Positions 1 through 64,000 of a stretch of 64,000 bases of DNA are shown in pieces. The DNA comes from Euglena gracilis. Taxonomy: Eukaryota. The position numbers and the translations under genes are program-made. The stretch spans positions 12,084,716 through 12,148,715 of the forward strand of contig CP154954.1 of NCBI GenBank assembly GCA_039621445.1, given 5' to 3'. The notes under the pieces were generated by a model, which was not told the origin of the DNA, did not search any database, and saw only the letters and a program-made list of their open reading frames with translations. Positions within the stretch are counted from its first letter, which is position 1; every line of letters begins with the position of its first letter.

Positions 1-1182
1 GGGTAGGTCTTCTGGCCCGGCCCTTCTGGGGTTGATAATCGACCAATTCGGACCTGCCACTCCATTGGGGTGAGGGGGTTTTCTACCCTTGTTCGGACGG
101 CCCACACCCACCTGGCCTGATGTCAAACCCGGTTCCCACTCCTGTGTCCAACGATCACCCCCCCCCCTACACAGGGTACGTATTTCCAGTGATCGTTAAC
201 CTCTTGTACCATAATTGGGGGGGAGGGGATGATCTTTCAAACAGCATTTCTATGTCTAACGTTTTGTGTCCTCTGATTGATGTGATCGCTCGACAAGGGA
301 AAGGAACCAGCAAGAAGAAAAATGTTTTGCTGTACCCAAATTTGATGGACAAGGGCATTGCCATCTGCTTTTCATTGTTCAGTTCAGTTCAGTTCAGTGG
401 CCCGATGGACCAGCCACCCCCTGTTTGCAATGCTTGCGGCATGCTGTTGTTATCGAGGAGGTATCTGTTGCATCACCGCCATCTCCTCATTCAGTCATTT
501 TGTTTCTTTAACTTCATATTAGGGGTGGAGTTGGAGGGTTGTCCCAGACGGGTGACGTCTGAGTCTTCAATTTTCAAACACTTTTGGACACGTGGGCAGG
601 CGTCTTCTTGAACACCATGTCATGTGCCCGTCGTTTTCTTCCCAGACGTTTGCGGTGTATTCGGGCCTGGCAGCCCTGCCGCTCAGGGACACCCGATGTC
701 GTGTTGGTAATGTTTCTGGATTGTTGGAAATGACAGCATTCCCAGAATGATCCCACACAAAAAAAGGAAACCACAGCTGGACCCACAACAGCCATGGCAT
801 GAAACCGGAAGCCACAGCACCCCCCACCCTACCTACCACCCCTCCCAAATCCAAACGTAAACCACCCTAAACCTTGGCTTCTAACTAGGAATGTCTTTAT
901 TCACCCCCCCCCACCCATCAGCTGGGTTAGTTCCATATGTGGGTATCGCGATGGTCAGGGTGAGGCATTTATTCGGTGTCCAAAAGTGCCATCTTCTTTG
1001 CAGGGCAATCCATAACCCCCCCCCAAATTACATAAATGTGCTGGGTCAGGATTTTTTTTTCGCTCAAGGACCGCCCTGCTTCTTTGGGTGGGATGCACTT
1101 TTCGTTCGTCACCTTCACTTAAGTGGACACTCCCACGTGAGCCGTTCCGGCCTTGCCTGTCCGAGTTACGGTAGGGGGGCAG

Positions 1183-1990
1183 AGGTTCCTGGCCACATGC
1201 GAGGAGCTTAGCGAGCGGCGGCGATGGGAGCGGGAGGAGGAGGCGGGTCGGTGGCTCCTGTGGCGCGGTGAGCAGGCTTCGGTGTTTGGAAGGGACGGGC
1301 TGGATGCCTATGGGCAGGCGGGGGGGGGGTTGAATTTGATTCCGAGGGATCAGCTCAGGAGGGAGGGATGAGCTTTGGGTGTGTGGGTGGCGCCCGCTTC
1401 AAAACCCTCCTCGGGCTGCCAACCAAAGGACAGCTTATAACCCGCCCCCGCCCCCCAGTGAAGAAATATGAAAGATGCCTGGACGGTTTTTTCCACTGGA
1501 AAACGCCCACATTTTTGGCAATTTTCACGTGATTGACTATTTCCAAAAATGCCATTTTCGACAATTTTTGCCAAAAATTGCCCATTTGGGGGGATTTTGG
1601 TGTCATTTTTTTGGGGGGGGGGTCTGAATCTCACCATTAACTCCTTGACTCACAACCCCCCCCCCCCCATTTATGGACCACCGCTTCAGCTGACCAACTT
1701 AACGTGATCCTGCAAACCTCGGGTGTTCTAAGTCGGGGGGGGTTCACACCGGTGGCCGGCAAATGGTCATTTCAAGCGACGTTTGCCGTGGGTCGGACCC
1801 AGCCAGGACGCAGACCCACCCACCCCCGGTCGCGGTGTGCCGGCGATGAGCCGGGGCCCACGCGCAGAAGGACACCCCACCCCCCGGGGGTTGGAGAAAG
1901 ACGACGCCTGGCGGCAAGGTGCACCTCGTCGCCCACCGCGAGCGCACCGCCGCCGCCATCCGCATCCAGCGGGCCTGGCGGGGCCACGCC

Positions 1991-2031
<41 letters not shown>

Positions 2032-2757
2032 AGGGGGGAAAAATGCGTTTCGCATTTTTCGCATTTTTGCGCATTTTTTGCGCATTTTCCGGATTTTTTG
2101 GAAAATGCACATTTTTGCGCATTTTTTTCGCATTTTTTTGCGCATTTTTTCGATTTTTTCGCGATTTTTTTTTGCATCTTAAGAATTTCCGACTTTTTTC
2201 ACATGTTGCAGTTTCATTTTGGTTTTTTTGATTTTGATTGTATATTATCAAATTGCTCCTTGACCAATGTTGCATTGACGCTGAGTTATGTTGTTTGATT
2301 TGTGCACTGTTCTGCCCCTTTTTGAAAGAATTTTTTTGCGCATTTTTTCTATTTTCCCACCTTTTTTTACACTTTTTGGAGGCATTTTGTCCATATTGAA
2401 GAAAAAAGCTTTGGGTGATGAGGTGTGGGTATTCATCCAATGATAATGAGGACACTAGGGTTTTCAGAGACCCCGCATCGAATCCTACTCCCCTGGTCAC
2501 AAGTAAGAGGCACCATGGCTGACATTGTTGGTTATGGTGAACAGAGAGTGACGCCTTGCTCATGCATTTTTTTTTTTGGCCAAAAATGCCTTCATTTCAG
2601 CTGTTTTTGGTAATTTTGGTTTAATTTTGGGCTCATTGTTGGAAATTTTTCTAAGTCCTTTTTCCCTTAGGAATGTACAAACTCAGCGCATTTTTTTGCG
2701 CATTTTTTTGCGCATTTTTTTTCCGAGGGCCGCCCAGCGCATCCCCCCCCCCTGGTG

Positions 2758-2791
<34 letters not shown>

Positions 2792-5700
2792 TCCCCCCCC
2801 CCCCCGGGTCCCAGGGTGGTTCTGGAGCCAAAGGGGGCCCCAACAGGGTCCAGGCCACACCATCGCTCAACGTGTGTTCGACGCGGGGGAGTTGATTGAT
2901 TTGTTTCGGAGTGACTGCCTGGATTTGGGCTCTGGATTTGGGCCTATTTTCAAAGGAATGTGCCTGGGCACAGGCCGAAATCCGACCCCCCCCCCCCAGG
3001 GGGTAGTTCCTGCCTGGGCAGGCACTCATAGGCACTCCGGACCCCCCCTCCCCCCCCCCGGGGTTGGTAAAAAACAGCCTGCTCTGGACCCCCAGCCAGG
3101 GGGTGGTCAGCCAGGACTGTTCAAGTGGCCATCAAATTGCCACCAAAGGTGACAAATTTTTTGACTTATTGGCCTGAATCTGTCGATTGAAATCTATTGA
3201 AATCTTGAGGTTCTTTTGGACCGAGAAGCCAGGGTGACCGAAGCGAATCGGTGCACACAGATGTCGTTTTGCGTCGTCGTTCTGTGTCCACCGGACCATA
3301 CCATTGCTCAAGGTGTGTACAACCCTACTCCCCAGGGGGGGAATGACTGGTTTTTTCGGAGTCACTGACTGGTTTTTTGGCTCCAGACCCCCCCCCCCCA
3401 GGGGGGTCAGCCAGGAATGGGCGAAAGTGGCCGGAATTTTCTTTGGGGGTTTTTGACCAAAATCCTTTGGTTTTGAGGCATTTTTTTTTGGCGGTCAGAA
3501 CCGACCCCACCGTGGGGGGGGTAGGGGTGGGATGTCACGGGAGGTTGGTCCGTGGGAGGTAGGTGCCGCGGCCGGCCGCGGCCGACTGTTGCCCAACCAA
3601 AACAAGATTTTGGTTGGGCCGCGGCCGGCCACTCTTCCAGACTCCGTTCCCTCCGTCCTCTGCTAGTGAGTGCAGTGTGATGACGTTCTCCGTGGCAGTT
3701 GGTAATTGGCTCCACATAATATCAAAACCATGGCGTATTTGTAAAAAATAAAATGAAAACATTCACTTAAAAGTAAGTCCCTCTGCGTTTTTCTTCAGAG
3801 ACGAAATAATCTGGAGGAAACCTTTCACCTTTCGGGTAATATCTTCTCTTTGGGCCTGTTCCATGAAACCATAGCATTTACAATAGCCTGGGAGCGCGAC
3901 TCGGCCATCCTTGCCTTGCACACACAAGGGGATTTTGTTATTTTGGGCGGGGGGGGGGTCCGGGGGGGGGCAGCCCCCCCCCCCCCCCGGAGGAGGCCGT
4001 AGGCCGACTAAGTTCGCGTTTTGAGTCATTTTCTTTCATATTTGAATAGGGTTAGGGATAGGGTTAGGGTTAGGGTTAGGGTTAGGGTTAGGGTTCGGGT
4101 TCGGGTTAGGGTTAGGGTTAGGGTTAGGGTTAGGGTTAGGGTTAGGGTTAGGGTTAGGGTTAGGGTTAGGGTTAGGGTTAGGGTTAGGGTTAGGGTTAGG
4201 GTTCGGGTCAGGGTTAGGGTTCGGGTTAGGGTTAGGGTTAGGGTTAGGGTTAGGGTTCGGGTTAGGGTTCGGGTCAGGGTTAGAGTTAGGGTTAGGGTTA
4301 GGGTTAGGGTTAGGGTTAGGGTTAGGGTTAGGGTTAGGGTTAGGGTTAGGGTTAGGGTTAGGGTTAGGGTTAGGGTTAGGGTTAGGGTTAGGGTTAGGGT
4401 TAGGGTTAGGGTTAGGGTTCGGGTTAGGGTTCGGGTTAGGGTTAGGGTTAGGGTTAGGGTTAGGGTTCGGGTTAGGGTTCGGGTTAGGGTTAGAGTTAGG
4501 GTTAGGGTTAGGGTTAGGGTTAGGGTTAGGGTTAGGGTTAGGGTTAGGGTTAGGGTTAGGGTTAGGGGTTAGGGATGGGGTTAGGGTTAGGGTTAGGGAT
4601 GGGGTTAGGGGTGGGGTTAGGGTTAGGGTTAGGGTTAGGGTTAGGGTTAGGGTTAGGGTTAGGGCCAAAAGGAATTTATGAGGTTATTTGAAGGAGTAGG
4701 GTTAGGGTTACGATCCTTTTCCAAACAGCAGAATACATCCCGCTCAACGTTGTTAGATTGGTCTCTACAAGGTACCCAGCGAACCCAAAGAGCCGCCCAA
4801 CTAGGGTTAAAAACATGGGGGGACCCGAGCGAGGCGCCGAAGGCGCCGAGCGAGGGTCCCCCCATGTGTATTAACCCTAGTTGGGCGGCTCTTTGGGGTA
4901 GCTGGTACCTTGTAGGGGCCAATTTATCACGCCCCACACCCCCCCCCCCCCACCCCCCCCCCCAAGTTCGCGTTTTGAGTCATTTTCTTTCATATTTGAA
5001 TAGGGTTAGGGTTAGGGATAGGATTAGGGTTAGGGTTAGGGTTAGGGTTAGGGTTAGGGTTAGGGTCAGGGTTAGGGTTAGGGTTAGGGTTCGGGTTCGG
5101 GTTAGGGTTAGGGTTAGGGTTAGGTTTTCGGGTTAGGGTTAGGGATAGGGTTAGGGTTAGGGTTAGGGTTAGGGTTAGGGTTAGGGTCAGGGTTAGAGTT
5201 AGGTTTTAGGGTGCCTCCGTTTTAGTATGGTCTCCCAGTCAGTCGGTCACCCTGAAAGTGCTGCTGGGACAGTCATGGGAGGTTGGGCCGCGGTCGACCG
5301 CGGCCCAACCATTTTTGTGTTTTTGGTTGGGCCGCGGCCGACCGCGGTCGGCCGCGGCCCAACCAAATTTTTAACCAAGGTTGGGCCGCGGTCGACCGCG
5401 GCCCAACCATTTTTGTGTTTTTGACTGGGCCGCGGCCGGCCGCAGCCCAACCAATTTTTTTTTTGGCTGGACCGCGGCCGGCCGCGGCCCAACCAAAAAC
5501 CCGTTTTGGTTGGGCCGCGGCCGACCGCGGCCGGCCGCGGCCCAACCAACGGCCACCCAACCTCATGTGAACATCCACCCGGGGGGGTAGGAAGAGAGTG
5601 ACTGGTTTTTGGAAAGTGACCCACCCCCCCCCCCCCCCAGGGAGTCGGTAAGCAACGGTATGCTCCGGCCGGCGTTGGAGCCCCCCCGCCCCTCCCCTTC

Positions 5701-6264
5701 GCACAGCGCGGACCGCCCTTCGCCGCCGCCGCACCGCCGCCGTCCGCCTCCAGCGCCTCTTCCGCGGCGGCGCCGCCCGCGCCGCCCAGGCGGCCCGCGT
5801 GGCCAGGCACTTATGGCTAAAATGGCCTAAAATGGCCTGAAATGGCCTAAAATGGCCTGAAATGGCCTGAAATGGCCTGAAATGGCCTAAAATGGCCTGA
5901 AATGGCCTAAAATGGCCTGAAATGGCCTGAAATGGCCTGAAATGGCCTAAAATGGCCTGAAATGGCCTGAAATGGCCTGAAATGGCCTGAAATGGCCTGA
6001 AGTGGCCTAAAATGGGCTGAAATGGCCTGAAATGGCCTGAAATGGCCTGAAATGGCCTAAAATGGCCTAAAGTGGCCTAAAATGGCCTAAAATGGCCTAA
6101 AGTGGCCTAAAATGGCCTAAAATGGCCTGAAATGGCCTAAAATGGCCTAAAATGGGGAAATTTTCGGGCTTGACTATAGGTGCCTGCACGTGGCCGCTGC
6201 CGTCCGCCTCCAGTTCGCCGTCCGCCGCCATCTGCGCCGGCAGCCCGCCCTCACCGCCTCCGCT
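1183..6264 (+). CDS. Multi-IQ-motif (calmodulin-binding) protein, partial; exons ~1183-1269, 1916-1991, 5707-5800, 6192-6264
   Basis: The joined exons read in frame ...GRWLLWRG|KVHLVAHRERTAAAIRIQRAWRGHA|ARTALRRRRTAAVRLQRLFRGGAARAAQAARV|AAAVRLQFAVRRHLRR, giving three IQ-like motifs. Introns: 1270-1915 non-conventional, 1992-5706 GT-AG, 5801-6191 non-conventional. The 5' and 3' ends are not resolved. Confidence 0.75.
4047..4663 (+). repeat. Interstitial telomeric (TTAGGG)n array with TTCGGG/TCAGGG/TTAGAG variants
   Basis: About 100 hexamers read directly; lies inside GT-AG intron 1992-5706. Confidence 0.97.
4757..4923. mobile_element. Foldback/MITE-like hairpin between the telomeric arrays
   Basis: CTACAAGGTACC...AAAGAGCCGCCCAACTAGGGTTAA pairs with TTAACCCTAGTTGGGCGGCTCTTT...GGTACCTTGTAG; the centre contains GGCGCCGAAGGCGCC. 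Confidence 0.8.
5001..5211 (+). repeat. Second interstitial (TTAGGG)n array
   Basis: Read directly; preceded by the same 37-bp leader as the first array. Confidence 0.95.
5279..5564. repeat. Element built from palindromic units GGTTGGGCCGCGG(T/C)CG(A/G)CCGCGGCCCAACC
   Basis: Several self-complementary ~30-bp units separated by A/T tracts, with ends GAGGTTGGG/CCCAACCTC. A degenerate copy lies at ~3541-3632. Confidence 0.75.
5804..6186. mobile_element. hAT-like MITE forming non-conventional intron 5801-6191; contains (AAATGGCCTR)n decamer satellite
   Basis: TIR CAGGCACTTATGG/CTATAGGTGCCTG; flanks CGCGTGGC and CACGTGGC match at 7/8. Confidence 0.9.
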
Positions 6265-7079
6265 GTATGCCCTTTGCGTCGCGCTGGTGGAAAGTCACGG
6301 GGAGGGAGGCTTTTGCCAGCAAGTCCCCTCACTCGGCGTGTCTTCTCCTGCGCAGAGGCAATTTCATTTGATGTTGTTGGCAAGTGTGTTTCGCGATCAT
6401 AAAGGAGCTGAATTAATGAAAACCAAAGCATACTGAAGCTTTTCCAAAAATTTTCGGCACTTCGCACCGACAAAATTTCGAATTTTTTTTGCATAGTTGG
6501 CAGTTTTTTGACATTTTTGCAGTTTCGATTTGTTGTCACCCCGTTCGATCCCAGTCAGGACCAGTTCTTGCCTGAAACCCGGGGGGGGGGGGTTAGCCAG
6601 CAGCCTTTTTCCAGCCAGCCCAATAGTTTTCCAGCCTCTGAGCTGGAACCCTGGGGTCCTAAAGCAACTCCCTGGTGGTTGCGCGTTTTTTTAGGCCAAT
6701 TTTCAAACACCTGACCTGAACGGGGTGACTGTTTTTCAGAGTGATTGACTGGTTCCCCCCCCCCCCCCCGAGGACGGGGTGGTGCCGGAAAAGAGCTGCT
6801 AAAGTGACCTGACGCCTAAGGTGCCGGAAAGTTTTGGCTTTTTACAATTTTGGTCAATAAACCCGTGATTTCCAGAGTGGCTGACCACCAGCCAGAGCAA
6901 CTTGCTCTTTACCAGCTTTTACGTTTCGCCTAACTATCATTTCATGTCACCCACCCCCCCCCCTTTATCCACTGTTGCCACGAGCCATCGAACCCTGTTG
7001 TCCGCCTGCAGTCTGACCTGGCGATCTTTTTTTCAACATAGCTGTGTGCGAATCTCACTCATTTGTGTGTTTTTTCTTA

Positions 7080-7580
7080 CCCGCCCCCCCCCCCCCCGGG
7101 CAATTGACGCCCCCGGGCAATTGACGCCCCCGGGCAATTGACGCCCCCGGGCAATTGACGCCCCCGGGCAATTGCCACCCCTGGCTGTGCCGGCCAATTT
7201 GTCACCCCGGGAAATTGTCACCCCCCCTCCATGCTGCCCAATTTGTCACCCCCCCCCACAGAAGATGTTTGTGAACTTTCATTTAGCCGACACGACTAGA
7301 TTGATGCTCTATTTCGCTAGAAATGTCACATACCAAATGCTCTGCACAATATCACAACCCCAGCTGCATTTTTGCGTGTTCACTGGTGTTTCAGATGGTG
7401 TTTTTGGTCATTTGGATTTAATGTGGCTGACATGGGTGGGCAATTGACGCCCCCGGGCAATTGACGCCCCCGGGCAATTGCCACCCCCCTCTGTGCTGGC
7501 CAAATTGTCACCCCGGGAAATTGTCACCCCCCTCCGTGCTGCCCGATTTGTCGCGCGACAATTGCCCGTGGGGGGGCGGG
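7080..7580. mobile_element. TA-flanked MITE with CCCCCGGGCAATTGACG subterminal repeats (Tc1/mariner-like target)
   Basis: TA|CCCGCCCC...CGGGCAATTG and CAATTGCCCG...GGCGGG|TA. A closely similar copy lies at 54583-55052 and a short derivative at 28475-28616. Confidence 0.85.
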
Positions 7581-10500
7581 TACCAGCTCCACATTTAAGG
7601 ATGCTTGTTTGTTTGATTTTTGCAGGTGGCCCGCCGCTCACCTTTCTTTGTCCGAAGGCATCCACTCTCTCCATCCACCTGCCTGCCTTTCCATTGTTCA
7701 CATTCCTCCATAGGCATCGTATGTTTGTAACTCCACCCCCTACAACAGCAGTGAAAAAAATAAGCTCCAATAACCCAGAAAACGAAAACCGAAAGAGACA
7801 AGGGACTACAATGATTCTTGCCAAGTCGCAGTGCCATCCGCTATGCTCCGTATGTTCCAAAAGTGGGTCTCGTATTATTTTAAAACTCAGTTGAAACAGG
7901 AACTTGTCCTCTGCGCCATCACCAGTTATGGAGTGGGATATTCCGGAAGCTTCTGTTTTCTGAAGTTTCAGTGAAACCTCGCTGGTGCAGGCTGGTGCAG
8001 TTGTCTGCCCGTGGCCAAGCAGGTTCTCCAATGTCAGAGAGGAGGTACGGTTTATGTTTGCCTGTTCCCCCCGCCTGTGTGCATAGTCGCCCAGGCACTG
8101 GTTTCTGTCACCGTCCTGTGTCAGCTTCTTTTTAACTCAGAAGACCCCTCCATGTGGGGTGAGTGGGCGGGTCCAGGGCCGGAGCCCCCCCCCCCGGGTC
8201 CCAGCACAGAGGCCCCGGTATGGGTTTTGGTGCGATGCAACAAACATTTTTTTGGGAAATGCCCTCGGACGGCCCGAATTTTGGGCGTTTCCCCCGCCGG
8301 TTCCGCGCCAGACTGGGTGGGTGGGTGGGAGGAACCCCCTCGGGGGTGTTAAAAAGAAACCTGGTTCGCCCCCCCCGGGGGGGGGCATTTTCGAACCACA
8401 CCAACCACACAAGGTGAGTGTATGTCCCTACAGCGCTGGAATTACACCAGAGTTACTCACCCGGCCAGGGGGAGCAACAAAGGAGGACTGGTGTAAGGGG
8501 TCCCTGGCCACTCACCACGCAGCAAACTGGGCCAGAAGCGAAGTTAGCGCCGGCCATAAACAGACAAGAAGCCTTAGTGCAACTAAGGGGGGGGGCATTT
8601 TCGACCCCGCCCCCAGGGGTCGGGTTTTGGGGCATTTTCGACCCCGCCCCCAGGGGTCGGGTTTTGGGGTGGGTTTTATTTCAGAATTCCCTCTGATAAA
8701 GGCGTTGTGGGCCCGAAAAATGGTTATTTTCCAGGGAAAATTGGCTTGGCAAGCAGATGCCAGGACCCAAAATTGACCCCCCCTCGGGGGTGTGCCTGCT
8801 GTGTGCAGGCACCCCATAGCACAAGGCAAGTGAGGCATATCGACCCCCCAACCCTAAAAGAGTATGGAGCAGGGGTTACCCGAGGGGAGCCGTCCGCACC
8901 TTTTTCCAGCCAGCACCTCCCAGCCACGCTTGCCCCCCCCGAGGTCCGTGAAATAAAGTTCGGGCTGGCCCGAAGATCCAAATGAAAATTTTCGGCGCGA
9001 AGGGTCAAAAAATGGCCAAAGAATGGCATTTTTGGGGGGTGGTTTTTGGGTTTTTCACCCCAAACTTTGGGTGGAAAAATGCCAGCCCAGCTGGCTTTTG
9101 GCTTTTTTGGGCATTTTTTTTGGGTACCTGCTGGGTCGAGCTCCCAGCCAGCTGGACCCCCCCCTGAACCGCCCACTCAACCAGCACCTTTTTCCTGCCG
9201 GCCCGTGGGACACCCCTCCGGGTCCTTAAGAAAACCCCTGGTAGTGATTCCGAGGGCTGCCAACCCCTCCTTGTCTTTCCGCAGCATTCCGGACTGCACG
9301 CTGTGCTCCCTGTCGCGGTCGTACCCGCTGCCCGCGTCTGGCGCTGCCGCGGCAGGCGGCTCTTCCCCCGTCATTCACGCGGATGGGTCCCGGGGCTTTC
9401 CAGCACAGGTGCCCATCTGTGCACTTTGTGCCAGACAGCGGTTTGGATTTGGGCTCGCCGATCCGGATTAATATGCGATTGGCTGACCAGTGTGTGATGT
9501 GGTTGATTGGTTAGATTGATTGTTTGTTCAAAACTGTAATGTCTGCTTGCATTTTGTAGTCCCGCGTCTTTCTATTGGGCCACTGACAATCCAGCCCTGC
9601 CAAGAAAAGCACTTTACCAGACATGCTTTTTGAATTAATTTTCTGGCCCTGGTCGTTTGTTTTTGCATACAGGCCCAACCCACATTCTGTGGCAACCACT
9701 ATTACCACCGGAAGGGCGTCCGCACACCAAGTATGCCCATCCTGTACGTTGGACTTTCAGACGTTGGTGTTCTTCATTCAGTGAACTTGACTTCTTCTAT
9801 ATGCAAAATTTTGTATCCATTTGTGTTTTTTCACCAAATAGGGGTCTTTGCTAGCTCAGGTTGGTTGGCAATTGTCCTCAAATTCAAGGTCTTGTCTATT
9901 AAATGTCGTTCTTGTCTCATGTAATCACGCATTTTTGCATTGATTTCCGGCATCCAGGCACCCACTATTAGGTAAACGCCCGAATCACGATTCCTTTGTT
10001 TTAAATGATTACACACTTACAATCATCATTTTTTTGTCAGGTGGGGGGTGGTCACTGGTTTAAATCTATTCCTCTGGCAAATAGAAGCATTTTGCCTCGT
10101 TCCCTGCAAGCACATTGTGCAGGGATAGAATGAAATTAATCACGTGTCTTTTCGAAGGTTTTCTTTGCGGCCAGGTAGAGAGAGCTCCAGGAGAATCTCA
10201 GCAGTGCCTTTTCTTTTCTAGTCCAGTCTGCATCGTTGGTTATCTCTCCCAGGCAAGCAACTGGCTCCGTTGCCGCGTACACCACCAAGCCCTGAGAATA
10301 GCCTCTTCCAGAGTCTTGCTCATGGCAATTTCTTGTTGATTTGTTCAGAAATTACGCCCCCCCCCCCTGCTGCAGCTCTTTTTCTTGTCGTTCCTGTTGA
10401 AGGCTTATCTTTGACGTTCTGTTTGCTAGGAGCAATAATGCCAGGTAATTTTCACATTGTCACCGGACTACCTGGACATTTATGACCCCCCCTTATGGAC

Positions 10501-10902
10501 AAATGTGTGGTGTATTTTTTTTATTTTCTTCAATTAGAACCCCCCGATGGCTGGAATTGCAGAAGCAGAAGTATTTATTATTTTATTAAGTATATAATAT
10601 ATATATATATATATTATATTTTATATATAATATATATATAAATATTACATATATATTATATTTACATAATATATATATATATTATATTTATATATAAATA
10701 TTATTATGGATATCTTTATATAATATATTATATATAATTTAATATATGTCATTTTTCTTTACTTTATTTTATTTATTTTAGGGTTTTCTCAGGAGTGGGG
10801 TGGTGTGGGGGGCCTCCCCTCCCCACCTCCCCCCCCCCCCCAATCCCCCCCCCAGGGGCCCCCAGGGCACTCCCTGGCCGGACCTCTGGCCCCGCCCTCC
10901 AG

Positions 10903-10986
10903 TCCGGCTCCGAACCATGGGTGGACCTCATCAACCGACCCCTGCCCCGCCGCTCCCTGGAGAGCCTCCCCCGGCCCCCGTACTGA
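10903..10986 (+). CDS. Probable terminal coding exon (SGSEPWVDLINRPLPRRSLESLPRPPY*), possibly of the IQ gene
   Basis: Pyrimidine-rich CAG acceptor at 10900-10902, GC3-rich codons and TGA stop. Linkage to the upstream gene is not shown. Confidence 0.35.
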   Translation, partial: SGSEPWVDLINRPLPRRSLESLPRPPY

Positions 10987-13654
10987 GCCCGCCCCCAAAC
11001 CCCCTGCCTTTCGCCTCCCTGCACTTCACCGGTCCGTTGTTTGATGTGCAGCCCCCCCCCCCCGTTGTTCCGGGGCCCTTTCACAGGCAGTGCCGGAATC
11101 GGGGTCGTGTTCCGGCCCACCAAACCTCATCATGAGGCAGCTGGAAAGCCGCGTTCGACGCTGCTGTCCCCCTTCGGGGCCACCGTATGCTTCTGGGGAG
11201 TTCAAAGGTGAGCGTGTGGCCAGGACTATGCAGAAATCCCCGAAAATCTGTGGATGGTGGTTGGGGGGGGGGTCGACCAGGCCTTCCCGTACAGCCCTGC
11301 GCGTTGCCAGTGGGATCTTGTAATACCGTGTGTATCTTCACGATGTCTGTAGGCGAGCGGAGAAAAAAAGAGAGGTTTTTTTTGTGCCACGACAACTGCA
11401 AAAAAATGGAAACCAGCAACGCCGCGTTTTTGTGACACGTCCATGGAAGCAAAAGTTTTTCTTGTCCTGCGATCGCCGCGAATTTTTTATTTTATTTGTG
11501 CCCCGCGGCGCACTTAATGCAGTGCCATTGGTTTTTTTGGGGGGGTTTTCAGATAACCCTTACTTTGCCAATCCCCTGGGAGGTCAAAACCTATTTTTTC
11601 CAAACCCCAGTCATTCACCCCCCCCCCCAAACCAGCCACGTCCAAGACAATTACCCACCGTATCTTCCTCATTTCACCTCATCCCCCCACCATCGGAGGG
11701 CACCACTCCAACTTCAGTGCCAAACCCTTGGTTTTTCCCATGGAAGGTGCCCGCAGTGCGTCACCTGTGATTTTGTTGTTGCATGCCTCCGTCGCACCGT
11801 TCCTTCCCCCCTCTTGCCTGTAGTATGCTGTTTGGCCACCGGTGGTGCCTGGCTGGTTACTCTTGCAAATGCAGGTAGCATGATATATTGCATTGAGGAA
11901 TTGTCTCAAGGGTTGTGTGAGAAGCCCACAGCTGCACGCAATTTCCTTCCTGTGGAGGATCACACCGGCAGACCATTTATTGCTTTTAAAACAGTTCTTT
12001 CCCACCTGATGACTGCCAAGCAATGCAGTACAAAGCAATTCAATCCTTTTGCAGCTAGAGCTGCAAAAGGATTGGGGGGGGAAATAACTGCAAAGAACTT
12101 ATAACTTGTACTCTGTGCCCCATGGTGGGCACACAATGCTTCTCTTTGAGGGGGATGGCGCAAGATGTGGCATTGACTGGTCAGAGAGAGCGGCGTGAGT
12201 AAGAGCCAACGTGATTTTGGCAGGTTAAAAGGGCATGAGTGGTGACCATGCCATGCCGATGGTGCCACCAGCTAGTGAGAAGCAGAACCATACAAAGCAA
12301 TTCATTCGTCCGTCTCTCTTTTGTATTTGTCTTTTTTCTCTTGGTGTTGATAGTTGAAAACACAGAAGTGTTTTCCAGAACATGTTTCTTTTTTTTGCTC
12401 TCAATTCTTCAGGCTAAATGCATTGCGAGCTTGTTCTTTTCATCCTGTGCCATGTTTTGGTGAACTCCTTCACACGGATAGGCTGCGTTCGTTTGAAATA
12501 CAGGGGGGAAAACAGAAGCAGAAACAGCATTCTCCCAAGGGTTGGTGAAACAGTTTCTAACTAAAACTAAAATTTGGGTAAAGCAGGACAGACAGCACAT
12601 TCTATGTACCACATTGTTTGTTCATATGCTGAAATAAAAATGGGAAAAATATATTATAAAAAATTAAAAAAAAATGAATATAAAAAGGCCCAGAAAGGAC
12701 CGAAAATGCACAGATAATGTATTGATGAATCGGCTTCCCAGGCTTCGACATAAGGGCAGGTGGTTGGGTCGGACCAGGAGTCACCCCTGGTCCAGCAAGG
12801 GGGGGGACACCCTCTACCTAAACCCCGCACACCCCTATCCTTATATCAAACCCTGAATATGCCCTTGGCTGGAAAAAGCCTGCAACAGGCCCGGAACCAG
12901 GTGGGTGGTTACCAGTTTTCTTTTTTTGGGGGGATTTCAAATAATTTCAAATTACATTCATTTTTTTTCTGTGCAAAAACCTCATATACATCCTCCCCAG
13001 AGTGTAATTTCTATTTAAGTTGGAAGAAGTCCACCCGCAAAGGGAGGTGCATGATTTTGGGGCAGATTGTCGTTGGCCAATTGTGAGACCTGACATGTAT
13101 TTTGTTTGATTATTTCTTCTTCTTGAAATGCCTTATTATCTACTTGTCATAAGTTTCCAGAATAAAAATATGCCAATTTCAGCGAAGTATTTATGAATCC
13201 AGAAAACGTCTTTCGTGCTACAATTTCTTTTATCTGGAGGATTTTTTTTGTGCAGTATGTGCAAAAATAAAATGGGAAGATTATTTGGGCAACTGAACTC
13301 GGTCCTGGGGGGGGGGGGGCTGGGGAAGCAAAATGATCTCGGTGGGGATGAAAACCGCGGATTATCATGACCCGTTCCTGGAATGGGCCGTGATAGTCAG
13401 TTTTGTGATAGTTTTTTTTTTTTTAGTTGCGATCAACCGGATCCCGGCTTTCCAAATCACCTCCGGCTGACCCCCCCCCCCCCCCCCCCAACTCCCCGTC
13501 AGGCCCGAGGTGTTCAGCTGACAAGGAGTCCAAATTGGGTCGCACGAGTCAACCCCCTCCCCCCAATTTCGACTCTGCCATTGGGAGGGGGTTACCAGAG
13601 CCACAGAGTGCCCCCGTCCACCAACCCGTTCCCCGTGCAGGGCTGGGCCGCCGC

Positions 13655-16600
13655 ATGGGTCGGTTCATGACCCACCCCGCCCGGAACCTCTACATCCTGG
13701 CGACTGCCATCGCCGTCCTCGGCCTGGGCCTGGCAGGCGCCACGCTGGTGGCTAGGGCAGTACAGGAATCGGCCAAACAGCCAGGGTGGTGGTGGGGGAG
13801 GGGTCGACCACACGACCCCCCACCACCTCCTCCCGTATTTCCGGGAGCACCAATTTTCGACTCCAAAAATCTTTCCCAGTGCCTTCGGCGCCAGGTGGAT
13901 TTGTTTTAAAAAAAGTTACCTGTGCAAAGCCATTTAAGTGCCACTGAACACAAACATAGTGATTTTTTTCAAAAAAAATTCAGTTTGGCAATAAAAATCA
14001 AGATTTTTGTGAATCAACACCTGTCTACAACAATGCCACAATTCGCGATTCAAATGCAGTATTGCACACAACAATCTCAGTCGCGAATGTGGTGAAGAAT
14101 GCGTAAATTGCGTACGTCGCTGCAAAGGTTGTGACAAACATGATTCACGTTTTGTTTTTGTACAAAGGTTTTCAAATTTTCTAGAATGCTGTGCTGGGTG
14201 GGGGGGTCGACCCCCCCCACCAGGCCTTCCCATACTGTCCTGCTCGTGGTCCCCTGGTCGTGGAAGGACACCGCCGTCTTTGAGCGGACGTACGTGTACC
14301 TCTGCCCAGCGCTGCCCTCGGGGTTCAATGGGCCTCTCATGTGGACTCACATGGAGGCACCACCATTTGGGGGGGTGGGGCAATTGAGACTTTGCAAGGC
14401 ATTTGAGACTTTCAATTGAGCGGGGGGGGGTCGGACCACCCGTGCAAAAAACCAACGCTCACTCGACACCCTGGTCAGGAGCCCGAGCGGCGGTGCGTGC
14501 GGGAGAAGTGCATCGAGCACGCCAATGGGCCGACGTACTGCGAGTCCCATGACGTCGCGGCCAGGGCCCCACTTGCACACATTGACCGTTTGACACCGAC
14601 CGCTGTGCCAGAGGCACCTCGTCTCAGAATTGTGTTTGTAAGTCAAACAAAGCTGTAGAGTTGGTTTTCGTTGCGGGTTAGTTGTTTGTTTGATGGCTGA
14701 CAACGAACTCAAACTCTTTGAAATCGTCGGTCATGGGTCAGAATCCCCTGCTTTTATTTCCAGTGTAAGTTTCATTTACACTGTACTTAATTATTATTGT
14801 TTTTCTTTTCATTGTCATTGTCATTCCTTTTGCATCCAGAGATTCTTTTAAGGCTGGTCATCCAAGCGGGTGGGCAGATCCGCCCCCTCCACAGGGGTCA
14901 GGGGTCAGGCCAAGTGGTCTCCATTTGGCACGAAGCACCAAACAAATTTGGACCCCAAAACTGAGCTGCTAAGTTTAGCCCGCATTGTCTGCCTAAATTT
15001 TTTATTGTTTGTTTCCGTTTATGGGAACCCTTGAACTTTCGTCAGCTTTTTTTTTCGATTTTTTAGTTGTCTTGCGCAAACTCTGTTTCCCGGAGACTCG
15101 TTTCTTTGTTCTTTCCATCCATCCGTTTTTTATGGGTTTCGCTGTTTCTTCGACTCCGGCCGCCTCCACAAACACAGACAAAAAGGCCAGAGGCGGACAA
15201 CAGCGCCAGGCCAGAAGAAGGGATAAAAGGCACCGAAAAAACAGCCGTAGTGCACACAGGGGGTAGCGACTGACTTATTTTCTGGAAAAGCCGAGTGACT
15301 GGTTTTTGGAAGAGTGGAAGTGATGTCCAGAAGAATTGCCCGATCGCGACTCCCTCCCCCGGCGGGGCTGTGACAGGGGCGGCGGTCTCCGGCGGCAACC
15401 CGACGTGCCACGCGCTGTTCACCGCCAGCCGGGGGCTCGCTGTGGCGGGCTGCGTTTCGGGGCTGCCCTCCGTGGCACTGCTTCTGCTGGTGCTCTACCA
15501 GCTGTGGGCCCGGCCTGTCGTGCTGCCCGGGTACCGCCTGGCCCCCTGACGGTGTGGCGGAAGACACCGGTAATTTTAGGACGACTGCCAATGTGATTTT
15601 TTTTTGAAAATTTCGGAAGGTTTAGAATTTTGGAAAACTCGGAAGGTTCAAAAAGAGACCAGACCTGCATGCTGTACCTTTTCTTTGCTTCCTATTTTTG
15701 GAGGGCCTGCCTGAGTCCTCAACTTTGTCTTCGATTTGAATTCCTTTCTTACAACCAATACATAAATTTACAAAAAAAATTAATTGTTTGTTTGCTTTTT
15801 TAATATTTTTTCCCCTGTCCATTTTCCCCCCAGAAAAAAGCCCCCGGCTTGCTGTCGGGGCCATCGCAGACTTTCGACCCCCTCCCCCCATCACCCCCCT
15901 ATCAGTACCCGCCCCCGGCCTCCTGCGCCTCGGTGGCCACCTTTGCTTCGTTCGTCTGCCGGCTGGCGGCGCTGCTGGTGTGGGTGGGCTACGCGGAGGA
16001 GCCGTGCCAGCACGGCTCCACCCTCTTCCCCCTCGGCGGCTACACCTGGGGCTGGTTCTTCGAGGCCAGGCTCCCCTGCCTTTCCCACGCAGTGCCGTAC
16101 GAATGTTCATGCCTCCCCCCCAAAGGACCACAGCTGAGAAGTTGTCAGCGTTTCTTTTTAACTCGGAACACCCGCCCCCACCACGGGGGAGGGGTGGGGG
16201 AGGTCCGGCCCAGACCCCTGGGGGGGGGGGGGATCCCGGGCCAGAGGCCTGGGTATGGGTTTCGGCGAAAAGTGCGGAAAATTGTTGGGAAATGCCCCGA
16301 CATGGCCCGAATTGGGGGAATTGGCAGAGGGAGGTTCCCTGTTCCAGGTGGGGGAGGGGACCCTCCTCCCCCGGGGGTGTGGGTGTTGAAAATACCCTGC
16401 TTGGCAACATCGCGCTGTCGAGGTTGCTGGTACTGCCAAACCTGTCGTCATGGAAAGGTGTCACGGGCCTGGGGCTGGCGGACGTGTCAAGGTCAAAGGT
16501 CATTCGTTTTCCCTGCAATGGCCTCTCTGGGGGTTTGTCAGGGTCTCTGGCACTGGCCCCTCAGTCACAACAGGAAGTTGCCACGGTCCCCATTGCTGGC

Positions 16601-17750
16601 CGATCAGTCAAGTGACAGTTCCGGGATGGGAGCACAACATGCTAACTTTTTTTGAAGGCCGGGAATGGGCCAGAAACTCGCCTCACCCGGTGGCACCAAC
16701 AAGTGGGGCCACCATTTCCGGTCAGTCTTTCTGGAGTTGTGATGGGGCTTTTTTGGCACGGCACACGCGGATTTGTTGTGTTTGACACCGCCGGAGCCTG
16801 CGTGTTGACCTTTTCCGTCTGGTACGCTTTACTCAGCACGGTGCTGACCTGCCCCAGGCACTGCCACCCCCCCCCCCCAATCTTCCCCCTTGCCTGTTTT
16901 TTTTATTTGTTCATGGAAAGTGTACATAAAGAATTACCTGGGATATGGCCCAGAGATGTCTGAGCGAGTTCGACCCCCCACCGCGCCTTTTCATTTTCCC
17001 TGCGCTGTAGTTTCCCAGTTTTATTTGTGCTCTTTCTTTTCTTAAATTCCCGCCTCCCCCCCGAGTCCCAGGGTTTGATGCAAGCAGGGTTCACAGCCAG
17101 GTGACAGTTTTGCAGCAGGATTGCATGGCAAATTGGCGGGAAAAGCCATTGAACTATGGGACGGGTGGGGATGAGAAGTGATCTGGACATGGGGCGGACA
17201 TCTCCCACCTGAACCCCAGGCGTGTGATTGGCAGCCGCACGCGGGTTGGATGCAGACAATTGCTTAAGCACTGGCTGACCCCCCCCCCCCCCGGGGGTGG
17301 GCGACTGTTTTTTTCGGGGTGACTGACTGGTTTTTGGCCCGGACCCCCTCCCCCCAGGGGGAGGGGGGCGACAACAAACCACTAAAGTGACCCGACACCG
17401 AAGGCGCCGGAAAATTTTTTTGGCCTTTCGTGTTTCTGGTCAAATTTCCTATTCCAGAGTGACCGACCCCCCCCCCCCCGGGAGGGGTGGCGACTGACTG
17501 GTTTCCCCAAAAAAATTGACTGACTGGTTTTTCGAAAAGTTGAGTGACCCCCCCCGGGGTCGGTAAAAGATTGTATGGTTGGATGTGCCCCTGCTTTTGA
17601 TCTCCGTTGTTGTGACCAACCACTCTGTTTGTCCAAATACGAAATACAGTGTTGAGGCAGTGGCTTGGCTGGCGCATCGCGCTTCATCGGGTGGTGCGCA
17701 AGTCTTCCTGCCCTGTGCTGGCGGGAAGAAAGCACAAATGAGAGCATTTA
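13655..17750 (+). CDS. Four-transmembrane claudin/amastin-like membrane protein; exons 13655-13749, 14248-14303, 14501-14558, 15378-15542, 15911-16063, ~16807-16851, ~17672-17750
   Basis: Spliced reading: MGRFMTHPARNLYILATAIAVLGLGLAGATLVVPWSWKDTAVFERTYVYLWEKCIEHANGPTYCESHDVAAAVSGGNPTCHALFTASRGLAVAGCVSGLPSVALLLLVLYQLW...ASVATFASFVCRLAALLVWVGY...GYTWGWFFETFSVWYALLSTVL. It has four hydrophobic segments and a W...LW..C...C first-loop pattern. A candidate trans-splice acceptor CAG lies at 13638-13640. The frame of the last exon is uncertain. Confidence 0.7.
13753..14242. mobile_element. hAT-like MITE forming non-conventional intron 13750-14247
   Basis: TIR TAGGGCAGTA/TACTGTCCTG; flanks CTGGTGGC and CTCGTGGT match at 6/8. 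Same family as 37428-38004 and the end at 38826. Confidence 0.85.
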
Positions 17751-20700
17751 AAAAAAGCAGCGGATAAATGTTGTTTATTCCACAAGCTGAGGTGGGCACT
17801 TTGGCCGAGCCCAGGAATGTTCCCTTCCTTCTAAGGGTATTTTGAGGTGCTTTTCAGCCACGTCGTGCGATAAACGTGGAACTTGCGTTCACTCGGAATC
17901 GTTTCTGTCGCAATATTTTTTTTCGCTTTTCCATCGGAATTTTGAACCCTCAAACACTCCGTGTTTGTTCATTTGCAATAAGCCCTTAGCATATGGTGGT
18001 AACATAGTGTGACAAAAAACGTTCTGGCAGTGTCGGGACAGATGTATTTTGGAAGCAGTGCAGCCTGTCCCACCAAATTAGTCCATAAATCAAACTGTTG
18101 CAATGCATTTGCGTTTGCAGGTGCGTTTTTTTCTCCTGCCAGTTGAGTCTGTTTATTGCAATGGCTCACTGCTGGCCAGGAGGGGGAATATGCTTCGCCT
18201 TTTTGCGCATCTTCCCCCCCAAATGCGCATTTTGCGCATTTTTCGCTTTTTGCGCATTTTTTGATTTTTTTTAGCACATTTATTTTTTGCTCTTTGCAGA
18301 TTTTTTGTGATTTACCCAATGTTTCGCATTTTCGACCATTTTTGCAGTTCTTTTTTGCACTTTGAAAAATTTCATTTTTCTTGAAGCTGACATATTCCCT
18401 CATATTTCCATCGAAATCTTGCAAATTTGGTGCCGTTTCTGCACTTTCGTGGTTTTGATGATTTTTTCTCTCAAACTTTGAACATTTTTTTGTAGTTTTT
18501 TTGTGCAATTTTTTTGGGGGGTGCTGGCGCATTTCCTGGCTTTCCTCACTGCTGGAGACCCGCTGGTAGCAGAGGTTTGTCCGAGAACAGGTCAGGACTG
18601 GCGGCAGAGGGGCTTGGTTCCGTCGTTCAAGCCAGGCTTCTCCGACGAGGACGACCCCGAGGGCCTGAAGGTCCTCCCCTGACCCCCCTCATCCCAGCCA
18701 CAGAGGCGCTCGATGCAGGAGGCCGGGTCATCCCATTGCTTACTGACCGACCCACGATTGGACTGAAAAAAAGAGTCTCATCACAATGCACTGGCAGTTT
18801 TCTAAAAATTTTGGACCAAGTGGCCAGAGTTGCCGACAGCTGCGAGGACCCTTCCTTCGGAGAGGGGGGTCCAGCCAGCCACTGTTTCAGCCAGCCCAGC
18901 TTCCCCCCCCCCCCGGCCCTGCTGAAATGAAGTTGGGCAAAGAGAGGTTGGACCAAAACCATTTCCGGCGCAAAGCGCCGAAAAATTGTTGAAAAGGGTC
19001 AAGAATGCCGCCCAAAATGGCACTTTTTGAGTTTTGGGGGGCTTCACCTTAAAATTTTGGCTAAAAAATCCACCCCAGGTGAATTTGGTTTGGATTTGGA
19101 TTTTTTTGTGTGCCATTTTTCAGGCACCTGCTGGGTCCTGCTGCCGGCGGATCGGAACCCCACCCCTGCGGGGGGGGCAGGCAGCATTTTTCCCGACAGC
19201 AACTTTTTTCCCAGCCGACCCACAGGACCCCACCGGGGGCCCTTAAGAAACCCATGGTCTGGATCATAGATTCAAATAACACCCGTGCGACCCCTCCGCC
19301 TGGAGGGTGGGTGGGTTTCGAGAGTAGGTGGGTGTGTTGGGGCCGCCCCCCCCCCCTGGGGGGGTCCGGTGCGCCATGGGTCAGGTTTTTGTCCGGCCGA
19401 AGGCTGGGCTGGAAAATATTTTTCAGTGTTTTTGGCCGATTTTGGCTGGGTTTTGGGTGGGTGGGTGGGTGGGTGGGTGGGTTTCAGAACGTCACTGCAT
19501 TCGGATCAGTGCAGACTAAATGTGGTGTTATCTACAGACCCCCCCCCCCAAATCGGACCGTCTAAGACCATCTCTCCAAAGAATTTTGGGCGATTCGCGC
19601 CGATATCCAACCCCCTGGAGGGGGGGTCCGGCCCAGAATCACCAACCCCCCCCCCCGTCCGAAAAAAATGGGTGGGTGGGTTTGGGCCTGGGAAAAGGTG
19701 CCCCCCCCCCTAAGTGTTCTGGGTGACTGGTTTTCAAAAAGTTGAAAGACTGGTTATCCATCCTCTTCTGGGGTTGGTGAGCAATGATGTGGGACCGACC
19801 TCGTGCGGCCGCCTGGGGACCTCACCCTGTGTGCTTGTGCTTTGTGACCCCCCCCCCTCGTTGCAGTGGCTCGCAACAATAAGTCAATGGAGGGTGTCAA
19901 GACCGATGGCAATACCATTTCTGAATGCGGCTGACCCGCGGAGAGCAGTAATAATCTGGAGTGCACAGAACTTTATGCACGTGGGGTTCAAATTGAGCAG
20001 TTTTTCATTTTCCTGGCAAAGGGGTGGACCTGTTATCTTATTTCCTGAACACCACCTGGCGCTTGGCAGTTGCCACTCAGGAAATATATATATTTCTTAT
20101 TTCCTGGGGGGTCATCCTGGGGTGATTTGTAACACGGCGTCATGTTTCGGAGGCCAAAAAACACCAAATCTTGTCTTTTTGGCCCTTGAAAATGAAAATT
20201 CACATACCAAAGACTGGGATGTAACCAGCAGTTCAAAAACCTGGACCCAGATGCCGAGAAATAAAATTTTGAAAATGCGCGCAATTGTGCACAGGAGCAC
20301 GAAAAAGCTCAAGTGCGAGACCGGCAGCCGAAGCAGTCTTTGAAATACCAACTGTGGCCCGGGGGGATAATGGGAACGACAGTGAATTGAGGTCCGTGAT
20401 GCCCCCCCCCCCTCTTTGACCACTGACCACTCCAATACCCTGGTTGGGTTGTTGCAGGTAACGGGGTGCAGGGTGACCGAATTTTTTATGCATACAGGGG
20501 ATTTGTACCTGTTCATGCAACCCCTGGTCGGGGGTTGCAGGTCAGGAGGTGCGAATGACCCCCCTCCCTGGATGGGGTTGTTGGAACCTGGCGGTGGGTG
20601 GGGGGGGGCTAGACTGCTTTTTGAAGCCCTGCAACAGCCCTGGGAAGGTTTTTGACGTTAGTCACAGAAGGAATAGATTTTGCAACACAACAAAATATAA

Positions 20701-21103
20701 GTTGAAGCAGACTGTGAGGGAACTCTGCAAATTGTGGTGATGTTGGGGATGAAGAGTACAGGAGGACCCGCCTGTGGAGTTGAGTTCTGTGGCAAGTTGG
20801 CCACATCAACGTTATGTACCCCCCCCCCCGCCCCACAGCTCGCCCCCCCCCCCTCCGGCTGTTGGGCCCAACATGCCCCCCCCTCCAAAGTTGGCCCCCG
20901 GCCCGTTGAGGCCAACATGGACCAGGTTTTGAATAGTGCTGAGCTCTTACTATGCGCGCAAACGCGCATTTTTGATGCCCTATGTGAACTGGTTTTTTTG
21001 GCTCCGAAAGGCCAAAAAACATGGTTTTGGGCAGAAAATTTTTTCCGTTTTTTTCCTGACTTTTTTTGACCTGAAAATGACCCAAATTGCATTGGTTCAG
21101 GTC

Positions 21104-21491
21104 TAGGGTTTGATATAAGGAGGGCGTACATGGTTTAGGTGGGGGGGTGTCCCCCACCCCCCCCCCCTCCTCCTGGCCCGCGGGGGGGGGGGGCGGGCAC
21201 CCCCCCCCTTGCAGGGGGGGTCCAGACCGACCCTGGGGGGGTACCCGGGACCCCCCCAAAAAGGGTCAATTTTTCCTCCGGCGCTTTGCGCCGAAATTTC
21301 TTTGCATTTTTTGCAATTTTTTTGCCCAAAAAGTGCCCAAAATGGCACTTTTGGTCGTTTTGGGGGTCAAAAATTTTCGGTCACCCTGACCGCGCCACTG
21401 TTTAGGTGGGGGGGGGTGTCCCCCCCCCCTCCTGGCCCGCAGGGGGGGGGGGTCCGGACCACCCCCCTACCTGTCCTTATATCAAACCCTG
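21104..21491. mobile_element. hAT-like MITE nested in a larger repeat
   Basis: TIR TAGGGTTTGATATAAGG/CCTTATATCAAACCCTG; TSD TTCAGGTC/TTCAGGTT. Confidence 0.88.
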
Positions 21492-21834
21492 TTCAGGTTC
21501 CAAAACGGGGGGGGGTCGAAAAACGGTCGCTTTCGGCTCGAAAACACTTTTTTCGGGTCCGGGAGGCCCAAAAACATGGTTTTGGGCAATTTTTTTTTGA
21601 TTTTTTTCTCGACGTTTTTGCCCGAAAACCGCTAAGTCAGAAGTCTGAACCAATGGAAAAAGTGCACTCTGGCCAGGCGGGGAGTTGCGAGTTGCGGGGA
21701 ATCAAAATACGGTAGATGGGGCCTTCCAAGGAATTTAAATTAGGTCTGTGGACATTTCTTTTGATTTTGCTTCATTTTGGATATCTTTTAAAAATATTGA
21801 ATTTTTCGACTTTTTCAGAATAAGCGCACCCCCT

Positions 21835-22023
21835 ATCATGACGTCAGTCACAGGTCATGATGGCCATCAGGGGTCATCACGCCCATCATGGGTCATGATG
21901 CGCATCAAGGGTCATGATGGCCATGATGGGTCATGATGGCCATCATGGGTCGCGATGGCCATCATGGGTCACGATGGCCATCATGGGTCATGATGGCCAT
22001 CATGGGTCATGATGGCCATCATC
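21835..22023. repeat. 19-bp minisatellite GGGTCATGATGGCCATCAT
   Basis: About 9-10 tandem units, each containing the palindrome ATGATGGCCATCAT. Confidence 0.9.
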
Positions 22024-23802
22024 GGCTCGAAAACACTTTTTCCGGGTCCAGGAGGCCAAACAGCATGGTTTTGGGCAATTTTTTCTCGATTTTTTTCGAC
22101 TTTTTTGGTCGAAAACGGCCAAATGGCTAAGTCCACCAGTGGAAAAAGTGTACGAAATGGCCAAAATCAGCCGAAAAACGGCCGTATCTCGGGCTACGCG
22201 AACAGTTGCGGGGAAATCAAAATACCGGTAGATGGAGTGTTCCAAGGGCTTCAAATTAGGTCTCCGGACATTTCCTTGATTTTGCTTCATTTTTGAGAAA
22301 TTTTGATATTTTAAAATATTGATTTTTTGGCCGAATTTTGGCCGAAAACGGCTCAGTCGGACAGTGGGAAAAGTGTACAAAATGGCCCCGTTGGCCGAAA
22401 ACGGGCATATCTCGGGCTGGGCGGGGAGTTGCAGGGAAATCAAAATACCAGTAGATGGGGCGTTCCAAGGGCTTCAAATTAGGTCTCCGGACATTTCCTT
22501 TGATTTTGCTTTATTTTGGAGATATTTTGAAAATTGATTTTTTTTGGCCAAAATGGCAGAGCCCAAAGGGGGGGGGGGTTAAAAAGGGTGGCGGGCCGAT
22601 CCTACCCAGCTTAGACCCCTTCGCGCGTGAATAACTCGGGCCTGGCGGGGAGTTGGGGGTCAAACCCAGGTGATTTGGAAACTAGAAATCCAGTCGCTTG
22701 CGACTGAAAATTTTTTTTAGGGAACGGGGCCGGGATCATGGTGATAATCCGCCGGTTCCCGAGGTGGCCCCGAGGGGGGGGGGAGGGGGGGTGGGGTTGC
22801 GCTTTTATTTGGACCCTGCGCTTGTAGCGGCCCCGTGCTTCTATAAGGGGGGGGTTATGTGAACCATTCAAATGAATCTTTTGCGACATTGATCCAAAAG
22901 CGATTTTGAATTAATTTTTAAATTTTGAAGCCTGAAACAGTGTGTATTTCTGAGGGAAGAGTAGAGTGGTAGCACAGCGTCCACAAAGTCGAGTTGTGTC
23001 CACGGTATATTTTAATTGGTCAAGGAAGGTATGGCAAACGACCAGGGTTCAAGGTCATTTTTCCCCTCCTTTTTTCACCTCAAGGATTAGGCCTTGAGTT
23101 GCCAGTTCAGGGGTGAAAGAAATTGGTTTTTCACGGGCTCAACGGCAGGTGCAAATTCGGTGAGGAGGGTGCTTTTGTCACATTTCATTTCACAGAATTT
23201 AACACATTGAATTATTTGCATAAGTGCGGCAAATCCACCACCTGAATCAAACGTTTTCACATCATTCCTGTGCGCATTTGTGCAGACAATTGCATTAACA
23301 TACCATTTGAGCAAGTGCGCAGGCAGACCATTTGCACATTTGCACGAATGCTTTGTTTGTGAAAGTGGGCACAAACACCCAAATGCGCCCAGGAGCCAAA
23401 GATTTTTTGATGCAGTTAAAGTGTATGGCATCGTGTTTGGTTCGTTGTCATTTGCCTGAAATCGTTCCCGCACCATCCCACCCACCTGGGGGGTGGGATG
23501 AGTTTTGCCTGACCAAAGGCCAAACTCTTGAAAAAATTTCAAGGGTTTTTGGCTGGTTTTTGGGTTGGTGAGTAGGTCGACTCTGGGGGGGGGGTTGTGC
23601 GAGAAAACGTCCATAGCACTTTTTTTTTTACAGGAGGGGACTCGTGCCTTCTTGCGCACCCTTCTGCCCACCCCCATTGGTATCGATTATTGTGCTCTCA
23701 ATTGCAGTGTTTTCTTTCTGGTATCGCTCGGTTTGACTTCCCTAGAGGGCACCGAATGCTACCCAGCAACGATTCAGCATTCCCACGGTCATTTGTAAAA
23801 GA

Positions 23803-25262
23803 CAGGCATTATTTTTTTTTAAGGCGAGATTTCTCAAAAAATTTTAAGGCATTTTTTAAGGTTTTTTAAGGTTTTTTAAGGCATTTTGAGGAATTTTAAA
23901 TTTTTTTAAGGTTTTTTAAGGCATTTTTTTTCATTGCAATTGCTTTAAATTTCTGACCCTATTCAGGAGATTTGCTTGCCTGTTGGCCTTAAATATCCTA
24001 AAATGGCCTCAAATGGGGAAATTTTGGGGCTTGACCATAGGTGACCAAGGTTGACTGCTTGTTTTTTTTTGAAGTAAAAAAATGTTTTTTTAAAAAAGCA
24101 TGTTTTTTTAATTTTTTTTAAAAACAATTTTTTATAAATAATTTTTTAAAAAAGAAAACAAGTTTTTTAAAAATATGTGTTTTTTTCAAAAAACGCAACA
24201 AAAAAAGTCTGGAACAACTTAAAAAACGTCACTTTTTGATGACAAAAAATAACTTTAGAACTTTTCCCTCAAAAAATGGCCATTAAACTCCCTCAAACCC
24301 CCATTCTTTCACACCTTCCAAAAATCAATATTTTCTCAAAATTTTGAATTTGAGAGGTTTTTGAAGCAAAAGAAATGCCATTGAAAATCCAACAAATTTG
24401 ACAGAGGAAAATTGTCAGTAAAATTTGACTGTGCCAAAACTTGTTCCACCTTTTTTGACCTTCGTTATTCCCCCCCCCTAAAACTACCAAATTTAACCCT
24501 GAAATCTTTGAGGTTTTTTTTGTCAAAATCAACATTTCTCAAAATTTCAATTTTGAGAGACTTTGGAAGCAAAAAAATGCCACTGAAAATCCAAAAAATT
24601 TCCAAGGAAAAAAATGTCAGTAAAAATTAACTGCTCCAAAATTTGGTCCCATTTTTTTTGACCTGCATTTTTTGACCCCCTCCTAAAAACTAACAGTTTT
24701 CATCCCTAAAATTTTGGTGATTTTTTTGCTTGAAATGCTATGGCAAGTGTGGGAAACTGCTCCAGCGTAGTAAATTGTCCCAAATTGGGAGTTCTTTGTT
24801 GTTCATGCAACTTTTGCTGCAATTGCACTTTTGAGCAATTTGGGTTGACCCCTCTAAGAATGTCTCAAGTAATTCAAATCAAGAAAGATGTGGTTGCAAG
24901 TTTTGCTTATTCTAGCCGTGTGCCACAGCTTTTGGTGAACCGAGGCCAACCGAACTATGCCAGAAACCTTGGCAAACAATCCGGTTTTCATATTGTTTAT
25001 TCACAACCGCTTCTGCATTGACTGGCTTTATGCGGGGTTTCAGACATGCCATTATTTTGTTTGGTGCAAGAAAAAAATTCCCAGGGAGAATTTTTAAGGT
25101 TTTTTAAGGTCATCACGGGGAGAAAAAACTTCCCCGGGGTGATTTTTTTAAGGTTTTTTAAGGTTTTTTAAGGTTTTTTAAGGCATTTTGACAAAAAAAT
25201 TTTTAAGGTTTTTTAAGGTTTTTTAAGGTTTTTTAAGGCACCTTAAAAAATAATAATGCCTG
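23803..25262. mobile_element. hAT-like non-autonomous element with TTTTTTAAGG subterminal repeats
   Basis: TIR CAGGCATTATT/AATAATGCCTG; perfect 8-bp TSD GTAAAAGA at 23795-23802 and 25263-25270. Confidence 0.92.
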
Positions 25263-25354
25263 GTAAAAGACTCTGCGAATAATCTTTCGAATGATCTGAT
25301 CCGAAGCTCCAAAGCATGACATCATACACATGTCATTCCGTTCACCGCACGCCA

Positions 25355-25563
25355 TACGTGAATTATATTCAATTAAATACGTGAATTGAATTCTTCAGAG
25401 CGTGGCCAAATGGATAACCACCTCAATGCTCTTGAGATATCTGTGATCATGGCAATGATTACGTGAATTATATTCAATTAAATACGTGAATTGAATTCTT
25501 CAGAGCGTGGCCAAATGGATAACCACCTCAATACTCTTGAGATATCTGTGATCATGGCAACGA
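25355..25563. repeat. 105-bp tandem duplication
   Basis: TACGTGAATTATATTC...GATCATGGCAA occurs twice with period 105. Confidence 0.9.
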
Positions 25564-28474
25564 CTCAAGCATTTGTTGCTGTTTGGAATTACCACATCAT
25601 TCTTGTGATTTCTGTCCTCCTCGTCATGCCATTTAACCCAGGCGATACTTATTATTGGTATCGCTTTGCCGCAGAGCTCACAGGCATTATTGTGCAGCCT
25701 CCCAAAAAAATACCCAAACAATGACTCTCGTTCAAAGTTCAGGAGAATCAGTTAATAACCCTCCTCCCCTGTGTTTTTATCGACCAAACCCCCCGAGAAA
25801 AACTGAACTTTTTGGAGTACATTTTTGTCTTGACAGAAGCCAGCTTTGTGAAATACCGCACCCCAAATATACCTAACCTTTGCTATGTTAACTGGCGACT
25901 ATGGCTACAATGCGATGGATGGTTCGGCATACTTAAAAAGAAACCAACAAAATTGAGGGGGACAAAACACCATATGTAGTCTTTGTATGCGCCCAGCAGG
26001 GCCTTCGCAGAGGCTCAAGTATCCAAAGACAAAGGTGAAAAAATGCTGAGGTGCCTCACTAAATATTTGATTTTTTTTTTAGTTTATGTTCATACAAAAA
26101 TACCGTTCTTGATGTGGATTTCTCCTCTGATGGGGTGGAGTAGGAGCTAAGCTGGAGGACACCCTGCCCCCCCCCCCCAGGGGGAGTCCAGCTTTTTTCC
26201 AGCCAGCAGCTCCCAGCGGTCCGCCGAAATAAAGTTCGGGCAGCCCGCCGAAGCCGGGCCGGACCAAAACAATTTGGTGCAACCCGCCGACAGTTTTGGG
26301 GGGAAATGGCCCAAAACGGCATTTTTGAGTGGGGTTTGGGGTTTCCCCTCCCAATATTGGCTGACTAATGCCAACCCGGCCAGTTTTGGATTTTTTTTTG
26401 CCTGTGTTTTGGGGTACCAGCCAGGTCCAGGACCGCGGGACCCCCTCCCCCCCCCCCCCGGGGTCTTTTAGAAAATCCCTGGGGTGGATGCTTACTGTGT
26501 GCTCTGATCTGGCAGTGAACATTGGCCAAGGGTATTTTTCAAGCCATTTATCAGACAAAAAGACTTAACTATATTTTTAAACCAAAAATATCCTGAAAGC
26601 TATATCCTCTCCAGGAGGAAGCTGGGATGCTTATTGCTTTCAGTTGCATGTACCAGCCATGGGATGCTGAAGAACGATCTGAAGAAACATTATTTTGGTG
26701 TTTTTTTTTTGGCTCAAAGCGATGCAATTTTTTTTGCTCTTTTTAAACAAAAATTGTCAAAGAAAGAAACTCTGCATCCATATTTGGGCAGGCATTTCAT
26801 CCACCATAAGGCCGCCATTGATATTGATTGATACATATATGATTGATACATTGATATGACATTTTTTTCACCACTTTTCAAGGTTCGCTTTGTGCTGCAT
26901 CAAGTGACATTTGTTTTGAAATCGTGATGGTAGCCTCTCAAACAAGGACGTGTCGTGGCCCTCTTTTTCCTTTCAAGAACTTCTTTCTCCCGCCCATTCC
27001 CCTTACATTCAAGCTGCCCCCTCATGCAAAAGGCCTGTCCTCCATTAACCCTTCAAATGATTGACCCCCTGAATAATATACCCCCCCCAAAATATTCACC
27101 GAAACAATGCACCCCGGCTTTGCCCCCCTGGCTCTTTCCCCCCCACCCCCGGGCTGTTGGAGCCAATATGCCCCGGCTTCATGCCCCCCCCCCCCAAAGT
27201 TGGCCTATCACCCATTTTGAGGCATTTTGGCTTGGCGGCTCATTGGCTCGCCTTGGCTGTTGAGTTAAATATGCCCCCCCCCCCGAAGTTGCCCCCCCCC
27301 CCCTCCTGTTGGGGCCAACGTCTCTCGGGCCAAGGAGCCAGGGCGGGGGATGTGAAGAACCTCAACTTGAATAATTAACCAATTTAATTTATTTGTTGAA
27401 ATTTATTTGAATACCTCAATGAAGCAGATTTGAAAAGCATATTTTGGCGAATATGAAAGGTACCAAAAAATTGAGGCCGTATCAACCTGAAATAAAGGTA
27501 AAGAAATATGCAAAACTCAGAAATTATGAAAAAATGTGCATTTCAGGGGGTATTTTTCAGTTTGATAGATATGTCCAAATAATAATCCCCCTTAAATGAT
27601 ACCCTCCTCCCTGGATTTTGGATGCCCAAATAATATAAACTACCCGGCCGATGATACAAGAGCGGTGCACGGGAATTCCTGAACCCCCATGGGTGGTGGG
27701 TGGGGGGTCCTGCCTCCTCCCCCCCCACCCCTTCCTGCAGTTCCGGGGGCGCCAATTTTTTAGGTCAACTTTTTATTTCGGTATTTCAGACGCCGAACGA
27801 ATTTTTCCCCGCCCAAGTAATTTTTCCTTGGGTGGTGCGGTGCCATGGTGGGTGGACTCCCCCCTGGGTGGGTGAGTTCTTGCACAGCCCCGGTCCAGCG
27901 GCAGAATTTGAATCCACCCGTGAGCCCTGCGCCCGCCTGTCCTCCGGATCTGGGCGATACGCGCTGGGCTACACTTTGCTACGCTTGCAAGTCCGGGACG
28001 GGTCAGCCGGTGAGGCTCACCGGGCCTGTCGCTGCGCTGCCTTCTTGAGGCACAACCCCTAGCCACTCTCCTCCCTGGGGCCGAATGGAACGAGATCCTG
28101 CAACACCCTCAGGGCAGAATAGGACTTCCTGAAGCCCTGTGGGTGGCGAGTGTGGTGGAGACTGCATGGCTTTATGCTCTTATGTTTCGTGTTTTTCGAT
28201 TTTGGAACATTCTGTGTTTTGTTGTGTCGTGTTTTTTTTTTTGAGGGTGCTCCCCCAGGGAATCTGTCGTCCCCAGGAAACTGTCGTTCACAGGGACCTG
28301 TCTCCCACCCTTGTACCTGCCGACCTGTCTCTTCGGGGTTGGGGAGGTAGGTATGCAAAACTGAAGTGCTTTGCTGTGGAAATTGCTGCAAACTTGTGTG
28401 AGGGAAATGTTTTCCTGGCAAATCCCTTGCTGGCATCCTGAAATGGCTTATATTCTGTTGTTGTTTTTTTTTTA

Positions 28475-28616
28475 CCCCCCGGGCAATTGACCCCCCCAGG
28501 CAATTGACGCCCCCGGGCAATTGTCACCCCTGGCTGTGCCGGCCAATTTGTCACCCCGGGAAATTGTCACCCCCCTCCGTGCTGCCCAAATGTCACGTGA
28601 CAATTGCCCGGGTGGG
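28475..28616. mobile_element. Short deletion derivative of the TA-flanked GGGCAATTG MITE
   Basis: Same termini and TA flanks as 7080-7580. Confidence 0.8.
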
Positions 28617-30170
28617 TACCTCTTTCCATCCCCCCCCCACATTTTTCCAGTTTTCCGGTGGCTGGTGGATTGTTTTTTTCCTCTAAATCGTTCGGCTCCG
28701 ACTCCCTTCTTTTCACCCCCCCTCTCCCGCGCTGCTTATTAGCCCGCTGACCTCTGGACCCCCCGCCGAAGCCACAGCAGAATGCGGTCCCCCCGCAGTG
28801 TTGGCCGTCCCAAAGCTCTCTGCTGCCTGACCTTTGACCCCCTTCTTGACCCGACCCCCTTAACAGTGGTTCAAGGATTTGGCTTTCAGTCTCGGAGTGT
28901 ATGGAGTGGTCTGTTGCGACACAGTGCGTACCGTTCTGTTCGTTGTGATTTCTGGCCAGGGGGGATCAGCTCCGAGGCCCGAGAGGCAAGCCACAATCCT
29001 CTCATCACAACAGTTCTGCTTTGAAAGTGCCCCTGTTTTCCCTTACAGCTCGGGTTTTCCCTTACAGAAACGAAGGGCTCCCACAACCAGCTCTGCCGGT
29101 CTGTCTCCCGTTCTACACAATTCTTTTTTAACACATCCCTCCGATGGTATTTTTCTGTGCCAAAGAGTGCACACTACATAACAAAGAATGCTTCCAGAAT
29201 ATGTTTCCAAAATACCTGCCTTGTCCAAGAACCATTCCCCTTGTTTCCCACCCCTCTTTTCAAAGGTTTTCTTCCTGTGATTCAATTGTAGTTTGTGATA
29301 GAACTTTCGAAAATTGTGATACTACAGGAAGCTCTGCGTCCTTCAACAGACACACAAACTCAAAGGTAATTTTCCTTTTTCTTGTGCAAGCACATTTTTG
29401 TGTCCGGTTGCTCCTCCCTTATCCAAGCACCACCCCTGGTTCTTGTGCATGGTTTGGCCAAATGAGCACCAACCCCCAGTTCTTATCCATCTTTCCCTTT
29501 TCAACAAGGGGAGGTACATTTTGGTTGACTTTGACTCCTTGTGAGCCTTTTGGAGGTTGGAAAAAGCTGGCTCATTTCTTCCAGCAAAACTAACCCCCTT
29601 GGGTTGTGTGTGTGCGCGCGCGTGCGTGTGCGTGTGTGCGTGCGTGTGCGTGTACGTGTGCGTGTGCGTGTATGCATGTGTGGAATTTTGACCCCCCCCC
29701 CAAATAACCTGCCCAAATTGACCTTTTTTTTTGCATTTTTAAAGCATTTTTTTTGGCTTTTTTTTAGGAACAATTTAAATTTTCTACACAAAAAGGCACG
29801 TCAGAAAACATTTCCACAGCTGGAGGAGGAACACGCAGGACTCCCCCCCCTCAGGGGGCCTTGCTAGTAGCTTTCTGGATGCAGCTTGTGGAAATCCCCG
29901 CCAACCTCTTTTAGGGAAGGTCGCTCCCCTCCAGGGGGTGGGTGTGTGGACAGGCAAAGGGCGTAGGGCATTTTCGACCCCGGGGGGGGGGGGCGGGTGT
30001 TGGGGTGGTACCCCCCCAGCTGTTTTAAAGGGAAAGTGGCGTGGGTGTGCCGAGGCTGGGGCCCAAACCTGACCTCCCCCTGGGAAGGGGTAGCCCGCTG
30101 GGGCGGGCACCCCATAGCACATGTTACTGCCTCCACCCCCCCCCCCCGGATTTGGTAAAAGAAGGCCGAT

Positions 30171-30264
30171 CAAGCACCTATAGTAAAAATGGCCGAAAAT
30201 GGCCGAAACTGGCCAAAAATGGCCGAAAATGGCCGAAGATCCGGGGGTCAGCTATAGGTGCTTG
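30171..30264. mobile_element. 94-bp hAT-like MITE, same family as intron 5801-6191
   Basis: TIR CAAGCACCTATAG/CTATAGGTGCTTG; perfect TSD AGGCCGAT; internal AAAATGGCCG decamers. Confidence 0.92.
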
Positions 30265-30409
30265 AGGCCGATCTCAGCCAGGGGACCCCTGGGGGATCGT
30301 TGAGCCGAGCGCTGATCCCTGATTGTCCCAAGCGGCCAAACTGAGAGGCCCCGCCCGGCTTGGATTTTGTCTCCCGTGCTCAGCCCGCGCCGGCGCCCCC
30401 GCCCCTCCG

Positions 30410-33400
30410 ATGCCGCTCACCCCGGCGGTCCCCGCCAAGCCCTGGTCAGGCTTCTTTTTAAGTCACCTGCCCCCCCCCCCCGGGCAGGGTTGGATGGGAA
30501 GCCCTTCGGTATTGAGGTAGGTGGTAGGGGGGGGGGTCGCTGAGCTCTTATCCCTTTATGGGTAAGAGCGAAGCTTACCACTGGGGGAAAACCCCCCCTC
30601 GACCCGCCCCCCCCTCCCCCCCCCCCTCGGGGCCACCTCGGGAACCGGCGGATTATCACCATGATCCCGGCCCCGTTCCCGAAATTTTTTTTTTCAGTCG
30701 CAAGCGACTGGATTCCTAGTTTCCGAATCACCTGAGTTTGACCCCCAACTCCCCGCCAGGCCCGAGTTATTCACGCGCGAAGGGGTCCAAACTGGGTAGG
30801 ATTGGCCAACCCCCCTGGATAAGCCCCCCCCCTTTGGACGGGCAAAAAAAAGTCAATTTTCAAAATATCTCCAAAATGAAGCAAAATCAAAGGAAATGTC
30901 CGGAGACCTAATTTGAAGCCCTTGGAACGCCCCATATGCCGGTATTTTGATTTCCCCGCAACTCTCCGCCTGGCCCGAGATACGGCCGTTTTTGGCCCGG
31001 ATGGCCGTTTTGTACACTTTTTCCACTGTTCGACTTAGCCGTTTTCGGGGGGTGGGGGGTCAAAAAACGAATGTTTTCAAAATTTCTCGAAAATGTTGCA
31101 AAATCAAAGGAAATGTCCGGAGACCTAAATTGAAGCCCTTGGAACGCTCTATCTACTGGGACTTTGGTTTCCCCACAACTCCCCGCCCAGCCCGAGATAC
31201 GGGCGTTTTTTGGCCAATTTGAGCCGTTTCAGGCCATTTTGTACACTTTTCCCTCTGTTCGACTTGGCCGTTTTCGGCCCAAAAAAGTCGAAAAAAATCG
31301 AAAAAATTTTTTTGGCCCGAAACGATGTTTTTGGGCCTCCCGGACCCGGAAAAACTGTTTTTGAGCCGAAAACGAGCGCTTTTCGACCCGCCAGCGCCCC
31401 GTTTTGGGCCGCCGACCCATTGACTTTGGGTCAAAACCGGGTCAAAAAGTCGAAAAAAATCGAAAATTTTTTTTTGGCCCGAAACGATGTTTTTTGGCCT
31501 CCCGGACCTGGAAAAACTGTTTTTGAGCCGGAAACGAGCGCTTTTCGACCCGCCAGCGCCCCGTTTCGGGCCGCCGACCCATTGATTTTGGGTCAAAAAG
31601 TCGAAAAAATCGAAAAAAAATCGAAAAATTTTTTTTGCCCGAAACGATGTTTTTTGGCCTCCCGCACCCGGAAAAACTGTTTTTGAGCCGAAAACGAGCG
31701 TTTTTCGACCCGCCAGCGCCCCGTTTTGGGCCGCCGACCCATTGACTTTGGGTCAAAACCGGGTCAAAAAAGTCAAAAAAAATCGAAAAAATGTTTTGCC
31801 CGAAACGATGTTTTTGGGCCTCCCGGACCCGGAAAAACTGTTTTTGAGCCGAAAACGAGCGTTTTTCGACCCGCCAGCGCCCCGTTTTGGACCGCCGACC
31901 CATTGACTTTGGGTCAAAGCCGGGTCAAAAAAGTCGAAAAAATTCGAAAAATTTTTTTTTGCCCCAAACGATGTTTTTTGGCCTCTCGGACCCAGAAAAA
32001 CTGTTTTGAGCCGAAAACGAGCGTTTTTCGACCCGCCAGCGCCCCGTTTTGGACCGCCGACCCATTGACTTTGGGTCAAAACCGGGTCAAACCGGGCCGC
32101 CGGGCTGCCGGGCCGTCGGGCCGCCGGGCCGGGGTCAATGAAGGGGTGGGGGCGCGCTTATAAAGAGCTCAGCACTATTCAAAACCTGGTCCCGACCCCC
32201 CCCCTGGGGGGGTAAGGTGGTGGGGGGGGTCCGGACCCCCCCTGATAGCAGAAAATTTTCTTCCGGCGCTGCGCGCCAGAAAATGAGCAAAAAAACACCC
32301 CTTTTGCTGACTTTTGGTAATATTGCCCATTTTTTTGATGTGTTGGTGTTTTCCCCCAAAAATATCTTCAAAAAAATTCAAAATATGAGCATTTTTGGAT
32401 CGATTTTCAAAGAAAATTCAGGGTTTTTTGACCGATTCCGATCCAATTTCCGGCCCTTTCCCCGTCCATGAAATCGAAAAAGTTTCGGCCCCCCCTCAGT
32501 TTCGAGGTAGGAGGGGGTCCGACCCGTGTCGGAAGGGGGGGTCCGACCCCCCCCCCCCCCCTCAAGGCTTCCCATCCATCCCTGCCCCCGGGGGATGGGT
32601 GGGTCCGGACCCCCGCCGGGGGGGGGGGTCCCGCGCCGGAGGCGCTGGGTATCCGTTTTGAGCACGAAGCGCCGAAAATTTTTGATAATTGCCTTTAACG
32701 GGCCCGATTTTGGGGGGGGGTCCCGCGCCACCCTGGGTGGGTGGGGGACCCCCCCTCCCGGGGGTCTTAAAAAGAAGCCTGGCCCTGGTCACAGTGGGAG
32801 AACTACCGGAAGCTCAAGAAGCTGGTCGCCACCGGGTCCTACCGGCCCCCAGAATGGTGTGTCCCCCCTATGCCACCCCATCTCTGCCCGATGAACCCAC
32901 CCATGGAAATGCTCGGTGGCCAGGCCGAGCTTTTTTCCCCGGGATGGTCGCACCCATACCATTGTTAACACCTGTCCCACCCCCCCACCCCCGGGGGGGT
33001 GACTGACTGGTTTTTTCATAGTGACTGACTGGTTTTCTGGCCAAGAACCCCCCCCCCCCCCGTGGTGGGGTAGGCCCGAAAATGGAAAAGTGGCTGGCCT
33101 TGCGACGATGGCACCGGAAATTTTTTGAGACTTTTTGGCAAATTTTCCCTTTGACAAAAATTTGGCAAAAATTGCCTCCTCCTCATCATTCAAGAGTGGC
33201 CTATCCCCCGGGGGGGGGTAAAGTGACTGACTGGCTTTTTGGGGAAAAGTGACTGATTGTTTTTATCAGAATGGACAGTGGCCCCCCCCTCCCCCCCCCC
33301 CAGGGATCGCTAAGCAATGGTATGGTCGCACCCCCCCCTCTGAAGCTCTGGAGGCAGGGAGAGAATTGATCTCTACAATTTTCCCGCAATTTCCGCAATT

Positions 33401-36400
33401 CTTCGCAGTTTCCACAATTTTCCGCAATATCCCCGCAATTTCCCTCCTTTTTTTCGCAGTTTTTGCATGAACCTGAAATGGAACGCGAAGTGAGTTCTTG
33501 CCATTCTTCGAGCGTTTCACCAGGCCACCCAGGTGGTTTTTTTGTTATTTTGTTTCAAACTTGCCAAAAATTGCCATATTTCACAAATTTTGACAAAATA
33601 TAGCATTTTTTAGGTTTTCCCTCAATTTCTGCTGGAAATAATTTTGACTGAGAAAAATTCTGTATCTTTTGCCAGATTTTGCCTGAGACCAAAAATTCCG
33701 GCAATTTTTTTCTGGGTTTGGTTTTTCGCCCAAGAAATTACATTATTCCAGAATCAGCATGTCCCCAAAATGTTTTTTGGACGTTTTTGTTGGTGAAAAA
33801 TGTCTCAAAATTTACACCTACGTTACAAATGCGGAAAGTGGCAGAAGAATTGCGGGAATTGCAGGAAAAGTGTGGAAAAATTGTGGAAAGTGTGATTTGG
33901 GAACCACTACACTTCTGCTCGAGGGGACTTCAAAAATTTCACAAAATTGTGAAATTTTTGAAGTCCCCTCCAGTAGAAGTGTAGTCGTACCCAAAAGCGC
34001 ACTTTCCACAATTTTCCCGCACTTTTCCTGCAATTCCCGCAATTTTTCTGCAATTTTCCGCAATTTTTTTTTTCGGAAGCCTCCGATATCAATCCCCTCC
34101 ATGGAATCAGAATCAGAAAATATTATTAGATACATTAATCAAGAACCCTGGATTCTCATAATTCTAAATTGGATTCGTGATAAGTGGACAAAGTGCACAT
34201 TTGTTGAGTTTGTGAATTGCAAAGTTGTGTGCAGTGAGGTCGGATTTTTTTTTATCGCATTTTTCTTTGGGAGCCGCGCTTGAACCACCTATGAACCCGA
34301 CACACTGCACCCTTGACATAGGTATTATGCCATGCGCGTGTCGCCTCCGCCTCCCCGGTCATACAAGGACCCGACCCGGGTGGTTCAGGCCAAGCGATCT
34401 CCGATCGCCAAACAGCTGATGAAGGTGTGGGGTCTCATCTGTCTCATTGCCCCCCCTTTGCCCACCACAAATTGGACCCCTGTATACTGGCCACCCCCTG
34501 GTCCGGGGTTGTATGCCAATGAGTGCGTATGACCACCCCCCACTGGTCGGGGGTTGTGGGAACCCGGTTGGTGGGCAAGGGGGGGGGGTACCTGTGAAAC
34601 TTCCGTCCCTCTTTCAGTCCAGTCTTTGTTGGACCCGGGTCTCGGCGAAGTCCTCATTGGCTTGCCATGCCCCAGTTCAGCTTCTCATCTGGGCCGGTGT
34701 CCTCTGCTGCATTTTGGTTCATGCGCTGGTCATGGAACGTTTCGCGTTCACACATATTCCTGCGTTCAGAGCCTGATGGGTCAGGCAATTGCCACCCAGC
34801 AGTGCAGGGCCCTGCCTCTTTCGGCCGGGGTTTGTGTTGCAGGAACACCCGCACCTCCACACCATGGGGTCCAGCATCTTCAACAACTTCTGGATGGAGA
34901 AGCCAGGTCTGCTCACCCCCGCCTCCTCCTGGAGCAGTTGTAAACCTGTCTCAGATGGGACTTGTTGCCACGCAACAAGTCCTTTTGATGATGGAAACCA
35001 AATCAATGAACACAGAGTTACCTGTTGTGAAAGTTGGCCTCTTAAGAGAACTGTTTTCGTCAGGGTGGGAGGAATGTCCAACTAAATAGATTCAAGGCCA
35101 CAGCGAGTATTCAGCTTTTTTCCAACGCCCCACCAACACAAAAAATCTGAACGCCATTTTTAACACAAGTTTTTCACTGGTGGGCAGGATTCAATAATGT
35201 AAATTTTTTTCTGGAAGCATGGTAGTTCAATGGGGGGAAACCATTGGCAGAAGACAGGTTGCTGGGCATTGATGATCATCCCCGACATGGTGTGGGCGTT
35301 GAGTCCCCCCTAAGGCCATTTATACCTAAAGAATGGTGTTCATTGAAGGAAATGTCTTCCATGACCCCTCCCAATTGGTTCACAGCAGTGTTGTTGTTTT
35401 TTTCAGACCAAATTTGGAACATCTGGGTAGTGCAAGGGGCGATGAACCCCAATTGAGACGATCAAACCCCCTGAACTGCGCCTCCGCTGGACCTGGGTCA
35501 CCCTCCCTTGGCGTGTCTCGGTGGACGCGGTCCCCCCCCCCTCTCCCCCCTCGCAGTGGAACGGCTTGTCCGGCAGTACGAGGTGCTGCGCTCGGAGGGG
35601 CTCTCCGCCCAGGAGGCGTACGCCAAGGTGAGCGATGAGTGCGCCCGGACGGTGAACGTCATCCGGCGGCAGCAGTCCATCATGGCCCACCAGGTGGGTG
35701 GCCGCCCGGCCTGGCCATCAAGCCCGGACCATAGTTTAACGTAACACCTGTGTGACCCCACCCCCTGGGGGGGGGGTGGACTTTTCGAGAGTGGGGGTGG
35801 GTTGGGGCCTCTGCCCCCCCCCCCGGGTTGCACCACGAAACAAGTTTTTCTACCCAGCCAAAGGCCGGGGCGGAATTTTTTTTCAGCATTTTCGGCCGAT
35901 TTTGGCAGTATTTCGCGTGGGCGGGTGGGTGGTTGACCCCTGAGGGGGTTGTTGGGTGGGTTTTCAAAAAAGTGCGTGGGTGAGTTTGGGCCTGGGAAAA
36001 AGTGCCCCACTTAGTTTATCTATGGCCCTGACACAGAGGCATTTGACCTCTGGCGCCAACCCCCAACCCATGATGCGCCTCTGGCTGCCTTGTGGCATCC
36101 TGCATTTGTTCCTGCATAGGAACAACAGCATTTTAACAGCATAGGAAAGGAACGGAGGGAGATGACACGAATGTGTTCTTCCTCTTGAAGTCGTTTGCCA
36201 CTCTCCACCCCCACGCATCCCTGGCCGTCCTGCTGGGCATTTGACCCCAACGTGCACTAGCCTCCCCGGCTAGTGCCCGGCTAGCTAGCCTCCCCGGGCT
36301 CTCGGCTCTCGGCTGCATCCCCTGCTCTTGGCACACATTTTTTTTGTGGAAAAAGGCAAATATACACCAGAAACCTTCGGTCTGCGGGCCCAACGTACCC

Positions 36401-39400
36401 CCCCCACCTTTTCCCAAACGTGGGGTGTGGTGGGCGGAGATTTATTGAGATTTGATTTATTGGGATGGATTTATTGACCCTCCCCCGGATTTTGCCCCAT
36501 TCCCGGGCTGGAAGGTTGGGACAAGATCGGGGGGGGGGGGTGGAGCACCGTTGGCCTCGCCTTTCTTTGAAATTCTCGTTGCAGGCCAAAGTGGATGGGA
36601 CATCGATGGATAGGGCTGCAGAGGCGACTGGCCTGAGCTGTTTGGTATTACCCCAGGAACTTTTTTTTCATTTGCGTGCTTGTATGGCCGTATCTCTCAA
36701 ACATCACACGAATTGGCCGTTTTTGAATAAATGCGACATTTTTTTTTTGCATTGTGCGTTTTACAGTCCACCCCATACTGCACGTTGTATTCAGTTTTCA
36801 TTTTCCTCCTGTTTCATTCAACTCATGTATTTGTTTTTGTATACCAGAAATCAAGGTGGGAAATCAGAGAAATGACAGGTGGGAACAGAGGGGAACCTGT
36901 CAGCGAAGGCAAAAATAGTCTGGATTGAAAGTGGTGGTATTGGGGAGTGGTCGCTGAGATTTCCGATGTTCATGACGGAACGCCCCCTTTCCCCCTCTCT
37001 GAGCCCTGCGGGGGACCATTCGCGAGGCCCAGGGCATGCTGCGGGTCGCCGGCTGGGTGCAGCGCAGCACCCAGGCCTCCCGCCAGACGGACTACGCCGG
37101 CATGCACGAGGGTATGGGGCGATGCCTTCCATTTGCACCCCTTCCTCGTGGCTTATCCCATCCCCCTCCTCAACTCTTCTTGTTCGAGAGAGAAAGCATT
37201 GGCTGTATTTTTTTTGTATTTTTGGGGGTTTTCACCTCAAAAATTTAGCTGAAAAATGCATCCCAGCTGATTTTGGCGGTTCAGCTGGTTTTTTTTTGGG
37301 TCCCAGCCGGGTCCACCCCGGAAGCTGGGACCTCCAGGGGTGGAGGGTCCCAGCAAGCGTCCAGCCAGCACCTTTTTTCCAGATAGCACCTTTTTCCAGC
37401 CGGCCGGCTGGAACCCGGGGGAGGGGTCAGGGCTGAATGGGAATCGGCCGGACAGCCAGGGTGGTGGGTGGGGATCGACCCCCACCACCTCTTCCCGTTC
37501 CCAATTTTTTTTGCGGCGCCTTCCGCACCGGGTGTATTTTGCACCCATTTTGGGACCCATGTAGGAAGTCCCCCCAAAGACCCCCAAAACCCCATTTTCT
37601 CACATTTTCAAAAATTTCAACATTTTCTTAAAAATTTTATTTTGAGAGGTTTTTGAGGCAAAAAATTCTATTGAAAATCCAAAAAAATCCAAGAGAAAAA
37701 CTGTCACTAGAATTTGACTGTGCCAAAATTTGGTCCAATTTTTTTTGACCTTCGTTTTTTTTCACCCCCCCTACCAATTTTTAAACCTGAATTTTTGATT
37801 TTTTTTTGTGAAAAGAATTTGTTTTCCATCAAAAAATCATTTATTTTTTATTCATCATTTCTCAAAAAAATTCTCAAAAAATTTCCCCGGCCAAATTCCT
37901 TGTTTTCCCAAAAATGGTGAAAATGCTGTGGTGGGTGGGGGGGTCAACCCCCACCTCCTGGGGGGGGGGGTCGACCCCCCACCAGGCCTTCCTGTTCTGC
38001 CCTGGGGGGTCCTTAAGATATTCCCTGTTTCCGATCCCTGTTTTCTCCAGAGAATATGGATTCCTGTGGCAAGTTATGAAGAAGACTTGAAGAATATCTG
38101 ATTGTGCTGTTTTTTTTCCCTTCTTGGTTTCAGAAGAGTCACTAATACAATAGAATTTCATGTAAAATTAAAAATCCGGGCAAAATGTATGCATTATGTT
38201 GTAAAACATATGTTTTACATGTTGCGTGTGTTACATTTATTACGCACATTATATATGTCCACCCCTGTTTGTGTGTCCGTCGACACGCTTTTCATCAGTG
38301 GTTAGGGGCACTCACATTGACCCGGAAGTCATAGGAAGGCCTGGTATTTTATATACAACATGGCAGCATGTATATGATATTGTATATATAATATTACAAT
38401 ATACAATATGGAAGCAAGATTCTTGACGTTCCCCGGGGGGGGGGGGAGGGGCATTTACAATCTCCAGGGGGGGTATGGCGACACCCGGGTCCGACTTCGA
38501 GGGAAAGTTGGGGTTATTGTTTGGAGATAGGGTTAGGGTTCGGACCGGTGCCCCGTTTTCAGAATTTTCAGAGAAGTCCCCGTTCTGGTGCAGTTAGGCA
38601 GAATTTGGGCTGAATTTCGGTAACATTCCAATGAAAATGCGACGCAAACGTCTTCCGAAACAGGGACCTAGCTTCCAGCCTGACTTTTTTCCCTAAACAG
38701 GACCCATTTTTGGCGCGCCGATCTGAACTGACCGAGCCTGACCATGTTCCTAAAAATAAGTGCCCATCCTCCGGAAATCCGATGGATTTCGCCCGGATCC
38801 GGCACAGTTGGGGCTGCAGTGGGGGCAGGGCAGAACGGGAATCGGCCAAACAAGCAGGGTGGTGGATAGGGGGGGGGGTCGACCCCACCACATCCTCCCG
38901 TATTTCCGGAAGCACCAATTTTCGACCCCCAAAATTTTTGTTAAAAATGTCTGTGTCTGCCCTGGTTGGGGGTGGAATCGACTGAAAGATCCGGAACGTC
39001 GGACCTGGGTGCCGCCATACTCCCTCCCCCCTGGTGACCCAGGCCCGCGGGGGGTGTTAAGAACCTTGCTGCCAAACAAAAATAATATATATATATATAT
39101 AATATATGTACATGTATGTACCATACATTATATTAAAGAATTATTAATATGTAGTGTTAGTTGTGTAATGTGTAAGATATAATACATAATATATAATCTA
39201 ATGTATACTGTACAGTGCATGTATGTTTAGTGCATACTTTTTATGATAATACACAATTTACAACATTATAGTACTATAATATCATAATAATGTGATAATA
39301 ACGGAATATTATAATATTATAAATATGTCACATAATATGTAGAAATAATGTATATATCTTAATTTTATTATTTAATAACAAATGCGGTGCAAAAAAACGA

Positions 39401-39599
39401 ACTTCCATTCTCCCTCACAGCCATTCGCACCAAGGTGGTCCGCGACATGAACCACCTCTACGTCCAGAACCCAGGGGTCTGGAATATCGTGGACCAAGGG
39501 GCGGCCACAGAAGTACGCTCCCAGTCTCCCATGGAACGTAGCGAGTGGAACAGAAGCAATCCCTCCATTCCCAGCACTGAACCGGAAAGGTTGGTATAA
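30410..39599 (+). CDS. Probable mitochondrial ribosomal small-subunit protein mS23 (MRPS23/Rsm25 family); exons 30410-30443, 32787-32856, 34322-34424, 34843-34906, 35557-35693, 36585-36607, 37014-37111, 39421-39599
   Basis: Complete in-frame model: MPLTPAVPAKPWSQWENYRKLKKLVATGSYRPPEWYYAMRVSPPPPRSYKDP...QLMKEHPHLHTMGSSIFNNFWMEKPVERLVRQYEVLRSEGLSAQEAYAKV...STEPERLV*. The P.WY....PP, HP and E..V.....L...G.S...AY pattern resembles mS23 as I recall it; no search was run. It has five GT-AG and two non-conventional introns. Confidence 0.65.
30485..32584. mobile_element. Nested hAT-like element
   Basis: TIR CAGGGTTGGATGGGAAGCC/GGCTTCCCATCCATCCCTG; perfect TSD CCCCCGGG. Confidence 0.88.
31280..32090. 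repeat. ~160-bp tandem repeat (about 5 units) inside the nested element; related sequence in reverse orientation at ~21500-22730
   Basis: The unit ...CCCGAAACGATGTTTTTGGGCCTCCCGGACCCGGAAAAACTG...CGACCCATTGACTTTGGGTCAAAA is repeated. Also, 30625-30800 is the reverse complement of ~22600-22775. Confidence 0.85.
33830..34062. repeat. ~230-bp near-perfect palindrome (foldback)
   Basis: The arms meet at ...AAAATTTCACAAAATTGTGAAATTTT... (~33945). Confidence 0.9.
37428..38004. mobile_element. MITE of the CAGGGC(A/T)GAA family within a GT-AG intron
   Basis: Ends CAGGGCTGAATGGGAA/TTCCTGTTCTGCCCTG; subterminal GGAATCGGCC...GGGTGGTGG...CGACCCC shared with 13753-14242. Confidence 0.75.
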
Positions 39600-41076
39600 C
39601 ACACAAACCGAAAGCAGTGGGTATGGGACGCCAATGATGGCAAAGCCCACCTAAAAAGCCCCTCCCCCCACTCACACAACAAACGTCCGGCTGCTGTTTT
39701 CGTCGCAGGCCCCTCCGGAAGCAGTGCCGGCCGCAACGAAAGCTTCGGCCGCCGTTTGAGCGGACCCTTCTGCTTTGGCCCGGCACCCCTCGCTGTCCAC
39801 CACAACAACGAAGCTTTCCCCCATCTGTTTGCCCCTCCGTGTGAGCAGGGCGATTGTGCCCCAGTCCTCAGGATTATTTTCTTGCGCCCGCTCAAATTGG
39901 ACCGTTAGATTGAAATCGGGCAAATTACACCCACAAAAATTACACCCACACAAATTACACACACACAAATTACGCACACACACACACACATAACACACAC
40001 ACACACACACACATATGTTGAGGCTTGAACCCATCCAGATCCTCACTGCTTTTGTTCGGAGGGAGAGATGTTGCTCTTTTTCGGAGGGGGAGAAAATGAA
40101 TGACAGAGGAAAGCACCTCATTTTCATTTTTTTTTAAATAATTTTAGGCGCCCTCTAACTATTGGCCCCCCGGGGGAGAGGGCCAAGCAGTTAGACGGAG
40201 GGGGGGGGCGGCCCATTTTCTTAAACACATACCAACACTAGGCCTTCCATCCTATGCATTTGTCCGGACATCTCTGGCGGGGAGCGCAAAACCACAGTCC
40301 GGAAACGCGCTGGGGGTCCGACTGCCCCAACATTTAACTACTGGGCCCCTCCCCCCCGGGGGGGGGCCCAGTAGTTAAACTACTTGGCCGCCTAATTTAT
40401 TCTAAATATTTATTATATTATAAACCCCACCCCCCACTTGGAACCCCCCCCACTTATATCCCCCCCCCCCCTCGGGCCGACCAACCAAACCGGATCCCAT
40501 AACCCCCCCCCCTGGGGAAAGAAAATGGAAACTGCCAGGGACGATTTTTTTCGCCACAAACCACCCAAAAAACTGATTTTTTGGCTTTTTTTTTTGAGAC
40601 CGACCATCGTCAAGAATGCCATTTTTGACCAAGTCTGCCGAAAATTGCCAATTTGGGGGGGTTTCGGGTCGTTTTGGGGGGTCGTATTTTCACCAACAAT
40701 TCCGGAGCCTATAACCTCCCCCCCCACTTATACCCCCCTCCCTTCGGCCGACCAACTAATCCGGATCCTAAACCCCGGGGGGTTTATAAGTGGGGTGTTA
40801 TATTATTTATTAGATAATTTTTTTATTATATATCTTTTTTATGTTTTTTAGCTTTTTTTTGTTTTTAATCTGTCGCACTTCCTTGAAAAATGCAGGATTG
40901 TGCACTCATTTTTGACCTTTTTGAAGAACGACCCCTGCTTGTGTTTGATTTGCACCACTTCGCAAGTGCAATTGCCGAATGGTTTGATCCATATGCTGGT
41001 TCAAATGGCCCAGAACTGCCTTTCCATGGTAATACCCTTTGTGTTGGTAATGAGTGATGTTCATCATGCTTTTCTG

Positions 41077-41114
<38 letters not shown>

Positions 41115-41204
41115 GAGTTCGTTTCTGTGTCGAGCCATTCCATTTCGAGGATGGGCAACGTGGAATTGTGGCTGTGCTTTCTGAGGACCGGCCTGCGCCA
41201 TTTC

Positions 41205-43794
41205 TAAGTCAGTTAGAAGTTGACTGTGCCGGTGTTTGCCTTATTGTGCTGCTCCCTGCTCTGCAGCCTCTGGGTTTTCTCAGACCCCCATGGTCATGCA
41301 TTCAACCGCGCTTCTTTTCTTTTTTTGCCCTCTGCTGCAGTGGTACTTGAAAGGGTTTCGGCCGCACACAAACAGTGCATTTGAGATGGCCCTCAGTTTT
41401 TGGCACCCCCACCCTCTGGGGGGTGGGTTCTGCCAGCCATCTTCCTATTTCTAGGCCTGGACTCCCTCCTCCATCGACGAGTTCATTTGCCTTCCGTTGC
41501 TGGACGGCAACATTTTTTTGTTTGTGGAAGTTCAAAAAATGGCCGAGAATCAGCAAAAAAAAATGGAAAATCCTGGCCAGAGTGAATTCTCGGTCAATTT
41601 TTTTCTTTTACGTAACTGGCATTTTTAAGTCATTTTCGAAGTGTTGAAGTTTCGGCACCTGGTTTGATCCCCAGTCGGGCCCAGTTCCAGCCAGGGAACC
41701 CTCATCGCGGGAGTCAGCCAGCAGCTTTTCCAGCAACCCAAATCTTCCAGCCTTTGATCTGGACCCCCCCCCCCGTGAAGGGTCGTCCAGCAATTTTGCA
41801 TTCCGGATCCCCTGGTCCGGAATGCAAAATTGAAAGCTTTGCACTTTTGGGTATTTGGGCTCCAAGGCAGTTGTAATTTGCAAGGTATTCTTAATATTCA
41901 ATCCCTAGGTAAACTGTCATGCCCAAAAACCTGTCAGGGTCCTCCCCGGGAAACTGTCAGGGTCCCCGGTACCGGCCGACCTGTCAGGTAACAGTTTTCC
42001 TGGGGGGACAGTCCCAAGGTGTCTAAAACCTGCCAGGATAGATTGGAAATGGTTCAATTTTGGGCTTTCAGTTCAATTTTGGGGTTTCAGGATTCAATTT
42101 CCACACAACTCATTAAACTCCCTTCCCCCCAGGAAACCTGACGGGGCCCATGCACTGGCAGTGCCTGAATAGCTTGGTGGGGGGGCAAGGCAAAAAAAGA
42201 TGGTTCCAGTGACCTGATACCCCCTTCTTTCGGCACAGGTTCTGAGCAGCACTACTGAAAGTACTACCCAAATTGCCTGGCAGGTGTGCAAGGTCCAAAA
42301 AGATGGTTCCGATAGTCTGGCACCCCCTGACAGGTTTTTTGGGAGGGCAATTGCTTAAGGGTTTGCAATAACCCTGGGGGGGAGGGGCTGGACTGACCCC
42401 CCCCCCCCCGAATAACCTGACTGGGTGCCAGGTTATTGGAATCAACTTTTGGCCCTGTCCCCCTGTCAGGTTATTTGGGCCCTTTTTTCAGCGTAAGGAA
42501 TTTTGCCTTAAAAGGCGGGCGCCAAGTCACTGGAGCCATCTTTTTTGCCCTTGCCCCTGCCAAGTAGGCCACTGCCAAGAACACGGGCCCCGCCAGGTTA
42601 TTTGAGGGCTGGTCCAATTTTGGCAACTGGAAATCTTAGTAGAAAATTTCTGGTGACTGGCACAAAACGTAGAAAAAAATTTTTGGACCCCAAAACTCAC
42701 CAAAAGTGCCCATTTTTAGCATTTCGGAGGTTTAAAAATAAAAATTAAAAAAATCAAAAAAATCAGCCCAAACCCCATTTAAAACCTCATTTTTCACCTC
42801 GGCCCGTAGCGCCAGAGGAATTTTTTTCCAGATGGGGGGACCCCTGTACCCCTCCAGGGGGGGGGGTCAAGGTAGTCACTTTTTCCCAGTCCAGCACCCC
42901 CCCATGGTTTTTGAGCAAGAGCCTGGAGGGGGGGTTATTCAGATTCATCGCAGTGGGGTAGCTCCGCTGGGAAGAAAGCACTGGGGGCCTACTGAACCTT
43001 TTTTGCTGACCCCAAAATTTTCTCCCCCCCCCTCAAAATGAAAGGCGGCCCCTCGGGGTGGCGCCATCACTCGGGGGCTCCAAACGGAAGCGGGCCTCCA
43101 ACTGCCAGGTACCTGCGCAGTCGGTCCACCCCGACCCTCCCGCCCCAACCGCCTCCGCAGCCCGCCCCGCTCTTCTTCCGCACGCCCCGCCTGGCTGCCT
43201 CGATGCGGGTTGCGTCACCAGCGGAGCGGCAAACTTTATGATTTGAACTAAAATTCGCAACAAAATACCACCAAAAAATGTATAAAATTGCTTCTGGCAG
43301 ATTCTTCCTGGATGCAAACGATGGTAAGTGGCTCAAAAACACATATTTTCTTGTGAAAATGAAAAGTTATGTCCCCTCGCCGCGCACCGTCGCCAACTTG
43401 CCGTTGCGGACCATTTTTCCTTGGCGATGGTCACATGTCAGCGGCACAAGACAGCGAAAAACGCAAGGAGCAGTCAAAACCAGCCACAGCCACAATGGCA
43501 ACTTTCAAAGGGGCTGTCCTGTGGGCACATGGAGTCCTTGGCTGCCCAGTAACCTTTTCTGGAGGTCTGTGCCGGTCTTGGACGCAGCACAGCTGCTGAA
43601 TGTGTAGGCTGCATTCGTTGGATTCCCCTGGCACGAAAAAGTTTCTCAAAAGAATTGCTGGATGTGAGCAATTGGGTTCCCTGGATGAGTCTGTACTGTG
43701 ATGGACCATGGTGGACGGGGGGAAACCATTCGGTGAACGGTGCGGTGCAGCGAGGGGAAGGAGCATGGGATTCAGCGGCGAACGTTGGCCCCAT
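41205..43794 (-). CDS. Possible multi-exon gene of unknown function, divergent from the kinesin
   Basis: Several coding-like minus-strand blocks, some ending in GT donors (LLADSRDEGSLAGTGPDWGSNQ|gt at ~41657-41730, ...CGCAG|GTACC at ~43112, ORF 43474-43794). Not assembled. Confidence 0.25.
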
Positions 43795-43807
43795 AGATTC
43801 ACTTACC

Positions 43808-43937
43808 TACCCCCCCCCCCCCCGGGAAACTGTCATCCCGAGAACCTGTCAGGGTCCCGCCCAGGAAACTATCAGGGTCCCCGGTACCGGCCAGCCTGTC
43901 AGGTGACAGTTTCCCGGGGGGGGGGGGGGCGGGTAGG
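43808..43937. mobile_element. TA-flanked MITE with GGGAAACTGTCA ends
   Basis: CCCGGGAAACTGTCA/TGACAGTTTCCCGGG; related sequence at ~41945-42007. Confidence 0.7.
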
Positions 43938-44202
43938 TAGTAACCCCGGGTCTGAACCCGGGAAAAAGCCCTGTGGTGGGTGGGGTCCAACCAACCACCC
44001 ACAGAACAACCACGCTGATTCGGACGAAAACGCCGGACAACAACCAGACAGACCCATAGTGAGTGTTTGCGAGAAAAAAAGGCCTGAAAGCCTCAGGGCG
44101 TTTGGGTTTGTGGCGATGAGCACACCCTCCTTCCCCCCACAGCGGCCAGGGGAACGCCCCCACCAAACCTCCCGGCCCCCGTCCCGCCCCGAATCGCCCG
44201 CC

Positions 44203-63839
<19,637 letters not shown>

Positions 63840-64000
63840 GTGGGCTGTGCCGCGACGTGTCAAAAGGGAGAAAGCAAAAAAACAGGAAAACAATGGGGTT
63901 GCCATCCTGTGTTTTTTTTGCTCAGTCAGACAACTGCAATAACTAGTGCGATCATTGTCTGTGCCGTCACACTGCTGTTTATTTTTTCTATGATAGTAAT

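Follow-up and report, generated by a model that had tools for sequence, protein, structure and literature searches.

A hAT-like MITE as a probable recently gained nonconventional intron in Euglena gracilis

Results

Within the window, i.e. the whole stretch of 64,000 nucleotides of Euglena gracilis DNA that was analysed, an exon of a B-box/IQ gene is split by a 383-bp non-autonomous element, present in one of three copies of the exon. The element is most probably a nonconventional intron recently gained from a hAT-like MITE, cut out with exactly one copy of its target duplication. Coordinates of the features are given in Table 1.

Table 1. Features of the split exon and of related or neighbouring elements in the window
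Feature	Position	Strand	Remarks
Upstream exon of B-box/IQ gene	1913..1991	+	RNA, P0002
GT-AG intron of B-box/IQ gene	1992-5706	+	Joins exons 1913-1991 and 5707 onward
5' part of split exon	5707..5800	+	IQ-like motif LQRLFRG; joined to exon ending 1991
Left copy of 8-bp target duplication	5796..5803	+	CGCGTGGC; positions 1-5 exonic, 6-8 intronic by the 3+5 rule
Probable nonconventional intron, 391 nt (element + one duplication)	5801..6191	+	Register inferred from published rule
Non-autonomous element, 383 bp	5804..6186	+	Inverted ends 5804-5816 / 6174-6186; 33 decamers 5820-6149
Right copy of 8-bp target duplication	6187..6194	+	CACGTGGC; positions 1-5 intronic, 6-8 exonic
3' part of split exon	6192..6264	+	IQ-like motif LQFAVRR; next exon from 7626
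Host element of remnant, 1,460 bp	23803..25262	+	Ends CAGGCATTATT, duplication GTAAAAGA
Right-end remnant of family	23988..24043	+	Passenger inside element 23803-25262
CAA/TTG-ended sister element, 94 bp (30171-30264) + duplication AGGCCGAT	30163..30272	+	About 145 bp upstream of ATG 30410
Unrelated element, 2,335 bp	30447..32781	+	Perfect CAGGCTTCTTTTTAAG ends, perfect 8-bp duplication; inside coding frame
CAGGC-ended element, 386 bp, 8-bp duplication	60632..61017	+	Both ends ~90 % identical to the L170 element

Element and host gene

The protein derived from the exon matched one database entry, P0002 (980 aa, source label Euglena gracilis), and the host gene carries PF00612 and PF00643. Both the RNA and P0002 give the plus strand, and a minus-strand reading of the split exon was thereby ruled out. 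The reading frame of the exon is restored once 391 nt, i.e. the element and one duplication, are taken out; if the element were retained in the transcript, a stop would be met 13 codons inside it. The GT-AG intron of the gene contains two interstitial TTAGGG arrays (4050-4665 and 5003-5207), one on either side of a 300-bp segment in which inverted repeats occur.

The tips of the element are CAGGCACTTATGG and CTATAGGTGCCTG, the left end starting with CAG. At the ends, 11 of 13 positions are complementary and both departures are G-U pairs in RNA, giving a terminal stem of 13 pairs; the z value over the whole stretch is -12, to which the decamer array contributes. The 33 decamers (17 AAATGGCCTG, 12 AAATGGCCTA and 4 variants) are followed by a short right end. 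An initial annotation, based on the letters alone, had described an intron at 5801-6191 with inverted ends, a near-perfect target duplication and decamers, and all of these were found there. The family to which the element belongs has the properties of MITEs: inverted ends, a fixed duplication length, high copy number, noncoding sequence and empty sites.

Empty alleles and target duplication

In the E. gracilis genome (2.37 Gb, 46 contigs) three copies of the B-box/IQ exon were found, the two others being on the same contig as the window copy. Both are continuous, element-free and have a single target, CATGTGGC. A filled site together with two empty alleles having a single target proves insertion with an exact 8-bp duplication. 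The empty alleles differ from the window at 5769, 5784, 5797 and 5798. The genes tested on contig C1 were present in two or three near-identical copies on that contig, which is consistent with uncollapsed haplotypes and inflates copy counts.

The single mismatch between the two duplication copies had been taken in the initial annotation, which placed it in the intronic part, as a sign of constraint on the exon. This argument carries no information, since a 3+5 cut leaves, for every duplicated position, one copy in the exon and the other in the intron. At the mismatch position the empty alleles agree with the intronic copy and the exonic copy is the odd one (Arg vs His), and the codon varies between alleles. 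A change in the exonic copy is the more parsimonious (2 vs 3 steps); protein searches with the exon found no outgroup protein to polarise the His/Arg difference. Of the 15 mismatched positions seen between duplication copies across the family, 6 are CpG transitions, which hints at methylation of CpG in the E. gracilis genome.

RNA evidence for removal

From four raw RNA runs of two studies, chosen by species label, a sample of approximately 5 % each was aligned to the left flank of the element with a likeness cut-off of 99 %, which excludes reads bearing the four empty-allele differences. At this cut-off 8 reads aligned, and 4 of them cover carrier-specific positions (two in run X21, one in X22 and one in X24). 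Both carrier-letter reads that reach 5804 stop there and proceed with other letters; one of the remaining two ends at 5799 by read length and the other at about 5782. The depth at 5805-5830 was zero in all four runs, no read enters the element, and also before the cut-off was applied all records reaching 5804 stopped there. In that wider set, three reads of run X24, among them its carrier-letter read, break off at 5804 and resume at window position 6196 onward (agreement 0.99), and one of these three has zero differences from the window. Of the two carrier junction reads, this continuation was read for the one from X24, the other being from X21.

Carrier letters were present in mature spliced reads in three runs from two studies and in 2 of 5 raw reads over 5769, approximately the expectation for one of three copies. 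The carrier allele is expressed as processed RNA and, judged from 2 junction reads, very probably spliced. As two of the three copies are empty, most spliced RNA is uninformative on the removal of the element. cDNA retaining the segment, which the initial annotation had named as the observation that would speak against it, was not seen in the four runs, which yielded two carrier junction reads. Its proposal that the MITE serves as intron 5801-6191 is supported to the extent that both of these informative reads leave at the junction, with the 391-nt skip read in the X24 one, and relatives outside exons do occur.

Eight cut registers of the 391-nt intron yield an identical mRNA, and none of them is GT/GC-AG. 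The mRNA retains G5797, which places the cut after 5797.

Family size and target preference

The exact right-end 18-mer of the family occurs 3,337 times in the genome (reversed control 0), and 875 of these right ends share one flank, riding in another repeat. The family ends are CA(A/G)GCACCTATAG, with 1,057 CAG and 1,186 CAA left ends (total 2,243). Many loci are present in two or three near-identical copies, and the number of independent insertions is accordingly smaller. From 181 left-end matches in the fetched loci, 63 without a right end were dropped, and the remaining 118 rows gave 80 distinct paired sites, a non-random sample drawn from the first matches on three contigs and a few others. 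The long unpaired copies were considered as a special class, which was rejected, as they are ordinary 1.4-2.3-kb or nested copies. Copy lengths range from 73 bp to 5.7 kb, mainly 1.2-2.3 kb.

The 8-bp duplication is perfect at 58 of the 80 sites and has at most one mismatch at 71; perfect duplications of 7 bp and 9 bp, as length controls, were found at 1/80 and 0/80 sites, respectively. Among the 72 sites whose duplication copies differ at no more than two positions, the target consensus is S Y Y R Y R R S, with T at position 2 in 39 and A at position 7 in 33. The genome-wide search for the inverted ends and the sorting of copies called for in the initial annotation thus gave 2,243 left ends and, by a codon screen, 7 exon-like sites out of 72 (3 CAG, 4 CAA). 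The idea that CAA-ended copies are kept out of exons found no support, since they make up 4 of these 7. Besides the B-box/IQ site, the exon-like copies L005 (CAG) and L228 (CAA) each have two empty alleles, and for L023/L025 (CAA) the two alleles are filled; a transcript protein search across L023 gave only 5 distant relatives (52-68 %).

At the 65 sites that are not exon-like, Y5 was found in 46, R6 in 49 and C8 in 37. Y5 and R6 occurred jointly in 35 of the 65, compared to 16.5 in within-site shuffles (p ~5e-5), and Y|R was present in 29 of 130 8-mers just outside the duplication. The Y5R6 bias is strong in CAA copies (22/35) and weaker in CAG copies (13/30; Y5 alone not significant). The junction consensus thus exists, as a target preference of the family, at sites where splicing cannot have selected it.

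At L267-L270, two tandem paralogues carry different elements a few codons apart, each being empty at the site of the other: one has a CAA-ended family copy, the other an element of 102 bp that is CAG-ended and flanked by a perfect 8-bp duplication. By its motifs we take this gene to be methyltransferase-like.

Relation to hAT transposons

The 8-bp duplication, the 13-bp inverted ends, the subterminal decamer arrays and the T2/A7 target are hAT-like traits of the family; the target of Hermes is nTnnnnAn, according to the accessible part of PMC10368747. The genome contains at least 150 matches to the hAT dimerisation domain among 1,518 candidates. A search of 36 hAT loci of 10 kb, 30 of 3 kb and the long family copies gave no autonomous hAT partner with the ends of the family. 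L130 was rejected as such a partner, being a family copy inserted behind a hAT frame. A CAA-ended family copy lies just behind the hAT frame in L130, L168 and L172, and L170 is empty at that place.

L170 contains, at 2043-4982, a 2,940-bp element with perfect CAGGCTTTTGCTTAAGGG ends (CAGGC), an 8-bp duplication and a PF05699 match (E 7.6e-10); its hAT transposase domain is apparently split by introns. Judged from the sequence, the window element 60632-61017 is a deletion derivative of this hAT element. The CAGGC sister family and the family of 5804-6186 have five terminal bases in common and no internal sequence. The direct link to hAT holds only for the CAGGC sister family, and the 5804-6186 element is likely to belong to the hAT superfamily.

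When fetched DNA amounting to 1.5 Mb, a set biased towards the 5804-6186 family, was scanned for inverted ends, 87 elements had an 8-bp duplication and 71 of these started with CAG or CAA; the corresponding totals for duplications of 7 bp and 9 bp were 7 and 2 elements. Among the CAG elements, about 20 belong to other families. L125, L129 and L182 are hAT-domain elements with 8-bp duplications whose CAT-starting ends fall outside the CDG rule described below.

Other elements in the window

The 94-bp element 30171-30264 with its perfect duplication is present as initially annotated and, by its position, is non-exonic. Its assignment to the same family needs modification: it is a relative from a sister subfamily, with CAA/TTG ends, another decamer and another right end. 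It arose by internal deletion from a 550-bp copy, which both other alleles carry, the insertion being fixed in all three. An acidic repeat in the 550-bp sister was considered as a transposase tail and rejected, as no longer parent was found among 40 loci and there was no protein match. The label mS23-like given to the neighbouring gene was not confirmed, its two short exons having no Pfam match.

The third remnant, noted previously as ending at about 24043, does exist; however, it is not an independent insertion, being inside element 23803-25262 with the flank common to 875 right ends. Of the two other alleles (L277-L280), one contains the latter element and one has a clean empty site. The CAG-ended element 30447-32781 interrupts the neighbouring gene in its first coding stretch, and removal by the 3+5 rule would restore an open frame.

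Discussion

Knock-in work has defined the signal of euglenid nonconventional introns as N3-CDG / CH'G-N5-6|R, in which the spacers measure 3 and 5 nt and the ends pair (PMC12501133). Earlier comparison of introns has given Y|R as the rule for the two junctions and C as that for the third base of the following exon (PMC4770533), as far as the accessible text of these papers goes. In 5801-6191, CAG at +4..+6 pairs with CTG at -8..-6 in an extended stem, and the downstream exon starts with a purine (G6192), as in euglenid nonconventional introns. The Y|R and C rules of PMC4770533 correspond to duplication positions 5, 6 and 8. Because 3+5 = 8, a CAG-tipped element flanked by an 8-bp duplication follows the splice rule by construction, in either orientation. 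The CAA/TTG ends, about half of the family, do not fit CDG/CH'G.

We propose that a transposase would have inserted the element through an 8-nt staggered cut, and that the inverted ends would pair in the pre-mRNA. The euglenid nonconventional system would cut 3 nt upstream of CAG and 5 nt downstream of CTG, and the original exon would be rebuilt scarless with the element in either orientation, since 3+5 = 8. About three quarters of the sites would owe the purine that opens the downstream exon to the target preference (Y5, R6, C8), and many exonic insertions would be introns on arrival. The splicing code may have descended from the target preference of the family. In a wider reading the Euglena nonconventional code would be a hAT footprint, with the tips giving CAG/CTG, the duplication giving the 3+5 spacers and the target preference giving Y|R and C, and host repair of hAT insertions at the RNA level would have made most introns and would continue to do so; we consider the chances of this wider reading to be evenly balanced. 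If it holds, alleles differing by an intron inside one cell mean that intron making is still ongoing.

It is improbable that the insertion is silent or null, the cell living on its two empty copies and the carrier-letter reads coming from an element-free haplotype absent from the assembly. Two of the three copies are empty, and the one full RNA contig, X1, and P0002 are both products of empty alleles, which rules them out as proof of splicing and fits a silent allele, as does the number of informative junction reads, only 2; the RNA runs may also derive from other strains, possibly with the carrier letters but without the element. Against this, the carrier letters are found in spliced reads of three runs and two studies, and in 2 of 5 reads at 5769, no read enters the element, and searching the genome turned up only three copies.

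Slightly less probable still is a reading in which the element does act as an intron but comes from a superfamily other than hAT that also makes 8-bp duplications (P, Merlin, Mutator-like or Zisupton). The failure to find a hAT partner with the ends of the family would agree with this, and Merlin families with 8-bp duplications are described for E. gracilis in the accessible part of PMC8101967. However, Merlin elements have terminal GG and the ends of this family are CAG or CAA, the T2/A7 bias and the subterminal repeat arrays are hAT-like, the CAGGC sister family is hAT, and the genome contains the hAT dimerisation matches mentioned above. A search with PF21787 (P-type) gave no match in the genome and none in the controls either, and was therefore uninformative. 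Very improbable is an origin in the repair of a double-strand break, with filler DNA taken up and an 8-nt repeat left behind. Repair of this kind was suggested for the gapC intron, which is newly gained and has eight-nucleotide direct repeats (PMC4770533, accessible text), but the insert in the B-box/IQ exon is a complete copy from a family that numbers thousands of ends in the genome, with constant tips and, at 71 of 80 sites, a duplication of the constant length of 8 bp, and the family counts, empty alleles and duplication statistics already contradict break repair here. An intron gained from a hAT-like MITE remains our preferred explanation.

A MITE origin of euglenid nonconventional introns was proposed in 2014 (PMC3935182) and repeated in 2024-2025, and the accessible texts of PMC12501133, PMC4770533 and PMC11170887 term the origin unclear or refer to MITEs in general. 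No paper was found that names hAT or ties an 8-bp duplication to the 3+5 spacers, although subscription papers, supplements and theses may hold such a statement. As in 5801-6191, the introns in these three papers have CAG at +4, CTG at -8..-6, paired ends and a downstream purine, and euglenid nonconventional introns have Y|R junctions, C at +3, a slidable direct repeat and no GT-AG register. No family and no hAT element is named for them in the parts available, whereas 5801-6191 is a whole family member with empty alleles alongside. Inverted ends, duplication-like repeats and gain within a species are shared with the MITE-origin hypothesis (PMC3935182, PMC11282704) and the gapC intron (PMC4770533). 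The latter, reported in 2016, is strain-specific, has 8-nt repeats and was read as break repair with no family given in the accessible text; in contrast, a family, its target preference and a transposase-bearing sister family were measured here.

The introners of Micromonas, Aureococcus-type algae, Fritillaria, Amoebophrya and Polarella are, according to the accessible text of PMC11282704, likewise non-autonomous DNA elements removed scarlessly with one duplication. They are removed by the spliceosome or by bending its rules, and their duplications are short, with 3 nt in Micromonas and 3-5 nt in Amoebophrya. The Euglena element, unlike these, has both signals in its tips, an 8-bp duplication and removal in either orientation, thought to be non-spliceosomal, and about a tenth of the sampled family copies are exon-like, with RNA examined for one. 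With hAT MITEs and Ds-type elements (Hermes, PMC10368747, in part) the family shares the 8-bp duplication, short imperfect ends, unlike left and right ends, subterminal repeats and T2/A7; it differs from them in that no cognate transposase was found and in its broader target consensus.

Nonconventional introns are the majority in Euglena, making up 71.8 % of the introns in E. agilis, and in the knock-in work the donor exon end had no base requirement and the junction rules were only partly necessary for splicing (PMC12501133, accessible text). A target preference that equals the junction consensus would explain these rules. The CAA/TTG half of the family offers a natural way to tell whether G at +6 is required by the code or pairing alone suffices. 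With a filled allele beside two empty ones, the ten-year-old MITE hypothesis obtains a before-and-after pair in one strain.

Follow-up and report, generated by a model that had tools for sequence, protein, structure and literature searches.

A 2335-bp insert in codons 12-13 of the Euglena gracilis mS23 gene has perfect 16-bp terminal inverted repeats (TIRs) and a perfect 8-bp target site duplication (TSD). These features support a real transposon insertion within coding sequence, and we consider it probable that the transposon is spliced out of the pre-mRNA as a nonconventional (NC) intron. The origin of euglenid NC introns and the mechanism of their removal have been an open question since the 1990s, and proposals of a MITE origin, made since 2014, have lacked an identified transposon family. 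In E. agilis, NC introns make up 71.8% of introns. The mS23 insert provides a concrete test of this older transposon-origin idea for Euglena NC introns. While the idea itself and "TSD-like" repeats are already in the literature, the mS23 locus offers a concrete and countable link, in which a copy of an 8-bp-TSD family lies in a conserved codon and spacers of 3 and 5 nt would remove exactly 8 nt.

The locus is nuclear, and the insert sits in the conserved W12-S13 codons of mS23, within a 64-kb window (the whole stretch of E. gracilis DNA that was analyzed). For comparison we used P0001 (EukProt EG_transcript_26412), a transcriptome-derived E. gracilis protein in which 222 of 223 residues are identical to those encoded by the window exons. 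The host gene, called "mS23-like" in the preliminary description, was confirmed by PDB sequence search as the gene for mS23, a mitochondrial small-subunit ribosomal protein (7aor_p, E = 1.9e−18), and five more kinetoplastid mS23 sequences match at E ≤ 7.5e−15. A Pfam search of P0001 did not find MRP-S23. Residues W12, S13 and Q14 are invariant in the aligned homologues (3/3), and the kinetoplastid mS23 alignment begins at residue 11-12. The gene is laid out as follows.

30410-39759, + strand: mS23 gene, nine coding exons, stop included
30410-30443, 32787-32856, 34322-34424, 34843-34906 and 35557-35693, + strand: mS23 exons 1-5
36585-36607, 37014-37111, 39421-39512 and 39709-39759, + strand: mS23 exons 6-9
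30410-30443, + strand: coding part of exon 1, MPLTPAVPAKP plus the first base of Trp12 (N3/N5 convention), an exact match to P0001 residues 1-12
32787-32856, + strand: exon 2, GG of Trp12 followed by SQWENYRKLKKLVATGSYRPPEW
32857-34321, + strand: intron 2 of mS23, GT-AG, directly 3′ of exon 2

The insert splits the Trp12 codon (TGG at 30443-30445) of the frame that opens with the ATG at 30410, as had been described from the sequence earlier. The coordinates given there for the TIRs and the TSD were likewise all correct, with 16/16 and 8/8 matching positions, respectively.

30439-30446, no strand: left TSD copy GCCCTGGT, 8 bp
32782-32789, no strand: right TSD copy GCCCTGGT, 8 bp
30447-32781, no strand: composite non-autonomous DNA transposon, 2335 bp, with perfect 16-bp TIRs CAGGCTTCTTTTTAAG
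30447-30462 (+ strand) and 32766-32781 (− strand): TIR CAGGCTTCTTTTTAAG, 16/16 complementary

When the focal TIR 16-mer was searched for across the whole 64-kb window with up to 2 mismatches allowed, 4 matches were found against 0.10 expected, and none of 100 shuffles reached 4. The exon and the TIR both go on with CA, which extends the direct repeat at the insert to 10 bp (GCCCTGGTCA) and results in 11 equivalent boundary pairs. The view of the insert as a single, freshly inserted unit had to be abandoned, since the insert is composite and its 24 matching positions cannot date the insertion. It consists of a MITE shell of ~227 bp (the length of the left and right parts after removal of one flank copy) with a 2100-bp element nested inside.

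30447-30484, no strand: left part of the outer MITE shell, 38 bp
30477-30484, at the end of the shell's left part: left copy of the nested element's 8-bp flank CCCCCGGG
30485-32584, no strand: nested element, 2100 bp, whose interior holds repeats only; ends with the 19-nt TIR CAGGGTTGGATGGGAAGCC / CAGGGATGGATGGGAAGCC (1 mismatch) and flanks CCCCCGGG (8/8, low complexity)
31282-32124, no strand: tandem array in the nested element, five copies of a ~161-bp unit
32585-32781, no strand: right part of the outer MITE shell, 197 bp

The 227-bp shell has 172 positions identical to element A, another member of the focal TIR family in the window, compared to a mean of 131.7 and a maximum of 142 in shuffles. 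At the position of the nested element in the focal copy, element A is uninterrupted. A degenerate relative of the nested element is also present in the window, and it hosts the 388-bp element at 21104-21491.

Excision of 30444-32786, as proposed in the preliminary description, gives the sequence ...AKPW|SQWENYRK..., which is the N-terminus of P0001 and with which P0001 spans the insertion site without a scar.

30444-32786, + strand: nonconventional intron 1, 2343 nt, placed by the N3-CAG...CTG-N5|R convention; 10 other boundary pairs lead to the same mRNA

At this boundary the junctions read GGT-CAG...CTG-GCCCT|G, and the downstream exon begins with a purine. These junctions match the code 5′-N3CDG-/-CH′GN5-6|R, which, according to the accessible text of PMC12501133, was defined by knock-in in E. 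gracilis, where altering the 5′ spacer by 1 nt abolished splicing. The ends of intron 1 can form a 19-bp helix (30444-30462 / 32766-32784) of −55.6 kcal/mol, compared to −27.9 ± 4.1 for shuffles. Judged by their sequence, the insert ends carry the experimentally defined NC code, and RNA from the insert-bearing allele would be expected to undergo splicing.

The flank-repeat length of CAG...CTG-ended elements in the window is 8 bp. In the window, 440 CAG/TAG...CTG pairs reach 10/12 pairing or better; in 7 of them the flanking 8-mers differ at no more than 1 position, and 4 of these 7 are exact. Four slid controls yielded no flank pairs with at least 7 matches, and in 30 Markov simulations the count averaged 0.13 and never exceeded 1. 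At k = 6, 7, 8 and 9 there are 0, 0, 4 and 0 exact flank repeats, respectively, and over the whole range k = 6-13 such repeats are found only at k = 8. The peak is weaker in a stricter, complexity-filtered scan, with 5 exact repeats at k = 8 (one of them a tandem-array artefact) versus 8 at k = 6. Flank repeats of 8 bp next to ATA, TAT, CGG, GCG and GGG ends were rejected as microsatellite, tandem-array or poly-G/C artefacts. The proposal that the 3-nt and 5-nt spacers together equal one TSD has support across the window, in that the 8-bp flanks of CAG...CTG elements correspond to the published 3+5; the focal intron slides over 11 positions and, therefore, cannot itself prove that geometry. 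The link 3+5 = 8 was not found in the literature searched, the supplements of PMC12501133 and PMC4770533 aside. Besides the focal insert and its nested element, the window holds the following elements.

8122-8363, no strand: element A, 242-bp MITE of the focal TIR family, CAG-CTTCTTTTTAAC / CAGGTTTCTTTTTAAC; flanking 8-mers 1/8
51557-52384, no strand: element B, 828 bp, focal TIR family, CATGCTTCTTTTTACC / CAGGCTTCTTTTTACC; flanking 8-mers 5/8
60632-61017, no strand: element of 386 bp whose perfect 16-bp TIR, CAGGCTTTTGCTTAAG, is related to that of the focal insert; TSD GGTGAATC, 8/8
23803-25262, no strand: 1460-bp element, TIR CAGGCATTATT...; TSD GTAAAAGA, 8/8
5804-6186, no strand: 383-bp element, TIR CAGGCAC(T/C)TAT.G; flanks CGCGTGGC/CACGTGGC, 7/8
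21104-21491, no strand: 388-bp element, ends TAGGGTTTGATATAAG / CAGGGTTTGATATAAG; flanks TTCAGGTC/TTCAGGTT, 7/8
55810-58497, no strand: 2688-bp candidate element, ends CAGTGTCCAGGGG / CAGTTTCCAGGGG; flanks CTCTGGTC/CTCTGGTG, 7/8
30171-30264, no strand: 94-bp MITE with CAAGCACCTATAG ends, 146 nt upstream of the mS23 ATG; TSD AGGCCGAT, 8/8
32955-33324, no strand: 370-bp element with CATACCATTG ends, within GT-AG intron 2 of mS23; TSD GTCGCACC, 8/8

The three same-TIR copies in the 64 kb (the focal copy, A and B) have little in common beyond their termini, and among them a coding-sequence location is shown for the focal copy only, so that the earlier idea of an active introner system is a conjecture. 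Stop-free spans across the restored sites of 11 elements were uninformative in this GC-rich DNA; at its own restored site, the true frame of the focal gene is absent from the two longest such spans.

The transcript behind P0001 could also have come from a haplotype or paralogue that never had the element, with the insert-bearing copy being a null allele. The single difference between P0001 and the window (L in P0001 versus M in the window at residue 77) means that at least two versions of the gene exist, so that P0001 stems from a different allele, paralogue or strain, one in which the insertion might be absent. Moreover, an empty site and scarless splicing would yield identical mRNA, and no candidates emerged when proteins called from element-bearing or element-free contigs were searched for. 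We nevertheless regard an empty allele as unlikely, because the insert ends carry every element of the code that was sufficient for splicing in E. gracilis exons in the knock-in work (accessible text of PMC12501133), because the remaining 8 exons and 7 introns are intact in the insert-bearing mS23 copy, and because the 19-bp end helix is far stronger than those of shuffles. Of the earlier claim of scarless removal at the RNA level, the scar-free reading of a transcript-derived protein across the site stands, and its attribution to splicing is qualified by an empty allele as the possible source of that protein.

Two further explanations fare worse. The 8-nt junction repeats might reflect double-strand-break repair with filler DNA instead of transposition, which is the reading proposed for an E. 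agilis gapC intron in the accessible text of PMC4770533. We consider this very improbable here: several unrelated sites in the window have common terminal sequences, inverted-repeat ends and the same 8-bp flank length, which is the pattern of a transposon family, and one element is nested in another. It is improbable in the extreme that the ordinary spliceosome removes the insert. The sequence does offer a GT (30445) and an AG (32793-32794), but, as was correctly recognized before, this pair is out of frame: it removes 2350 nt, not 2343, and shifts the frame. Removal by GT-AG is also contradicted by the protein-level junction of P0001, and none of the 11 P0001-compatible boundary pairs is GT-AG or GC-AG.

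The elements may belong to a hAT-like superfamily, a label that the preliminary description had applied on the basis of features of this kind. According to the accessible text of PMC3014272, 8-bp TSDs, YARNG-type ends and 11-16-bp TIRs are typical of hAT elements, and an Anolis hAT/hobo-like family begins with TAGGCTTG and has a TAGGC end. The assignment draws on the TSD length and the terminal motif of the window elements, whereas the transposase search and the report of Merlin elements with 8-bp TSDs in E. gracilis count against it. It is possible, although on balance we doubt it, that the elements are true transposons turned NC introns but belong to Merlin, P or a superfamily not yet described whose TSDs are 8 bp long. 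The accessible text of PMC8101967 reports two Merlin families with TSDs of this length from E. gracilis, and the window elements fall within the Merlin-type TSD length of 8-9 bp. No transposase, and specifically no autonomous hAT transposase of the kind that had been proposed as a search target, was found by Pfam in the 20 longest of the 128 window ORFs of at least 130 aa, among which the sole match was a sub-threshold LamB. A link between euglenids and hAT was not found in the literature searched. T at position 2 together with A at position 7, the Anolis hAT target consensus, occurs in 0 of 9 TSDs, this consensus being a tendency and not a strict criterion. The left ends CAGGG, TAGGG, CAGTG and CAGCG fit YARNG (4 elements), while CAGGC (which fails at the fifth position), CAGCT, CAAGC, CATGC and CATAC miss it (8 elements). 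What speaks against a non-hAT assignment, besides the typical hAT features and the TAGGCTTG start of the Anolis family, is that every Merlin family is said to start with 5′-GG (accessible text of PMC8101967), and none of the 11 window elements does so: all begin with CA or TA, flush with the flank repeat.

Returning to transposon insertion followed by NC splicing, we propose the following sequence of events. A short non-autonomous cut-and-paste DNA transposon landed in the W12-S13 codons of mS23, its outer shell of ~227 bp, with CAG...CTG termini and 16-bp TIRs, creating an 8-bp TSD on insertion; a 2.1-kb element of the same general kind is nested in that shell. The insert would then leave the pre-mRNA as an NC intron. 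Its TIRs would pair into a helix at the intron ends, and the non-spliceosomal euglenid machinery would cut 3 nt ahead of CAG and 5 nt past CTG, before a purine. Given that 3+5 equals the 8-bp duplication, the cut would remove the element plus exactly one TSD copy and restore the pre-insertion mRNA, and the mS23 product would be normal because of this removal. The equality of the spacers and the TSD length would also explain why insertion into an exon can be harmless. Because the ends are inverted repeats, an element in the opposite orientation would keep the 3+5 geometry.

The focal intron resembles euglenid NC introns, as described in the accessible text of Milanowski 2014/2016 and PMC12501133, in having no GT-AG borders, CAG at +4 to +6, CTG at −8 to −6, paired ends, 3-nt and 5-nt spacers and a purine in the downstream exon. 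In those accounts, the origin of NC introns is unclear and "MITE-like" is a hypothesis, whereas the focal intron can be recognized as a transposon by its perfect TIRs and TSD. Unlike the NC introns in these sources, it also lies near relatives that are not introns and contains a second, nested element. NC introns are released as full-length circular RNA, as summarised in PMC11282704. Intron 4 of gapC in E. agilis strain ACOI 323, a recent, strain-specific NC intron, likewise bears eight-nucleotide direct repeats at its junctions (Milanowski et al. 2016, PMC4770533); the accessible text of that paper interprets it as double-strand-break repair and gives no transposon or TIR family and no 3+5 link.

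Beyond euglenids, the insert is similar to introner elements (Micromonas, dinoflagellates and others), in which a DNA transposon with TIRs and a TSD becomes an intron on insertion, and to the MITE-derived noncanonical introns of Fritillaria and Amoebophrya, in which the TSD helps to make excision exact (PMC11282704). Those introns depend on the spliceosome or a modified one, with signals from the element or from a co-opted TSD (PMC11282704), whereas the focal insert is proposed to be removed through the NC pathway, which is non-spliceosomal, with the TIR helix setting the position. Introner elements also spread into many genes in multiple near-identical copies, compared to three same-TIR copies seen here in 64 kb. 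Window elements share the 8-bp TSD, CAG/TAG-type termini and short TIRs with hAT MITEs, and differ from them in that an nTnnnnAn-type target consensus is not seen and several ends are CAGGC, not YARNG. With the E. gracilis Merlin transposons they have the species and the 8-bp TSDs in common, but Merlin elements start with 5′-GG and have longer TIRs (accessible text of PMC8101967), while the window elements begin with CA or TA.

The NC splicing rule may reflect transposon ancestry in general. We tentatively suggest, as something that is quite possible if short of probable, that NC splicing is an RNA-level "excisionase" matched to cut-and-paste transposons with CAG...CTG ends and 8-bp TSDs. If so, any such element in an exon, in either orientation, would be removed along with a single TSD copy, the majority of NC introns would descend from such elements as decayed copies, and nested insertions would yield nuclear NC "twintrons." The pyrimidine|purine context at both junctions would then be one TSD position read twice. 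Predictions concern the distribution of "slidable" distances, orientation-independent splicing and frameshifts at altered TSD length, and the search for the NC machinery is narrowed to something that measures from the helix end.

Besides intron 1, one other mS23 intron has no GT-AG option.

36608-37013, + strand: intron 6 of mS23, GGA-TAGGGCT...AGCCCTG-CGGGG|g

The pairing of its ends is no better than that of shuffles, and its flanking 8-mers agree at 2 of 8 positions. Intron 6 fits N3-YAG...CTG-N5|R, with just 2 compatible positions.

The focal element lies at exactly the coordinates assigned to it in the preliminary description, which held on re-checking. The start codon of the mS23 gene is at 30410 and the Trp12 codon occupies 30443-30445. 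The ends of the element, their flanking target site duplication (TSD) and two other copies with the same termini (elements A and B) are as follows:

30439-30446 and 32782-32789: TSD GCCCTGGT, both copies identical
30447-30462, with the reverse complement at 32766-32781: terminal inverted repeat (TIR) CAGGCTTCTTTTTAAG, 16/16 positions
8122-8363: element A, 242 bp, focal termini; flanking 8-mers agree at 1/8 positions
51557-52384: element B, 828 bp, focal termini; flanking 8-mers agree at 5/8 positions

The direct repeat at the focal site is 10 bp in full extent, because both the exon continuation and the TIR start read CA. Allowing up to 2 mismatches, the TIR 16-mer occurs four times in the window (0.10 expected), a number found in none of 100 shuffles.

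Using the open reading frame with exon 2 as a query, we retrieved one transcriptome-derived E. gracilis protein of 223 amino acids (P0001; source label EukProt EG_transcript_26412). It starts with MPLTPAVPAKPWSQWENYRK, and at the protein level its N-terminal sequence is the junction that had been forecast. Nine exons lying between 30410 and 39756 account for P0001, and 222 of its 223 residues are identical. The sole mismatch, at residue 77 (codon 34864-34866, exon 4; L in the transcript, M in the window), reveals that another allele, paralogue, or strain is represented, and the transcript may derive from an empty allele rather than from splicing of this allele's RNA. By sequence similarity, the host gene is mS23, given matches to six kinetoplastid mitoribosomal sequences (E values from 1.9e-18 to 7.5e-15), in which the alignments begin at residue 11-12; a Pfam search with P0001 gave no family match. 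Residues W12, S13, and Q14 are invariant in two further homologues, and therefore the insert sits within a conserved motif. A 174-amino-acid homologue (P0002; ENA, 523,671-bp contig; 63% identity across 52% of the query) follows P0001 until about residue 120 and diverges beyond; the predicted gene may have been continued into an intron, in the genome of a different euglenid.

A GT-AG option is present in six of the eight mS23 introns. Intron 1, the focal intron, has 11 equivalent boundary pairs, none of them GT-AG, and the nearby GT/AG pair is, as previously described, out of frame; we rejected GT-AG removal on both grounds, as this 2350-nt excision breaks the frame. Knock-ins in E. gracilis defined the code of nonconventional (NC) introns as 5'-N3CDG-/-CH'GN5-6|R (Nomura et al. 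2025, PMC12501133), where altering the 5' spacer by 1 nt abolished splicing, an additional nucleotide in the 3' spacer was tolerated, and a purine was preferred at the downstream exon start. The focal intron (30444-32786), read as GGT-CAG...CTG-GCCCT|G, agrees with every term of the code reported there, and its ends form a computed 19-bp helix (-55.6 kcal/mol versus -27.9 +/- 4.1 in shuffles). Intron 6 (36608-37013) has two boundary options, neither GT-AG; one, GGA-TAGGGCT...AGCCCTG-CGGGG|g, shares the N3/N5 spacer geometry of intron 1, and the pairing of its ends did not exceed that of shuffles.

The insert had been described as a fresh hAT-like transposon. Its TIRs, TSD, and relatives bear out a transposon, but not a single unit. 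Within it, 30485-32584 is itself flanked by a low-mismatch repeat; excising this nested element with one CCCCCGGG flank copy leaves a 227-bp shell. Because an alignment of the shell with element A has 172 identical positions (against a mean of 131.7 and a maximum of 142 in shuffles) and A is uninterrupted at the matching position, the focal insert is a short MITE with a nested 2.1-kb repeat-filled element. The nested interior holds five ~161-bp tandem units (31282-32124) and two ~217-bp units (30840-31215); similar units recur at 21499-22791. The nested element also fits the NC code (GGG-CAG...CTG-CCCCC|G). Judging from these termini, it could leave the pre-mRNA first, with the 227-nt shell remaining as another NC intron, and the pair would possibly constitute a nuclear "twintron".

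Across the window, all CAG/TAG...CTG pairs with at least 10/12 paired positions numbered 440, and in seven, including the nested element, the flanking 8-mers differed at no more than one position (four exact). Four slid control sets contained no pair whose flanks agreed at seven or more positions, and in 30 Markov simulations the mean was 0.13 (maximum 1). Exact flank repeats of 5, 6, 7, 8, 9, and 10 bp numbered 1, 0, 0, 4, 0, and 0. Other terminal trinucleotides with flank repeats were low-complexity artefacts, except one 94-bp CAAGC... element. A stricter complexity-filtered scan was less clean, with five exact repeats at 8 bp (two CAG, one CAA, one CAT, one artefact) and eight at 6 bp.

The focal intron is no test of the proposal that the 3-nt and 5-nt spacers add up to one 8-bp TSD, because every offset yields identical mRNA. 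Each half of that proposal has its own support: published genetics for the spacers (PMC12501133) and, for the 8 bp, the flank length of CAG...CTG elements in the window. Eight-nucleotide direct repeats at a strain-specific, recently gained NC intron were interpreted as double-strand-break repair (Milanowski et al. 2016, PMC4770533). A MITE-like origin of NC introns has been proposed (PMC3935182), likewise in diplonemids (PMC12621601), and "TSD-like" repeats and TIRs at +4..6/-8..-6 have been described (PMC11282704); the discussion in PMC12501133 states that NC intron origins remain unclear. Our search of open-access main texts, judged in part from titles and the openings of abstracts, found no literature that links the spacers with an 8-bp TSD or with hAT; one query yielded nothing but the Merlin paper (PMC8101967). 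Under the N5 rule the exon begins with TSD position 6; a purine stands there in 8/9 elements with at least 6/8 flank identity and in the element from the stricter scan, and a C-TGG-T-like core recurs among several of the TSDs. The code's purine might be supplied by target preference itself, in a sample too small to judge.

"hAT-like" is the best label for these elements, though unproven. TSDs of 8 bp, YARNG-type ends, and 11-16-bp TIRs have been described as typical of hAT (PMC3014272). E. gracilis also has Merlin elements with 8-bp TSDs, all said to start with 5'-GG (PMC8101967), a start seen in 0/11 window elements. Pfam searches of the 20 longest of 128 window ORFs of at least 130 amino acids found no transposase. 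Among other elements, a 370-bp one (32955-33324; ends CATACCATTG, exact 8-bp TSD GTCGCACC) lies within GT-AG intron 2 of mS23. The 94-bp element is a MITE (30171-30264; ends CAAGCACCTATAG, TSD AGGCCGAT, 8/8) located 146 nt upstream of the start codon of mS23, with ends similar to those of the 5804-6186 element. A 388-bp element (21104-21491; flank identity 7/8) has asymmetric TAGGG/CAGGG ends, a pattern also found in mS23 intron 6; its host (20919-22934) is a degenerate inverted relative of the focal interior, with ~83% identity over 784 bp.
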